This document shows positions 1 to 40,263 of a stretch of DNA of 40,263 nt, one piece after another. Below the pieces are notes generated by a model that searched no databases, was not told the origin of the DNA, and worked only from the letters and a program-made list of their open reading frames with translations. The DNA lies in the IMG/VR virus record IMGVR_UViG_3300045988_028614, positions 1 to 40,263 of that record; one strand, given 5' to 3'. This DNA comes from a virus. The position numbers were made by a program, and so were the translations under genes. Positions within the stretch are counted from its first letter, which is position 1. Every line of letters begins with the position of its first letter.

Positions 1-60
1 ATTTTTTTATAAATATTTGCTATATAGAAATTAGTGTAGTTTTTGTAGTAAATGTAGTAA
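1..60. repeat. Iteron array B, distal part (array wraps across the contig junction from 39921..40263)
   Basis: gctatatagaaa followed by tgtagtttttgtagtaaatgtagtaa (35-60), which is three inverted copies of the TTACTACATTT unit. These 26 nt are identical to 24985-25010 in array A. Confidence 0.8.
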
Positions 61-120
61 CTTAGATTTTTATTTTGTTACAAGGGGAGAGTGAAGGAGG
101 TTTCCTCCTCACGAAAATTC

Positions 121-149
121 TTGACACGTAAAGCTATTTTTGCTATAAT
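121..149 (+). promoter_or_regulatory. Sigma-A type promoter
   Basis: TTGACA (121-126), 17-nt spacer, extended -10 TGcTATAAT (141-149). An imperfect inverted repeat gtgaaggagg/cctcctcac (91-112) lies just upstream. Confidence 0.6.
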
Positions 150-155
150 GTAAGT

Positions 156-222
156 ATAAAAGTACCTCCAAACGATAAAGTGTTTTGCAAAAGGGCGTTC
201 TAGTTAAGAACGTTCTTTTTTT
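156..222 (+). ncRNA. Candidate short transcript or attenuated leader running from promoter 121-149 to terminator 193-222
   Basis: Promoter and intrinsic terminator are about 70 nt apart with no ORF between them. It contains cctcc (165-169), an anti-Shine-Dalgarno-like motif. The 5' end is inferred only from -10 spacing. Confidence 0.3.
193..222 (+). terminator. Rho-independent terminator
   Basis: Stem cgttct (196-201) / agaacg (207-212), 5-nt loop, then ttcttttttt. Confidence 0.6.
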
Positions 223-228
223 ATGCAC

Positions 229-258
229 TTTACAAATTTATAACGCATTTGATATAAT
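229..258 (+). promoter_or_regulatory. Putative promoter for the scaffold-capsid genes
   Basis: TTTACA (229-234), 18-nt spacer, TATAAT (253-258). Confidence 0.45.
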
Positions 259-310
259 TAAATTATCCTAAGAGCTTACAACTCTATAAAAACGTAAAGG
301 AGGAATATAA

Positions 311-862
311 ATGGATTTAAAAGCAATATTAAAAAGATGTGGATTAGAAGGTGAGTTAGTGGACACTATTGCAGACACTATAAAAGCAGAAATCCCTAAG
401 GAGTTCGTTTCTAAGCAACAATACAATAAGAAAGTTGGTGCTATAGATGAACTTAATAACACTATTGCAGATTTAGAAGCTAAGATTGAGAACTCAAATA
501 CTGACGAGTATAAGAGTAAATATGAAGCTTTACAGAGTGAATTTGACACATATAAAAATAACATAGAAGTTGAAAAGATTAATGAACAGAAGAGAGGTTT
601 ATTAACCGAACAACTAAAAAAAGAAGGATTCAACGAAAAAATACTAAAGTTGTTAACTAAAGAAATAGATTTAGAAACTTTAGAGATTGAAAATGATGCT
701 ATAAAAGATTGGGATAATATAGTTAATCCATTAAAGGAAAATTATTCTGATTTTATAAAGCAAGAGAGTATTAGTGGTTTAGGTTCAGTACAACCACCAA
801 CAAACACACAAACAGAAAATAATGACAATCCTCTAGCAAATGCTTTAGGAAAATATTTATAA
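311..862 (+). CDS. Scaffolding protein (phage GP20-like minor structural protein)
   Basis: RBS aaaggagg upstream. Coiled-coil-rich 183 aa sitting directly upstream of the capsid gene. The N-terminus MDLKAILKRCGLEGELVDTI...IPKEFVSKQQYNKK is typical of GP20-type scaffolds. Confidence 0.7.
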   Translation: MDLKAILKRCGLEGELVDTIADTIKAEIPKEFVSKQQYNKKVGAIDELNNTIADLEAKIENSNTDEYKSKYEALQSEFDTYKNNIEVEKINEQKRGLLTEQLKKEGFNEKILKLLTKEIDLETLEIENDAIKDWDNIVNPLKENYSDFIKQESISGLGSVQPPTNTQTENNDNPLANALGKYL

Positions 863-877
863 TAGGAGGTAAGGCGA

Positions 878-1855
878 ATGGCACTTACATTAGAACAAAG
901 TAAAGTCGGTATGGCTAATAAGGTCGACCAAACTGTAATTGATATGTTTAGAAGAGAATCAACGTTGCTAGATAAAATGGTGTTTGACAATGCGGTTTCA
1001 CCGGGTACTGGTGGTTCTACATTAACATATGGTTATCAACAATTAAAAACTCCTTCAACTGCAAAATTCAGAAAAATAGGAGAAAACTATACTGCAAATG
1101 AAGCAATAAGAGAAGCTAAGACTGCTGATTGTAAAATATTCGGTGGTAGCTTCGGGGTTGATAGAGTTATCGCTCAAACTAGCGGAGCTATCGATGAAGT
1201 TGCTTTCCAAATGCAACAAAAAATTAAAGGAGCTGTTAATTTATTTAACTACGCTTTAATAAAAGGGGATAAGAGTGGTACTCAAAGCGGGAGCCATCCG
1301 GAGTTTGATGGATTAGACAAGCTTCTAGCGGATACAGAAACAGAATACGAACCGGAAGCGGCTATCGATTTATCTACTTCTGCAAAAATGACAGAAAATG
1401 CCGAGTTGTTTGCTGATACATTAGATGAATGGTTATCTTTATTTGAAGAAAAACCGGATTTCTTAATAATGAATAGTAAAATGGCTACTAAAATGAAGTC
1501 AATTGCTAGAAAGTTAGGTTATTACACAAGAACAGAAGATGCTTTTGGAAGAGGTGTAGATAATTACGATGGAATACCTTTTTATGTTGTAGGAACTTAT
1601 TATGATGGTTCCCAAGCTAAAGAAATAATAGAGATAGACACTTCTACTAAAGAAACTTCTATCTATGGAGTTAAAATAGATTTAGGAGGATTCCACGGAA
1701 TTTCACCGGCTGGGGATAAGATAATAAAGACTTATCAAAAAGATGTAACTGATACTGGAGTTATAATCGATGGTGAAGTAGAAGCGGTTATGGGTGTAGT
1801 TCTAAAGAACTCAAGAAAAGCAGGTGTATTAAGAAAAATAAAAGTAGCACCCTAA
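878..1855 (+). CDS. Major capsid protein
   Basis: 325 aa, RBS aggaggt, positioned after the scaffold gene and followed by a strong terminator, as expected for an abundant product. Confidence 0.8.
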   Translation: MALTLEQSKVGMANKVDQTVIDMFRRESTLLDKMVFDNAVSPGTGGSTLTYGYQQLKTPSTAKFRKIGENYTANEAIREAKTADCKIFGGSFGVDRVIAQTSGAIDEVAFQMQQKIKGAVNLFNYALIKGDKSGTQSGSHPEFDGLDKLLADTETEYEPEAAIDLSTSAKMTENAELFADTLDEWLSLFEEKPDFLIMNSKMATKMKSIARKLGYYTRTEDAFGRGVDNYDGIPFYVVGTYYDGSQAKEIIEIDTSTKETSIYGVKIDLGGFHGISPAGDKIIKTYQKDVTDTGVIIDGEVEAVMGVVLKNSRKAGVLRKIKVAP

Positions 1856-1928
1856 TCTAGCCCTTGCTTCTTTGAGTGAAGAAAAACCGAAGAAAAGAAC
1901 TAGAAGGGCAAAGCAAGACACGGAATAG

Positions 1929-1959
1929 GACGACAAAATATTGTCGTCTTTTTCTTTTA
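1929..1959 (+). terminator. Rho-independent terminator after the capsid gene
   Basis: 8-bp stem gacgacaa (1929-1936) / ttgtcgtc (1941-1948), loop aata, T-rich run. Confidence 0.75.
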
Positions 1960-1961
1960 TA

Positions 1962-1982
1962 TGATATAATTTAGATAGAAAG
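1962..1982 (+). promoter_or_regulatory. Putative late promoter: extended -10 plus a conserved downstream box
   Basis: TGaTATAAT (1962-1970) then t TAGATAGAAAG (1972-1982). The same TATAATnTAGATAGAAAG string recurs at 31898-31915 in front of terS. Confidence 0.5.
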
Positions 1983-1993
1983 GAAGTGAAGAA

Positions 1994-4174
1994 ATGGCAT
2001 TTAAAAAGATACCTTTAACTATTGATACTATGATAAGAAATCCAGTACCGGTTGAAGGGATAAATCAAGAGGATAATATAGAATTAAATATAGTTGTAAC
2101 TGAAAATAAGACACCTAAAGACCTATCCAGTCAGACTATAAAGGTTTATGTTAGAAGGATAGATGGGACTTTAGTAGAACAGACCGACCAAATAACTCCA
2201 ACCAACGCTAGTAAAGGGGAGGTTACTGTTAAATTAAAAAATAGTGCATTTAATAAAGAAGGTTATGCATTATTTCAACTAGATGTTTCTGATTCTAGTG
2301 GAAGGATAACAAGCTCTTATGCTACTTTTAAGATAGGAAAAGGTTTAGCAAGTGGTGAAGCTATTGCAAATACAAATGAGGTTAATGCTTTAAAACAAAT
2401 TGAGGAGTATGTTAAAAAGGCAAATAAAGAACTAGAAACCTTCAAACAAACAGTTGTAGAAATAAATGAAAATGAAGCGACTAGACAAGAAAATGAAAGA
2501 ATAAGGATTAAGAATGAAAAAGAAAGAGAATTAGTTATAAGTGGAATAACAGAAAAAATAAAAGGTAAATATGATAATGTTATATTACAAGGATATGAAT
2601 TGAGATTTTATTCAGAAGGGATTTTGAAAAAGACTATAAATATCCCGGTTGGTATAAATGGTGAAATAGATTTAAGTGGTTATCAAACCAAAGAAGATGA
2701 AACATTAATTACACACAAAAAAGATGTAATAGGGGCTATAAATGAATTATCGAGCGAAGTTCTTTTGAATAAGGAAAATGCTACCTTTAATAATCAAGAA
2801 GATTTTATAGAAACTTTAAAAAATCTATATAAACCTTTAAATATGAATTTGGTAGTGAATGATGTTGAAAAAAATAATTATAGCGTGATATTTGAATTAG
2901 AAAATAATAAAGCGATTCGATATTTGTTTTCGCAAAAAACAATGAATGGAATTCTAGATGATTATATTCTTTTGGGTGAATCGGGATATGGAGAGTTAAT
3001 AAAAACGGATGTTATAAGTAAGCATGAAAGTTACGACGAAGTAACTGGAGAATGGAATAAACAATATCCCCCAAGTTTTTACACAACAGAAGTAGGGGCA
3101 ACTATGACGAAAAAATTTGTTGGAAATAGAATTGATTTCTATAGTTTTGGTGATGATAGAGGAGGGGTTTGGGAATTTGTTATTGATGATGAACAAAAAA
3201 CTAAATTCACTCATTCAACGTGGAGGGAAAAAGCGGGTGCAATTCCACCGGTAACGATATGGAAAGATATAAAAGGTGAAAATAAAGAACATACTTTAAA
3301 AGCTATATTTAAAGGAGATGACCCGGAGCACATTCCTTCTAGTGGTGTTGGAACCTCTAGGGGATGGGTATATTACAATGAAGGAGAGAATGCTATCAAT
3401 TCCTTTTACGTATATAAAAGTAGTAAATTTGTACAAACTTCAATTACCCCGCTTTATCATCATTCTAATAAAGAGTTTGCTATAGAAGCAAGGAAAGATG
3501 GTACTGAATCGCCATTTCATTTTTGTCCTATGCATGATGTTTTAACTGCAAAAGAAAAGAGCAAACCTAAAATCCTCATCGATTCTCGAGAAAGGGAACT
3601 TTTAAATGGTGAAAATATTACAGGGGTAAACGAATTTAAGATAATCCAACAAATATATCATAAAAATCCAGAAACCGAAGAAAATTTAGCGGAGATTACA
3701 ACTGTTACTACGGTAAAGAAAGATGGGACGGTAACAATCAATGGGAAATATAAAGCGTTAATAGATTTGGAAATAAAAACAGGGTATGGTATAATGTTTC
3801 CTTTTGACAACACTTTTAACAAAAAACTTTTAACTAGCATAAATAATGAATATATTACAAGTTCGGAACTAGAAGGGACTAACGTTTATTTAGAAAAAGA
3901 AAAAGATAAAACTATAAGTTTTTTGAGCTTGAGTGATAGTTACAAGAATCTAGCTTTAGCTTGTACTTTTTTTAATCCTAAAACAACATTGAGGCAAAAT
4001 ATGCAAGGGAAACAAGATTTGAACCATTGTACATGGATTAATTATAGAAATAGCGATATGGCTAAATTATATCAACAAGTTTATTACGGAACCAAAATGA
4101 AAAAAGGAGAATTGTTCAGATTTAGTGGTGGTTTTTTGTTAGCTGAATGTGATGCGATTTATGAATTGTTTTAG
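1994..4174 (+). CDS. Fibre-like structural protein: BppU_N-type Ig-like N-domain, coiled coil and a large C-terminal globular domain
   Basis: The N-terminal roughly 115 aa (PLTIDTMIRN...ELNIVVTENKTPKDLSSQTIKVYVRRIDG...GEVTVKLKNSAF...ALFQLDV) resembles baseplate-upper-protein N domains. This is followed by an E/K/N-rich coiled coil (NEVNALKQIEEYVKKANKELETFK...RQENERIRIKNEKERE). The C-terminal half was not recognised. Confidence 0.55.
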   Translation: MAFKKIPLTIDTMIRNPVPVEGINQEDNIELNIVVTENKTPKDLSSQTIKVYVRRIDGTLVEQTDQITPTNASKGEVTVKLKNSAFNKEGYALFQLDVSDSSGRITSSYATFKIGKGLASGEAIANTNEVNALKQIEEYVKKANKELETFKQTVVEINENEATRQENERIRIKNEKERELVISGITEKIKGKYDNVILQGYELRFYSEGILKKTINIPVGINGEIDLSGYQTKEDETLITHKKDVIGAINELSSEVLLNKENATFNNQEDFIETLKNLYKPLNMNLVVNDVEKNNYSVIFELENNKAIRYLFSQKTMNGILDDYILLGESGYGELIKTDVISKHESYDEVTGEWNKQYPPSFYTTEVGATMTKKFVGNRIDFYSFGDDRGGVWEFVIDDEQKTKFTHSTWREKAGAIPPVTIWKDIKGENKEHTLKAIFKGDDPEHIPSSGVGTSRGWVYYNEGENAINSFYVYKSSKFVQTSITPLYHHSNKEFAIEARKDGTESPFHFCPMHDVLTAKEKSKPKILIDSRERELLNGENITGVNEFKIIQQIYHKNPETEENLAEITTVTTVKKDGTVTINGKYKALIDLEIKTGYGIMFPFDNTFNKKLLTSINNEYITSSELEGTNVYLEKEKDKTISFLSLSDSYKNLALACTFFNPKTTLRQNMQGKQDLNHCTWINYRNSDMAKLYQQVYYGTKMKKGELFRFSGGFLLAECDAIYELF

Positions 4175-4189
4175 CAGGAGGGGAGAGAA

Positions 4190-4660
4190 GTGGAAAAAAT
4201 ATTAAGTTCTGTAAATAATTACTTTTATAAATTTTACGAAAGTGGAAGCTATTCAATAAACACTAACACTATAACAGTAAAAGGTAAATATATAATAGGT
4301 CAATATGTAAGAATAGAAGGCAGTACACTAAATGATGGGGTATATAAGGTCGCTTTTGTAGATGGTCAAAATATAACACTAGAAAGCCTTGCGATGCAAG
4401 ATGAAGAGTTTGAGGGGATAATATCCTCTCTTGCTATTCCAAGCGATTTAATAAGCCTTAAAGCTAAAATAGAAGTATATGAGAGCGAAAATAAACCGAG
4501 TGCTATTGTAAGTGAGAGTTTTGGTAATTATTCTTACAGTTTAGCAACTAATGCAAATGGTCAAGCTTTAACATGGCAAGAGGTGTTTTCAAATGAATTA
4601 AAACCATATAGAAAACCAAAATTATTTTGGGATAAAAGAGGGGTGAAAGAAATATGCTAG
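4190..4660 (+). CDS. Head-tail connector (gp6/gp15-like) protein
   Basis: GTG start with RBS aggagggg. 156 aa, first of three small neck genes between the capsid and major tail genes. The call rests on synteny. Confidence 0.5.
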   Translation: MEKILSSVNNYFYKFYESGSYSINTNTITVKGKYIIGQYVRIEGSTLNDGVYKVAFVDGQNITLESLAMQDEEFEGIISSLAIPSDLISLKAKIEVYESENKPSAIVSESFGNYSYSLATNANGQALTWQEVFSNELKPYRKPKLFWDKRGVKEIC

Positions 4661-4989
4661 ATGATTATAAAGAAAATCTCATTATAATGGAGAAAAGAAC
4701 AGTATCTGACGGAATGGGTGGATATGAAACTTCATGGATAGAGGGAGCAACTTTTAAGGGTGCTATAAGTTTAGATAACTCTACTCAAGCAAAACTTGCG
4801 GAACAACAAGGGGTTACATCGCTATATACTATAACGGTTGATATAAATGTACCTCTTAACTTCAATGATGTTGTTAAAAGAGGAAATGACTATTTAAGGA
4901 TTACAAGTCGTCCCGAAGATATGATCACACCTAAAAGGGCGAGAGTTCAAAATAAGCAACTTAGTGCAGAGTTGTATGTTTTAGCATAA
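4654..4989 (+). CDS. Head closure / head-tail adaptor protein
   Basis: 111 aa, overlaps the upstream gene. The pattern ...RTVSDGMGGYETSWIEGATFKGAI...YTITV... is typical of Phage_H_T_join-type proteins. Confidence 0.6.
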   Translation: MLDDYKENLIIMEKRTVSDGMGGYETSWIEGATFKGAISLDNSTQAKLAEQQGVTSLYTITVDINVPLNFNDVVKRGNDYLRITSRPEDMITPKRARVQNKQLSAELYVLA

Positions 4990-5025
4990 ATATGATAGAA
5001 TTAGAATAAGGAAAGGAGTTGCGAC

Positions 5026-5391
5026 ATGGAAAAATTTACAGAGTATTCAAAGGCGTTGTATAGTTATTTCAATAGCATCATGCCTTCATTTTTAGAGGGA
5101 AACGTTCCACAAGGTACGCAATTCCCTTACTTAACTTACAATTTAAGTTATACGCCAAACTATGACGATACTTTAATTCAGTTCTCTATATGGGATAAAT
5201 CGACTTCATTAAAAACTGTAGCGAGTAAATTAGATTTGCTAGGTAATGATATAGATAGTGGGAAAGTGGTATTTACCTCTAATGGCTCTATACAGTTATA
5301 TAAAGGTTCTCCGTTTGGAGAAATGTTACAAGATGAAGAACCGAATATTAAGCGTTTATATGGCGTTGTACAAGCAAGAATATACCTATAA
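5026..5391 (+). CDS. Tail completion / tail terminator-like protein
   Basis: 121 aa immediately upstream of the major tail protein gene. The call rests on synteny. Confidence 0.45.
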   Translation: MEKFTEYSKALYSYFNSIMPSFLEGNVPQGTQFPYLTYNLSYTPNYDDTLIQFSIWDKSTSLKTVASKLDLLGNDIDSGKVVFTSNGSIQLYKGSPFGEMLQDEEPNIKRLYGVVQARIYL

Positions 5392-5402
5392 GGAGGGATA
5401 AA

Positions 5403-6002
5403 ATGAAATTATTAAACGGATTGACACAGACTACACCTCAAAACTTTCAGTTAGATGCTGGAGTGTGGTTAACTGGTGTAACGTGGGATAGTGTTTCTGA
5501 TGAGGAAACTTTAAGAAGTGCAATAACAACTGCCATGGGAACTCAAACTAATATATTGGGTGCTACAAGTGGTGGAGGAAGTATTGAAATAGTACCTGAT
5601 ATAAGAGACTTAATGGAAGATGTTGATGGTGCAGTCGGGATGTATAAAGATTGTTTAGCGGTAAATAAAATCGACTGTAAAGTTAAAACTAAAATAGCAG
5701 AGGTTAAACCGGGCACAATGTTAATGGCTATAGGTTGTGCAGAAGAAGCTTCACTAGGTGCAGGGAAGAAAATAACTTTAAGAAACCATTTCTTATCTAA
5801 GGATTATAAGGAAATAGTTTGGGCAGGTACACTTAATAAAAGTGATGGACTTATGGTTGTTAGGGTTAAAAATGCAATATCAACTGGTGGTTTAAACTTC
5901 GAGATAGAAAATCAAGGAAAAGGTAAGTTTGATTTAGAATTAACACCTTGCATTGATTTAGCAAAGCCTGATGAAAGTCCAATTGAAATTTATTTAGTAT
6001 AA
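5403..6002 (+). CDS. Major tail protein
   Basis: 199 aa, RBS aaggaggg, positioned directly before the chaperone/frameshift pair and the tape measure gene. Confidence 0.7.
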   Translation: MKLLNGLTQTTPQNFQLDAGVWLTGVTWDSVSDEETLRSAITTAMGTQTNILGATSGGGSIEIVPDIRDLMEDVDGAVGMYKDCLAVNKIDCKVKTKIAEVKPGTMLMAIGCAEEASLGAGKKITLRNHFLSKDYKEIVWAGTLNKSDGLMVVRVKNAISTGGLNFEIENQGKGKFDLELTPCIDLAKPDESPIEIYLV

Positions 6003-6014
6003 AGGAGAATAAGG

Positions 6015-6362
6015 ATGAGATTAAGTGAAATGACTAACGAAGTTTGTATTGAGAAAGTAATTGAAATAACTCCGTATCTTGGAGAGATTATGCAAGATGA
6101 AGAGTTAATCTCTATCTTCTATGATAGATTAGATATAAGTGGAATGGACGAGAAAGAAGGAAAAATCAAAGGATTGGCTAAAGGTGTAAGTAATTTCACT
6201 AAATTAATTCCTATCCTTCTTAAAAAACATAAAGAAAACATTTATAATGTATTAGCCGTTGTAAATGATAAAACAGTTGAAGAAATTGCAAAACAGAATC
6301 CAGTACAAACAATCAAACAATTAAAAGAATTATGGAGCGATAAAGAACTTCTAAATTTTTAG
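6015..6362 (+). CDS. Tail assembly chaperone (gpG-like, short product)
   Basis: 115 aa acidic protein between the major tail and tape measure genes. It ends at TAG immediately after a slippery heptamer. Confidence 0.7.
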   Translation: MRLSEMTNEVCIEKVIEITPYLGEIMQDEELISIFYDRLDISGMDEKEGKIKGLAKGVSNFTKLIPILLKKHKENIYNVLAVVNDKTVEEIAKQNPVQTIKQLKELWSDKELLNF

Positions 6363-6667
6363 CGATCCTCAAAACTTTAGGGAGTGGCAAAGTTATTATT
6401 TATTTGAGTAACTTCCACTCCCTTTCTTTTAAGGCTATAAACGTAGTTTTAATAGAAAAAGAGAACGAGTATAACCTAGAGTGGACACATAAAAGGCATA
6501 TAGCCCAATCACTTTGGGTATGTTCCCAATCTTTAAACAGAGATAAAAAGTTTAAGAGTTTTGAGGAATTATATGAAAACATGAAAAAACAAAACGTGCA
6601 AGAAGAAGAGAAGAGTGTTGAAGAAATTTGCACAGAAATTTATAACAAATTCAAAGGAGGTGAATAG
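6015..6667 (+). CDS. Tail assembly chaperone, frameshift-extended product (gpGT-like; slip at 6353-6359)
   Basis: The -1 frame continues ...LAILKTLGSGKVIIYLSNFHSLSFK... into track ORF 6404..6667, which has only a TTG start and no RBS of its own. This is the canonical position upstream of the tape measure gene. Confidence 0.55.
6353..6359 (+). other. -1 programmed ribosomal frameshift site A_AAT_TTT
   Basis: An XXXYYYZ heptamer aaatttt in the correct phase of the 6015 frame, followed by TAG (6360-6362). The -1 frame is open from 6344 to 6667. Confidence 0.6.
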
Positions 6668-7306
6668 ATGAATTTATTCACTTTAATGGCTGAAATAAGC
6701 ATTGACAATAAGAACTATAATAGTAAAATAGATGAAAGTGGAAAGAAAACTGAAAGTGTTGCGAGTAGAATGGGAAAAGCTACTAAAGTTGCTGGTGCAG
6801 TTATAGCTGGAGGTTTAGGAGTTGCGGCAGGTGCGGCAACGAAAGTTGGTATGGATTTTGAAGCAAGTATGGATCAAGTAGCCGCAACAATGGGTATAGT
6901 TGGAAATGCTTCTGATTCTAACTTCAAAAAACTTTCGGATGCCGCCAAACAAATGGGAGCTACAACTAAGTATAGTGCTTCACAATCAGCTGAAGCGTTG
7001 AACTACTTGGCACTTGCAGGATATGATACAGACAAAGCTATAAGTGCATTACCTAAAGTTCTTAACTTGGCGGCTGCGGGAGGAATTGACCTTGCCTATG
7101 CTTCTGACTTAGTTACGGATTCTATGTCGGCTTTAGGAATAGAAACAGACCAACTTGAGGGATTTACTGACCAAATGGCTAAAACCTCACAGAAAGCAAA
7201 TACAAATGTAGCTCAATTAGGAGAAGCTATCCTAACTGTTGGGGGGACTGCGAAATCTCTTAAAGGTGGAACAGTAGAATTAAATACACAACTCGGAATT
7301 TTGGCT
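6668..7306 (+). CDS. Tail tape measure protein, exon 1
   Basis: TP901-type TMP motifs (MDFEASMDQVAATMG..., ...TKYSASQSAEALNYLALAGYD...). The conserved motif ...TQLGILA is cut here, and read-through gives only KRLLVA then stop. Confidence 0.75.
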
Positions 7307-7600
7307 AAACGATTATTGGTCGCTTAGATAGAAATATCTATGAATAAACATCCCGTGAAAACGGTGAAAGCTAAGTTTTAAAAAGTTCCCATTAATTGAA
7401 AGAATTTTTAAAATAAGCCAATACCGTGCTAAGCATACAAGGGATTGTATGAAAGTGTAGAGACTAGAGGTAGTAATCTAGAACAGAAGAAACCTCCACG
7501 AGTGCGGGACACCCTAACGTAAAGCCGAGGGTGAAGAGATAGTCCCATCCTCAAAGGAAACTTTGAGTTCTAGGATAAAGAGCCTAGATATAAGGCGATG
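7307..7600 (+). ncRNA. ORF-less group I-like intron in the tape measure gene (boundaries plus or minus a few nt)
   Basis: U (7306) precedes the proposed 5' splice site and G (7600) ends the element. Joining gives in-frame ...LGILA|DNGVKGAEGGTALRN, a typical contiguous TMP motif. Many hairpins are present, including GAAA tetraloops (ccgt-gaaa-acgg 7353-7364; ctcaaag-gaaa-ctttgag 7550-7567). It shares blocks with the intron at 36816-37745. Confidence 0.7.
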
Positions 7601-9040
7601 GATAACGGGGTTAAAGGAGCGGAAGGTGGAACTGCATTAAGAAATATCATACTTTCTTTAGGTTCTCCGACTGATAAAGCGGCTAAACTTATGAAAAAAT
7701 TAGGTTTAGAAGTTTATGACGCAAGTGGTAATATGAGGGGTACAAATGAAATATTTAAAGATTTAAATAAAATACTTGGGACTATGACAGAACAAGAAAG
7801 AACTAAAGTTCTAAGCGAATTATTTAACAAAGTTGATTTAAAGAGTGCTAACGCTTTACTTGCCAATAGTGGAGAGAGATTTGATGAATTAAGCAAACAT
7901 ATAGCAAACTCACAAGGTTCAGCTGAGGAAATGGCTAAAACTATGAGTGGAAACTTAAAAGGGGCTATGGATAATTTTAAATCAGCACTAGAAGGTTTAG
8001 GTATAGCAGCTTACGAAAAGTTTTCAGAACCACTAACTAATGCAGTTAAATTTGTTACAGATGGTATTAGTTGGCTTGTACAAGCTTTACAAAGCGGAAA
8101 CTTAGATGGAATATTAAATAATATAGGATTAGCGTTAAGCGTTATAGTAGGTTATTTAGCGGCTATAAAGGGCTATGCTATTGTAAGTGGTATAATTGCA
8201 TTTGTAAAACCTTTATTTACTGCCTTAACTATGGTAAAGAGTTTTAGTGGTGCTATGGCAATATTAAATGCGGTTTTTATGGCAAACCCAATAGGGATAG
8301 TTATAGGGCTTCTTGGTGCTTTAGTAGGTGCTTTTGTATATGCATGGAATACCTCTGAAACATTTAGAAATGTGGTTGTTGGAACTTGGGAAGCGGTTAA
8401 AGAAGCTTTTTCAACTGTTATAAATTGGATTAAAAACGCTTTTACAGTTGATTGGTCTAATGCTTTTGGATTTATAGGAGATATATTAAATTCACATCTA
8501 GCGAATGTTAAAAATATATTTAATTCTGTAAAACAAATTTTTAATGGGATTATAGAATTTGTAAAAGGTGTATTTACCGCTAACTGGTCAAGGGCTTGGC
8601 AAGGAGTTGTAAATATATTCGGAGGAATAATGAACGGATTAGGTGCAGTAATAAAAGCTCCTTTAAATGCAGTTATAGGACTTGTTAATAGTGCTATAAG
8701 CGGATTAAATAAAATAAGTGTAACAATACCAGACTTTGTCCCTGTCGTTGGAGGTAAACACTTCGGAGTAAATCTTCCTAAAGTACCATACTTATATAAT
8801 GGTGGTATAGTAACACAACCGACATTTATGGGAGGATATGTTGCAGGAGATAGTTACAAAGGTAGAGGAAACCAAGCGGAAGCGGTTATACCGTTAGATA
8901 AATTAGAAAACTGGATTAAAAGTTTAGCTAATAGACCAGTAGAATTTTATATTGACGGTAAAGAAATGATGAGAACCTTAGCACCACATCAGAGCGAGTT
9001 TGATGAATATTCTCGTATGACTTCTTTGGCGTTTAGATAA
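7601..9040 (+). CDS. Tail tape measure protein, exon 2
   Basis: Continues the TMP motif DNGVKGAEGGTALRNIILSL. It has hydrophobic G/A/I/V-rich central segments and a repetitive W/F-containing region typical of tape measure proteins. Confidence 0.8.
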   Translation, partial: DNGVKGAEGGTALRNIILSLGSPTDKAAKLMKKLGLEVYDASGNMRGTNEIFKDLNKILGTMTEQERTKVLSELFNKVDLKSANALLANSGERFDELSKHIANSQGSAEEMAKTMSGNLKGAMDNFKSALEGLGIAAYEKFSEPLTNAVKFVTDGISWLVQALQSGNLDGILNNIGLALSVIVGYLAAIKGYAIVSGIIAFVKPLFTALTMVKSFSGAMAILNAVFMANPIGIVIGLLGALVGAFVYAWNTSETFRNVVVGTWEAVKEAFSTVINWIKNAFTVDWSNAFGFIGDILNSHLANVKNIFNSVKQIFNGIIEFVKGVFTANWSRAWQGVVNIFGGIMNGLGAVIKAPLNAVIGLVNSAISGLNKISVTIPDFVPVVGGKHFGVNLPKVPYLYNGGIVTQPTFMGGYVAGDSYKGRGNQAEAVIPLDKLENWIKSLANRPVEFYIDGKEMMRTLAPHQSEFDEYSRMTSLAFR

Positions 9041-9066
9041 GAGAGGGAAATTCCTCTCTTTTTTAT
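9039..9066 (+). terminator. Rho-independent terminator after the tape measure gene
   Basis: Stem aagagagg (9039-9046) / cctctctt (9053-9060) plus a T-run. Almost the same hairpin recurs at 37932-37950. Confidence 0.7.
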
Positions 9067-9094
9067 TGATTTTAAATGTAATTTATGTTACAAT
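9066..9094 (+). promoter_or_regulatory. Promoter of the moron at 9118
   Basis: TTGATT (9066-9071), 17-nt spacer, TGtTACAAT (9086-9094). Confidence 0.5.
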
Positions 9095-9117
9095 ATAAAT
9101 GTAAGGAGGTTAGGAAA

Positions 9118-9846
9118 ATGAGAAAATTAGAAAAGTTCAATATTAGAGTTATAGAAGATAAGGGAGAATTGTGGTATAGTGCCAAAGATTTAGGGTGTGA
9201 AATAGGTTTAACAAACATAAGATGTAACATCAACAATCAACTAGGAGAGGAAGATAGAAGGTTATTCAATTCGAAAAAAGATGTTTCTTTAAGTAATAGA
9301 GGTGAAAATTTTATAAGTAAAAACGGGGTGAAAATACTAATTTCTAAATGTGAGAAAAGTGTTTCAAAAGAATTGATAGAGTACTTCGAAATAGAACAAT
9401 TTAAACCACAGATTGTTAGATTTGAAAATGTTTTTGAACAAGAATTACAATTTGCTATGGAAAATTTAAAAGGTGAATATTTTAACGACTTGATTTTTAA
9501 CCCAAATACACATAGCAATTACAATGATATTTTTTGTTTTAAGAGCCAATACTCTATAGGAAAATATAGATTAGACTTCTTTTTTGAAGAAACAGGTTTA
9601 ATAATTGAATATGATGAAGAACATCACTCTAAAACAAGAGAAAAAGAAAAAGACAAAGCGAGAGAAAGAGAGGTAAAAGCTTTGTTAGAAAGAAAGTTTG
9701 ATAACACTATAGAGAATATGGAGCAAGCTTATGAAATTGTAGATAATGGAGAATCTTTTTATAAATTTATAAGAATTAAAAAAGGTGAGGAAAAGACGGG
9801 GGTGTATAGAATTATAAGTTACCTTTTACGAGCAATAATTTATTAA
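9118..9846 (+). CDS. BRO-N-like DNA-binding domain fused to a DUF559/Vsr-like (PD-(D/E)XK-type) endonuclease-like domain
   Basis: ATG at 9118 has RBS aaggaggt, whereas the track start 9085 lies inside the promoter. N-terminus FNIRVIEDKGELWYSAKDLGCEIGLTNI. C-terminus YRLDFFFEETGLIIEYDEEHH...REREV resembles DUF559-type nuclease cores. Confidence 0.5.
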   Translation: MRKLEKFNIRVIEDKGELWYSAKDLGCEIGLTNIRCNINNQLGEEDRRLFNSKKDVSLSNRGENFISKNGVKILISKCEKSVSKELIEYFEIEQFKPQIVRFENVFEQELQFAMENLKGEYFNDLIFNPNTHSNYNDIFCFKSQYSIGKYRLDFFFEETGLIIEYDEEHHSKTREKEKDKAREREVKALLERKFDNTIENMEQAYEIVDNGESFYKFIRIKKGEEKTGVYRIISYLLRAIIY

Positions 9847-9913
9847 ATATAACATAAAAAGAAGTTTTTTAAAAAAATATAAGTGCTATTCTGCAAAAAA
9901 AGGAGAGGTTAAA

Positions 9914-10582
9914 ATGGAAAATAAAACGATAATATTTGAAAATGAAATGTTTGGAAATGTAAGAGGGGTTATAAAGGAAGGAAAGCCATATTTTGTCGGA
10001 AAAGATATTGCGGAAGTTTTAGGATATTCAAATGCTAGTAAAGCAGTTATTGACCATTGCAAAGGTGGAGTAAAGGAAATGATAGCACATTCCCAAAATG
10101 GGAAGATGGTCAAAACACAAACAACACTAATTCCAGAAGGTGACTTATTCAGATTAATAATTAAATCGAAATTACCTAAAGCACAGGAATTTGAATCGTG
10201 GGTAATGGACAAAGTTTTACCTTCAATGAGAGAATATGGTTACTATCTTGTTCAAGAACAAGAAAAACAAAGGTGGTTTGTAACTAGAAAAGAAACTAAA
10301 GAGGTCAGAAAACAAGAAACTGATATGATAAAAACATTAGTTGAATACGCTAGAGAACAAGGTTCAGAACATCCTGAAAAATATTATATAAGCTATACTA
10401 ATTTAGCGAATAAAACTCTAGGTATAAAAGCTAATGAAAGAGATAAACTTAATCAATCAGACTTATTAAAATTGAAATCCTTCGAAACTCTTATAACTAT
10501 TAAAATAGAACAAGGGATAAAAGAGGGGTTACACTATAAAGAAATCTATAAGAAAGTTAAAAACTTTATGGAAATGATTTAA
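9914..10582 (+). CDS. BRO-N domain antirepressor-like protein (paralogue 1)
   Basis: FENEMFGNVRGVIKEGKPYFVGKDIAEVLGYSNASKAVIDHCKG...IPEGDLFRLIIKSKLPKAQEFESWVMDKVLPSMREYGYY is a clear BRO-N signature. The C-terminal half differs from that of paralogue 20163..20840. Confidence 0.8.
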   Translation: MENKTIIFENEMFGNVRGVIKEGKPYFVGKDIAEVLGYSNASKAVIDHCKGGVKEMIAHSQNGKMVKTQTTLIPEGDLFRLIIKSKLPKAQEFESWVMDKVLPSMREYGYYLVQEQEKQRWFVTRKETKEVRKQETDMIKTLVEYAREQGSEHPEKYYISYTNLANKTLGIKANERDKLNQSDLLKLKSFETLITIKIEQGIKEGLHYKEIYKKVKNFMEMI

Positions 10583-10586
10583 AATT

Positions 10587-10610
10587 AAGCACTCGAAAGG
10601 GTGCTTTTTT
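10587..10610 (+). terminator. Rho-independent terminator (GAAA tetraloop)
   Basis: aagcactc-gaaa-gggtgctttttt, nearly identical to the terminator at 20846-20870 after the second BRO-N gene. Confidence 0.7.
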
Positions 10611-10613
10611 CTA

Positions 10614-10622
10614 TGTTATAAT
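10614..10622 (+). promoter_or_regulatory. Extended -10 element restarting tail-gene transcription
   Basis: TGtTATAAT directly after the terminator and 18 nt before the Dit start codon. No good -35 is present. Confidence 0.35.
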
Positions 10623-10639
10623 ATAAAAGAGGTGATGAA

Positions 10640-11335
10640 ATGATACAATTTTATTTTAATAATAAAGCAAGTTATGATGATTTTGAACTCTTAACAATGA
10701 ATAATTTAGAAATGGGAAGAGTTGAGGAAATAGAAGAAGAACAAGAAGTTGAAGGAAATCCATTCGGAACTCTTATAGTTAAAACTGGGAGTTATAAAGA
10801 TTTAAAACATACTATACCAGTTAGAGTTAAGAGAGAAGGGTGGGAGGTTAAAAGAAGAATAATAGAGAATTGGCTATCCAATATTGAAGATAATAGATTG
10901 ATACTTTCTGATAATGACAGCATTTGCTCTAAAGTTAAAAAGGTAAGCATAAGCAATTATAGTAGAAATGGGAATGTTGCCATAGAGTTTGAAATTACTT
11001 TTCTATGCGAACCTTTCTACTTTGATACAAGCGATATAGTTCAAGAATGGAACATTAACACTCCTTTGATATGTGATTCTGATATTGATACTTTGCCAAT
11101 TATAGAATTAAACTCACGCGGTGCAACACAAATCACTATAAATGATGAAACTTTAAGTTTTACACATACTGGAGATGTGATTATAGATAGTATGAGAAAT
11201 ATTTTTAATAAAGAAAATATGCAAGTAATAACGAGTACAGGGGATTTACCTATTATAAAAAGAGGTAAAAATACTCTTAGTGGTAGTGGTTTTACTACTC
11301 TTAAAATAAATACTAGAAATAGATATAGGGGGTAA
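10640..11335 (+). CDS. Distal tail protein (Dit, siphovirus tail family)
   Basis: 231 aa, first conserved structural gene after the tape measure gene. The N-terminus MIQFYFNNKASYDDFELL is typical of Sipho_tail proteins. Confidence 0.7.
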   Translation: MIQFYFNNKASYDDFELLTMNNLEMGRVEEIEEEQEVEGNPFGTLIVKTGSYKDLKHTIPVRVKREGWEVKRRIIENWLSNIEDNRLILSDNDSICSKVKKVSISNYSRNGNVAIEFEITFLCEPFYFDTSDIVQEWNINTPLICDSDIDTLPIIELNSRGATQITINDETLSFTHTGDVIIDSMRNIFNKENMQVITSTGDLPIIKRGKNTLSGSGFTTLKINTRNRYRG

Positions 11336-11337
11336 TT

Positions 11338-13935
11338 ATGGGAAGTAGATTACATTCAAGAACTGCAACAAGGTCAGAAGTTATTTCTACTAACGGAATT
11401 GCTTTTTTAGATGAAATTCTTATAAATGCGACTATAACACAAACAGAAGATGATTTTTATGCTGAAATAGTTTTAGCGGTTAAAAAAGATGAAAGCTTAA
11501 AATACATTTATGACAACTTAATAGAAGAAGCTATTATTACACTAGAAGATGAATACGGGGACGAGTTCTTTAGAATAAGCAATATAAGGAAAGATAAAAG
11601 AACCATTACTATATTCGCAAGACAAATTACAATAGCCGACCAGTTAACATTATTTTTAAAGGATTGTAGACCGGAAAATATGAATGGTCAAGCAACTTTA
11701 AGTAAGCTTTTGAATGATGCTACAGGACGTAACAAGGAGTTTTTCTTAACTTCTGATATATCTGACACGAGTACCGCTTATTATCAAAATATGAGTCTTT
11801 ATAACGCTTTGTTTGGTGCTGATAATGCTTTTATAGTCAGATGGGGCGGAGAAGTCTACAGAAGGCAATATAACTGTAAAATTAATACTAGAGTGGGGCA
11901 AGATAAAGGTGTTCAGATTAAATCAAGAAAGAATTTAACAGGGTTTGAGATTAAATCGAATATTGACGACCTTTGCACTAGGATAGTTCCTCGTGGTTTT
12001 GATGGTATAGAAGCTCCTGTTGTAGAAAGTGAATTAATTAATAATTATAGTAGTGTTTATACTAAAGTTATGGAATTTTCAGATATAAAGGTTAAAAATG
12101 AAAATAATCCCGACGAAGGTTTTGACACTTTAGAACAAGCTCAACAGGCTTTACAAGAAAGAGCTAGAACTCAATTTACTTTATTTAATATAGATAAATT
12201 ACAAGCAACTTATAATATAAATTTCATAGAATTATCTAAAACAGAACAATATAAAGATTATAGTCAAACCGAATCTGTTGAGATAGGTGATACAGTAGAG
12301 GTTATAGAAGATACTTACGGAACTAAAATAAAAGCTAGATGTATCAAGAGGGTTTATTCTGTAACTATGAAGAAAAGATTAAGCACAGAATTATCTAATG
12401 TTAAAAAAGAAAGTAGACCTATTTCAGTTAATGATATAATCGCAGAATTAGAAAAGGAATTACAAACTAAGCCTAATGCAAATTTAAGCGACTATATAAA
12501 TAGTATGATTAATGCAGGATTAAAGGATTCTTATGTGGTTTTAAAGCCTAATGAATTACTTATAATGGATAATAAAGATATTAATAAAGCGGTTAACGTT
12601 ACCCGTTATAATAAGAATGGTTTAGGGTTCTCTACAACTGGTTATTACGGAAAGTATGAATATGGTTTCACTATAGACGGAAAGATAAACGCTTCATTAA
12701 TTACGTTCGGAGCTATGAGTGGACAATATATTCAAGCTGGGAGTATAACCGCTGATAAATTAAGTGTTGATGTAATACAAGAAATAACTAACGTTTTAGG
12801 TGATAAATTTGTTACCAAAACACAATTTGAAGTTTCTTTAGGACAAATAAGAGGGGAAGTAACACAAAAAATAGAAAAACTAAACAATAATATCGTTATA
12901 AATTTATTTAACAATACAATACCTAATTCTATAGAAGGTTGGAGTTCTTATAATGGAGTTGTAAGTTTAGCAACAAGTGAAACCGAATTAAAAATCCATA
13001 TAATAGATACTGGAGTGCAGGCAGATGCTATTTTAATTCAAGAGGATAATATAAATATAATGGTTGATTGCGGTTATAAAGGAACTTCGAATATTGTTAT
13101 AGAATATTTAAAACAACAAGGCGTTAAAAATATAGATTTATTTATAGCAACACACGCACACACTGACCATATAGGAGCGTTCGAAGAGGTGGCTAACAGT
13201 TTTTCTATTAAAAAAGTTATCTACAGAGAAGCAAATTGGACAATAGTAGATCAAATAGAACCGACTGGGTGGGGAACGAGTGCATCTCATAGAAAAATGC
13301 TAGAAGTTATCAAAAATAAAAATATATCTTCTCGAGAAGTCGGGAAAATAGAATTATTCAATATATCTCAAAACGGAAGATTAAGAATAATAAATACTAC
13401 TACAGAAGTTTATGACGAATACAATACTAGAAGTTTAGGTGTTATATATGAACATTATAAAAATAGATTCTTACTAGCTGGAGACATGACTATAGAAAGC
13501 GAAAAAGCCTGTTTAGGTGAATTAGGTAAAATAGATGTTTTGAAAGTTGGTCATCATGGTGCTAATGGTTCAAATTCAGAATCTTATTTAGAAGAAATTA
13601 AGCCTAAGTATGGGTTAATAACTACTGTAACTATAGATCATATAGATAGAAAAAAAGCTTTAGGTTGCTTACAATGGGAAGGTGTTAGAATGTATGATAC
13701 TGGAAGTAACGGAACATTCGTTATAACTTCTAATAAAGAAACTTATAACGTAAGCAATTTAAATAACGAATACAAATTAACTAACCAATGGTGGCATAGA
13801 AGAACTTTGGCTAACGGTTTTGAAGAGTGGGTTTATTTTAAATCAGATGGGGAAATAGCAAAAAATGAAACTGTAAATATAGGAGGCGGAAATTATGAGT
13901 TTGATGGAAATGGAATCTGTAAACAACCTTATTAA
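11338..13935 (+). CDS. Tail-associated lysin-like protein (Tal; prophage tail endopeptidase-type N-region) fused to a C-terminal metallo-beta-lactamase-fold domain and a cell-wall-binding-type repeat
   Basis: The N-terminal roughly 380 aa look like a phage minor structural protein or Tal, positioned after Dit. From about aa 552: HIIDTGVQADAILIQ...MVDCGY...FIATHAHTDHIGA (HxHxDH)...LAGDM...LKVGHHGANGSNSESYLEEIKPKYGLIT (ComEC/Pce-like MBL). The C-terminal end WVYFKSDGEIAKNETVNIGGGNYEFDGNGICK resembles a CW_binding_1 repeat. Confidence 0.7.
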   Translation: MGSRLHSRTATRSEVISTNGIAFLDEILINATITQTEDDFYAEIVLAVKKDESLKYIYDNLIEEAIITLEDEYGDEFFRISNIRKDKRTITIFARQITIADQLTLFLKDCRPENMNGQATLSKLLNDATGRNKEFFLTSDISDTSTAYYQNMSLYNALFGADNAFIVRWGGEVYRRQYNCKINTRVGQDKGVQIKSRKNLTGFEIKSNIDDLCTRIVPRGFDGIEAPVVESELINNYSSVYTKVMEFSDIKVKNENNPDEGFDTLEQAQQALQERARTQFTLFNIDKLQATYNINFIELSKTEQYKDYSQTESVEIGDTVEVIEDTYGTKIKARCIKRVYSVTMKKRLSTELSNVKKESRPISVNDIIAELEKELQTKPNANLSDYINSMINAGLKDSYVVLKPNELLIMDNKDINKAVNVTRYNKNGLGFSTTGYYGKYEYGFTIDGKINASLITFGAMSGQYIQAGSITADKLSVDVIQEITNVLGDKFVTKTQFEVSLGQIRGEVTQKIEKLNNNIVINLFNNTIPNSIEGWSSYNGVVSLATSETELKIHIIDTGVQADAILIQEDNINIMVDCGYKGTSNIVIEYLKQQGVKNIDLFIATHAHTDHIGAFEEVANSFSIKKVIYREANWTIVDQIEPTGWGTSASHRKMLEVIKNKNISSREVGKIELFNISQNGRLRIINTTTEVYDEYNTRSLGVIYEHYKNRFLLAGDMTIESEKACLGELGKIDVLKVGHHGANGSNSESYLEEIKPKYGLITTVTIDHIDRKKALGCLQWEGVRMYDTGSNGTFVITSNKETYNVSNLNNEYKLTNQWWHRRTLANGFEEWVYFKSDGEIAKNETVNIGGGNYEFDGNGICKQPY

Positions 13936-16108
13936 TAAAAACTATCTAAGGCTCTCTATGAGTGAAAATGTTACAAATGGTTATTATGCTATTGTAAGTG
14001 ATTTGGTGGAATTGAAAGAGAATTCAGATTATATACTACAATTTAAATGTATTCCTAAAAAAGAAAAGAATATAATAATAAAAATTAAAGGAAATGAAAC
14101 AATAGAACAAATTGGAGAAATAATTCTTCAAGAGAGTGTTGTTTTTGAAGAAATTAATGGAATTAAAGAATATCTATGTGTTTTGAGATTTTCAAATACA
14201 AAAAAGCAAAAGGTTGCTATGATGTTCGGAATAGAAAATAATAATGATTTTTCAGCTAACGAAACTATTTTTGATATAAGGGAAATTGCGTTACAAGAAG
14301 GCGAATTACTACTTCCTTACCAAGAAAATTCGTTTGAAAACAATAGCAAAATAACTTTGTTAAATGGTAAATTTGAATTGCTTGCTGATAAATTTGAAGC
14401 TGGTATAAGTAAAGTAGAAAAAGATATAACAGGTTTAGAAGAGAAGACGGATGCTAAGATTAAAATAGAAAGCGATAAAATAACACAAGAAGTTAAAAGT
14501 GTTGCAGAAGGAAATTTTATTGTAAATGGAGCATTTGAAACTGGAGATATTTTTGGTTGGAACGTCGGCGGTACAAGAACTATAGTAGAAGGATATAATT
14601 ATTATGGCGAAACGTTAAATTATATAAATATAGATGTACCACAAGAAGGCACTTCAACATGGAGTAATAGGTTTGAAGTGGTCGAAAACACATATATACA
14701 ATTTAGTGGGCTTTTTTTTAATGAAATAGGTAACACTACAACCATTAAGATAAAGTTTTCTAAAAGTGTTTTAAATGCAAATGATAGAGAGGAAAGTGGT
14801 AATTTTGATACTGAAAAATTACTTGAAACTTGGATTGCTGAAAGTAATGATTTTGTTGAAAAGTTTTATAGTTTAGTTGTGCCGGTTGGTTCTAAAACTG
14901 CATTTATAGAAATTGGTTATAATGGAACTGGTAAAACAGGGTGGACTAAAATCATGTCTACTAAAGGGCAAAGAAAAATTGACTATATGCCAAAAACTAC
15001 AAATTATAGCCTTGTAACTCAACAGTTAACACCTAATTCGATTATAAATAGTGTAAACAAAGGTCTTACAGAAGGTGGAGCTATAAGTGTTGCGAGTACG
15101 ATTTTAGATGAAAACGGATTTTCTCAATTAAATAATGGAAAATTATCTGTAAGATTAAATAACAATGGTGTGCATGTATATTCATTTTTAAACGAAAGCA
15201 AAATAAACGGTTCTATCATCGCATTAAGGTCTACTGCGACGGGCGATGATGTAATTGGTTTTGTAAATGAAAACAACTCTTATCTAACTATAAGTTATAG
15301 CAAAGACGCTTCAACTTACAACTCTTATATGGTTTTAGATAAATTTGGACTTCTTAATCCGATACCAATAACATATTATGAAGAACAAGATTTTTACAGT
15401 AACAAAGTTTGGTTATCAAAAAAAACAGGGAATGGAAGTAATTTTTTTGGTTGGACAGATGGGAAAGGAAGAGGTTCATCAGCGTGGTACACCAGAAGCT
15501 TTTATTTAATGGATTCAGCAAGTAATGATTCTTTATTTACAATAGATTCAGACGACGCTTATTTTGGAGCGAATTCGGTTTTATTTAAAAGAAATGTCAC
15601 TATAAACGGCGATTTAAATGTAAGTGGCAACAAAAACTGTATTCAGCATACTAAATTCGGAGATGTTCCGTTCTACGCGAATGAGGATATCAATTCATTG
15701 TTAACAGAAACAGATACTGATAACATCTATACAACAGAATTAATTGAAGGGAAATATATTTGCAGAATTGAAATAGATGAAATAATTCAAGAGTGTATCA
15801 ACACAATGTTACCTTATAACATTTATATAGATAAATTAAGTTGGGGAGATTATAAAATTGAAATTAGAGAGAAAGATTATTTTATAGTTGAATCTGATAG
15901 AGAAATGAAATTTAAATATAAATTAGAAGGAAAAAGAAAAGGGTTTGAACATGAAAATAAAGAAAATAATTTTATGCAAAAAGCTACAGTCCAAAAACCT
16001 TCTCAAGAAACTGAAACACCATCGATACAAAAAAGAGAGAAAGAAATTATCCATAAAAAGCCGATTAATGAATTCTGGGAGTTATATCGTTGCAATAATT
16101 GTAATTAA
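13895..16108 (+). CDS. Tail fibre / receptor-binding protein with carbohydrate-binding-module-like regions
   Basis: RBS aggagg 8 nt upstream. 737 aa after Tal. NFIVNGAFETGDIFGWNVGG is typical of CBM_4_9-like jelly rolls. It also has a short coiled segment and a beta-rich C-terminal region. Confidence 0.55.
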   Translation: MSLMEMESVNNLINKNYLRLSMSENVTNGYYAIVSDLVELKENSDYILQFKCIPKKEKNIIIKIKGNETIEQIGEIILQESVVFEEINGIKEYLCVLRFSNTKKQKVAMMFGIENNNDFSANETIFDIREIALQEGELLLPYQENSFENNSKITLLNGKFELLADKFEAGISKVEKDITGLEEKTDAKIKIESDKITQEVKSVAEGNFIVNGAFETGDIFGWNVGGTRTIVEGYNYYGETLNYINIDVPQEGTSTWSNRFEVVENTYIQFSGLFFNEIGNTTTIKIKFSKSVLNANDREESGNFDTEKLLETWIAESNDFVEKFYSLVVPVGSKTAFIEIGYNGTGKTGWTKIMSTKGQRKIDYMPKTTNYSLVTQQLTPNSIINSVNKGLTEGGAISVASTILDENGFSQLNNGKLSVRLNNNGVHVYSFLNESKINGSIIALRSTATGDDVIGFVNENNSYLTISYSKDASTYNSYMVLDKFGLLNPIPITYYEEQDFYSNKVWLSKKTGNGSNFFGWTDGKGRGSSAWYTRSFYLMDSASNDSLFTIDSDDAYFGANSVLFKRNVTINGDLNVSGNKNCIQHTKFGDVPFYANEDINSLLTETDTDNIYTTELIEGKYICRIEIDEIIQECINTMLPYNIYIDKLSWGDYKIEIREKDYFIVESDREMKFKYKLEGKRKGFEHENKENNFMQKATVQKPSQETETPSIQKREKEIIHKKPINEFWELYRCNNCN

Positions 16109-16141
16109 AGTGGTAAAATATAGATAAAGGAAGGTGATATT

Positions 16142-16783
16142 ATGAAAATAGCTTTAAGAGGTGGACATTCACCTAATTGCAAAGGTGCTAACGTTTTAAG
16201 AGATGAGCAATCTTGCATGTGGGCTTTAGCTGATGAAGTAGAAAAAGTTTTAACCTCTCATGGTCATACCGTTGTAAGATGTGAAACAACTTTATCAAAT
16301 GAAAGAGAAGATGTAAGACAAGGGGCTAAAAAAGGTTATAATTGCGATATGTTTATCTCTCTTCACATGAATGCAAGTGACGGTCGAGGAAATGGCACGG
16401 AAGCGTGGGTTGCTAGAGGCGCGAGAAGTTCTATAAAAGAAATTGCTTCAAGATTATGCAAAAACTATGCAACTTTAGGATTGCAAAACAGAGGTGTAAA
16501 AGAGAAGAATTACTGGGAAATGACAGATACAAATTGCCCTAATATTATTTTTGAAACTATGTTCTGTGATGATAAGCATGATATAGATATATGGGCTTCA
16601 ACCTCTTGGGATAAATTAGCGAGATTAATCGCAAATGCTATTGACCCTAACATTCCACTAGAAAAGGAACAAGACTATTATAGAGTTGCAGTTCAGAGAT
16701 TTAAAAGTAAAGAAGATGCAGAAAAAGCGAAACAAAGAATAAGCAGTGAATTAGGTTATTATTGTTTTACTGAAAAGATATAG
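16142..16783 (+). CDS. Endolysin, N-acetylmuramoyl-L-alanine amidase (Amidase_3-like) with a short C-terminal putative binding domain
   Basis: MKIALRGGHSPNCKGA...MFISLHMNASDGRGNGTEAWV matches zinc-amidase motifs, and holin genes are adjacent. Confidence 0.8.
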   Translation: MKIALRGGHSPNCKGANVLRDEQSCMWALADEVEKVLTSHGHTVVRCETTLSNEREDVRQGAKKGYNCDMFISLHMNASDGRGNGTEAWVARGARSSIKEIASRLCKNYATLGLQNRGVKEKNYWEMTDTNCPNIIFETMFCDDKHDIDIWASTSWDKLARLIANAIDPNIPLEKEQDYYRVAVQRFKSKEDAEKAKQRISSELGYYCFTEKI

Positions 16784-16794
16784 AGGTGATCTAA

Positions 16795-17022
16795 ATGTTT
16801 AATAGTATAAAAAATAAAGAATATTGGGCTAGGTTCAAAAATCCTGCCCTTTGGATTTCTCTTGTAGGTTTAATTGTTCTTTTATTAAATCAATTTGGAT
16901 ATGTAATAGATGCAGAATGGGCAGATACAACGATTAAATTAGTTTGCAGCATAGCAGTGCTACTTGGATTAATGAATAATCCCGAAACTGGAGGAATCGA
17001 CTTGCCGAAAGGTGGAAAATAA
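16795..17022 (+). CDS. Holin (phi LC3 / Phage_holin_1-like)
   Basis: 75 aa. WARFKNPALWISLVGLIVLLLNQFGY...IKLVCSIAVLLGLMNNPETGGIDL gives two TM segments and a conserved C-terminal motif. Confidence 0.75.
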   Translation: MFNSIKNKEYWARFKNPALWISLVGLIVLLLNQFGYVIDAEWADTTIKLVCSIAVLLGLMNNPETGGIDLPKGGK

Positions 17023-17283
17023 ATGGAATGTAATGATAACCAATATAGTGAACTTATGCAATTAAGAAAAGAAGTTAGGGAACACGAAAAAAGAATTGCA
17101 GAGATGGAAAAGAATCACTCCGTTCAAGAATATCAATATAAAACTATAATGGAAACTTTAACGGAAATGAAAAGAGATATAATCGATTTGAAATCAACAC
17201 CCAGTAAGCGTTGGGATTTAATAGTTGCTGGTATAATAAGTTCTATAATTGCATTTATAGCAAGTGTAACACTTAAAAAATAG
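17023..17283 (+). CDS. XhlA-like lysis-associated membrane protein
   Basis: 86 aa with an N-terminal coiled coil and a single C-terminal TM (WDLIVAGIISSIIAFIASVTL). This architecture, and the position next to the holin, match PBSX XhlA. Confidence 0.55.
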   Translation: MECNDNQYSELMQLRKEVREHEKRIAEMEKNHSVQEYQYKTIMETLTEMKRDIIDLKSTPSKRWDLIVAGIISSIIAFIASVTLKK

Positions 17284-17292
17284 GAGGTTTTT

Positions 17293-17586
17293 ATGGATAA
17301 AGACAAGGAAATTCAATTATTATCAAATGAAACCTTTATGGAAATAATGAAGCACCAAAGACAAACGTTAGAAGGTTATAAAAAGATTTGTTTAGCTTGT
17401 TTAGCTACAGTGGTTTTAAGTATAACAATAATGTGTGGTAGTGCTATTTATTTCTTTGCTAATTATGAAGCTGAAATAATAGAAGAAACAACAACTACTT
17501 ACGAGCAACAATCTGATGGAGAATCTCAAATTATAAATGGTAATTCTTATAACGATAATTCAATCCATAACGCTAAGGGGGACTAA
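17293..17586 (+). CDS. Membrane protein of unknown function (lysis-cassette associated)
   Basis: 97 aa, RBS aggaggt, one TM (ICLACLATVVLSITIMCGSAIYFF). Confidence 0.5.
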   Translation: MDKDKEIQLLSNETFMEIMKHQRQTLEGYKKICLACLATVVLSITIMCGSAIYFFANYEAEIIEETTTTYEQQSDGESQIINGNSYNDNSIHNAKGD

Positions 17587-17589
17587 TAA

Positions 17590-17655
17590 ATGGGTGTTCG
17601 GCAAAAGAAAACAGTAACAAGAAAAAGAAAAGTAAGATTTAAGAAAAAGAGGTAA
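17590..17655 (+). CDS. Possible 21-aa polybasic peptide (MGVRQKKTVTRKRKVRFKKKR)
   Basis: ATG preceded by aaggggga at appropriate spacing. The ORF fills the whole intergenic gap. It is very short and may be fortuitous. Confidence 0.2.
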   Translation: MGVRQKKTVTRKRKVRFKKKR

Positions 17656-17659
17656 TCTT

Positions 17660-17920
17660 ATGAATAGAGAAGATATAAAGAAGGTGCTTGATTGCCCTTC
17701 TAAACCTCTTCTAATGTTAGCCTTAGAATTGGTTAACCTTAAAGATAAAGAACGTTTAGCGATTGAATTAGTGGATATAAGGGGTATGACACAAGAAAAA
17801 GCATCTATAAAAATAGATTGCAGTATTAAAAGTGTTACCAATTATAGAAATAAAGCTTATAAGAAGTTAGGAAAAGCTTGGGAAAATCAAGAATTGATTA
17901 AGAAGATTTTGGAGGGATAG
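17660..17920 (+). CDS. Sigma-70 region-4-like HTH protein (putative transcription regulator or late activator)
   Basis: 86 aa. LKDKERLAIELVDIRGMTQEKASIKIDCSIKSVTNYRNKAYKKLGK resembles sigma region 4.2 / LuxR-type HTH domains. Confidence 0.55.
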   Translation: MNREDIKKVLDCPSKPLLMLALELVNLKDKERLAIELVDIRGMTQEKASIKIDCSIKSVTNYRNKAYKKLGKAWENQELIKKILEG

Positions 17921-17937
17921 AGATATCTCTCTTTTTT
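17919..17937 (+). terminator. Rho-independent terminator
   Basis: Palindrome agagatatctct followed by tttttt. Confidence 0.5.
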
Positions 17938-18052
17938 ATGGGAATTTTGAAATGCCTATAAAATGAAAGATATAAATTAACAAGGTGCTTCTTTATAATT
18001 GGAAATGAGTCTATAAGCCAACTTTCAAGTAACGACCTAGAGGTTGTTTCTT

Positions 18053-18391
18053 GTGAAATTGCAAGAATTAATAAGAGTAAGAGAAGATGGGAGTAAATTT
18101 GTTAGTGCTAGAGATTTGCATAAGTGGTTAGGGAGTAAGAAAACATTCGATAGATGGAATAGTCAAAACCTTCTATCTGCAAGTTATGACTTTATAAAAT
18201 TCATTGAGTTTTTACCTAATACCACTCAAACCCGCATGGTTGTCGAAAGTGACTTTGAGGTCACTTTCAGAGAAGTGAAAGAGGTGAAAATTAAACTTGC
18301 AAATAACAAAGGGAGTATAAAATATAATAAAACATTTATAATATTAACACTCTTCGGAGTGTTTTTTTATATAAAACTATTGACAAGATAA
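18053..18391 (+). CDS. AntA-like antirepressor N-domain protein
   Basis: GTG at 18053 has agagg 9 nt upstream, whereas the track begins at TTG 18044. VSARDLHKWLGSKKTFDRWNSQNLL..YDFIKF resembles AntA/AntB N-terminal domains. The 3' end reads through a terminator and a promoter, so the true C-terminus is doubtful. Confidence 0.4.
   Translation: MKLQELIRVREDGSKFVSARDLHKWLGSKKTFDRWNSQNLLSASYDFIKFIEFLPNTTQTRMVVESDFEVTFREVKEVKIKLANNKGSIKYNKTFIILTLFGVFFYIKLLTR
18347..18368 (+). terminator. Rho-independent terminator (UUCG loop)
   Basis: acactc-ttcg-gagtgt followed by ttttttt. Confidence 0.7.
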
Positions 18392-18407
18392 TTAACCATG
18401 CTATAAT
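18380..18407 (+). promoter_or_regulatory. Conserved early promoter cassette, copy 1
   Basis: TTGACAagataattaaccatgcTATAATtaaat. Confidence 0.7.
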
Positions 18408-18437
18408 TAAATCATAAGATGTTTAGGAGGTATTAAT

Positions 18438-18611
18438 ATGAAAAGAAACACTTTAAAAGCGTTAAAAAGCTTAAAAGAACAATACAAAGAAAGATCAGAA
18501 GGTTTTGAAAATAAAAATTTCTTTTATGCCGGTGTTATAAGTGGTATAGAAAAAGCTATATCAGAAATAATAATGAATGAGGAGATTGAAGAAGATGAAC
18601 ATAGAATTTAA
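18438..18611 (+). CDS. Hypothetical 57-aa protein (not in the ORF track)
   Basis: ATG with RBS aggaggt 7 nt upstream; MKRNTLKALKSLKEQYKERSEGFENKNFFYAGVISGIEKAISEIIMNEEIEEDEHRI. Confidence 0.55.
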   Translation: MKRNTLKALKSLKEQYKERSEGFENKNFFYAGVISGIEKAISEIIMNEEIEEDEHRI

Positions 18612-18837
18612 TGGAAAGTTTTTATATGATAGTGAAACTGGAGAACGTATATGCTCTATTGAAGATTTAAAAGACAGAGAAAAAGCGGTTTTTATAATAA
18701 GAGAACTTATAGATGAAAGAAGAAATTTTGAAGATGCTTTAGATACTGCTATAGACAGAATTGAAGAACTTGAAGATGATTTAAGAATGTACGAAGATAA
18801 CTATTGTGGTACTTTTAATAGTTGGTTGGAGGATTAA
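18595..18837 (+). CDS. Hypothetical protein
   Basis: An internal ATG of track ORF 18577..18837 with gaggag upstream overlaps the end of the preceding ORF. Acidic, 80 aa. Confidence 0.5.
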   Translation: MNIEFNGKFLYDSETGERICSIEDLKDREKAVFIIRELIDERRNFEDALDTAIDRIEELEDDLRMYEDNYCGTFNSWLED

Positions 18838-18839
18838 AT

Positions 18840-19010
18840 ATGAATGACGGATATTACGCTTTACTTTTAGCAATAATATATGATATAGATGCACATACCG
18901 CTTTTTCATTTATAAAAGGCGCTAGAAAAGATTATGAAAATCTTAAAGATAAAAAAATAACAGAAAGAGATTATCAGGTTGAATTTGATTTGGAGGGATA
19001 TTATGAATAA
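18840..19010 (+). CDS. Hypothetical protein
   Basis: ATG with RBS ggagga. The track ORF starts at TTG 18822. Confidence 0.5.
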   Translation: MNDGYYALLLAIIYDIDAHTAFSFIKGARKDYENLKDKKITERDYQVEFDLEGYYE

Positions 19011-19263
19011 TTATTTTGAGGTTGGCGCTTTATATGAATGCGAGGGTGTTTCATACACTCTCAATAGAAATAATCAAGCTGATTTTGAATTGTACCATGA
19101 TTTAGTTGAAGAGGGAGAACAACCATTACAAGCGTTAAAGATAGCAACTGAAAATCTTTTATATTACATTTGGAACAATGACATAAAAGAGGTTACATTT
19201 GAAGGAACTAAAGAAGAAGTTGAAAGAGAAATGAAATTTTTAGGGTTTAGGAAGGTGTTTTAA
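19003..19263 (+). CDS. Hypothetical protein
   Basis: ATG with RBS ggaggga. 86 aa. Confidence 0.5.
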   Translation: MNNYFEVGALYECEGVSYTLNRNNQADFELYHDLVEEGEQPLQALKIATENLLYYIWNNDIKEVTFEGTKEEVEREMKFLGFRKVF

Positions 19264-19264
19264 T

Positions 19265-19472
19265 ATGAATTTGCTTGAACATTATATTACAAAAAATAGA
19301 TTATGTAAAAGAATTTAATGAATGGAATAATGAAGAGTGGGCTAAAGGAATTGAATTTGTTAAAGTGGGGTTGTGGTGGAGATGTTACAGAGATGAGGAT
19401 GAATTTTCGGAGGAAATTTGGAGGGTTAGCCAATGGGAACAAATAAAAAAGCAAGGTTATTTTATGGGATAG
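19265..19472 (+). pseudogene. Small gene apparently interrupted by a frame change at an A6 tract (19291-19296)
   Basis: The only RBS-linked ATG (19265, aggaaggtg upstream) opens a 17-codon frame. The long ORF (track 19275..19472) is in the +1 frame with only a TTG start and no RBS. Removing one A would fuse them. Confidence 0.4.
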
Positions 19473-19485
19473 AAAGGATTTGAAT

Positions 19486-19839
19486 ATGTTAAAATTTATA
19501 ACCAAGGTTTGGGTAGCTGGTGAAATAAATGATTTCAGAAGAAATAGAAAGAAAAGAAAACAACAAGAAAAAATATTAAAGCAAAATAAAGCACAACAAA
19601 GAGTTGCAGAGCTTGGAATTATAGAGGAAAAGATAAAAGGGAATAATGATTTAGAAGTTAAGTATAAAAGAATAGGCAATCGCTTTTCTATATCGGCTTT
19701 AATTATTATATTAAGTTTATTTTTAACCTTATTTTTCCCGTTTGCTATTATAATAGGAATTGTAAATATACCCATTATAGGTTATTATGGGGCGAAATTA
19801 AATAAATTAAAAAGAGAAATATTAAACAATCAAGGGTAG
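19486..19839 (+). CDS. Membrane protein, basic N-terminus and hydrophobic C-terminal region
   Basis: ATG 19486 after aaagga. RRNRKRKQQEKILKQNKAQQR then LIIILSLFLTLFFPFAIIIGIVNIPIIGYY. Confidence 0.5.
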   Translation: MLKFITKVWVAGEINDFRRNRKKRKQQEKILKQNKAQQRVAELGIIEEKIKGNNDLEVKYKRIGNRFSISALIIILSLFLTLFFPFAIIIGIVNIPIIGYYGAKLNKLKREILNNQG

Positions 19840-19858
19840 AGAAATCTACTCTTTTTTT
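19834..19858 (+). terminator. Rho-independent terminator
   Basis: gggtaga-gaaa-tctactc followed by ttttttt. Confidence 0.65.
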
Positions 19859-19867
19859 ATTTTATAG

Positions 19868-19896
19868 TTGACAGTATATAAAAATAGTGCTATACT
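19868..19896 (+). promoter_or_regulatory. Sigma-A type promoter
   Basis: TTGACA, 17-nt spacer, TGcTATACT. Confidence 0.6.
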
Positions 19897-19925
19897 AAAA
19901 ATATAAATTAAAAGGAGGTTCAAAA

Positions 19926-20162
19926 ATGGTAATAGATTATTGTAGTTTCAATATGATTATTGCAACAATAGAACATGAGGGGGAGATATATGATGTCGTT
20001 TTTAGGAGTAACGGAAATGTTTCAGCTATTTACAAATTCAATTATGAAAATGATGTTGAAACATGTGAATTATTAAAAACAAAATCAACGAAAAAAGTTT
20101 TTGGGGTTATGCCTAGAGAAATATTTATTAAAGCAAAAATAGATTTAAAGGAGAGATTATAA
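19926..20162 (+). CDS. Hypothetical protein
   Basis: 78 aa, RBS aaggaggt. Confidence 0.5.
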   Translation: MVIDYCSFNMIIATIEHEGEIYDVVFRSNGNVSAIYKFNYENDVETCELLKTKSTKKVFGVMPREIFIKAKIDLKERL

Positions 20163-20840
20163 ATGAGCAATATAACAATTTTTAGAAATGAAATATTTGG
20201 AGAAATAAGAGGTATGTTATTAAATAATAAACCTTATTTTGTAGGAAAAGATGTTGCAACTATTTTAGGATATTCTAATCCAACAAAGGCAATTTCAACA
20301 CATTGTAAAGGGGTGTCCAAAATGGGAATACCTTCTAAGGGTGGAGAACAACAGATGTCTATCATACCAGAAGGAGATTTATATAGATTAATAATTAGAT
20401 CAAAATTACCTAAAGCACAGAAATTTGAGGAATGGGTTATGGATGAAGTTTTACCTTCTATAAGGAAAGATGGTTATTATCTAACTAAAAATGCAGATAT
20501 AGAAAAGTTAGAAAAAGAATTACAAATAATCAAAGAAAGAAATCAATTATTATCTCAAGAAAATCAAGCTTTAAGATTCTTTGATAGACAGATAACCGGT
20601 GCTTGGGTAAAAGTTAATTGGGATTTAGATAGTCTAAAAATAGGTGCTATAGATGTTCCAATGGATTTTGTAAAAACATTTATAAGCAAGTATCTAAATA
20701 AGCACGGACAACCTAAGACGGATAGAGAAAGCATACAAAGAGTAAGGTTTATAAATTACAACTTACAATTATCCATGATGTGTATAAAATCAATTTTAAA
20801 TAGTTATAGTAATTTTAATATAAGGAATATGGAAGAATAA
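20163..20840 (+). CDS. BRO-N domain antirepressor-like protein (paralogue 2)
   Basis: FRNEIFGEIRGMLLNNKPYFVGKDVATILGYSNPTKAISTHCKG...IPEGDLYRLIIRSKLPKAQKFEEWVMDEVLPSIRKDGYY. The N-domain is close to that of 9914..10582, while the C-terminal half is unrelated. Confidence 0.8.
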   Translation: MSNITIFRNEIFGEIRGMLLNNKPYFVGKDVATILGYSNPTKAISTHCKGVSKMGIPSKGGEQQMSIIPEGDLYRLIIRSKLPKAQKFEEWVMDEVLPSIRKDGYYLTKNADIEKLEKELQIIKERNQLLSQENQALRFFDRQITGAWVKVNWDLDSLKIGAIDVPMDFVKTFISKYLNKHGQPKTDRESIQRVRFINYNLQLSMMCIKSILNSYSNFNIRNMEE

Positions 20841-20845
20841 TATTA

Positions 20846-20870
20846 AAGCATCCGAAAGGGTGCTTTTTTT
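20846..20870 (+). terminator. Rho-independent terminator (GAAA tetraloop)
   Basis: aagcatcc-gaaa-gggtgcttttttt. Confidence 0.7.
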
Positions 20871-20964
20871 ACGTTTAATTTACCTAAAACTTACCATTTA
20901 TTTCTATTTAAGAACCGTTATAACCTAATGTAAAATTAAAGTATAAAGAACAGGAGGTAATAAT

Positions 20965-21405
20965 ATGAATCCTTATTATAGTGGATATGGAAATTATGGA
21001 ATGAATCCTAATTTCAATCCTAATTTTGCGAATAATAGATTAAACGCTTTAGAACAACAATTTAATCAGCAACAACAACCACAACCAATACAACAAGTTC
21101 AGCAACCTCAATTCCCTTCTATAAGACCAGTTACATCTATAGAAGAAGTTAGAGGAATAACTCCGAACTTCGATGGGAGCAAATTGTGGTTTGAAGATAC
21201 AACAAACAAGAAATTATACACTAAATATATAGATATGAACGGTTTACCTCATATAGATACTTATACGCTTTCTATAGAGGAAGAAAAACCGACAGAAGGT
21301 TATTGTACTAAAGAAGAATATAACGCCTTAAAAAGCGATTTAGACAATTACAAGAATGTATTAGATAGTTTATTAAACCAATTAGGAGGTAATAAGAATG
21401 AATAA
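20965..21405 (+). CDS. Hypothetical protein with an N/Q/Y/P-rich low-complexity N-terminus
   Basis: RBS aggaggt; MNPYYSGYGNYGMNPNFNPNFANN...QQQQPQPIQQVQQPQF followed by a globular C-terminal half. Confidence 0.6.
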   Translation: MNPYYSGYGNYGMNPNFNPNFANNRLNALEQQFNQQQQPQPIQQVQQPQFPSIRPVTSIEEVRGITPNFDGSKLWFEDTTNKKLYTKYIDMNGLPHIDTYTLSIEEEKPTEGYCTKEEYNALKSDLDNYKNVLDSLLNQLGGNKNE

Positions 21406-21625
21406 TAATATGATGCAAATGTTTATGAATATGATGCAAGGCGGGAATCCGCAACAACTAATGAATATGTTTAGTAATAATCCTATGATGGGACAAGCTA
21501 AGAAAATGTTAGAAGGCAAAAACCCTCAACAAATTCAAGAAACTATTATGAATATTGCTAAACAAAAAGGAATGAGCGAAGATCAAGTCAGACAAATGGC
21601 TCAACAATTTGGTATTAAGTTTTAA
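21398..21625 (+). CDS. Hypothetical Met/Gln/Asn-rich small protein
   Basis: 75 aa with 15 Met (MNNNMMQMFMNMMQGGNPQQLMNMFSNNPMMGQ...). RBS aggaggt. Overlaps the upstream gene. Confidence 0.55.
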   Translation: MNNNMMQMFMNMMQGGNPQQLMNMFSNNPMMGQAKKMLEGKNPQQIQETIMNIAKQKGMSEDQVRQMAQQFGIKF

Positions 21626-21654
21626 TTGAAGTTGGATACTTTTTATGTTATAAT
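21626..21654 (+). promoter_or_regulatory. Promoter of the free-standing HNH gene
   Basis: TTGAAG, 17-nt spacer, TGtTATAAT. Confidence 0.5.
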
Positions 21655-21683
21655 AATTGCATATTAACATAAGGAGTGATTTT

Positions 21684-22307
21684 ATGAAGAAAATAGGAGA
21701 AAAAATAGGAAGGTTAACAATCTTAAAAGAGAGCGGTAAGGCTAAAGATGGACACAAGTTGTTTTTGTGTAGATGTGATTGTGGCAATGAAACTTTAGTG
21801 GCATCTAATAATTTTAAAAGCACAAAATCTTGTGGTTGCTTACGTAAGGAAATCCAGTCAAGAAAAGCCAAAAAACATGGATTGTCTAACGAAAGATTGT
21901 ACAAAGAGTATTATTCAATGATGACAAGATGTTACAATCCTAATACTCTTAATTTTAAAAGTTGGGGTGGAAAAGGTATTAAAGTTTGTGAAGAATGGGT
22001 TTCAGACAAAATGAATTTTATTGATTGGTCTTTAAAAAATGGTTATAAAGATGATTTAACTTTAGATAGAATTGATTATCAAAAAGATTATTCTCCATCT
22101 AATTGTAGGTGGATATCTTTAAAGGAACAATCAAGGAATAAAAGTAATAATAAATTTGTTTTAGTAAACGGTAAAAAAAGACAATTATCTTCCGTTTGTG
22201 AAGAATTAAATTTAAATTATCAAAGCATTTACGGTAAAGTTATAAGACGAAAAGGTGCTGTAGTTGTGGGCGAAGGCACTAATAAAATAATAATAGTAAA
22301 GGAGTGA
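21684..22307 (+). CDS. Free-standing HNH-type homing endonuclease-like protein (paralogue of 36938..37561)
   Basis: ATG 21684 with RBS aaggag gives 207 aa, the same length as the intron-borne copy. Shared motifs: GRLT(I/V)L, C.CDCGN, KSCGCL(R/K)KE, GG(K/R)GI(K)(V/I)C(E/D)EW, (L/I)DRID, Y.P.NCRW, Q.RN. Confidence 0.75.
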   Translation: MKKIGEKIGRLTILKESGKAKDGHKLFLCRCDCGNETLVASNNFKSTKSCGCLRKEIQSRKAKKHGLSNERLYKEYYSMMTRCYNPNTLNFKSWGGKGIKVCEEWVSDKMNFIDWSLKNGYKDDLTLDRIDYQKDYSPSNCRWISLKEQSRNKSNNKFVLVNGKKRQLSSVCEELNLNYQSIYGKVIRRKGAVVVGEGTNKIIIVKE

Positions 22308-22313
22308 TTGCAA

Positions 22314-22922
22314 ATGGCAATGACAGAAGGGCTGGGGGTAACACCAGTATACAATTTAGACAATAAAAATGACGACGGATTTTTTGGAGGTGGTGGAAGC
22401 TTAATTTTCTTCTTATTTTTCCTTTTAGCATGGGGAGGAAATGGTTTCGGAGGATTTGGAGGTGCAAATGGTACAGTTGGTCAAATAAACAACGACTTTA
22501 TGTACTCAAACCTTTCTAATCAATTAGGAAGAATACAAGACCAAAATACATTTGCTAACAATACATTGCAACAAGGTTTATGTACAACAACTTATGAACT
22601 TGCTAATAAAATCGGTGGAGTTCAAAACGCTATAGAAGCGTGTTGCTGTGCTACACAAAAAGAGTTATTAATAAACAGATATGAAGCTGAAAAGAACACT
22701 TGCGCTATAACTAATGCTATTCATGCTGACGGTGAAGCTACAAGAGCCTTATTAACTCAAAATACTATACAAGATTTGAGAGATAAATTACAAGCGGCTG
22801 AATTTGGATTAAGTCAAGCGGCACAAACCGCAAGTATAGTGCAACAAATTAGACCTTTCCCATCTCCAGCTTATATAACTTGTTCACCTTATTCAAGTCC
22901 ATACGATTGTGGAATTTGCTAA
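22314..22922 (+). CDS. Membrane-anchored Cys-containing protein of unknown function
   Basis: ATG 22314 with RBS aaaggag. Gly/Phe-rich TM FFGGGGSLIFFLFFLLAWGGNGFGGFGG, a CCC triplet (IEACCCATQKE) and C-terminal ITCSPYSSPYDCGIC. Confidence 0.6.
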   Translation: MAMTEGLGVTPVYNLDNKNDDGFFGGGGSLIFFLFFLLAWGGNGFGGFGGANGTVGQINNDFMYSNLSNQLGRIQDQNTFANNTLQQGLCTTTYELANKIGGVQNAIEACCCATQKELLINRYEAEKNTCAITNAIHADGEATRALLTQNTIQDLRDKLQAAEFGLSQAAQTASIVQQIRPFPSPAYITCSPYSSPYDCGIC

Positions 22923-22948
22923 TTCCCTCATATAGAGGTTGATTTTAT

Positions 22949-22976
22949 AGAGGGGTATAATATACCTCTCTTTTTA
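22949..22976 (+). terminator. Probable terminator
   Basis: Imperfect palindrome gaggggtata/tatacctctc followed by ttttt. Confidence 0.45.
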
Positions 22977-22999
22977 TTTTAAATAAAGGAGGGCGACTT

Positions 23000-23359
23000 A
23001 TGAGTTGTCAATATTGTAATAGAATAATAAAAAGTACAAGTATAGCAGTTACTGGAACTGCACCAAATCAAAGTTTAACTATAACTATTCCAACAACAAC
23101 ATTAACAAATTTGAAAGAATATTGTTTAATAACTTGTCAATCAATTCCTAGCAATGCTGGAACGTTGCCAGTTGTAATTTTGAACGGAACTGCAACTATA
23201 CCGGTTTTATGTAGAAAAGGTAATATTTTAAGAGCAGACCAAATTAGAAGTAGGAGAAAGTACAAAGTAGTTTATGGAAATGATACTTCTCATTTCTTAG
23301 TAGAAAGTCCAGTTTGTCCTACTTCTTATGTGGCTACAGGAGTTTCTGAAAGTGAATAA
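23000..23359 (+). CDS. Cys-containing hypothetical protein
   Basis: 119 aa, RBS aaggaggg; N-terminal SCQYCN and further Cys residues; Thr/Ile-rich beta-like sequence. Confidence 0.55.
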   Translation: MSCQYCNRIIKSTSIAVTGTAPNQSLTITIPTTTLTNLKEYCLITCQSIPSNAGTLPVVILNGTATIPVLCRKGNILRADQIRSRRKYKVVYGNDTSHFLVESPVCPTSYVATGVSESE

Positions 23360-23549
23360 TCAATTAAGAGATTTAGACGCTTTAGCTTTGTTTAGTGGAT
23401 TCTTAGGTGTATTAAACTACACCGAGAATCTAAAACAAACTTCTAATGATGAATTATTGGAAGAATTAAAAAAACAAAATGTTCTATTTTTAGAAACTAT
23501 AATAAAGCAAAATAATGAAATAATCAAATTATTAAAGGAGGGTAAATAA
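23352..23549 (+). CDS. Hypothetical small protein (start uncertain: GTG 23352 or ATG 23328)
   Basis: aggag lies 9 nt before GTG 23352. Contains one hydrophobic segment, LALFSGFLGVL. Confidence 0.45.
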   Translation: MNNQLRDLDALALFSGFLGVLNYTENLKQTSNDELLEELKKQNVLFLETIIKQNNEIIKLLKEGK

Positions 23550-23944
23550 TGGATTACAATAAAATAATAGAAGTTAACGGAAAGATAATTGATAAAGCTT
23601 TGCCTAAAATAGAGAAAGCTATGGTAACCGATAAATGGGATTGTGAATGTGTTGAAGCTATGACCATGGCGCTTGATAATATAAAAGATGCTTTAAAAAT
23701 AGAATCTATGCTAGAAAAAGATAAAACCATGGAATATTCATCAGCTAAAATGGTTTACGAGCCATTAGGAGAAGATACAGAGTTTATGGAGTGTATTTCC
23801 AAGATAATAAATAAACATGGTTTAGAAGCCGGTACAAAAGCAATAATGACTGTTATAAATGAATTAATGGAAGATATGAAAATACTTCACTCAAAAATGT
23901 ATAACAACACTATGATGAAATTGAGGGATATAAAACATGATTAA
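23549..23944 (+). CDS. Hypothetical protein
   Basis: 131 aa, RBS aaggaggg, start overlaps the upstream stop (taATG). Confidence 0.55.
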   Translation: MDYNKIIEVNGKIIDKALPKIEKAMVTDKWDCECVEAMTMALDNIKDALKIESMLEKDKTMEYSSAKMVYEPLGEDTEFMECISKIINKHGLEAGTKAIMTVINELMEDMKILHSKMYNNTMMKLRDIKHD

Positions 23945-24464
23945 GAGTTATGATTTTAACAATGAAGCTATAAAACTATTAAAAGAAGCTATAAATTTAA
24001 GCGCTAGAGGTGAAATGATTCACGATACCCTTAGCAGGTCAGCACACATGAAAGGGTTACAAGGGTTTAAAAGATGGCATAAAGTTCAATCTAAAGAGGA
24101 TAGATGTCATAGGGTGGATTTACAACACTATGTAATTGATATGTTCAGCGAAAACCTCGAACCGTCTTGGGAGGAATTAGAAGGAGTTAAAGAACCTTTA
24201 TCTATAAAGGAACATTTAGAATTGTATTTAGATTGGGAAATCGAAGTTTATACCACTATAGCCTCTATATCTAATAGATTAGTCGCTAAATTCCCTAAAG
24301 AATCTGAAAAAGTCTTAAACCCCCTTTGCGGAGTTTCTAAAGAAATACAAAAGATACGCAGATGGTTACAAGACTTTGAATTCACTGGATATGATGCAAG
24401 TTATATCAAGTTAGTTGATAAAATGCTTCATGATAAAGTTAAAGAAATTGAAGAAAAAGAGTAA
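23937..24464 (+). CDS. Possible ferritin-like four-helix-bundle protein (weak)
   Basis: KGLQGFKRWHKVQSKEDRCHRVDLQHYV resembles the ferritin segment ..G...F......EE..H......Y. (ExxH), with further E-containing helices (EHLELYLDWEIEVY). By-eye similarity only. Confidence 0.3.
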   Translation: MIKSYDFNNEAIKLLKEAINLSARGEMIHDTLSRSAHMKGLQGFKRWHKVQSKEDRCHRVDLQHYVIDMFSENLEPSWEELEGVKEPLSIKEHLELYLDWEIEVYTTIASISNRLVAKFPKESEKVLNPLCGVSKEIQKIRRWLQDFEFTGYDASYIKLVDKMLHDKVKEIEEKE

Positions 24465-24520
24465 TCTTTTTACCTCTTAGAGCATATATATAAAATATAA
24501 AGCTTTAGGAGGTATTTTTT

Positions 24521-24652
24521 ATGAAGAATATTGATAAAATCGCTAACGAATTATTACAAACAAAGACTTGCAAGACTACAAAGGAAGCTTATGAGTATGC
24601 TAGGTATTTAAAGAATTATACTATGATGCTCTACAAACAACAATATAAATAA
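24521..24652 (+). CDS. Hypothetical 43-aa protein (not in the ORF track)
   Basis: ATG with RBS aggaggt; MKNIDKIANELLQTKTCKTTKEAYEYARYLKNYTMMLYKQQYK; followed by a terminator. Confidence 0.45.
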   Translation: MKNIDKIANELLQTKTCKTTKEAYEYARYLKNYTMMLYKQQYK

Positions 24653-24662
24653 ACCATTATAA

Positions 24663-24687
24663 AGGCACTTAATAGGTGTCTTTTTTT
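24663..24687 (+). terminator. Rho-independent terminator
   Basis: ggcact-taata-ggtgtc followed by ttttttt. Confidence 0.55.
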
Positions 24688-24688
24688 A

Positions 24689-25010
24689 TTACTACATTTA
24701 CTACATTTTTAAGTTACATTTTTGTAGTTTTACTACATTTACTACACTTAATTATAAACAAAATGTTACCAATCAATTCATAATTAATTAAAATATTTAC
24801 TACATTTTTAAGCTTACTACATTTTTTACTACATAATTACTACATTTTTAAAACCCTTTGTAAGCTAGTGATACCAACGCTTTATATATATTTACTACAT
24901 TTACTACATTAAATTATAAGACTTTATTATAAGTAATAAAATAATATATATATTTTATATAAAAATGTGCTATATAGAAAATGATGTAGTTTTTGTAGTA
25001 AATGTAGTAA
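24689..25010. repeat. Iteron array A (origin-like): about 10 direct and 3-4 inverted copies of TTACTACATTT around an AT-rich block
   Basis: Direct ACTACA cores at 24691, 24700, 24732, 24741, 24799, 24816, 24829, 24839, 24894 and 24903. AT-only stretch 24911-24967. Inverted copies at 24985-25010. Non-coding. Collinear with 39921..40263+1..60. Confidence 0.85.
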
Positions 25011-25116
25011 GTGATTAATTTTTATTTCTTATAATGGTTCAAAGATGTTCCGAGACGAATAATGAAATAAAATATTTTCACCTCATCACTCCATAATTAT
25101 TTTTTAGAAAAAAGTA

Positions 25117-25144
25117 TTGACAAGATAATTAAGTATGCTATAAT
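25117..25144 (+). promoter_or_regulatory. Conserved early promoter cassette, copy 2
   Basis: TTGACAagataattaagtatgcTATAATtatacttgta. Confidence 0.7.
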
Positions 25145-25174
25145 TATACTTGTAGAGAACATCGAGGAGGTATT

Positions 25175-25396
25175 ATGATGGTTATTAAGAAAAGTGAAAT
25201 CAGAAAAACTCTTCAAGATTGGAGAAGAATGGAAGAAAGGACTTGCAAAACCAACATGGCGGCTTATAAAAGTCCGGAGTTAACAACTAGATTTATTAAA
25301 AGAATCGCTTTTATAATTGGTTGTCCTAAAGAATCAGAAGCAGTTAAGGTTTTAAGACCTTATATAAAACAGTTTAAAGAGGAGGGAGTTATTTAA
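25175..25396 (+). CDS. Hypothetical protein
   Basis: 73 aa, RBS gaggaggt. Confidence 0.5.
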   Translation: MMVIKKSEIRKTLQDWRRMEERTCKTNMAAYKSPELTTRFIKRIAFIIGCPKESEAVKVLRPYIKQFKEEGVI

Positions 25397-25887
25397 TGAA
25401 ACTATATGAATTATCACAAAACTTTAGAAACTTACAACAAGTTTTAGAAAATGCGGGAGAAGATGAAAATTTAAAAGAGTTAGTTATAAACTCTATGAAA
25501 GGATTAGAGTGCGATTTATCTACAAAGGTAGAAAATATCGTGAGATTAATTAAAAACCTACAAGCAGAAGCGGAAGCGTTAAAAGCGGAAGAAAAAAGAT
25601 TAGCAAGAGAACGAAAGATAAGAGAGAATAAGATTGAGAACTTACAAAGGTACTTATTTGATACTATAAGCGGATTAGAGAAGAGAGAAGTCAAAGGTGG
25701 TATATTTACTGTAAGTGTAAAGAAAAACCCTCCTAAAGCGATTGTAGAGGATTTAAACGCTATACCGAGACAATTTATTGTAAATACTCCTAGCGTGGAT
25801 AAGAAAATGCTTAAAGAAGCGTTGAAAAATGGCGAGAAAATAGAAGGGGCTAAATTAGTGCAAGAGGAAAGTTTAAAAATAAGATAA
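25396..25887 (+). CDS. Siphovirus Gp157-like protein
   Basis: MKLYELSQNFRNLQQVLE..., a coiled coil, ...IPRQFIV...DKKMLKEALKNGEKIEGAKLVQEESLKIR. Family-typical termini and position upstream of an ERF recombinase. Confidence 0.7.
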   Translation: MKLYELSQNFRNLQQVLENAGEDENLKELVINSMKGLECDLSTKVENIVRLIKNLQAEAEALKAEEKRLARERKIRENKIENLQRYLFDTISGLEKREVKGGIFTVSVKKNPPKAIVEDLNAIPRQFIVNTPSVDKKMLKEALKNGEKIEGAKLVQEESLKIR

Positions 25888-25916
25888 TTGACAAGGTAAT
25901 TAAGTTAGTGTATAAT
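25888..25916 (+). promoter_or_regulatory. Conserved early promoter cassette, copy 3
   Basis: TTGACAaggtaattaagttagtgTATAATtaaattgtca. Confidence 0.65.
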
Positions 25917-25945
25917 TAAATTGTCAGTTAAAAGGAGGTATTTTT

Positions 25946-26536
25946 ATGAATAGAAGTGAAACAATAGTTAAATTAGCAGTTGCTTTAGCGAAGTTCAATG
26001 CCGAAGTAACAAGTATATCAAAAGATGCTAAAAATCCATTCTTCAAAAGTGATTATGTAACACTTGATAAGCTTATATTAGCAACTAGGGATATATTGCA
26101 GAAGAATGGTTTATCAGTCTTACAAATGCCGTTGAGTAAGGAAACTGGAGAAATAGGAATACAAACTATTTTACTACATGAGAGCGGGGAATATATAGAG
26201 AGTGAACCATTATTCATGAAACCAGTTAAAAACGACCCACAACAAGCAGGTAGCTTAATAACTTATCTTAGAAGATATTCATATCAAGCTATTTTAAATC
26301 TTAATACAGGCGAAGATGATGATGCAAATTTAACTACTCATGGAAGTTCTAAGCCAAAGGAAGGTCTATCAGATAAGCAATTAAGCAGATTGTTCGCTAT
26401 AGGAAAATCTAAAGGAATAAACCAAGCAACTATAACAGCTCAATGCGTAAAAGAATTTGGAGTATCTGATATAAGTCAAATGACTAAAGAACAGTACGAT
26501 AACATTTGTAGTAGATTGGAGAAAGTTCAAAAATAA
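25946..26536 (+). CDS. ERF-family single-strand annealing protein
   Basis: LAKFNAEVTSISKDAKNPFFKSDYVTLDKLILATRDILQKNGLSVLQ and ...GSLITYLRRYSYQAILNL are characteristic ERF motifs. Confidence 0.8.
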   Translation: MNRSETIVKLAVALAKFNAEVTSISKDAKNPFFKSDYVTLDKLILATRDILQKNGLSVLQMPLSKETGEIGIQTILLHESGEYIESEPLFMKPVKNDPQQAGSLITYLRRYSYQAILNLNTGEDDDANLTTHGSSKPKEGLSDKQLSRLFAIGKSKGINQATITAQCVKEFGVSDISQMTKEQYDNICSRLEKVQK

Positions 26537-27198
26537 TGAGATATAGATTTACTGAAAGAGAAATAGAAAACGCATTAAATAAAATGATTATTATAATAGA
26601 TTCGAGGGAGCAAAAAGCTTCCTCTTATAAATCTGAATGGAATAGGAATCAAGTTAGATATTATTCTACAGAGGAATATAAAAAGTATAATAAAGAGTGT
26701 AAAATTCCTAAAAAAGACTTGTTTGAAGCTAATTTACCAGCTGGGGATTACTCGGCTATGATACCTAAAGGAACGCTAGAGGGAATTGATAGGGCGTTAT
26801 GGTTTGATAAATATACTATTGTAGAAAAGAAAGGTAGTATTAACGAGTTAGCGGGCAATATCAAGGTTACAAATGGAGAAAAGAAACGTTTAGATAACGA
26901 GTTCGCAAGGCTTAAAGCGAACGGAACTAAACACAGAATACTTATAGAAGATGCTTTATATTTCAAACATATGTATGAAGGTACAGGCGACCATAAACAT
27001 GGTTGGAAAAGTAGCATAAGTCTATTAGGTGCTATTGATAGAAGTCTTTCAGAATGGGGGACAGAATTAATTCCAGTGCCTAAAGAGTATATGGCTAAAA
27101 GGATTTATGCTATTTTAAGAAATGATGTAAGAACTTGTTTGAGAGAACATTTTGAGATCAAGAATATTAATAAGTTTATGGAGGTTGAAAATGAGTGA
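26536..27198 (+). CDS. ERCC4 (XPF/Mus81)-like nuclease domain protein
   Basis: IIIDSREQK...LPAGDYSA...IVEKKGSINELAGNI follows the ERCC4 pattern D.RE ... GDY ... ERK..DL with a conservative variation. Confidence 0.5.
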   Translation: MRYRFTEREIENALNKMIIIIDSREQKASSYKSEWNRNQVRYYSTEEYKKYNKECKIPKKDLFEANLPAGDYSAMIPKGTLEGIDRALWFDKYTIVEKKGSINELAGNIKVTNGEKKRLDNEFARLKANGTKHRILIEDALYFKHMYEGTGDHKHGWKSSISLLGAIDRSLSEWGTELIPVPKEYMAKRIYAILRNDVRTCLREHFEIKNINKFMEVENE

Positions 27199-27358
27199 TA
27201 GTAAAGCGTGCTTAATAACAAGTATGGGGATAGCTTTAATGGGATTGATAGCTTATCCAAATAGTAGCATCTTAGCAAAACTTATTTTAATAGGTGTTAC
27301 AATTGGAGGGGTTGCTACTGCAATTATAATTAAAGAGTTAAAGGAGAGTAAGAGATAA
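27191..27358 (+). CDS. Small membrane protein (two predicted TM segments)
   Basis: ATG 27191 after ggaggt; MSDSKACLITSMGIALMGLIAY...LILIGVTIGGVATAIII. Confidence 0.5.
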   Translation: MSDSKACLITSMGIALMGLIAYPNSSILAKLILIGVTIGGVATAIIIKELKESKR

Positions 27359-28017
27359 TGAAAGTTAGTTTAATAGATATAACAAATAACCCAATAGAAA
27401 AGATATATAAGGCTTATAGAATATGCTACAGTAAAGATTCTTGGGATAATATAAAAATTAAGAGTGAGAAGGAAATGTGTGATTTTATAGTTCCTCTTAT
27501 GATGGAACAACACACTAGCCCCCTTGAACACGTTAGTTTTAGTTTTGCTATAGAAGGAATTTCGAGAGTGTGTTTAGCACAGTTGACTAGACATAGAACA
27601 TTTAAGTTTAATGTTCAGTCGCAAAGATATGTTGATGGTAGTAACTTTGATTTTGTTATGCCTAATTTAAATTATATGAATGAAACAAAGGGTAAAATAG
27701 CAAAGGAAGATTTAAAAGAATTTTTTGAACATTCCAAAGAAATGTATAGATATTTAACAGAATTAGGAATTAAAAAAGAAGATGCTAGAGCAATATTACC
27801 ACAAGCAACAACTTGTAATTTAATAGTTACAATGGATTTAAATAACTTTAGAAACTTTTTAAGACAAAGAAAGTGTATTCATGCACAGAAAGAGATTAGA
27901 GAATTGGCTTTTATTATGATAGATTTATTAAAACCTCATATTCCATTTGTAGATTACAAAGTTTTATTGTGTGAACAAGGTTTATGTAGTAAATGCCTTG
28001 ACAAAATAAATCAATAA
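27358..28017 (+). CDS. thyX: FAD-dependent thymidylate synthase
   Basis: ThyX signature TRHRTFKFNVQSQRY (RHR...SQRY). 219 aa. Confidence 0.9.
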   Translation: MKVSLIDITNNPIEKIYKAYRICYSKDSWDNIKIKSEKEMCDFIVPLMMEQHTSPLEHVSFSFAIEGISRVCLAQLTRHRTFKFNVQSQRYVDGSNFDFVMPNLNYMNETKGKIAKEDLKEFFEHSKEMYRYLTELGIKKEDARAILPQATTCNLIVTMDLNNFRNFLRQRKCIHAQKEIRELAFIMIDLLKPHIPFVDYKVLLCEQGLCSKCLDKINQ

Positions 28018-28026
28018 GTATATAAT
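27998..28026 (+). promoter_or_regulatory. Conserved early promoter cassette, copy 4 (overlaps the thyX 3' end)
   Basis: TTGACAaaataaatcaataagtaTATAATtaaattgtaaat. Confidence 0.6.
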
Positions 28027-28046
28027 TAAATTGTAAATAAATTTAA

Positions 28047-28118
28047 AGTTGGTTAAGTGAGTTTATAGTGTTGAGAATAAAATATTCGCCTATATCTTGT
28101 ACGCCTCACTTTCCAACT
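28047..28118 (+). promoter_or_regulatory. Long-range stem in the ssb 5' leader ending just before the RBS
   Basis: agttggttaagtgag (28047-28061) pairs with ctcactttccaact (28105-28118) as 6+7 bp with a small bulge. The RBS aaggagg starts at 28119. Confidence 0.4.
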
Positions 28119-28132
28119 AAGGAGGTAATAGA

Positions 28133-28504
28133 ATGAATCAAGTTAACTTATTAGGGCGTTTAAGCAAAGATGTAGATTATAGAACAGGTAATACTAATAT
28201 TGCTAGATTCACGTTAGCAGTAAATAGAAAATTCAAAAGAGATGAAGCTGATTTTATAAATTGTATAGCGTTCGGTAAAACTGCTGATATAATAAATCAA
28301 TATCTTTCGAAAGGTTCTCAAATTGCTATAAGTGGAAATATAAGAACAGGAAGCTATGGAGCTCAAGATGGTACTAGAAGATATACAACAGATATAGTTG
28401 TTGAAAATTTTGACTTTATAAGCAGTAACAATAAACAAGAGAATAAAGTAAATGAGTTTGAAGAAGAAATGAATAGGGTTGAAGATGGATATGTTCCATT
28501 TTAG
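28133..28504 (+). CDS. ssb: Single-stranded DNA-binding protein
   Basis: MNQVNLLGRLSKDVDYR... OB-fold N-terminus and an acidic C-terminal tip, EDGYVPF. Confidence 0.9.
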   Translation: MNQVNLLGRLSKDVDYRTGNTNIARFTLAVNRKFKRDEADFINCIAFGKTADIINQYLSKGSQIAISGNIRTGSYGAQDGTRRYTTDIVVENFDFISSNNKQENKVNEFEEEMNRVEDGYVPF

Positions 28505-28515
28505 GAGGTGTTTAG

Positions 28516-28761
28516 ATGTATAATGATAAAGAAGTGATTATTCCTATAAGCGATTTTAAATTAGGACAATTAGATGCTAGTTTAGTTAAACCTAATTGTT
28601 TTAATTTTTGTTTAGAAGGAGAATGGTTGCTAAGAATAGATAAAGATGGCATAACTTTCAATGAAGATTTCAAAAATAAACTTTCTGCTGATGAATATGC
28701 TATGAAGTTTATTGAGTGTTTAGAAAGAATGGGAATGGTTAAAAATGAAAACTTGTACTAA
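28516..28761 (+). CDS. Hypothetical protein
   Basis: 81 aa, RBS aggaggt. Confidence 0.5.
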   Translation: MYNDKEVIIPISDFKLGQLDASLVKPNCFNFCLEGEWLLRIDKDGITFNEDFKNKLSADEYAMKFIECLERMGMVKNENLY

Positions 28762-29071
28762 TTGCAACAGAACATTCGAAGATATAGAAACTAATTTCTA
28801 TCACCACCCACAAGGGAAAGATGGTTATAGATCTATGTGTAAAGAATGTTTAAAGGAAAAAGCTAGAGAAAAATCAAGAAAGACTATGAAAGATGTTTTT
28901 ATAAATAGAGAAAAGATAAAAGCTAAACGTAAAGAGTTAGGATTAACTATTGAAGAAGCTGCTAAACTTATAGGGATACCATATCACACTTATTTAGGTG
29001 TAGAAATAAGAGATAAAAGAGTTAGGAGAAATACTTGGGAAAAAATAAATAAAGTTTATAGACTAGAGTAA
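28745..29071 (+). CDS. Zinc-ribbon plus XRE-type HTH protein
   Basis: CTNCNR...CKEC then IKAKRKELGLTIEEAAKLIGIPYHTYLGVE. Confidence 0.55.
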   Translation: MKTCTNCNRTFEDIETNFYHHPQGKDGYRSMCKECLKEKAREKSRKTMKDVFINREKIKAKRKELGLTIEEAAKLIGIPYHTYLGVEIRDKRVRRNTWEKINKVYRLE

Positions 29072-29086
29072 AATCTAGTCTTTTTT
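29061..29086 (+). terminator. Rho-independent terminator
   Basis: gactaga (29061-29067) / tctagtc (29074-29080) plus tttttt. Confidence 0.7.
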
Positions 29087-29096
29087 AACAAAAGTA

Positions 29097-29125
29097 TTGA
29101 CAAGATAATTAAGTGATTATATAAT
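29097..29125 (+). promoter_or_regulatory. Conserved early promoter cassette, copy 5
   Basis: TTGACAagataattaagtgattaTATAATtaacttgtaaat. Confidence 0.7.
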
Positions 29126-29157
29126 TAACTTGTAAATTTGTTTTGGAGGTTAGGTAG

Positions 29158-30126
29158 ATGATTAAGATTAAAGTAAGTCAGAAAGGTTATAAAGTTAAAC
29201 CAACTGCAACTGACATGATAGATATTACAATGGGTATGAAAAATTACCCTTGTATATACGTTGATTATAGAGAAATAAAAGAATATTTAAAAAGAGGTCA
29301 TTCTGTTTTATTAGCAGAATTTCAAGAAGATAGTAAGGATATATTTGAAAGCAGCATTAATTGTTTAGAGTGTATTGCTTTAGATGTAGATAGCAAAGAA
29401 AATGAGATTACATTATTTGAAATGGTTGCATTAGTAAATAAAAAACTAGGTGTTTATCCTATAATAGAATATCCAACTTTTAGTGATACTGATTACACTA
29501 AATTCAGATTGATTTATAGATTAGAAAGTCCTATTGATGTTGAAACTTATAAGTTATTGTATAAGGCTCTACAATGGAAGTTTAATAAATATTTAGATCA
29601 AGCTACAAGCAACGCAAATCGTATATGGGCTGGGACAAATAAAGAGGTAACTTACAGAGAGAACGACATTCCTATAAGTTGTACATTAATTGTAAAACTT
29701 ATAAATGCTTATCAATCTAAGTTAAAGAGGGATAACAAAGCTAAGCAAAAAGTTATTGAAAAAGGGTATACTCAATATGACGGTGAGGATTATATTAAGC
29801 CGCAATATAAAGAAGAGTGTTTAAATAGACTAATATCGTCTATAAGCTTAAAAGACTTCATACAGAAGCATCTAGGTGGAGAATTTAAGTATATGAATGG
29901 TAATTATATTGGTAGATGTGTTTTGCATGGTGGAGATAATAAAGGAGCTTTAGTTATAAATGATGAAAAAGGTATTTACACTTGCTTTACACATTGTGGA
30001 ACTGGTAATTTAATATCAGTTGCTAAAAAGGTTTATGGAATTACTAATTTTTCTAAATTGGCGTTTATATTAGCGCAAGAATATAATTTAAGTATTCCGG
30101 AAGAATGGATTAGGAGGATTAAATAA
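29158..30126 (+). CDS. Primase-related protein: possible AEP-like N-region plus a C-terminal CHC2 (DnaG-type) zinc finger
   Basis: C-terminus LKDFIQKHLGGEFKYMNGNYIGRCVLHGGDNKGALVINDEKGIYTCFTHCGTGNLISV matches the CHC2 primase zinc finger. CIALDVDS in the N-half could be a DxD catalytic motif, but this is weak. Confidence 0.5.
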   Translation: MIKIKVSQKGYKVKPTATDMIDITMGMKNYPCIYVDYREIKEYLKRGHSVLLAEFQEDSKDIFESSINCLECIALDVDSKENEITLFEMVALVNKKLGVYPIIEYPTFSDTDYTKFRLIYRLESPIDVETYKLLYKALQWKFNKYLDQATSNANRIWAGTNKEVTYRENDIPISCTLIVKLINAYQSKLKRDNKAKQKVIEKGYTQYDGEDYIKPQYKEECLNRLISSISLKDFIQKHLGGEFKYMNGNYIGRCVLHGGDNKGALVINDEKGIYTCFTHCGTGNLISVAKKVYGITNFSKLAFILAQEYNLSIPEEWIRRIK

Positions 30127-30509
30127 TGGTACTAGCGTTTAACAAAGATGTGTTTGGTTTACCTATAGCGATAGCGGATTCGCAAAGAGCTTTGGGTAGA
30201 TTAATGAATATAAACCATAATATGATATCAAGACAAATAAAGAGTAATAAAAGAAACAAAAGAAGCAATTTGAAATTTATAGAATTTAAAGAGGAAAAAC
30301 AGAAAAGACCTAGAACGCAAAGAGAGGTTTGTTATGCAGTATATGATTGTAATGTAAAGGGTGAGCCTATTATACAACTGTTTGATACTATAAAAGAAAC
30401 ATCAGCATTTTTAGGTTGTTGGGATAGTTCAACAAAGAATTTAATTGATAAAGATGTTAAAAACAGGCAAGGGTATAAGGTTGCAAAAATAATTTTAGAA
30501 GATGAATAA
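30126..30509 (+). CDS. Hypothetical protein with NUMOD1-like HTH segments
   Basis: IQLFDTIKETSAFLGCWDSSTKNLIDKDVKNRQGYKV resembles the DNA-binding modules of homing endonucleases. No nuclease motif was seen. Confidence 0.35.
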   Translation: MVLAFNKDVFGLPIAIADSQRALGRLMNINHNMISRQIKSNKRNKRSNLKFIEFKEEKQKRPRTQREVCYAVYDCNVKGEPIIQLFDTIKETSAFLGCWDSSTKNLIDKDVKNRQGYKVAKIILEDE

Positions 30510-30516
30510 ATAACTA

Positions 30517-30544
30517 TTGACAAGATAATTAAGTATGTTATAAT
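30517..30544 (+). promoter_or_regulatory. Conserved early promoter cassette, copy 6
   Basis: TTGACAagataattaagtatgtTATAATtaagttgtaaat. Confidence 0.7.
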
Positions 30545-30576
30545 TAAGTTGTAAATAATTTTTTGGGGGGTTAAAC

Positions 30577-30906
30577 ATGAATAGAGAATCAAAACTAATT
30601 CAAATTGCCAACTATTATGGCAAAGAACCACAGTTAAGGCAAACACAAGAAGAGTTGGCAGAGCTAATACTTGCTATTTCTAAGTGTGTTAGAAACGACT
30701 TGCATTTTCAAGAGAACTTCGTTGAAGAAATTGCAGATGTTGAAATTATGCTAGAGCAGTTAAAATTGTTCATGACAGATTCAGAATTAAATCATTTAGA
30801 GTTTATAAAAGAAGCTAAGATAGTAAGGCAACTTGAGAGAATCGAGAGAGAAAAAGCGAGAAAAATAAATCAATATGAGATAGAAAAGTTTTGGGAGGAG
30901 AAATAA
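30577..30906 (+). CDS. MazG-like nucleotide pyrophosphohydrolase
   Basis: QEELAELILAISKCVR...VEEIADVEIMLEQLK gives the EExxE ... EExxD helices of the all-alpha NTP-PPase fold. Confidence 0.7.
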   Translation: MNRESKLIQIANYYGKEPQLRQTQEELAELILAISKCVRNDLHFQENFVEEIADVEIMLEQLKLFMTDSELNHLEFIKEAKIVRQLERIEREKARKINQYEIEKFWEEK

Positions 30907-31122
30907 ATGTCAATTAGAAAAGTGAGCATTAATTATTTAGTAGGAGAAAACGGGTTTTATTTCCAAGATGGAGATTTTGTAATCTTAAATACTGGAATGT
31001 CAGAGATAAAAGGAAGAATATTAGAGATACATGATTATAGAGTAAAAATGGAAGACGAACAAGGGGAAATAATAGTTCCTATAGAGAGAATCGAAAGTAT
31101 TAAGTTGTGGGAGGGGAGATAA
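30907..31122 (+). CDS. Hypothetical protein
   Basis: 71 aa, tightly packed after the MazG-like gene. Confidence 0.5.
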   Translation: MSIRKVSINYLVGENGFYFQDGDFVILNTGMSEIKGRILEIHDYRVKMEDEQGEIIVPIERIESIKLWEGR

Positions 31123-31241
31123 TGGACTTAGCTAGTGCTATCAAACAACAATATGCTATAAATGAGAGAAAAGGACATAAAGAAACTTTGCTAAAAGGTA
31201 AGAAAGAATTATTGAAAGAGAAAGATGTTAAGAGGTGGTAA
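31122..31241 (+). CDS. Hypothetical 39-aa protein (not in the ORF track)
   Basis: taATG overlap with the upstream stop, gagggga RBS; MDLASAIKQQYAINERKGHKETLLKGKKELLKEKDVKRW. Confidence 0.4.
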   Translation: MDLASAIKQQYAINERKGHKETLLKGKKELLKEKDVKRW

Positions 31242-31242
31242 A

Positions 31243-31851
31243 ATGTTAAAAGTTGGAGATAAAGTGAAGGTTAGAGAAGATTTAATTGTTGGTAGTTATT
31301 ATGGAGAACAAATGTTTTGCGGTGGCTATATGGAAACACTTAAAGGTAGGATAGCAACAATTGTAGAGGTGTATGATTGTTTATCTTATGATATAGATAT
31401 AGATGAAGAAGGTTGGAAGTGGACAGAAGAAATGTTTGAAATAATCGAAAAAGAAGTGAGTGTTAATATGAAAGAATTAACTTTTAGAGAGGTAATTGCT
31501 AATATAAAAGAGGGAGAAGTTTGGGAGAGTGAAATACTTGAAATTTATCTTGATAATAAAACAAGTGAGTTGGTTTTAAAACATAAAACAAATTATTTTT
31601 ATTGTCGTGAAATAGGTATAAAAAAAGAGAAAAAGTTCAAACTTAAAAGACCACAATATACATTCCAAGAAGCGTTTAAAGCTTTTGAGGAAGGGAAAGA
31701 GATAGAGAGTTGTGAGAGTGGTTTTAAATACGAAATTTATGAAGATGCAACAAAAATAAAAAGAAAAGATTATAAAACAATATATGAACATAAGGCGGTT
31801 AAAATATTTTCAACAGAAGAAATTAAAGGTAAATGGTATATAAACGACTAA
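31243..31851 (+). CDS. Hypothetical protein
   Basis: ATG 31243 after gaggtgg (the track starts at 31225). 202 aa. Confidence 0.55.
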   Translation: MLKVGDKVKVREDLIVGSYYGEQMFCGGYMETLKGRIATIVEVYDCLSYDIDIDEEGWKWTEEMFEIIEKEVSVNMKELTFREVIANIKEGEVWESEILEIYLDNKTSELVLKHKTNYFYCREIGIKKEKKFKLKRPQYTFQEAFKAFEEGKEIESCESGFKYEIYEDATKIKRKDYKTIYEHKAVKIFSTEEIKGKWYIND

Positions 31852-31857
31852 CAATTT

Positions 31858-31885
31858 ACACCTCGAAAGAGGTGTATTTTTTATT
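31858..31885 (+). terminator. Rho-independent terminator closing the early region
   Basis: acacctc-gaaa-gaggtgt followed by atttttt. Confidence 0.75.
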
Positions 31886-31894
31886 GTGTAAATA

Positions 31895-31915
31895 TGGTAT
31901 AATGTAGATAGAAAG
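31895..31915 (+). promoter_or_regulatory. Putative late promoter in front of the packaging genes
   Basis: TGgTATAAT (31895-31903) g TAGATAGAAAG (31905-31915), the same 18-nt pattern as at 1965-1982. Confidence 0.5.
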
Positions 31916-31929
31916 CGAGGTGTAGAGGT

Positions 31930-32319
31930 ATGAAAAGACCACTGGGAAAACCTAGAATTTTCAAAACAGAAGAAGAATTTTATAATGCTATAATAGATTA
32001 TTTTGAATATTGTGAAGAAACGGAGAGGTTTCCTAATATAGCAGGAGCAGTAGTTCATATGGGAATAGGTAGAACAACTTTTTATGAATACGAAGCAAAA
32101 TATCCGAACACTTTTAAACTATTTCAAGATATTTTAGAAGATAATGTGCTTCAAAGTAGAGATACAACAACAAAAATTTTCTATCTTAAAAACAAATTTG
32201 GTTATAGAGATAGAATTGAAACAGAAAACACTAACACAAACAACAACGTTAATAAAAACATTGATTTCAGTCATTTATCTAAAGAAGATATAAAGGAGTT
32301 GTTAAGAAATGAATCTTAG
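31930..32319 (+). CDS. terS: Terminase small subunit
   Basis: MKRPLGKPRIFKTEEEFYNAIIDYFEYCEETERFPNIAGAVVHMGIGRTTFYEY is a typical small-terminase HTH N-terminus, located upstream of terL. Confidence 0.8.
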   Translation: MKRPLGKPRIFKTEEEFYNAIIDYFEYCEETERFPNIAGAVVHMGIGRTTFYEYEAKYPNTFKLFQDILEDNVLQSRDTTTKIFYLKNKFGYRDRIETENTNTNNNVNKNIDFSHLSKEDIKELLRNES

Positions 32320-33706
32320 ACAACAACTTCAATGTGAATTAGCGAGGCGTGAATTTTGGGAGTATTGCAAATTGTTATATCCTAGCTTTTATAAAGAAGA
32401 AAGAGGATATTTGAAAGAACTTTGTAATGCTCTCGAAGACTTTTATTATAATGATGATGAATATATGATAATTAATGCACCACCAAGACATGGAAAGTCA
32501 TTTACTGCGGGTAATTTTGTAGAATGGGTATTAGGACAAGATGCTACATTTAAGATTATGACAGGTTCATACAACGAAGATTTGTCTAAGACTTTCAGTA
32601 AAAAAGTAAGAACCACTATAGAAACTGAAAAGATAGGGGAAATGTTTGTATATAGCGATATCTTTCCTAATACTAAAATCAAATATGGTAGTGCAGAAGC
32701 TAAGAAGTGGCAAACTGATGCGAGTTCACAGATAAATTACTTGGCAACATCACCAACAGGGACTGCAACTGGATTTGGTGCTAATATGGAGGTTATAGAC
32801 GACCTTATAAAGTCAGATGAAGAAGCAAACAACGAAACTGTTTTAGAAAAACATTGGGATTGGTTCGTTAATACAATGCTATCAAGAAGAGAAGGTAAAA
32901 AGAAAGTCCTTATCATAATGACTAGATGGAGAACTAAGGATTTAGCGGGACGTATAATTGATATGCTAGAAGAGGAAGGGGCGAAATATACTCATATAAA
33001 CTTCAAGGCTAAGAATGGCGATAAGATGCTATGCGAAGATATATTTAGTTTGAAAGACTATAGTAAGGCTATGAAGATAATGAGTGAAGATACTTTTAAA
33101 GCTAACTATCAACAAGAACCTATGGATTTAAAAGGTGCTTTATATCAATACTTCTTAGAATATGATGAAATTCCTAAGGATATAAGAGCAATAGAGAATT
33201 ACACAGATACTGCTGACGAGGGTGCTGATAGCCTTTGTAGTATAAATTACGCAGTAGGACAAGACGGAAACGCCTATATACTAGATGTATTATTTACTAA
33301 AGAATCAATGGAAACTACAGAAAAGAAATGTGCTGAAATGATCACTAAGGATAATGTTAATTTTGCTAGAATAGAAAGTAATAATGGTGGTCGTGGATTT
33401 AGTAGAAACGTTGAGAGAATTGCTAAAACAGAGTATAATAATAGTATAACTATTTTTAAACCATTCCACCAAAGTGCTAATAAAGTTGCAAGAATACTAA
33501 CAGGAAGTACAGGTGTAATGAGAAATGTTTATTTCCCTAAAGGTTGGAAACTTATGTGGCGAGAGTTTTACGAAGAGTTACAAGGGTATCAGAGAGAGGG
33601 GAAGAATAAGCATGATGATGCACCTGATGCACTAACTGGAGTATATGAAATCTTAGAGAAGAAATATAAAAAGAAACGTAGCTTTAGTGCGAATAGAATT
33701 TTTTAG
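32309..33706 (+). CDS. terL: Terminase large subunit
   Basis: Walker A INAPPRHGKSF, Walker B-like MEVIDDL, and C-terminal nuclease acidic residues (NKHDDAPDAL). Confidence 0.9.
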   Translation: MNLRQQLQCELARREFWEYCKLLYPSFYKEERGYLKELCNALEDFYYNDDEYMIINAPPRHGKSFTAGNFVEWVLGQDATFKIMTGSYNEDLSKTFSKKVRTTIETEKIGEMFVYSDIFPNTKIKYGSAEAKKWQTDASSQINYLATSPTGTATGFGANMEVIDDLIKSDEEANNETVLEKHWDWFVNTMLSRREGKKKVLIIMTRWRTKDLAGRIIDMLEEEGAKYTHINFKAKNGDKMLCEDIFSLKDYSKAMKIMSEDTFKANYQQEPMDLKGALYQYFLEYDEIPKDIRAIENYTDTADEGADSLCSINYAVGQDGNAYILDVLFTKESMETTEKKCAEMITKDNVNFARIESNNGGRGFSRNVERIAKTEYNNSITIFKPFHQSANKVARILTGSTGVMRNVYFPKGWKLMWREFYEELQGYQREGKNKHDDAPDALTGVYEILEKKYKKKRSFSANRIF

Positions 33707-33717
33707 GAGGTATTGAG

Positions 33718-34296
33718 ATGGAATTTAAAGATTTAGTAGTAGGTAAAAAATATAAAGTAGTTTCGCAATTTTGGAGTGGTGCACCAAAAGGTGAAATAAT
33801 CCGAATAGTTACAAAGGGTTCTGATTGTTTTACTTATGAAAAACAAAAAGAAACTCAAAAAGGATTTTATTTCGTAATCGATAATTCCGAAGATTTACCA
33901 TTGCAAGAAAACAAAAATATTTCAAGTGTTAAAGAAATGGTAAACCACCCAAACCACTATAATAAAGGTAAATATGAAGTTATAGATGTTATAGAGGACT
34001 GGGGGCTTGGTTTTTCTTTAGGCAACGCTATAAAATACATTGCTAGATGCGAACACAAAGGGAATAAAAAGCAAGATTTAGAGAAAGCTATATTTTATAT
34101 TGAAAGAGTTTTTGATTCAGAAGATTACTTTACAAACCACATAATAACTATAGGTATAGATGAAGTTTTAAAAGATTGGAATTTATCTCCTATGTTAACA
34201 TTGGCAGTTTATGAGTTATTTATTGCTACAAGAGAAAAGCGAAAATTAGGAAAAGTTATAACTTTCATAAAAAAAGAACTAGAAAAGGAGGAATAA
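33718..34296 (+). CDS. DUF3310-domain protein with an N-terminal extension
   Basis: VNHPNHYNKGKYEVIDVIEDWGLGFSLGNAIKYIARCEHKGNKKQDLEKAIFYIE is the DUF3310 signature. Confidence 0.75.
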   Translation: MEFKDLVVGKKYKVVSQFWSGAPKGEIIRIVTKGSDCFTYEKQKETQKGFYFVIDNSEDLPLQENKNISSVKEMVNHPNHYNKGKYEVIDVIEDWGLGFSLGNAIKYIARCEHKGNKKQDLEKAIFYIERVFDSEDYFTNHIITIGIDEVLKDWNLSPMLTLAVYELFIATREKRKLGKVITFIKKELEKEE

Positions 34297-34297
34297 A

Positions 34298-35653
34298 ATG
34301 AAAACATTCCAAGACTTTCAAGCTAGTGGGGATAAAGCTTCTTTTATCCTCCAAGCTATACAGGAATTTAAAGGAACGAGTAAATATAACAACGCTATAG
34401 AAGCACAAGCGTATTATAGAGAAGAGAACACAAAGATTAAGAACCGTCTTAAATGGCTTTATGATAGTTTAGGAAGGCAAGTAGTAGATAAGTTTAAGGC
34501 TAATAATAAAATCGCTAATACACTATTTCCTAAGATAATTAAGCAAGAGGTTAGTTATCTATTAGCAAACGGGCTTATGACAGAAGAAAAAGTAAAAGAA
34601 GGTTTAGGGAAGAAATTCGATATTAAACTTAAAAGATGTGGAACTGCTGCGCTTGTAGATGGTGTTGGTTGGGGTTATTGTTTTATTAACTCTAAAGGAC
34701 AATTTGATATTGATATATGGAGAGGAACTGAATTTATACCACTAGAAGATGAAAGAACTGGTCAAGTTAGAGCAGGAATAAGATTCTGGCAAATAGACAC
34801 AGATAAACCTATGTGGATAGAACTGTATGAAGAGGATGGAAAGACAGAGTATAAGTGTGATAAAAATAAAATAGAGATAACAGAGCCTAAGAAGAATTAC
34901 ATTATCAAGACTGTTAAAGATGCTATAGAAGAGAGAGAAATCGGACAAGAAGGATTCAGTAGACTTCCGATATTCCCTTTATATGCAAATGATATAAGGA
35001 CATCTAGATTTACATTTGCTTTGAAACAAAAAATCGACTTATACGATATTGTTTATTCAGATTTCTCTAATAACTTTGAAGATAACGAGGATATATATTG
35101 GGCTTTAAAGAATTATAATGGAGAAGCGGGGGACTTTTTAAGTGATCTAAAGCAATATAAAATGATAAATGTTGATGAGGACGGAGACGCAACCCCTCAC
35201 ACTTTAGAAGTTCCATACCAAGCTAGAGAAACTATTCTAAATATGTTAAATAAATCGATATACTCTGATGCTATGGGACTTGATACCTCTGTATTAGCGG
35301 GTGGTAGTTTAACTAACGTTGCTATAAAAGCTAATATGTTGGACTTAGATTTAAAGACCGACGAATTTGAAACTGGTTGCTTAGATTTTTGCGATAATAT
35401 AATTCAGTTGTACTTAGAATATATCAAGAAACCTAACGAGAAATATTCTGTTAATTTTGTTAGGAATAGGTTAGTTGATGAAACAGAAGTAATTAATAAT
35501 ATAATTAATTCTGTTAGTGCTTCTATAATGAGTTTAGATACTGCTTTAAGAAGTCATCCTATGATAGATGATATTAAACTAGAAAAGCAACTGATAGATG
35601 AAGAAATTGCTGATAAATTTAAGTTAGAAGAGCCTAAAGAAGAGGTAGTGTAA
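34298..35653 (+). CDS. Portal protein (SPP1 gp6-like)
   Basis: 451 aa, positioned between terL and the MuF-like gene, with an acidic C-terminus. Confidence 0.8.
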   Translation: MKTFQDFQASGDKASFILQAIQEFKGTSKYNNAIEAQAYYREENTKIKNRLKWLYDSLGRQVVDKFKANNKIANTLFPKIIKQEVSYLLANGLMTEEKVKEGLGKKFDIKLKRCGTAALVDGVGWGYCFINSKGQFDIDIWRGTEFIPLEDERTGQVRAGIRFWQIDTDKPMWIELYEEDGKTEYKCDKNKIEITEPKKNYIIKTVKDAIEEREIGQEGFSRLPIFPLYANDIRTSRFTFALKQKIDLYDIVYSDFSNNFEDNEDIYWALKNYNGEAGDFLSDLKQYKMINVDEDGDATPHTLEVPYQARETILNMLNKSIYSDAMGLDTSVLAGGSLTNVAIKANMLDLDLKTDEFETGCLDFCDNIIQLYLEYIKKPNEKYSVNFVRNRLVDETEVINNIINSVSASIMSLDTALRSHPMIDDIKLEKQLIDEEIADKFKLEEPKEEVV

Positions 35654-35693
35654 TGCTATCTCTTTTCTTGTATAATTAAAGAGAGGTGATATT

Positions 35694-36593
35694 ATGGATA
35701 AAGCACATAAAGAAACTGATAAAATCCTTGCTAAGCTAGAAAAAAATATTGAAGAGTTATATTCTGATGCTTTAAGAGAATTAAAAAGTAAATTAAATAC
35801 CGTTATAAGTCGAATAGACACTACTAAAGACGCACAACAGATATATAATCAATTACAACAGAAAAAGCGTTTAGAAGCTCTTATAAGAGAAATGTCACTG
35901 GTTGTTAATAATGCCAATAAGGTCGCTATGGATATCATGAACGATGATATGATAGACATTTATTCTTTAAACTATAATTGGGGAGCTTATGAAGTAGAAA
36001 AGGCAGTTGCTAAAGATATAGGATATACTCTTTATAATAGAAACGCTATCAAGTTATTATTAAAAGAAGAGATAAACCCGTTTACCTTGATGGCTATTGA
36101 TGATTTAACAGATAAGACTACTTTGTATAAAGAATTAAAGAAAGCTCTTGCTAGTGGACTTCTACAAGGTGAGAGTATGCAGAAGATAGCTTCAAGAATT
36201 AAAAAAATAACTGAAAAGAACTATAATGATTCTCTTAGAATTGCTAGAACCGAAACGACTAGAATAGAGAATGTTGGCAGATTAGACAGTTATAAGTTTG
36301 CAGAAAAACAAGGATTAAAGATTCAAAAATCATGGTTAGCTACAATGGATAAGAGGACGAGAGAAACGCATCAGAGAGTTAATGGCGAGATAGTTGACTT
36401 GGATAAGCCTTTTAGTAATGGTTTAATGTACCCGGGCGACCCAAACGGTGGAGCAAGTGAAGTAATCCGCTGTAGATGTACTATGACTACTGAATTTATA
36501 GGTTTCGAAAAAGGAGAAAAAGAAAAAGAACTTGATGAAAAACTTAGAAAAATGAGTTTTGAAGAATGGCAAGAAAGGAAGAAAAAGAAATGA
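35694..36593 (+). CDS. Head morphogenesis protein (Mu F / SPP1 gp7-like)
   Basis: RIARTETTRIENVG...WLATMDKRTRETHQRVNGEIV...PGDPNGGASEVIRCRCT are family motifs. Confidence 0.85.
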   Translation: MDKAHKETDKILAKLEKNIEELYSDALRELKSKLNTVISRIDTTKDAQQIYNQLQQKKRLEALIREMSLVVNNANKVAMDIMNDDMIDIYSLNYNWGAYEVEKAVAKDIGYTLYNRNAIKLLLKEEINPFTLMAIDDLTDKTTLYKELKKALASGLLQGESMQKIASRIKKITEKNYNDSLRIARTETTRIENVGRLDSYKFAEKQGLKIQKSWLATMDKRTRETHQRVNGEIVDLDKPFSNGLMYPGDPNGGASEVIRCRCTMTTEFIGFEKGEKEKELDEKLRKMSFEEWQERKKKK

Positions 36594-36815
36594 AAATAAA
36601 GTTTGAAAACAACGCCAATGTATTCAAAAAAGAGATGGATAGCAAGGTTATAAAGTGCTTAAATGCAGTTGGTTTGAAAGCGGTTAGTATATGGCAAAAA
36701 GTTATCACCGCTAAGAAAGTCGTTGATACTGGAAGATTTAGGAATAGTGCTAATTATGCAGTTAAAACCCAAGATAAGAAGGTTGTCATAGGTTCTAATG
36801 TGGAATATGCTCCGT
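36590..36815 (+). CDS. HK97 gp10-like neck/tail-component protein, exon 1
   Basis: ATGA overlap with the MuF stop. VVDTGRFRNSANYAV...GSNVEYAPY. Unspliced reading gives SF then stop. Confidence 0.65.
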
Positions 36816-36890
36816 ATAGTTTTTAATGCGGCTTTATATGGTAACATATATCGAATAAAAGGGCAAAATCGGAAAAGGCTAAGTTGTTAA

Positions 36891-36920
36891 TTGACAAATA
36901 TCCCTCGAATGTGGTACAAT
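36891..36920 (+). promoter_or_regulatory. Promoter inside the intron for the HNH ORF
   Basis: TTGACA, 18-nt spacer, TGgTACAAT. Confidence 0.5.
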
Positions 36921-36937
36921 AAAAGAGAGGTGATAAC

Positions 36938-37561
36938 ATGAATAAAAATATTAAAAATTTAATTGGCATGAAATTTGGAAGATTAACAGTTCTAGGTTTA
37001 AGTGATAAGAAGAGCAGAAAAACTTATTGGGATTGTATATGTGATTGTGGAAATTTTAAAACAGCTAGAAGTGATTCTTTGCAAGATGGTTCAATTAAAA
37101 GTTGTGGTTGCTTAAAAAAAGAACAAGATAAATTAAATTTAAATCAAACTACTCATAACTTATCTAAAACAAGAATATATAAAACTTGGCAAGGTATGAA
37201 AAAACGTATTTTTAATCCGAACGATACAAGGTTTGCGAATTATGGAGGAAGAGGAATAAAAATATGTGATGAATGGCTTGATTTTGAAAAGTTTTATATG
37301 TGGTCTATTTCTAACGGTTATTCTAAAAACTTGACTATAGATAGAATAGACAATAACGGAAATTATGAACCTAATAATTGCCGATGGGTAGATATGAAAA
37401 CACAATCTAGAAACAGAAGTAGTAATATATTAATAACAATAGGCAACACCACAAAATGTTTAATTGAGTGGTGCGAATTATTCAACTTAAAATATACTAT
37501 GGTTCATGCTAGATATAAAAATAACGAAAATATAACTCTAGATGAATTATTCAAACAATAA
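36938..37561 (+). CDS. Intron-encoded HNH-type homing endonuclease
   Basis: 207 aa, RBS agagagg, paralogue of 21684..22307 (GRLTVL, CDCGN, KSCGCLKKE, GGRGIKICDEW, IDRIDNNGNYEPNNCRW, QSRN). Confidence 0.8.
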   Translation: MNKNIKNLIGMKFGRLTVLGLSDKKSRKTYWDCICDCGNFKTARSDSLQDGSIKSCGCLKKEQDKLNLNQTTHNLSKTRIYKTWQGMKKRIFNPNDTRFANYGGRGIKICDEWLDFEKFYMWSISNGYSKNLTIDRIDNNGNYEPNNCRWVDMKTQSRNRSSNILITIGNTTKCLIEWCELFNLKYTMVHARYKNNENITLDELFKQ

Positions 37562-37745
37562 GCTAATACCGAGGTAAAGCACATTTTAAAAGATGTGGCT
37601 CACCGTAGAGCGTAGGTGTTGAAACTTTTTAAAAGAATATAATACGCCCAAGAGTGTCCTTATTCCTTCTAGGAATGTGATGTACGCCGACCTTATAGGA
37701 AACTATAAGAAATAGAGGATAAAAAGCCTTTATGTTAACAAAGTG

Positions 37746-37855
37746 ATTTAGAAAATGGAACAAGTAGGCAACCCGCAAGACCAACGCTTAAACCTGCTAT
37801 AATGGATTACAGAGAAGATTACGAAAAGTTAATTGAACAAATACTAAAAGATTGA
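37746..37855 (+). CDS. HK97 gp10-like protein, exon 2
   Basis: at|tta gaa aat gga aca... translates to (Y)LENGTSRQPARPTLKPAIMDYREDYEKLIEQILKD then stop. It has no start codon or RBS of its own. Confidence 0.65.
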
Positions 37856-37880
37856 CAATGATAGTTAAGTTTGCTATAAT
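37852..37880 (+). promoter_or_regulatory. Conserved early promoter cassette, copy 7 (the -35 overlaps the gp10-like stop codon)
   Basis: TTGACAatgatagttaagtttgcTATAAT. Confidence 0.6.
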
Positions 37881-37886
37881 ATAATT

Positions 37887-37957
37887 GGACATGATAATTC
37901 TCCTTTGATAAATTATACTCACCCCTAAGACGAGAGGAAAAATTCCTCTCTTTTTTT
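37887..37957 (+). ncRNA. Candidate short transcript between promoter copy 7 and terminator 37932-37957
   Basis: Only a 5-codon mini-ORF (atgataattctcctttga). Contains ctcct (37900-37904), which is anti-SD-like. Ends in a strong terminator. The 5' end is inferred. Confidence 0.3.
37932..37957 (+). terminator. Rho-independent terminator
   Basis: gagagga (37932-37938) / tcctctc (37944-37950) plus ttttttt. Confidence 0.75.
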
Positions 37958-37966
37958 ATTTTATTA

Positions 37967-37994
37967 TTGACAATATAATTAAGTGTGTTATAAT
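37967..37994 (+). promoter_or_regulatory. Conserved early promoter cassette, copy 8
   Basis: TTGACAatataattaagtgtgtTATAATttagat. Confidence 0.7.
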
Positions 37995-38026
37995 TTAGAT
38001 ATAGTAAATATTTGGAGGTATTAATT

Positions 38027-38164
38027 ATGAAATGGAATTATAAAAAGTTTTTAAGAAATATGTTTTTTACAGTTGTAGCACCAATATTAGTCGTTGCTAT
38101 AGCTTTTATAGGAGCTTTAATAGCTGATTGGTTTTATAATTTACCTAATTGGTTTGGATTTTAG
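38027..38164 (+). CDS. 45-aa hydrophobic peptide (toxin-like or exclusion-like small membrane protein; not in the ORF track)
   Basis: RBS ggaggt 8 nt upstream; MKWNYKKFLRNMFFTVVAPILVVAIAFIGALIADWFYNLPNWFGF. It has its own promoter and terminator. Confidence 0.6.
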   Translation: MKWNYKKFLRNMFFTVVAPILVVAIAFIGALIADWFYNLPNWFGF

Positions 38165-38192
38165 GAAGGGGAGCAATCCTCTTCTTTTTTTT
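38165..38192 (+). terminator. Rho-independent terminator (GCAA loop)
   Basis: gaagggga-gcaa-tcctcttc followed by tttttttt. Confidence 0.75.
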
Positions 38193-38205
38193 GTTTTAAT
38201 CGCAT

Positions 38206-38232
38206 AAAAAAAGAGAAGGTCAACCCTCCTCT
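38206..38232 (-). terminator. Probable terminator of the minus-strand small gene
   Basis: On the minus strand, gaggagggttgaccttctc followed by ttttttt. The stem is imperfect. Confidence 0.45.
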
Positions 38233-38356
38233 AATAAACAAATATAATATCTCCTTCTATGCTGAATCTCATTCTTTTTCTTTGCAACTCTTTACAGATT
38301 TTTATTCTCTCCTTAAATCCATTGTAAGGAATAGCTTCACATATAAATCTACCCAT
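38231..38356 (-). CDS. 41-aa basic protein, the only convincing minus-strand gene (not in the ORF track)
   Basis: Minus-strand RBS aggaggt 7 nt before the ATG; MGRFICEAIPYNGFKERIKICKELQRKRMRFSIEGDIIFVY. Driven by minus-strand copy 9 of the conserved promoter. Confidence 0.55.
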   Translation of the reverse strand: MGRFICEAIPYNGFKERIKICKELQRKRMRFSIEGDIIFVY

Positions 38357-38387
38357 GATAATACCTCCTAAGAATATTTATAAGTTA

Positions 38388-38416
38388 ATTATACACTTAC
38401 TTAATTATTTTGTCAA
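38388..38416 (-). promoter_or_regulatory. Conserved early promoter cassette, copy 9 (minus strand)
   Basis: The reverse complement reads TTGACAaaataattaagtaagtgTATAATtaacttataaat. Confidence 0.65.
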
Positions 38417-38431
38417 TAAATAAAAAAATAC

Positions 38432-38461
38432 TTTACAAGTGTGTACCCACTATGTTATTAT
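38432..38461 (+). promoter_or_regulatory. Putative divergent promoter for the RHH-like gene and the VirE-like gene
   Basis: TTTACA (38432-38437), 18-nt spacer, TGtTATTAT (38453-38461). Confidence 0.4.
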
Positions 38462-38480
38462 TGTCTTGCGAGGTGATAAT

Positions 38481-38609
38481 ATGAAAAATCGTAAGAGAAG
38501 TAAACAAGTTAAATTCTACCTTACTGAAAAAGAGAAAAAAGCGTTTGATAATTGGAGAGGTGAAAAACCTATTCATATCGCTATAATGGAAATAGTTAAT
38601 GGTAAATAA
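38481..38609 (+). CDS. 42-aa CopG/MobC-like ribbon-helix-helix candidate (not in the ORF track)
   Basis: RBS gaggtg; MKNRKRSKQVKFYLTEKEKKAFDNWRGEKPIHIAIMEIVNGK. A basic tail, a beta-strand (VKFYL) and two short helices fit an RHH pattern. Confidence 0.45.
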   Translation: MKNRKRSKQVKFYLTEKEKKAFDNWRGEKPIHIAIMEIVNGK

Positions 38610-38622
38610 GGAGGATATTAAA

Positions 38623-39882
38623 ATGCAAAACACTAAAAAAGTTTTTTCAATTAATGATGTTAAAAATAAAAAGAGCAACGTTTCTCTTATACAATTTCCG
38701 GAGGTTAAATATTTAAAAGATGGCGGAACAGTTCCAATAAAGACAATGGCAAATTTAGAATATTTGTTAAATCATTATGGAATAAATCCAGTTATGAATA
38801 AGATAACTCATGAATTAACTTTACAAATGGAAGGCAGAAAGTTTAAAAAAAGAGGTGAGATGCTGACATTTGTATATGATTTACAAGTGAAAGAAGGTTT
38901 AAATCTTAATAGGGCGGTATGCGACGAATATTTAATTGATATAGCTAACAGAAAAGAAATAAATCCCTTTGTAGATATGTTGAAGAAGTATAGAAATGAT
39001 AATCACGATATAGTGCTTGATGTGTTTGAAAAGTGTTTAACGCTTCAAGATGATGCTTTAGAAGATGCAGAGTATTATTTCACTTTGTTTTATAAATGGC
39101 TTCTAAATGTTGTTAAAATGGCTCACAATGAGCTAGAAAACCGTTATAGTTCTAATGGAGTACTAACACTTCAAGGGGAACAGGGATGCCGTAAATCAAC
39201 GTTTGCACGTAAATTAATGCCGCTTAATGACTTGTTCAAAGATGGAGTATCTTTAGACCCTGATAAAACTGATAGCGTGATTCAAAATACTAAATATATT
39301 CTTGTTGAGTTAGCAGAATTAGATACAACTTTAAAAGCTGACCAAGGTAAAATTAAGCAGTTTTTAACTAATACAACTGATGAATATAGAGTTCCGTTTG
39401 GTCGTGTCGCTGAAATATATCCAAGGCTAACAAGTTATATTGCTAATGTTAATAAAAAAGATTTCTTAAAAGATGAAACAGGTTCAAGAAGGTTTTGGGT
39501 AATTCCTGTTAAATCTTGTAATATAGAAGAGTTTGACAATTTCAATATGTTTGAGTTTTGGGGCGCAGTATATGATATGTGGTTGACTAATTATAGTATT
39601 GATTGGTTGACCAAAGAGGAAGAAGCGAAACAAAAAATAATTAATAGACAATTCAATGCTCAAACAGATATATCAATCATATTAGATGACAAAGTAGACT
39701 GGGAAAGTAACGACTTGAGAGTGTACAAGCTTACAGAAATAGCTGAAAAGCTCAATATAAAAGAAAAGAAAGCACTTGCTAATGAGCTTATGAGGAGAGG
39801 AATACCTAACCAACCATATAAAGTTGATGGTAAATCAATCCGTGGTTACAAAATACCATTTATAAGAGATTACTGGGAATAA
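38623..39882 (+). CDS. VirE-family (virulence-associated protein E / primase-helicase C-terminal type) P-loop NTPase, putative replication helicase or initiator
   Basis: ATG 38623 with RBS aaggagg (the track starts at 38599). Walker A LTLQGEQGCRKSTF, Walker B ILVELAELD, and the family motif YRVPFGRVAEIYPRLTSYIANVNKKDFLKDETGSRRFWVIPV. Confidence 0.75.
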   Translation: MQNTKKVFSINDVKNKKSNVSLIQFPEVKYLKDGGTVPIKTMANLEYLLNHYGINPVMNKITHELTLQMEGRKFKKRGEMLTFVYDLQVKEGLNLNRAVCDEYLIDIANRKEINPFVDMLKKYRNDNHDIVLDVFEKCLTLQDDALEDAEYYFTLFYKWLLNVVKMAHNELENRYSSNGVLTLQGEQGCRKSTFARKLMPLNDLFKDGVSLDPDKTDSVIQNTKYILVELAELDTTLKADQGKIKQFLTNTTDEYRVPFGRVAEIYPRLTSYIANVNKKDFLKDETGSRRFWVIPVKSCNIEEFDNFNMFEFWGAVYDMWLTNYSIDWLTKEEEAKQKIINRQFNAQTDISIILDDKVDWESNDLRVYKLTEIAEKLNIKEKKALANELMRRGIPNQPYKVDGKSIRGYKIPFIRDYWE

Positions 39883-39886
39883 ATTA

Positions 39887-39914
39887 AGGCAGTATTTTTA
39901 CTGTCTTTTTTTTT
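39887..39914 (+). terminator. Rho-independent terminator
   Basis: aggcagta-tttt-tactgtct followed by ttttttttt. Confidence 0.75.
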
Positions 39915-39920
39915 ATTTTC

Positions 39921-40263
39921 AATTACTACATTTTCGGATTCAGTTACTACATTTTTATGTAGTAATACTACATTTTTACTACATTTTTACTACATTTTGC
40001 GGTTACATTTTTGTAGTTTACTACATTTTTAACAATAAAACTTATTGATAAACTGTTAAAACTCATTCATATATTATTAATTACTTTACTACATTTTTAG
40101 GGTTACTACATTTTTTACTACACTTTTACTACATTTTTGTAACCCCTTCAAACCGTTGGTATCACTAGCTTTATATATATTTACTACATTTACTACATTT
40201 ATTTTCAAGAGTTTATTTATAATAATAAATTATATATATATTTTTTTATAAATATTTGCTATA
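39921..40263. repeat. Iteron array B (origin-like), proximal part; continues at 1..60
   Basis: Direct ACTACA cores at 39925, 39946, 39967, 39978, 39989 (11-nt phasing), 40020, 40088, 40105, 40117, 40128, 40183 and 40192. Inverted copies near 39958 and 40012. AT-only block 40200-40250. Confidence 0.85.
40240..40263. repeat. 24-nt terminal overlap with positions 1..24 (circular closure of the contig)
   Basis: atttttttataaatatttgctata occurs at both ends. Confidence 0.9.

Follow-up and report, generated by a model that had tools for sequence, protein, structure and literature searches.

Two paralogous iteron modules with the features of a SaPI/P4-type Rep-dependent replication origin in a phiCP39-O-type Clostridium phage genome

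Array A, a non-coding block of about 320 bp at positions 24689-25010 of the 40,263-nt stretch of DNA analyzed here (the window), is, judged by alignment, a full paralogue of a second module, array B. We propose that the phage has a SaPI/P4-type Rep-dependent replication origin in two copies, array A being one of them, and that the pair is placed like oriL and oriR of phage SPP1. From sequence comparison, structure models, and analogy with known systems, we give this reading a probability of roughly 70%. The original prediction, made from the letters of the DNA, had described array A as a theta-type iteron origin. The origin part of that description is upheld by the paralogy of arrays A and B, by a helicase gene adjoining array B, by the comparison of lineages, and by the constraint on the module. 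The class is not, since the features point to the SaPI/P4 type and not to RepA/pi plasmids or lambda O. Origins of this kind are already known from SaPI islands. In the GenBank records of phiCP39-O-type phages, however, neither array is annotated, and in the literature searched on these phages neither the replication origin nor its initiator is described.

Results

The genome and its relatives

The same 24 nt stand at both ends of the window, which identifies it as a circularly assembled whole genome. It is 93 to 99% identical to Clostridium perfringens siphophages of the phiCP39-O/phiCP26F group; the members matched were HMD-PC1, PMQ04, CPQ4, 17DYC, XP41-N3, CPD1, phiCP9O, phiCP13O, phiCP26F, phiCP34O, and phiCP39-O. 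Because every gene of the window lies on the plus strand, GC skew is positive genome-wide and uninformative about the origin.

Iterons, AT-rich block, and flanks of array A

The unit TTACTACA(T) is present in array A in 10 direct copies and 3 inverted ones. Across the window, exact matches to the 8-mer TTACTACA number 28, where 2.2 +/- 1.6 would be expected, and none of 100 shuffles reached 28; 12 of these matches lie in array A, 14 in array B, and 2 elsewhere. Allowing up to 1 mismatch, the 11-mer is found 24 times in the window (4.3 +/- 2.0 expected). The direct copies of array A start at 24689, 24698, 24730, 24739, 24797, 24814, 24826, 24837, 24892, and 24901, with start-to-start spacings of 9, 32, 9, 58, 17, 12, 11, 55, and 9 nt, so that three pairs abut. 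The predicted number of about 10 direct copies was thus right, but the predicted 11-bp unit was too long: the unit is 8 to 9 nt (TTACTACAT), and the full 11-mer is exact in only 7 of the 10 copies. The three inverted copies predicted at the right end were found, and together with 24892-24908 they form perfect inverted arms of 17 nt. The parts of the region are as follows.

24661-24683, plus strand: rho-independent terminator with a 10-bp stem, a 3-nt loop, and a T run, closing the preceding accessory-gene block
24689-24747, plus strand: distal iteron cluster, with abutting TTACTACAT pairs at 24689/24698 and 24730/24739; aligns with array B
24713-24727: partial inverted copy GTTACATTTTTGTAG between the two distal abutting pairs
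24797-24845, plus strand: middle iteron cluster of four direct copies, spaced 17, 12, and 11 nt
24862-24879, minus strand: conserved core of about 15 to 18 nt, GCTAGTGATACCAACGC
24892-24909, plus strand: proximal abutting iteron pair, immediately left of the AT block
24910-24983, no strand: AT-rich block, putative DNA-unwinding element, 89% A/T over 74 nt
24984-25010, minus strand: three abutting inverted iterons at 24984 (2 mismatches), 24993 (1), and 25002 (0); homology between arrays A and B stops here
25013-25116, no strand: spacer from module to promoter, poorly conserved and outside the module
25117-25144, plus strand: sigma-70-type consensus promoter TTGACA-N16-TGnTATAAT of the early operon

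A pure A/T stretch had been predicted at 24911-24967. The interval is indeed A/T-rich (53 of 57 nt, 93%), but it is not pure, its longest pure run being the 33 nt at 24934-24966. The AT blocks of arrays A and B are the two most A/T-rich 60-mers of the genome and also its two thermodynamically least stable (-54.1 and -54.4 kcal/mol versus a genome mean of -71.4 with a standard deviation of 4.2), which places the block of array A more than 4 standard deviations below mean stability. An extended -10-like motif, TGCTATATAG, stands at the right end of this block. A consensus scan for a promoter within the block, using this motif, gave no acceptable -35/-10 pair, and the candidate was rejected.

The core element has a copy in array B (CGTTGGTATCACTAG, 40154-40168) that lies in the opposite orientation. 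At up to 3 mismatches it is present within the arrays of 9 of the 13 lineages compared below, irrespective of iteron type. Probably the core is bound by a second factor, one that does not change from lineage to lineage.

Both flanks agreed with the prediction. The terminator lies upstream, where it was expected, and the early promoter, foreseen about 105 nt downstream, begins 107 nt past the last inverted copy. The early operon encodes a 73-aa protein, Gam, Erf, an ERCC4 nuclease, ThyX, SSB, and the primase, among others. DnaA boxes (TTATCCACA, up to 1 mismatch) number 17 in the window versus 13.7 expected, and none lies in or beside either array. An Rfam scan of the region returned nothing relevant (E = 1, far under the gathering score).

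Array B and the proteins that accompany the arrays

Array B lies 15.2 kb from array A, behind the minor-head genes and just upstream of the scaffold gene. It and the phage proteins that bear on its function are listed here.

28745-29071: Zn-ribbon/HTH_3 protein
29158-30126, plus strand: primase (Pri), 322 aa, with an AEP/PrimPol-like N-terminal domain and a DnaG-type zinc-binding domain (PF01807, 'CHC2')
38599-39882, plus strand: VapE-like SF3 helicase, 427 aa, with a C-terminal winged-helix domain at about residues 355-422; proposed initiator (Rep)
39923-40263, continuing across the circular junction to 60, plus strand: array B, the paralogous module, 40 nt past the helicase stop codon

The TTACTACA copies of array B occupy 39923-40197, with a further stretch at 44-60 on the minus strand. 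Arrays A and B align over about 330 nt, and the alignment takes in direct and inverted iterons alike, together with the spacers, the partial palindrome, the AT block, and a TTTATATATAT motif. Right past the inverted copies the similarity is lost, and the DNA that leads from there to the two promoters is unrelated. Each array lies 60 to 110 nt upstream of a perfect consensus promoter heading an operon.

The original prediction had held that no obvious initiator accompanies array A. This premise was mistaken, in that the VapE-like SF3 helicase, whose gene adjoins the sister array B, is a specific candidate for that role. The helicase domain matches PF05272 (E = 7e-41) and phrog_1313, and in a phmmer search against solved structures the sole match was 7PDS, the SaPI1 Rep1 protein (E = 7e-11). 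In the AF2 model (pLDDT 86), residues 357-420 follow the order H-E-H-H-E-E, which is the topology of a winged helix. When this model was searched with Foldseek, all six chains of 7PDS (A to F) ranked first over their full length (E of about 2e-16, TM 0.68), followed by NrS-1, vaccinia D5, and MPXV E5. In sequence, the helicase and Rep1 are only about 16% identical. The 'VirE-like' protein that had been put forward as a gel-shift candidate is this same polypeptide, now recast as the predicted initiator with a SaPI1 Rep1-like fold. In some records the feature under the helicase match carries the label 'integrase', a wrong hint of a temperate lifestyle.

Neither the 30 window proteins scanned nor the annotated genes of the close relative HMD-PC1 include an initiator of the Rep_3/RepA/pi/TrfA or O type. 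Likewise, there were no proteins like gp38, gp39, or gp40 among the replication-region proteins scanned or in that annotation.

The AF2 model of the primase (pLDDT 89) matched the PrimPol 6ZP9 and the zinc-binding domain 1D0Q in Foldseek, and its D76-x-D78 motif is invariant. In relatives the primase gene adjoins the helicase gene, usually directly 5' of it, and many of the helicase homologues are primase-helicase fusions of about 700 aa. Such Pri-Rep fusions tie the primase and the helicase to one function. Judging from sequences and models, the phage would thus encode Pri, Rep, and an origin.

Conservation of the two modules

Across 12 C. perfringens phages, none of the 96 iteron columns of module A varied, versus 47 of 375 other columns (Fisher p = 2.6e-5), and the distal and middle iteron clusters of array A were invariant. 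Variable columns made up 1.8% of module A (6 of 327, positions 24686-25012), 21% of the spacer to the promoter, and 6.6% of the start of the next gene, which is coding. Module A is therefore under strong purifying selection. In 17DYC and XP41-N3, the DNA upstream of module A is unrelated to that of the window and homology begins at the left edge of the module, so that the module has been retained across a mosaic boundary.

Arrays A and B differ in the same way, inverted core included, in all of these perfringens phages. This uniformity implies that the duplication predates the group and that both copies have been kept independently. The distal cluster of array B shows indels of whole units (11 and 21 nt) between phages, whereas array A shows no change in copy number. 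In lineage L009, the AT block of array B has drifted in sequence but is still A/T-rich, and the flanking iterons are unchanged. Both the indels in array B and this drift beside intact iterons are as would be expected of protein-binding repeats flanking an unwinding element.

Arrays in other helicase-bearing lineages

We collected helicase homologues (36 to 65% identical) with their flanking DNA from C. butyricum phage CB452P1, IMG/VR contigs, and metagenome or genome contigs. The lineages compared were 12 relatives (CB452P1 and those in the L007-L017 range, including L008 and L009), or 13 with the window. Because loci were picked via the helicase, the co-occurrence of helicase and array is partly built in, but their adjacency is not. 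Every relative has a non-coding gap of 280 to 1700 nt 3' of the helicase gene. In those displayed, the gap holds short repeats, then an AT-rich block that often ends in ...TATAG, and then the same repeats in opposed orientation; an abutting pair comparable to the proximal pair of array A stands beside the block. The unit changes from lineage to lineage, the relatives having TGTT(A/C)CCT, GGTAACC, GGTAAC(T/C), TTGCTACA, GGGTACAA, TGTTAC(C/T), AGTTACT, TTGTAAYTAAAA, and TGTTGCCGC. CB452P1, whose helicase is 47% identical, shares essentially the replication/recombination module alone with the window. Beyond these lineages, the closest plasmid VapE (Terrisporobacter pTM2, 35% identical) has no clear array past its gene.

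We then compared iterons with helicase domains. L009, whose helicase is 65% identical to that of the window, has the identical iteron, and identity between the two helicases, at 54% for the N-terminal part and 64% for the ATPase part, climbs to 82% for the C-terminal domain and 93% for the putative recognition helix. In lineages with other iterons, the C-terminal domain is 34 to 59% identical to that of the window. In the helicase tree, each of the three sister pairs with good support has a single iteron type. Among 11 lineages, the similarity of iteron position weight matrices was correlated with protein-domain identity for all three domains (Spearman about 0.27, Mantel p 0.02-0.04), a weak global signal that does not single out the C-terminal domain; the recognition helix alone gave no significant relation in the same 11 lineages. 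This weak and unspecific covariation is a point against the origin reading. A rule pairing 'TACA' iterons with an Asn-type recognition helix was dropped because L016 is an exception.

Of 12 window proteins tested, the primase and the helicase alone have homologues in every array-bearing lineage. The number of arrays differs. CB452P1 has three, L010 and L015 have two, and the temperate L013 and L017 have one, the last four counts referring to 21-kb loci. The extra array of L010 and L015 lies between a Mu-F-like minor head gene and the scaffold gene, and the third array of CB452P1 lies just upstream of the scaffold gene, as array B does. Extra arrays just upstream of the scaffold/capsid operon are seen in L002, L010, and L015. 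That the arrays, including these extra ones, also stand upstream of operon promoters is a further point against the origin reading.

Around the AT block, the iterons of the window and those of L012 have opposite polarities, even though the units differ by only 1 nt, and this too counts against the origin reading. A division of all lineages into two polarity classes was set aside because it depends on an assumed orientation of diverged units; the contrast between the window and L012 is the one safe case.

Discussion

Proposed mechanism

The initiation that we envisage would begin with Rep (38599-39882), which is proposed to read the TTACTACAT iterons through its C-terminal winged helix. Rep hexamers would assemble on the opposed iterons flanking the AT block at 24910-24983, which would melt, and Rep would load itself without a loader, as the SaPI Reps do. 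The AEP-type primase (29158-30126) would then prime, and the host replisome would carry out bidirectional theta synthesis. The distal iteron clusters (24689-24845) may raise the local concentration of Rep. A later switch to concatemers could be aided by Gam, Erf, the ERCC4-type nuclease, and SSB, all of which are encoded just downstream of array A. Origin firing, the theta mode, and the binding of Rep at the arrays are what we infer from the sequences and from the systems discussed next. Because its architecture is complete and its conservation extreme, array A should at the least be fully competent to load Rep.

Comparison with known systems

SaPI Reps are self-loading SF3 helicases whose C-terminal winged helix binds iterons, and SaPI origins are about 300 bp long, lie directly downstream of rep, and have an AT-rich center with at least two opposed iterons on each side (PMC9371898; bioRxiv 10.64898/2026.10.17.759575). 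The pri-rep-ori units of these islands (SaPI1 Rep1, 7PDS; SaPI5 PriRep5) resemble what is predicted here, namely, an SF3 helicase with a winged helix and a separate or fused primase partner. Array A has a similar length (322 bp) and an AT center, with the proximal pair 24892/24901 facing the three inverted copies. Array B matches every element of the SaPI origin description. The position directly past rep is shared by array B and by all 12 relative lineages but not by array A, which is separated by about 13.6 kb from the helicase gene downstream of it. This distance is a point against the origin reading, and array A can be of the SaPI type only as a detached duplicate. Other differences are that the host element is a lytic siphophage and not a satellite island; that the units are 8 to 9 nt long, compared with 5 to 6 nt in SaPI; that the arrangement is strongly asymmetric, with 10 to 12 copies on one side and 3 on the other; that the module is present twice (three times in CB452P1), with array A detached from rep; that there is an additional conserved core of 15 to 18 nt; and that the primase combines an AEP domain with a DnaG-type zinc domain.

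The placement of the two modules recalls Bacillus subtilis phage SPP1, whose oriL and oriR are two similarly built modules of direct repeats and AT-rich DNA about 13 kb apart, with oriR on a segment that is 'bracketed between transcriptional signals' and breaks up the head genes (PMC6316719). In both phages, the two modules, here putative origins, thus lie 13 to 15 kb apart on the circularized genome. Array B and the second arrays of L002, L010, and L015 sit, like oriR, between Mu-F-like minor head and scaffold genes, and both phages have an SSAP, a nuclease, and SSB as a toolkit for a later concatemeric switch. The initiation proteins differ, since SPP1 uses the initiator gp38, the loader gp39, and the DnaB-type helicase gp40, whereas the candidate here is an SF3 helicase. 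Moreover, oriL lies inside the initiator gene, while both arrays here lie outside genes, the one beside the helicase gene being that of the late region.

In satellite phage P4, the alpha primase-helicase (SF3, with a C-terminal DNA-binding domain) recognizes one short repeat both at ori and at crr, a few kilobases apart; crr is an accessory repeat element and does not duplicate ori in full. P4 and the phage studied here would thus each have one initiator of the same broad class and a repeat at two separate loci, but arrays A and B differ from ori and crr in being paralogous throughout, since both contain an AT block and opposed repeats. Iteron-controlled theta plasmids (pSC101, R6K, RK2, and P1 oriR) and the lambda ori/O system likewise have direct iterons beside an AT-rich unwinding element. 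They differ from the present case in that no initiator of the Rep_3/RepA or O type and no DnaA boxes at the arrays accompany these modules, and in that the helicase is proposed to be its own loader, with no recruitment of host DnaB.

Alternative functions of array A

Array A might bind Rep without initiating, acting either as a fork barrier that turns theta replication toward concatemers, in the manner of SPP1 oriR, or as a cis enhancer of array B, in the manner of P4 crr. We regard this as rather unlikely. In SPP1, oriL is the only one of the two origins whose theta replication has been reconstituted; at oriR, bound gp38 is proposed to stall forks and so bring on the recombination-dependent switch to concatemers, replication then being restarted with an SSAP, an exonuclease, a resolvase, and SSB (PMC6316719; PMC3485210). 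An analogous set of Erf, ERCC4 nuclease, SSB, and Gam follows array A. In addition, the temperate L013 and L017 have the post-helicase array alone in their 21-kb loci, so that extra copies appear dispensable for replication. However, array A keeps the full anatomy of an origin, with the proximal pair, the AT block, the opposed copies, and the core, and it is at least as conserved as array B, the copy-number changes being in B and none in A. Nor would a mere binding array need some of the least stable DNA of the genome.

The arrays could instead be operators or enhancers of the early (A) and late (B) operon promoters, bound by Rep as a regulator or by a different DNA-binding protein of phage or host and with no direct role in replication, an explanation that we find improbable. 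The perfect consensus promoters downstream of both arrays fit this idea, as does the recurrence of extra arrays upstream of the scaffold/capsid operon in L002, L010, and L015, and the phage has possible regulators in its Zn-ribbon/HTH_3 protein (28745-29071) and its Bro-N/AntA proteins. Yet the DNA between array A and its promoter is the least conserved of the region, and homology between arrays A and B stops before it. An AT block between opposed repeats is the anatomy of an origin and not of an operator. Homologues of the HTH_3 protein were found in just 2 of 11 array-bearing lineages, and in several relatives the post-helicase module abuts the ribosome-binding site of the next gene.

That array A is a partition (centromere), packaging (pac/cos), or recombination site is very improbable: repeat arrays of similar size do occur in parC/parS and cosB/pac regions, but the HMD-PC1 annotation and the 30 window proteins scanned include no ParA, ParM, TubZ, or ParB gene (the absence of a ParA, ParM, or TubZ motor had been noted at the outset and left the centromere alternative unsupported), the terminase genes (31930-33706) lie 7 to 8 kb from either array, phiCP39-O-type GenBank records begin near terS and not at an array, two direct pac sites 15 kb apart would lead to subgenomic packaging, and the arrays of relatives track the primase and helicase rather than packaging genes.

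Wider implications

If the arrays are Rep-dependent origins, their placement just ahead of the early operon (A) and of the late structural operon (array B, as well as the arrays before the scaffold gene in relatives) raises the idea of a dual role. At the SV40 origin, T-antigen acts as a repressor of early transcription and an activator of late transcription. By analogy, Rep-loaded modules might couple replication to the early-to-late transcription switch, or might split the genome into two replication/transcription domains, and the SF3 helicase might in addition assemble productively in either orientation. We offer this combined proposal as a speculation that is doubtful as it stands. The last part of it draws on the opposite polarities in the window and L012, which would mean that a self-loading SF3 helicase is productive in either orientation. 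Such either-orientation assembly would bear on whether Rep double hexamers are loaded head to head or tail to tail.

The second modules stand where SPP1 has oriR, although the initiators are unrelated, and this agreement points to a general function for a second origin-like site among the head genes of SPP1-like siphophages. The relatives form a natural series, with homologous SF3 helicases, differing iterons, one to three copies of the putative origin, and possibly both polarities, which could be used to learn how winged helices read iterons and how these helicases are loaded. Phages of the phiCP39-O type are under study for biocontrol and therapy against C. perfringens. A replicon consisting of Pri, Rep, and an iteron origin would give their genomes a mechanistic annotation, and the cis and trans parts so defined could be of use in engineering these phages and in building Clostridium vectors.

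A second conserved element within the putative origin modules

In addition to the iterons, the two putative origin modules of the phage (array A and array B) contain a second conserved element, CGTTGGTATCACTAG, at the following positions.

24862-24879, minus strand: conserved element CGTTGGTATCACTAG, array A copy
40154-40168, plus strand: conserved element CGTTGGTATCACTAG, array B copy

The two copies lie in opposite orientations. The element is present within the origin modules in 9 of the 13 lineages, namely, the window and the relatives' loci L002, L007, L009, L010, L012, L014, L015, and L016. It is independent of the iteron sequence, both orientations are seen, and in some cases it flanks the A/T-rich block, the putative unwinding element, on both sides. 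We consider CGTTGGTATCACTAG to be probably a site for a factor common to all lineages, such as the primase, a conserved part of the proposed initiator Rep, or a host protein.

Landmarks around the AT block and beyond array B

In both arrays, TGCTATATAG is found where the AT block ends on the right (24967-24976 and 14-23), and a TATAG-type motif occupies the equivalent position in several relatives. This sequence resembles an extended -10 element or a landmark for priming or melting; no promoter was detected at these AT-block ends by the consensus scan. The iterons themselves differ in polarity between the window and the relative L012. The window unit, which reads TGTAGTAA from the right-hand side of the AT block, differs by a single base from the L012 unit TGTAGCAA, yet the window units (24892-25010) point away from the AT block, whereas those of L012 (L012:11335-11450) point towards it. 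To our knowledge, no current loading model explains how two opposite iteron polarities could both work.

Beyond array B lies a further conserved feature.

86-110: stem-loop GTGAAGGAGG-TTT-CCTCCTCAC, between array B and the -35 element of the late promoter at 120

Among the perfringens phages, the stem-loop varies at a single column, and in the more distant L009 it is identical. It lacks a T run, which rules out a terminator; it could instead serve as an operator or as an RNA element.

Copy number and borders of the modules

The distal cluster of array B differs in copy number among phages, whereas array A lacks such variation. Compared with all relatives, array B of the window has an extra 11-nt unit (39965-39975), and a 21-nt unit is absent from array B of phiCP13O and phiCP34O. 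Upstream of array A, phages 17DYC and XP41-N3 have unrelated DNA in place of the 43-amino-acid open reading frame (ORF) and terminator. Their homology breakpoint coincides with the left edge of the array A module, which therefore marks a mosaic junction adjoining the putative origin. The small ORFs flanking array A (43 and 73 amino acids) share a 31-nt segment with 74% identity (24562-24592 versus 25237-25267), which may be left over from a duplication event encompassing the module.

Annotation of the replication proteins

The protein annotated as a CHC2 zinc finger protein (29158-30126) is an unusual primase, in which an N-terminal AEP/PrimPol-like catalytic domain precedes a C-terminal DnaG-type zinc-binding domain; its Pfam match is limited to the zinc ribbon. 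In many relatives, the homologous primase and the helicase form one fusion protein. For the helicase, the GenBank features under the match are labeled "integrase" or "hypothetical protein."

EU588980.1, 6869-8149: feature under the helicase match, phiCP39-O
MH999280.1, 870-2150: feature under the helicase match, CPD1

In a domain search, the window protein (38599-39882) matched a helicase domain of the VapE/SF3 type but no integrase domain. The "integrase" label on the helicase gene could wrongly mark the phiCP39-O and CPD1 phages as temperate.

Follow-up and report, generated by a model that had tools for sequence, protein, structure and literature searches.

The block that lies between the packaging genes and the capsid genes of this phage is, in all probability, its own initiator-helicase gene with a repeat-rich origin and a hot spot of small accessory genes. 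The window, the whole stretch of 40,263 nt analysed here, is a circularly permuted genome of about 40,239 bp from a Clostridium perfringens siphophage of the phiCP39-O/phiCP26F type. Its last 24 nt duplicate its first 24, so that the block from 37852 onward continues straight into positions 25-310 (Table 1). The window has a complete set of genes for packaging, head, tail and lysis; according to profile searches, terS, terL, portal, MuF and a gp10-like gene precede the block, and the scaffold and major capsid genes follow it, confirming the predicted physical position. All the elements listed in the original prediction are present, exactly or to within a few bases, and exceed chance: perfect TTGACA-N16-18-TATAAT promoters occur 10 times in the whole window, as against 0.07 expected from shuffles, and the scanned region holds 8 terminator-like hairpins where 1.1 are expected. 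GC skew adds no independent origin signal, because all genes lie on one strand and the skew is uniformly positive throughout.

Table 1 Features of the block, its flanks and the related loci elsewhere in the window
Feature	Position	Strand	Remarks
HNH-carrying insert	36816-37745	+	930 nt; interrupts gp10-like (DUF646) head gene; left boundary of block
HNH endonuclease ORF	36938-37561	+	624 nt; PHROG HNH endonuclease, 7e-80
Last exon (3′ end) of gp10-like head gene	37746-37855	+	
P1 unit	37852-37958	+	P1, ~70-nt transcript (candidate small RNA), T1
Promoter P1	37852-37880	+	Perfect, TTGACA-N16-18-TATAAT
Terminator T1	37932-37950 plus T-run	+	Hairpin
P2 unit	37967-38196	+	P2, 45-aa gene, T2
Promoter P2	37967-37994	+	Perfect, TTGACA-N16-18-TATAAT
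45-aa peptide gene	38027-38164	+	Hydrophobic, single-pass membrane; phrog_22191; predicted from ORF
Terminator T2	38163-38189	+	Hairpin
P3 unit	38203-38416	-	P3, 41-aa gene, T3; variable slot
Promoter P3	38416-38388	-	Perfect, TTGACA-N16-18-TATAAT
41-aa gene	38356-38231	-	phrog_16552
Terminator T3	38232-38212	-	Hairpin
P4 and 42-aa ORF unit	38432-38609	+	
Promoter P4	38432-38461	+	Weaker, TG-extended; TTTACA-18-TATTAT with TG
Imperfect palindrome	38438-38451		14 bp, AGTGTGTACCCACT; in P4 spacer
42-aa ORF	38481-38609	+	From ORF list
VapE/VirE-family SF3 initiator-helicase	38623-39882	+	419 aa; alternative ATG 38599
Terminator T4	39886-39907	+	Hairpin; ends 42-aa/helicase operon
Region B, left part	39924-40263	+	12 direct TACTACAT iterons (39924-40198); AT-rich stretch from 40201
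Conserved non-iteron core	40154-40171		CGTTGGTATCACTAGCTT; in region B
Region B, right part	25-59	+	Across window junction; AT-rich end, three inverted iterons at 34-59
Head-operon leader	121-310	+	Promoter, short transcript, hairpin, second promoter
Promoter	121-149	+	Perfect; then ~80-nt transcript with GUACCUCCAAAC
Hairpin	193-215	+	Stem-loop with U7
Second promoter	229-258	+	Into scaffold gene at 311
Scaffold gene	311-862		Downstream of block
Major capsid gene	878-1855		Downstream of block
Region A	24690-25009	+	Paralogue of region B, ~80% identical over ~340 nt
Promoter after region A	25117-25144		Perfect; leads into Gp157/ERF/ERCC4/SSB/primase module
Primase-like gene	29158-30126	+	CHC2 zinc ribbon; PF01807, 3.4e-07

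The largest protein of the block had been assigned to the VirE family of P-loop NTPases, a call upheld by Pfam and PHROGs searches (PF05272, E = 6.9e-41; phrog_1313 ‘DNA helicase’, 4.8e-101). Its sequence matches PDB entry 7PDS, the SaPI1 Rep protein, with E = 7e-11, and Foldseek returns the same entry as the best match to its AF2 model (pLDDT 87) over the full length (3.8e-16, TM 0.67-0.69). Judged by this model, the protein is homologous in structure to the SaPI1 Rep initiator-helicase along its full length and has an N-terminal domain, an ATPase core at about residues 121-345 and a C-terminal winged-helix-like domain at about 346-419. The modelled elements of the last (H349-357, E365-368, H370-376, H382-391, E397-401, E404-412) follow the order of a winged helix. 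Purifying selection on the gene is extreme, with 18-33 nucleotide differences and 0 amino-acid differences from phiCP39-O, phiCP13O and 17DYC. A more distant relative, L006, shares the iteron described below, and its helicase is 82% identical in the C-terminal domain as against 58-64% for the rest, which lends indirect support to iteron binding by this domain. Several database records misannotate this helicase as “integrase”.

Exact TACTACAT octamers number 25 in the window, 23 of them inside two arrays, termed region B (39924-40200 plus 34-59) and region A (24690-25009); TACTACATTT, with at most one mismatch, occurs 28 times against 9.5 expected. Region B opens 42 nt past the helicase stop codon. 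Its direct iterons are spaced by 9, 11, 12, 21 nt and more, with one inverted copy at 39957, and give way to an AT-rich stretch of 74 nt (90.5% AT; 40201-40263 plus 25-35). Region A has 10 direct iterons, 73 nt of 89% AT and 3 inverted iterons, and carries the 18-nt core of region B exactly inverted (24862-24879); by analogy, it is probably a second origin or a helper site resembling the crr of P4. The same layout of direct repeats, AT-rich stretch and inverted repeats, with different repeat sequences, recurs 3′ of the helicase in four compared loci: L004, a C. botulinum prophage, and L007, L008 and L026, related Clostridium phage or prophage modules. Across 81 scanned VapE loci (77 from IMG/VR, together with L004 and L006-L008), about 33 have one 7-mer at no fewer than 5 copies in the 500 nt downstream, as against 0 of 60 shuffles.

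The closest relatives of the helicase, at 47-66% identity, all lie in phage contexts, and at about 50% identity VapE is found within a canonical phage module ordered Gp157-ERF-ERCC4-SSB-HTH-primase-VapE-ori. The primase gene stands directly upstream of the helicase gene in L004, L007, L008 and L026 but not in the window, where the two are 8.5 kb apart. The window's primase-like gene shares 48-55% identity with the gene that immediately precedes VapE in L004, L007 and L008, and primase and helicase have diverged to similar extents among the relatives. L026, in which VapE adjoins the primase, has a second iteron array between its gp10-like and scaffold genes; the second array of L008 is followed directly by a 54-aa gene and then by scaffold. 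The position of the array therefore probably predates the cassette. Synteny thus speaks against an insertion that split the head operon, as had been proposed: the array upstream of scaffold is probably ancestral, and only the helicase gene and the small genes upstream of it would have been relocated.

We propose that the right part of the block (38432 to 59, across the junction) is a module with which the phage initiates its own replication. In it, a self-loading SF3 helicase of the VapE/SaPI-Rep1 type would be expressed from its own promoter together with the 42-aa ORF, and its cognate origin, directly 3′, would comprise direct iterons, the 18-nt core, an AT-rich melting stretch and inverted iterons. 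By analogy with SaPI Rep, the C-terminal winged helix would bind the iterons to the left and right of the AT-rich stretch, where hexamers would load and melt the DNA, and the separately encoded primase would prime synthesis. Helicases of the SaPI-Rep type melt DNA independently of ATP and have 3′-5′ helicase activity. The iteron binder could also be a protein other than the helicase. In the presumed ancestral order the helicase followed the primase and an array lay upstream of scaffold, and this lineage would have moved the helicase beside that array. The module might drive autonomous replication, since VapE-family proteins also occur on small plasmids.

The unit formed by P4 and the 42-aa ORF is nearly invariant in all relatives, L006 included. 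The description of the 42-aa product as a CopG-like RHH protein is not established: the signals for it are a sub-threshold NikA-like RHH match in Pfam (E = 0.0096; 16.5 bits against a cut-off of 27) and a low-confidence AF2 single-sequence model (pLDDT 67) with an extended N-terminus and helices at 16-26 and 31-39. Searches returned no homologues outside its own cluster, and no RHH protein in the PDB matched its sequence. The product may be a small DNA-binding protein. It is unlikely to be the iteron binder, because iteron-bearing relatives with the helicase beside the primase lack such a gene before the helicase.

The left part of the block (37852-38416) is a hypervariable slot of small genes, each under its own promoter and terminator, namely a candidate small RNA, the gene of a membrane peptide and a minus-strand gene that is exchanged among phages. 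The P1 transcript, the candidate small RNA, bears the CU-rich motifs UUCUCCUUU and CACCCCU. In 15 relatives both the transcript and the promoter hexamers are conserved, the spacer between the hexamers being variable; L006, which is more distant, lacks the unit. The packaging operon, too, probably ends at T1. The 45-aa gene is constant across relatives, with 42 of 45 residues identical in L006. The interval between it and the 42-aa gene is hypervariable: in near-identical phages, the slot of the 41-aa gene holds a 72-aa, 56-aa or 53-aa gene, a 60-aa plus-strand gene, a PAPS reductase or no called gene, a pattern that fits accessory genes and not a toxin–antitoxin pair.

The left boundary of the block is set by the HNH insert. 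The end of the gp10-like gene had been placed correctly, at 37855, but the gene is interrupted by this insert. It is uninterrupted in 17DYC and phiCP13O, and a full-length collinear protein, 72% identical to that of 17DYC, is recovered when 36566-36815 is joined to 37746-37855. The last base of the upstream exon is T and that of the insert is G, as expected at the boundaries of a group I intron. The 3′ flank of the insert (37601-37746) is 81-91% identical to Staphylococcus phage, Bacillus plasmid and C. difficile plasmid DNA, the B. subtilis plasmid match lying under a NUMOD3-domain gene. Rfam gave no match to a ribozyme core in the insert, and the 624-nt ORF possibly splits the core. The insert is a probable group I intron.

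Two readings rival this account. It is highly improbable that the left half is a type I toxin–antitoxin system or sRNA-controlled killer in which the P1 RNA represses translation of a small gene. The hydrophobic 45-aa peptide has a basic N-terminus, the P1 RNA has anti-Shine-Dalgarno-like motifs and, among 49 start regions, its best predicted duplex is with that of the 41-aa gene (-23.7 kcal/mol; mean -15.3, s.d. 2.9), yet the second-best reaches -23.3, so that this pairing is weak and no outlier. The convergent 45-aa and 41-aa transcripts terminate about 7 nt apart with no antisense overlap; among relatives the 41-aa gene is replaced or lost, unlike the small RNA and the 45-aa gene, which are retained; L006 keeps the 45-aa gene without the P1 unit; and PADLOC and Pfam gave no match. 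The suggestion of a post-segregational killing locus is not supported, and the genes of the slot are probably accessory genes, not a maintenance system. The wider proposal of a phage-plasmid, with a copy-control repressor, Rep, iterons and a post-segregational killer forming a plasmid-type maintenance replicon for episomal persistence, is very unlikely. The replicon-type organization of the right half, an initiator-helicase followed by iterons and an AT-rich stretch, was seen correctly and follows initiator-plus-iterons logic; a SaPI replicon is said, in the title of a paper, to replicate as an unstable plasmid, and a small membrane peptide gene is present. Domain and profile searches of the window, as had been predicted, found no integrase, and the exact helicase protein, present in 148 blocks of an assembly collection, never occurs on a contig longer than 50 kb, which excludes integration and does not thereby show episomal carriage. 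By their sample and record names, however, the helicase contigs listed look like metagenome assemblies or the phage's GenBank record and not host isolates. The same searches found no CI/Cro pair, no partition ATPase and no ParA/ParB domain. Among 72,556 PLSDB plasmid records the cassette has no match, barring a piece of the HNH insert; the distant VapE homologues on small plasmids reach at most 35% identity, and the nearest homologues lie inside phage replication modules. A scan of species-representative genomes, a weak test, found nothing. The supposed killer lacks a constant partner and the RHH fold of the supposed repressor is unproven. Close relatives are known as plaque-forming phages or from virulent-phage screens, and nothing found here contradicts the virulent label of the isolated ones. 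The plasmid-like label and the plasmid lifestyle attached to the block are accordingly unsupported.

A different reading takes the TACTACAT arrays as mainly regulatory or architectural, either operator arrays that link a DNA-binding protein with the adjacent promoters (121 and 229 ahead of the head operon, 25117 ahead of the replication operon) or centromere-like sites, and not as origins. Each array lies directly upstream of strong promoters, and the second arrays of L026 and L008 lie upstream of scaffold with no neighbouring helicase gene. In the window, L026 and L008 alike, one repeat is used across both arrays of the genome, the repeat common to L026 and L008 differing from that of the window, which suggests one binder for both arrays. 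We nevertheless consider this reading improbable: both arrays have a complete origin anatomy, including the AT-rich centre of about 75 nt and the inverted flanking repeats, both carry the conserved core, which is almost confined to repeat regions linked to VapE, and the window has no ParA/ParB-type gene. With array B upstream of the late head promoters and array A upstream of an early promoter, the arrays may have a regulatory role as well; such a dual role, as origin and regulatory site, is compatible with a phage initiation module. In the head-operon leader, the hairpin has two sequence alleles among relatives, each of which forms the stem. It is also conceivable, at rather low probability and by analogy with P4, that the phiCP39-O family has a two-site system resembling ori plus crr, in which one helicase acts on both loci and either couples initiation to the late (head) switch or sustains a plasmid-like carrier state.

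The initiation module proposed here most resembles the SaPI replicon. A SaPI ori lies immediately 3′ of rep; its 6-12 iterons flank an AT-rich centre, no fewer than two on either side and in opposite orientation, and the C-terminal winged helix of SaPI Rep binds the iterons (PMC9371898). In the window, the putative origin likewise lies directly 3′ of the helicase gene, with 12 direct and 3 inverted iterons and an AT-rich centre, and the helicase is, on its model, a structural homologue of Rep1 with a C-terminal winged-helix-like domain, although the two sequences are only about 15% identical. A primase directly upstream of the helicase, as in SaPIs, is found in the relatives of the window only, the window's own primase being 8.5 kb away. 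Further differences are an iteron of 8-10 nt, as opposed to the penta- or hexamers of SaPIs, a larger number of direct copies on one side, another complete iteron locus where SaPIs have a single ori, and the 42-aa ORF before the helicase gene. The SaPI module belongs to a satellite, whereas that of the window belongs to a complete plaque-forming phage; a phage satellite (SaPI/PICI) was rejected as the source, as the window lacks an integrase and carries its own genes for packaging, head, tail and lysis.

Satellite phage P4, which can live as a plasmid, has two iteron loci kilobases apart, ori and crr, and its alpha protein is a fused primase-helicase whose SF3 (D5-like) helicase binds iterons through the C-terminal domain. 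The window likewise has two iteron loci separated by kilobases within a small genome, but its primase and helicase are separate genes. In the iteron plasmid pMV158, the small RHH copy-control protein CopG precedes the initiator RepB; the order of small basic protein, initiator and repeats is the same in the window, whose initiator is of a different family, whose RHH fold is unproven and which has no plasmid relatives or maintenance functions. In lambda dv, the initiator-plus-origin segment of a phage capable of lytic growth replicates as a plasmid once excised. The plasmid capacity of such a segment is uninformative on the natural lifestyle of the phage, and autonomous replication of the cassette, if true, would by the same logic not prove a phage-plasmid. 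The closest counterparts are the Clostridium loci L004, L007, L008 and L026, with helicase and primase orthologous to those of the window (47-60% identity), the Gp157/ERF/ERCC4/SSB/HTH/primase module and an iteron origin 3′ of the helicase; L007, L008 and L026 also conserve the core motif TTGRTATNACTAG, which was not found in L004. In these four loci the helicase gene directly follows the primase gene, whereas in the phiCP39-O group and L006 it lies between the gp10-like and scaffold genes.

The block between the gp10-like head gene and the scaffold gene is for the most part a SaPI-Rep1-type replication-initiation module of the ordinary phage kind, unusually placed and lying beside a hot spot of accessory genes. 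The promoters, terminators, ORFs, VapE-family gene, iterons and flanking genes that the original prediction had listed for it were all confirmed. Within the block we found 3 perfect sigma-70-type promoters (10 occur genome-wide, against 0.07 expected), 4 terminator-like hairpins, the 45-aa, 41-aa and 42-aa ORFs, the VapE-family gene, hereafter called the helicase gene, and TACTACAT iterons. The region 37500–40263 is 96–97% identical to Clostridium perfringens phages vB_CpeP_PMQ04, phiCP26F, phiCP9O and phiCP39-O, and at least 80% of it is present in 15 phage records. The window itself is a complete, circularly permuted genome, a circle of approximately 40,239 bp, in which positions 40240–40263 repeat positions 1–24 exactly; this 24-nt repeat resembles the overlap produced when a circular or circularly permuted genome is assembled, rather than a biological terminal repeat. 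G+C content is approximately 30%, the plus strand holds all large ORFs and a search of the window for tRNA and tmRNA returned none. GC skew rises monotonically and is uninformative as an origin indicator, because all genes lie on one strand.

Features of the block, its flanks and the related loci
Feature	Position	Description
Short promoter-to-terminator unit	121–258	perfect promoter 121–149, ~80-nt transcript, 13-bp hairpin with U7
Second promoter into scaffold gene	229–258	downstream of the 121–149 unit
Array A	24690–25009	iteron locus
Primase-like gene	29158–30126	322 aa, CHC2 zinc ribbon
HNH-carrying insert	36816–37745	930 nt; HNH ORF 36938–37561; interrupts gp10-like (DUF646) head gene
P1-to-T1 unit	37852–37958	
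Perfect promoters in block	37852 (+), 37967 (+), 38416 (−)	sigma-70-type
Weaker TG-extended promoter	38432	plus strand
Palindrome	38438–38451	imperfect, 14 bp
Helicase gene	38623–39882 (+)	419 aa, VapE/VirE family
Terminator T4	39886–39907	
Array B	39924–40263 and 25–59	iteron locus across the window junction
Non-iteron core	40154–40171 (+), 24862–24879 (inverted)	TTGRTATNACTAG
Upstream flank	upstream of block	terS (PF16677), terL, portal (PF05133), MuF (PF04233), gp10-like gene; profile matches
Downstream flank	downstream of block	scaffold (PF06810), major capsid (PF17236); profile matches

The helicase carries the identity of the module. Profile searches bore out the predicted VirE-family assignment, with residues 121–345 matching PF05272 (E = 6.9e-41) and the whole protein matching phrog_1313, ‘DNA helicase’ (4.8e-101). 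The sole solved structure found by sequence search was 7PDS (7e-11), the SaPI1 Rep1–DNA complex, and an AlphaFold model built with 49 homologues (pLDDT 87) matches the same structure over its full length (E = 3.8e-16, TM 0.67–0.69). The runners-up, the NrS-1 helicase, poxvirus D5/E5 and ASFV PrimPol, are all SF3 replicative helicases. The C-terminal 70 residues are predicted to fold as helix–strand–helix–helix–strand–strand, a winged-helix-like arrangement. Compared with phiCP39-O, phiCP13O and 17DYC, the gene has 18–33 nucleotide differences and no amino-acid difference, and the protein is identical in 13 of the 15 Clostridium phage records listed; purifying selection on the gene is extreme. 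The same protein is labelled ‘integrase’ in CPD1 (MH999280), CPQ4 (MZ401006) and the GenBank entry of phiCP39-O (EU588980), and the CPD1 ‘integrase’ has been cited as a lysogeny gene in a 2026 paper (PMC13203459). Profile searches of the helicase detected no integrase domain; the label is an annotation error on a VapE-type helicase, and its correction bears on safety assessment for phage therapy.

Immediately downstream, after terminator T4, lies array B, whose first iteron starts 42 nt past the helicase stop codon. Twelve direct copies of TACTACAT are present, many of them spaced 9, 11, 12 or 21 nt apart. The direct iterons are followed by a non-iteron 18-mer, two further iterons and an AT-rich stretch of 74 nt (90.5% AT), and three inverted iteron copies at 34–59, across the window junction, form the right end. 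No DnaA boxes were found in either iteron array.

Relatives show the same pairing of helicase and repeats in a more familiar setting. Helicase homologues with 47–51% identity (loci L004, a C. botulinum prophage, L007, L008 and L026) sit in a phage replication module with the order Gp157–ERF–ERCC4–SSB–HTH–primase–VapE, and 3′ of VapE each has approximately 300 nt of non-coding DNA in which direct repeats, an AT-rich segment and inverted repeats occur. These repeats vary in sequence from phage to phage (TTTGTACCC, GTTACCTA, GTTACC). Of 81 VapE loci scanned crudely (77 from IMG/VR, together with L004 and L006–L008), approximately 33 show a 7-mer at 5 or more copies in the 500 nt past the gene, a count reached by none of 60 shuffles. 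The primase-like protein of the window is the orthologue, at 48–55% identity, of the one encoded directly before the helicase in relatives. The module order, the repeats and this orthologue together indicate that helicase and origin are a conserved unit and that the helicase and primase genes have come apart in this lineage. In the relative L006, whose helicase is 65% identical, the TACTACAT iteron is retained and the C-terminal domain is 82% identical, compared with 58–64% for the other domains, which fits a role of the C-terminal domain as the determinant of iteron specificity.

A second iteron locus, array A, is a paralogue of array B (~80% identity over ~340 nt) and precedes the promoter at 25117 that feeds the replication operon. 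The presence of two such loci in one small genome is reminiscent of the ori and crr of P4. Each array contains a copy of the non-iteron core TTGRTATNACTAG, and in both the window and phiCP39-O the array A copy is an exact 18-nt inversion of the array B copy within otherwise collinear paralogous sequence. The core is also conserved in six further loci whose iterons differ (L007, L008, L026, L035, L085 and L091), where it lies within or close to the VapE-linked repeats; just one other match occurs in 1.45 Mb of loci. The paired iteron loci before strong promoters, the precise inversion of the core between them and the relocation of the helicase gene from the primase are traits worth following up.

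The left half of the block is variable. Among phages with an identical helicase, the interval between the 45-aa and 42-aa ORFs may lack any called gene or contain up to four small ones, on either strand, and a PAPS-reductase gene is present there in some phages. The 45-aa peptide, which combines a basic N-terminus with a hydrophobic stretch of ~22 residues, and the convergent 41-aa gene had been likened to a post-segregational killing locus. That likeness did not hold up: the 45-aa peptide is constant across relatives while the 41-aa gene is not, and the two transcripts end ~7 nt apart at separate terminators, which argues against an obligate toxin–antitoxin pair and favours a slot of accessory genes that are individually supplied with promoter and terminator. 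PADLOC returned no match for four cassette proteins. The P1-to-T1 unit may encode a small RNA, because phages of the close group keep its transcript and promoter hexamers and differ in the promoter spacer; predicted targets were not distinctive, the top one being inseparable from the runner-up. The ~80-nt transcript of the unit before the scaffold gene contains a conserved anti-Shine–Dalgarno-like GUACCUCCAAAC, and its terminal hairpin occurs among relatives as two different sequence alleles that both form the stem. Rfam scans of the whole window, at gathering scores and in two permissive runs, gave no known RNA family for the short transcripts; a match to MIR5743 was merely a pair of back-to-back terminators. 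Eight of the 10 perfect promoters, the three of the block and those at 18380, 25117, 25888, 29097 and 30517, largely share a spacer, TTGACAAgATAATTAAGT..., beyond what RNA polymerase requires. This sharing suggests either that a single promoter cassette was duplicated repeatedly or that the spacer is the site of a shared regulator.

For the 42-aa ORF, the proposed CopG-like assignment stands only in so far as a ribbon–helix–helix (RHH) fold is possible: a NikA-like RHH model scores below threshold, a low-confidence structural model has an extended N-terminus and two helices, and no homologues were found outside its own cluster. A PDB sequence search gave only spurious ankyrin-like matches, and no similarity supported an origin as a relic of the primase C-terminus. 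The ORF hardly varies, and this holds also for L006, whose neighbouring helicase gene is only 72% identical in DNA sequence. Its product is apparently not a general iteron binder, because no such gene precedes the helicase in relatives that have iterons and an adjacent primase–helicase pair. The spacer of the promoter driving the 42-aa ORF and helicase gene contains the imperfect palindrome AGTGTGTACCCACT, which varies at one position, by a single base, in 2 of 15 aligned sequences and is a candidate operator.

The original prediction that a cassette splits the head operon is only partly right. L026 has SSB–primase–VapE–ori1 and, 8 kb further on, portal–MuF–gp10-like–ori2–scaffold, and in L008 a second complete array closely precedes the scaffold gene. 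Because both have one, an iteron locus before the scaffold gene (in L026, between the gp10-like and scaffold genes) is common to at least two other lineages and is probably older than the cassette; what sets the phiCP39-O group and L006 apart is that the helicase, the 42-aa ORF and the small gene set now precede the array. The identical helicase is followed by either of two unrelated head-gene types, a 196-aa scaffold with a Phage_capsid_4 capsid or a 183-aa scaffold with an SU10-type capsid, which places the block at a mosaic junction where whole modules are exchanged. The gp10-like gene is itself interrupted by the HNH-carrying insert, and joining the two exons gives a full-length protein that runs collinear with its counterpart in phage 17DYC, where the gene is uninterrupted. 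U is the last base of the upstream exon and G that of the insert, and sequences from Staphylococcus phages and from Bacillus and C. difficile plasmids share 81–91% identity with the 3′ flank of the insert (37601–37746). The insert is probably a group I intron; Rfam scans of it at gathering and two permissive scores detected no intron family.

The order of small repressor, helicase and iterons had also suggested a plasmid-like replicon and an episomal phage-plasmid. In line with the original prediction, no integrase, CI-type repressor or partition protein was found in the window, nor in the RefSeq annotation of phiCP39-O, and the sole HTH_3 protein is, in all relatives, part of the replication module. 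The plasmid-like reading finds no backing in PLSDB, whose matches to the cassette are confined to the HNH insert, and plasmid VapE homologues are at most 35% identical to the helicase. In the assembly collection, 148 blocks contain the exact helicase protein, none of them on a contig longer than 50 kb, a result that excludes integration and does not separate a virulent phage from an episome. A helicase scan of species-representative genomes, a weak test with one genome per species, returned nothing. Close relatives were either isolated as plaque-forming phages or recovered by screening for virulent ones, and the literature calls them lytic or virulent. With no lysogeny or partition genes, no PLSDB match and plaque-forming relatives, a phage-plasmid is very improbable. 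Even if the cloned cassette replicated autonomously, this alone would be no proof of one, because initiator and origin segments of lytic phages can replicate autonomously, as in lambda dv.

The replication-initiation module is best compared with the SaPI system. SaPI origins lie immediately downstream of rep, which has a primase gene upstream, and comprise six to twelve iterons about an AT-rich centre, with at least two per side in opposite directions, bound by the C-terminal winged helix of Rep (PMC9371898). Array B matches this anatomy. In the literature consulted on this C. perfringens phage group we found no description of a replication origin, and the present assignment gives phages under development for biocontrol a concrete, testable origin and initiator. 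The SaPI Rep–ori design, so far studied in satellites, is thereby extended to complete Clostridium phages and prophages, and gains as experimental targets a conserved non-iteron core and a recurrent second iteron locus.

What the first reader, a model, noticed from the sequence alone, without database searches (positions are those of the whole stretch)
39921..40263. A second, collinear copy of the whole iteron array lies about 15 kb away
Array B (39921-40263, continuing at 1-60) repeats the architecture of array A block for block and in the same orientation. Shared blocks include gttacatttttgtagttt (40002-40019 = 24713-24730), a 32-nt identical block gctttatatatatttactacatttactacatt (40168-40199 = 24879-24910), and the 26-nt inverted-iteron block (35-60 = 24985-25010). 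Three consecutive units sit exactly 11 nt apart (39967, 39978, 39989), which is one helical turn. The two arrays divide the circle into a roughly 24.6-kb arc holding the virion, lysis and accessory genes and a roughly 14.9-kb arc holding the replication and packaging genes. Possible interpretations are two origins, one origin plus one handcuffing/incompatibility or centromere-like site, or a recombination substrate able to split the genome into two circles. I know of no standard phage feature that explains such a duplicated complex array.
Basis: seen in the sequence. Interest (0 to 1): 0.75.

Follow-up and report, generated by a model that had tools for sequence, protein, structure and literature searches.

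The report
Duplicated replication origin in Clostridium phage
This Clostridium perfringens phage carries two full copies of its probable replication-origin DNA about 15 kb apart; all sequenced relatives keep both copies, and the layout resembles the two origins of Bacillus phage SPP1, so it is real and selected but not unprecedented.

Summary
The window is a circularised 40,239-bp genome of a phiCP39-O/phiCP26F-group Clostridium perfringens siphophage. Array B (39923-40263, continuing at 25-60) and array A (24689-25010) are collinear, 80% identical over 331 columns, and hold every exact copy of TACTACATT in the genome. Both arrays are present in all 15 related GenBank records, so this is not an assembly artefact. 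Array A is the best-conserved DNA in its neighbourhood.

Array B starts 41 bp after the stop codon of a VapE-family helicase. The predicted fold of that helicase matches the SaPI1 Rep initiator-helicase over its full length. Each array has the SaPI-type origin core: two direct iterons, 74 bp of about 90% A+T, and three inverted iterons.

More distant relatives have their own iteron sequence directly 3' of the VapE gene. Those sharing the SPP1-like portal-MuF-scaffold module carry a second array with the same iteron between MuF and scaffold, which is where SPP1 has oriR.

Best reading: two copies of a Rep-type origin, a counterpart of SPP1 oriL/oriR. What the second copy does (second origin, fork barrier or enhancer) is inferred, not shown. 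I rate this a new variant of a known kind, of moderate interest.

The parts
39923..40263 (+). Array B, main part. It holds 12 direct TACTACAT units and one internal inverted unit, the box, and most of the AT-rich stretch.
1..60 (+). Array B, continuation across the window junction. Bases 1-24 duplicate 40240-40263. Bases 25-34 end the AT-rich stretch. Bases 35-60 hold the three inverted units (TGTAGT, TGTAGTA, TGTAGTA).
24689..25010 (+). Array A. It holds 10 direct and 3 inverted units, is collinear with B, and is 99.4-99.7% identical in four other phages.
24911..24984 (.). AT-rich stretch of array A (74 bp, 89% A+T against 69% for the genome). It is the candidate DNA-unwinding element and ends in the conserved GCTATATAGAAA.
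40200..40263 (.). AT-rich stretch of array B (74 bp in all, 90.5% A+T), continuing at 25-34.
24863..24879 (+). 17-nt box AGCTAGTGATACCAACG in array A.
40154..40170 (-). The same 17-nt box in array B, in the opposite orientation.
38599..39882 (+). VapE-family SF3 helicase with a C-terminal winged-helix-like domain. It is the candidate initiator (Rep). Its stop codon lies 41 bp before the first unit of array B.
   Evidence: Pfam PF05272, E 7e-41. AlphaFold2 model, pLDDT 86.7. Best Foldseek PDB match 7pds, SaPI1 PriRep1 with DNA, E 2e-17, TM 0.66-0.68.
29158..30126 (+). Primase-like protein with a CHC2 zinc ribbon. In distant relatives its gene directly precedes the VapE gene or is fused to it.
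39886..39907 (+). Intrinsic terminator between the VapE gene and array B.
24661..24683 (+). Intrinsic terminator just upstream of array A.
25117..25144 (+). Sigma-70-type promoter matching 12 of 12 consensus positions, with TG, downstream of array A. It heads the replication/packaging gene block.
121..149 (+). Sigma-70-type promoter matching 12 of 12 consensus positions, with TG, downstream of array B.
25396..28504 (+). Recombination gene set in the arc between the arrays: Gp157 (25396-25887), ERF annealing protein (25946-26536), ERCC4-type nuclease (26536-27198, below the Pfam cut-off) and SSB (28133-28504).
31930..36593 (+). Packaging and head genes in SPP1 order between the arrays: small terminase, large terminase, SPP1-type portal and a Mu F-like protein. 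The scaffold (311-862) and capsid (878-1855) genes follow array B.

Best explanation
Both arrays are copies of the phage's replication origin, of the type used by self-loading Rep helicases of the VapE/SF3 family, as in staphylococcal pathogenicity islands (SaPIs).

The proposed mechanism, all inferred by homology, runs as follows. The 427-aa helicase encoded at 38599-39882 reads the TACTACAT units through its C-terminal winged-helix domain. It assembles on the direct units and on the inverted units that flank the 74-bp, 90% A+T stretch. It melts that stretch and loads itself, and the phage primase-like protein supplies primers.

The pair of arrays is the counterpart of oriL and oriR of Bacillus phage SPP1. 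One copy starts circle-to-circle replication. The other copy is bound by the same initiator and either fires as a second origin or stalls the incoming fork. A stalled fork would let the phage's ERF, nuclease, SSB and Gp157 set switch replication to concatemer synthesis for packaging. The terminase-portal block lies in the arc between the two copies, and the pac or cos site probably does too (inferred).

What is shown: the duplication itself, its conservation, the anatomy of the arrays, the fold of the helicase, and the positional parallels. What is inferred: binding of the helicase to the units, firing of either copy, and what the second copy does.
For: 1. Position. Array B begins 41 bp after the VapE stop codon. 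In 14 low-GC relatives a cluster of short repeats lies directly 3' of the VapE gene, each with its own 7-mer. In several of them the last unit abuts the ribosome-binding site of the next gene, leaving no room for a promoter.

2. Protein. Pfam VapE matches at E 7e-41. The AlphaFold2 model (pLDDT 86.7) best matches 7pds, SaPI1 PriRep1 bound to dsDNA, over the full length (E 2e-17, TM 0.66-0.68). A sequence search of the PDB also finds 7pds (E 7e-11). For SaPI Reps, experiments showed that the ori lies immediately downstream of rep and has 6-12 iterons around a central AT-rich region. At least two iterons on each side point in opposite directions, and a C-terminal winged-helix domain reads them (PMC9371898).

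3. Anatomy. Both arrays have two direct units, then 74 bp of 89-90% A+T, then three inverted units.

4. Specificity. The contig L009 carries a divergent VapE allele (core 63% identical) in an otherwise 93-99% identical phage. It keeps the C-terminal 56 residues at 93% identity and the same TACTACAT units.

5. Both copies are selected. Both are present in all 15 records. Orthologous copies group together, so the duplication predates these phages. Array A is 99.4-99.7% identical across phages, against 90-94% for the adjacent intergenic DNA and 94-96% for the downstream genes.

6. The pair recurs with other iterons. L010 (GGTTACCT), L011 (AAGTTAC) and L075 (AGGTAACC) each have one array 3' of VapE and a second with the same unit between Mu F and scaffold.

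7. SPP1 parallel. SPP1 has two similarly organised origins 12-13 kb apart, both bound by gp38. oriR lies between gene 7 and scaffold gene 11 and is bracketed by transcription signals. A fork-stalling model involves the annealing protein, exonuclease, SSB and resolvase (PMC6316719 and PMC3485210). The gene order is the same.
Against: - There is no experimental evidence for binding or for initiation at either array.
- The link between the helicase C-terminus and the iteron rests on one mosaic pair. L010 and L075 share the 7-mer AGGTAAC with only 52% identity in the C-terminal domain.
- A small HTH protein gene also travels with the primase-VapE module and cannot be excluded as the protein that reads the repeats.
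- In this phage group both arrays sit between a terminator and a consensus promoter, which also fits a regulatory role.
- Array A, the copy not next to the helicase gene, is the better conserved of the two. This does not tell us which copy is primary.
- GC skew is monotonic and says nothing about origins.
- The arrays contain a conserved box that also occurs in phages with no detectable VapE gene nearby. At least one further unknown factor may therefore act there.
- The initiator is unrelated to SPP1 gp38, so the SPP1 model is an analogy and not homology.
Confidence: 0.55

Rival explanations
1. Only one array is an origin. The other is a cis-acting replication enhancer like crr of phage P4. 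It is bound by the same initiator and loops to the origin, is needed for firing or for copy control (handcuffing), but never initiates itself.
For: The initiator belongs to the same superfamily (SF3) as P4 alpha. Relatives carry a fused primase-VapE protein of about 700 aa, which has the P4 alpha architecture. P4 needs ori and crr, both carrying the same iterons and lying 4.5 kb apart (my own knowledge, not checked here). Both arrays are under selection.
Against: Both arrays keep the complete core of direct units, an AT-rich stretch and inverted units. An enhancer would need only binding sites. The AT-rich stretch and the GCTATATAGAAA motif are conserved in both copies.
Confidence: 0.2
2. The arrays are operator or enhancer arrays. 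A phage DNA-binding protein (the helicase itself, the XRE-type HTH protein or another) uses them to co-regulate the two promoters that head the two gene blocks.
For: Each array lies between an intrinsic terminator and a consensus promoter (12 of 12 positions) at the start of a gene block. The second array of L010, L011 and L075 lies upstream of the late (scaffold) operon.
Against: In relatives the VapE-adjacent array abuts the ribosome-binding site of the next gene, with no promoter in between. The inverted units end 60 bp (B) and 107 bp (A) upstream of the -35 hexamers, so they do not overlap the promoters. The AT-rich core flanked by opposed units is origin anatomy. The relatives L014, L077 and L078 have a single array that follows the VapE gene, not an operon start.
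Confidence: 0.1
3. The arrays are centromere-like partition or incompatibility sites of a plasmid-like phage state.
For: The arrays consist of dispersed repeat clusters. Phage N15 has dispersed centromere sites (my own knowledge).
Against: No ParA or ParB partition genes were seen in the Pfam scans or in the annotation of 11 relatives. Relatives are described as lytic isolates. The arrays are tied to the helicase gene across relatives.
Confidence: 0.03
4. The direct repeats exist as a recombination substrate that splits the genome into circles of 15 and 25 kb.
For: The repeats are direct, have identical runs of up to 32 nt, and the phage encodes an ERF annealing protein.
Against: The differences that distinguish A from B are fixed in all relatives, so there is no sign of exchange or gene conversion between the copies. 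Neither circle would carry a full gene set. In L010 and L011 the two arrays share little beyond the units.
Confidence: 0.03
5. The second array is an assembly artefact (a misjoined or collapsed repeat).
For: The window ends in a 24-nt overlap that lies inside array B.
Against: Both arrays are present, in the same places, in 15 independently deposited records and in IMG/VR contigs. The two copies differ at 20% of positions.
Confidence: 0.01

Closest known systems
oriL and oriR of Bacillus subtilis phage SPP1
   Same: SPP1 has two similarly organised origin sequences (direct repeats plus an AT-rich unwinding element) 12-13 kb apart on a circular map of about 40 kb. All genes lie on one strand. 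One copy is at the initiator gene. The other sits between the Mu F-like minor head gene and the scaffold gene and is bracketed by transcription signals. The terminase and portal genes lie between the copies. An annealing protein, nuclease and SSB set is encoded nearby.
   Different: The initiator is unrelated. SPP1 uses gp38 with the loader gp39 and the DnaB-type helicase gp40. This phage has a VapE/SF3 helicase and a primase-like protein. oriL lies inside gene 38, whereas here the array lies after the helicase gene. Here the two copies are 80% identical and collinear over 331 bp. In this phage group the helicase-adjacent copy and the scaffold-adjacent copy are one and the same (array B), and the other copy (A) heads the early gene block.
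rep-ori module of Staphylococcus aureus pathogenicity islands (SaPI1, SaPIbov1, SaPI5)
   Same: A VapE-like SF3 helicase-initiator with a C-terminal winged-helix domain. The best structural match is 7pds. The ori lies immediately downstream of rep. Short iterons lie on both sides of an AT-rich centre in opposite orientation. A primase gene lies upstream of rep or is fused to it in relatives.
   Different: As described in the paper read here, a SaPI has a single ori immediately downstream of rep, whereas this phage has two. The units are 7-9 nt, not 5-6 nt, and there are more of them (13-16 per array, with upstream auxiliary clusters). In this phage group the primase gene lies 8.5 kb from the helicase gene. 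Sequence identity to Rep1 is only about 16-18% in the structural alignment.
ori and crr of satellite phage P4 (my own knowledge, not checked in the library)
   Same: An SF3 primase-helicase with a C-terminal origin-binding winged helix binds the same iterons at two separate sites on one genome.
   Different: crr is not known to initiate and consists of two 120-bp repeats. Here both copies have a full origin core. The spacing is 15 kb and not 4.5 kb.

Membership tests
SaPI-type Rep/ori replicon | The initiator is an SF3/VapE-like hexameric helicase with a C-terminal winged-helix domain. | tested here: met
   Pfam PF05272, E 7e-41. The AlphaFold2 model matches 7pds (SaPI1 PriRep1 with dsDNA) over about 455 columns, E 2e-17, TM 0.66-0.68. 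The C-terminal helix-strand-strand pattern spans residues 378-420.
SaPI-type Rep/ori replicon | The ori lies immediately downstream of the rep reading frame. | tested here: met
   The first unit of array B lies 41 bp after the stop codon. The same holds in 14 relatives, each with its own repeat unit.
SaPI-type Rep/ori replicon | Iterons lie on both sides of a central AT-rich region, with at least two on each side in opposite orientation. | tested here: met
   Both arrays have two direct units, 74 bp of 89-90% A+T, and three inverted units.
SaPI-type Rep/ori replicon | A primase gene lies directly upstream of rep or is fused to it. | tested here: not met
   In the window the primase-like gene (29158-30126) lies 8.5 kb upstream of the helicase gene. 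It is adjacent in L010-L013, L075, L076 and L078, and fused in proteins of about 700 aa.
SaPI-type Rep/ori replicon | Rep binds its own iterons specifically and melts the ori. | not testable with these tools
   There is only indirect support. In the W/L009 mosaic the C-terminal domain is 93% identical and the core 63% identical, with the same units. L010 and L075 weaken it: they share a 7-mer with only 52% identity in the C-terminal domain.
SPP1-type dual origin | Two origin sequences of similar organisation lie on one genome, about 12-13 kb apart. | tested here: met
   The copies are 14.9 kb apart and 79.8% identical over 331 columns. L010, L011 and L075 have pairs 8-9 kb apart.
SPP1-type dual origin | The second origin lies between the Mu F-like gene 7 and the scaffold gene 11, bracketed by transcription signals. 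| tested here: met
   Array B lies between the Mu F block (followed by the helicase gene) and the scaffold gene, with a terminator upstream and promoters downstream. L010, L011 and L075 have an array between Mu F and scaffold. The SPP1 layout was confirmed.
SPP1-type dual origin | The initiator is homologous to gp38, with loader gp39 and DnaB-type helicase gp40. | tested here: not met
   The candidate initiator is a VapE/SF3 helicase. No DnaB-type helicase or loader was seen in the proteins scanned or in the annotation of relatives. The resemblance is therefore one of architecture, not family membership.
SPP1-type dual origin | Both origins are bound by the initiator, and the second stalls forks and triggers the theta-to-sigma switch. 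| not testable with these tools
   The gene set such a switch would need is present: ERF, an ERCC4-like nuclease, SSB and Gp157. In SPP1 itself this step is still only a model.
ParABS-type centromere | Partition ATPase and centromere-binding protein genes accompany the repeats. | tested here: not met
   None were found among the 19 window proteins scanned or in the annotation of relatives.

The most novel reading that the evidence does not exclude
A dual origin, with the terminase-portal block (and probably the pac or cos site) in the arc between the two copies and one copy just before the scaffold gene, is a selected architecture of SPP1-like siphoviruses that does not depend on which initiator they use.

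In this Clostridium lineage the pair has been rebuilt around an unrelated, self-loading SF3 helicase. The pair was also kept when the helicase gene moved. This points to a mechanical role for the second copy, such as a programmed fork barrier that starts concatemer synthesis. The 17-nt box, inverted between the copies and shared with many Firmicutes phage arrays, could set the polarity of that role.
Probability: 0.25. Interest if true: 0.6.

Novelty: new variant of a known kind. Interest (0 to 1): 0.42.

Why it matters
**The open question in SPP1.** The role of a second origin in SPP1 is still a model resting on one phage. Here an unrelated initiator system keeps the same two-copy geometry in at least four diverged lineages. 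Each lineage has its own iteron, changed in concert in both copies. This is comparative evidence that the second copy is needed. It also offers a tractable set of natural variants for testing whether the copy is a second origin, a fork barrier or an enhancer.

**Practical use.** These phages are candidates for controlling C. perfringens in poultry. Knowing the origin and the initiator matters for engineering them and for predicting interference between co-infecting relatives. It also matters for resistance caused by a cloned origin.

**Annotation.** The arrays are not mentioned in the one comparative genomics paper on this group that I read. They are also unannotated in the four related GenBank records I inspected.

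Tried and rejected
- **Rfam.** No family matched the window at gathering score. Only chance-level hits appeared in 24600-25200.
- **GC skew.** It is positive throughout because all genes lie on one strand, so it says nothing about origins.
- **Hairpin model for the 17-nt box.** Some copies are flanked by complementary arms. RNAalifold predicted no consensus pairs. Counting pairs for the proposed stem gave 65.3% paired cells against 64.3% in shuffles, and no excess covariation. Rejected: the flanks are conserved as sequence, not as a stem.
- **Scan of IMG/VR for the box**. It found 60 stretches. Roughly half are higher-GC, apparently coding or chance matches. None outside this phage group has a VapE, primase or scaffold homolog in the DNA fetched. 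The box therefore cannot be tied to VapE.
- **Covariation of the helicase C-terminal domain with the iteron across 16 loci**. Only the W/L009 pair is informative. L010 and L075 share a 7-mer with a diverged domain, so the test is suggestive only.
- **VapE in plasmids**. The 8.2-kb Terrisporobacter plasmid pTM2 shows no repeat cluster 3' of its VapE gene, so it gives no independent support.
- **Literature.** The comparative paper on phiCP39-O/26F/9O/13O/34O does not contain the words repeat, origin or iteron. Neither the unit nor the box sequence occurs in the searchable library. No paper in the library links C. perfringens phages with iterons. A usable source for P4 crr was not found, so that comparison rests on my own knowledge.
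- **pac-site reading.** Considered and dropped. The small terminase gene is 7 kb from either array, and the phiCP39-O, phiCP26F and phiCP9O records start 79 bp before it.

Full report
**What the window is.**
The first 24 bases repeat the last 24 exactly, so the window is a circularised genome of 40,239 unique bases with 30.7% G+C. Megablast places it in the phiCP39-O/phiCP26F group of Clostridium perfringens siphophages. Its relatives are CPQ4, HMD-PC1, PMQ04, CPD1, 17DYC, XP41-N3 and phiCP9O/13O/34O/26F/39-O, at 87-97% identity over the aligned parts. All genes of any length lie on the + strand.

**The observation.**
- A formal alignment of array A (24685-25015) with array B (39919-40239 plus 1-66 of the unique circle) gives 264 identical positions in 331 core columns (79.8%). 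Identical runs are 15, 15, 20, 32 and 26 nt. The local score is 184, against 21 +/- 3 for shuffles.
- All 19 plus-strand and both minus-strand exact copies of TACTACATT lie in the two arrays.
- Array A has 10 direct and 3 inverted units. Array B has 12 direct units, one internal inverted unit and three terminal inverted units.

Two corrections apply. Array B continues at 25-60, not 1-60, because 1-24 is the overlap. The copies are also not collinear throughout: the 17-nt box AGCTAGTGATACCAACG is on the + strand in A (24863-24879) and on the - strand in B (40154-40170). These are the only two matches in the genome with up to three mismatches; 0.03 are expected by chance.

**Not an artefact, and both copies are kept.**
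phiCP39-O, phiCP26F, HMD-PC1 and XP41-N3 have both arrays with the same unit spacing. Array A is found at full length in all 15 related records, and so is array B.

In a joint alignment the A copies group together and the B copies group together. The differences that distinguish A from B are fixed, so the duplication predates these phages and the copies are not being homogenised.

Array A is 99.4-99.7% identical between the window and four other phages. The intergenic DNA next to it is 90-94% identical and the downstream genes 94-96%. Array B is 94-95% identical, partly because the window has three 11-nt tandem units where relatives have two.

**Setting.**
Each array lies between an intrinsic terminator (24661-24683; 39886-39907) and a sigma-70-type promoter matching 12 of 12 consensus positions with an upstream TG (25117-25144; 121-149).

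The arc from A to B holds these genes, in order:
- Gp157, ERF, an ERCC4-like nuclease, ThyX and SSB;
- an XRE-type HTH protein and a primase-like protein with a CHC2 zinc ribbon;
- small and large terminase, an SPP1-type portal and a Mu F-like protein;
- last, a 427-aa VapE-family P-loop protein.

The arc from B to A starts with the scaffold and capsid genes.

**The helicase next to array B.**
The VapE protein matches Pfam PF05272 at E 7e-41. An AlphaFold2 model built on 62 homologs has a mean pLDDT of 86.7. Its best matches among solved structures are the six chains of 7pds, SaPI1 PriRep1 with dsDNA, over about 455 columns (E 2e-17, TM 0.66-0.68). These rank ahead of poxvirus D5/E5 and NrS-1 helicases. 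A sequence search of the PDB finds the same entry.

For SaPI Reps the following is experimental knowledge (PMC9371898):
- The ori lies immediately downstream of rep and has 6-12 short iterons.
- An AT-rich region sits in the middle, with at least two iterons on each side pointing in opposite directions.
- A C-terminal winged-helix domain reads the iterons.
- A primase gene lies upstream of rep or is fused to it.
- No loader is needed.

Array B starts 41 bp after the stop codon. Both arrays have two direct units, 74 bp of 89-90% A+T (the genome is 69%), and three inverted units.

**Relatives with other iterons.**
Homologs of the helicase at 40-66% identity are common in clostridial phage contigs, and some are fused to the zinc-ribbon primase. 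The fetched loci show the following.
- L009 (65% identical helicase) has 13 copies of the 7-nt core TACTACA between the helicase and scaffold genes.
- L010, L011, L012, L013 and L014 have the primase gene directly before the VapE gene. Directly after it comes an array of a different unit: GGTTACCT, AAGTTAC, TTTGTACC, TGTAGCA and GTTAC-type respectively. In each, direct and inverted units flank an AT-rich stretch.
- A wider survey in IMG/VR gives further cases, each with its own 7-mer.
- In L011 and L014 the last unit abuts the ribosome-binding site of the next gene. These arrays are therefore not promoter-proximal operators.

**Link between the helicase and the units.**
L009 is a mosaic. It is 93-99% identical to the window on both sides, but the body of its helicase gene is only 61-75% identical at the DNA level. 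At the protein level the ATPase core is 63% identical. The last 56 residues are 93% identical, and the iteron is the same. This is what one expects if the C-terminal domain and the array must stay matched.

The test is not general, however. L010 and L075 share the 7-mer AGGTAAC with only 52% identity in that domain. A small HTH protein gene also travels with the module. Binding by the helicase therefore remains an inference from homology.

**The pair recurs.**
L010, L011 and L075 share the portal, Mu F and scaffold module with the window. Each has a second array with the same unit as its VapE-adjacent array, 8-9 kb downstream, between Mu F and scaffold. In L075 the two are collinear and 85% identical over 104 bp.

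L014 (a C. botulinum prophage with an HK97-type head module), L077 and L078 show a single array within 10 kb on either side.

In the window's group the helicase gene is no longer next to the primase gene. It sits just before the scaffold-proximal array, and the other copy heads the early gene block. The pair was thus kept through a rearrangement.

**Comparison with SPP1.**
SPP1 has oriL inside the initiator gene 38. It has oriR in an intergenic segment between gene 7 (a Mu F-like minor head protein) and gene 11 (scaffold), bracketed by transcription signals. The two origins are 12-13 kb apart, similarly organised (direct repeats plus an AT-rich unwinding element), and both are bound by gp38.

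The current model is that theta replication starts at oriL. The fork then stalls at gp38-bound oriR. The exonuclease, annealing protein, SSB and resolvase convert the stalled fork into rolling-circle synthesis of concatemers (PMC6316719 and PMC3485210).

The SPP1 gene order (small terminase, large terminase, portal, gene 7, oriR segment, scaffold, capsid) matches that of the window. The oriR segment shows a terminator, then repeats, then an AT-rich stretch.

The initiators are unrelated, so this is a shared architecture and not a shared family. Phage P4 offers a second precedent: ori plus crr, both bound by an SF3 primase-helicase. I could not find a source for it in the library, so it rests on my own knowledge.

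**Verdict.**
The arrays are best read as two copies of a Rep-type origin. I put about 0.8 on their being initiator-binding origin sequences, and 0.55 on the full statement, which includes an SPP1-like division of labour. Which copy fires and what the other does is open.

The feature is real, selected and undescribed for these phages in the sources I checked. It is a new variant of something known.

**The box.**
The 17-nt box is the only part of the arrays that is inverted between the copies. Related boxes occur in the arrays of L010-L013. L012 has an inverted pair and L013 a direct pair flanking the AT-rich stretch.

A scan of IMG/VR found about 20 low-GC contigs with the extended consensus aaGCTAGTRATACCAAYGGtttgag in non-coding DNA, often in several copies. 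In L044 and L017 the box is embedded between other iterons next to an AT-rich stretch. In L044 and L015 the array precedes a gene whose product I read as an ArpU/RinA-like late regulator, followed by the small terminase gene; these calls rest on my reading of the translations and were not scanned.

No VapE homolog is detectable in those loci. A hairpin model was tested and rejected. What binds the box is unknown.

Noticed in passing
window 24863-24879 (+) and 40154-40170 (-); also L010-L013, L015, L017, L019, L024, L044 and others: A 17-nt box, AGCTAGTGATACCAACG, is inverted between the otherwise collinear arrays. A degenerate form (GCTAGTRATACCAAYGG, extended consensus aaGC...GGtttgag) recurs in non-coding DNA of about 20 low-GC IMG/VR phage contigs, often in several copies. 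In L044 and L017 it lies between other iterons next to an AT-rich stretch. No VapE homolog is nearby in those contigs. A hairpin model was rejected. What binds the box is unknown.
   Followed up: partly
window 121-258: The consensus promoter at 121-149 is followed by a strong hairpin plus a run of seven U at about 189-222 (-17.8 kcal/mol, z = -2.8). A second promoter then follows at 229-258 (11 of 12 positions, with TG), before the scaffold gene. This looks like a short RNA of about 70 nt, or an attenuated leader, ahead of the late operon. The terminator scan did not list the hairpin.
   Followed up: partly
window 91-112: An imperfect inverted repeat, GTGAAGGAGG-TTT-CCTCCTCAC, lies between the last unit of array B and the -35 hexamer at 121. 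It has no counterpart downstream of array A.
   Followed up: no
window 17-28 and 24967-24978; L010-L014, L075: A second small conserved motif lies at the right edge of the AT-rich stretch. It reads GCTATATAGAAA in the window and CTATAGGAAA-like in relatives whose iterons differ.
   Followed up: no
window 29158-30126 and 38599-39882: The primase-like gene and the VapE helicase gene are 8.5 kb apart in this phage group. They are adjacent in L010-L013, L075, L076 and L078, and fused in many homologs of about 700 aa. The helicase gene seems to have moved next to the scaffold-proximal array.
   Followed up: partly
window 39966-39998: The window has three tandem 11-nt units where phiCP39-O, phiCP26F, HMD-PC1 and XP41-N3 have two. 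The copy number of units varies, probably by slippage.
   Followed up: yes
L009 1420-2673 (ENA contig k141_147670): This is a mosaic relative. Its flanks are 93-99% identical to the window, but the body of the helicase gene is replaced by an allele only 61-75% identical at the DNA level. The C-terminal 56 residues and the iterons are retained.
   Followed up: yes
L013 6263-7882: The ThyX (Thy1) gene of this relative is interrupted by an intein with an HTH domain, according to the precomputed Pfam hits.
   Followed up: no
window 1-24 and 40240-40263: An exact 24-nt overlap of the window ends lies inside the AT-rich stretch of array B. It is a circularisation overlap and not a biological terminal repeat.
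   Followed up: yes
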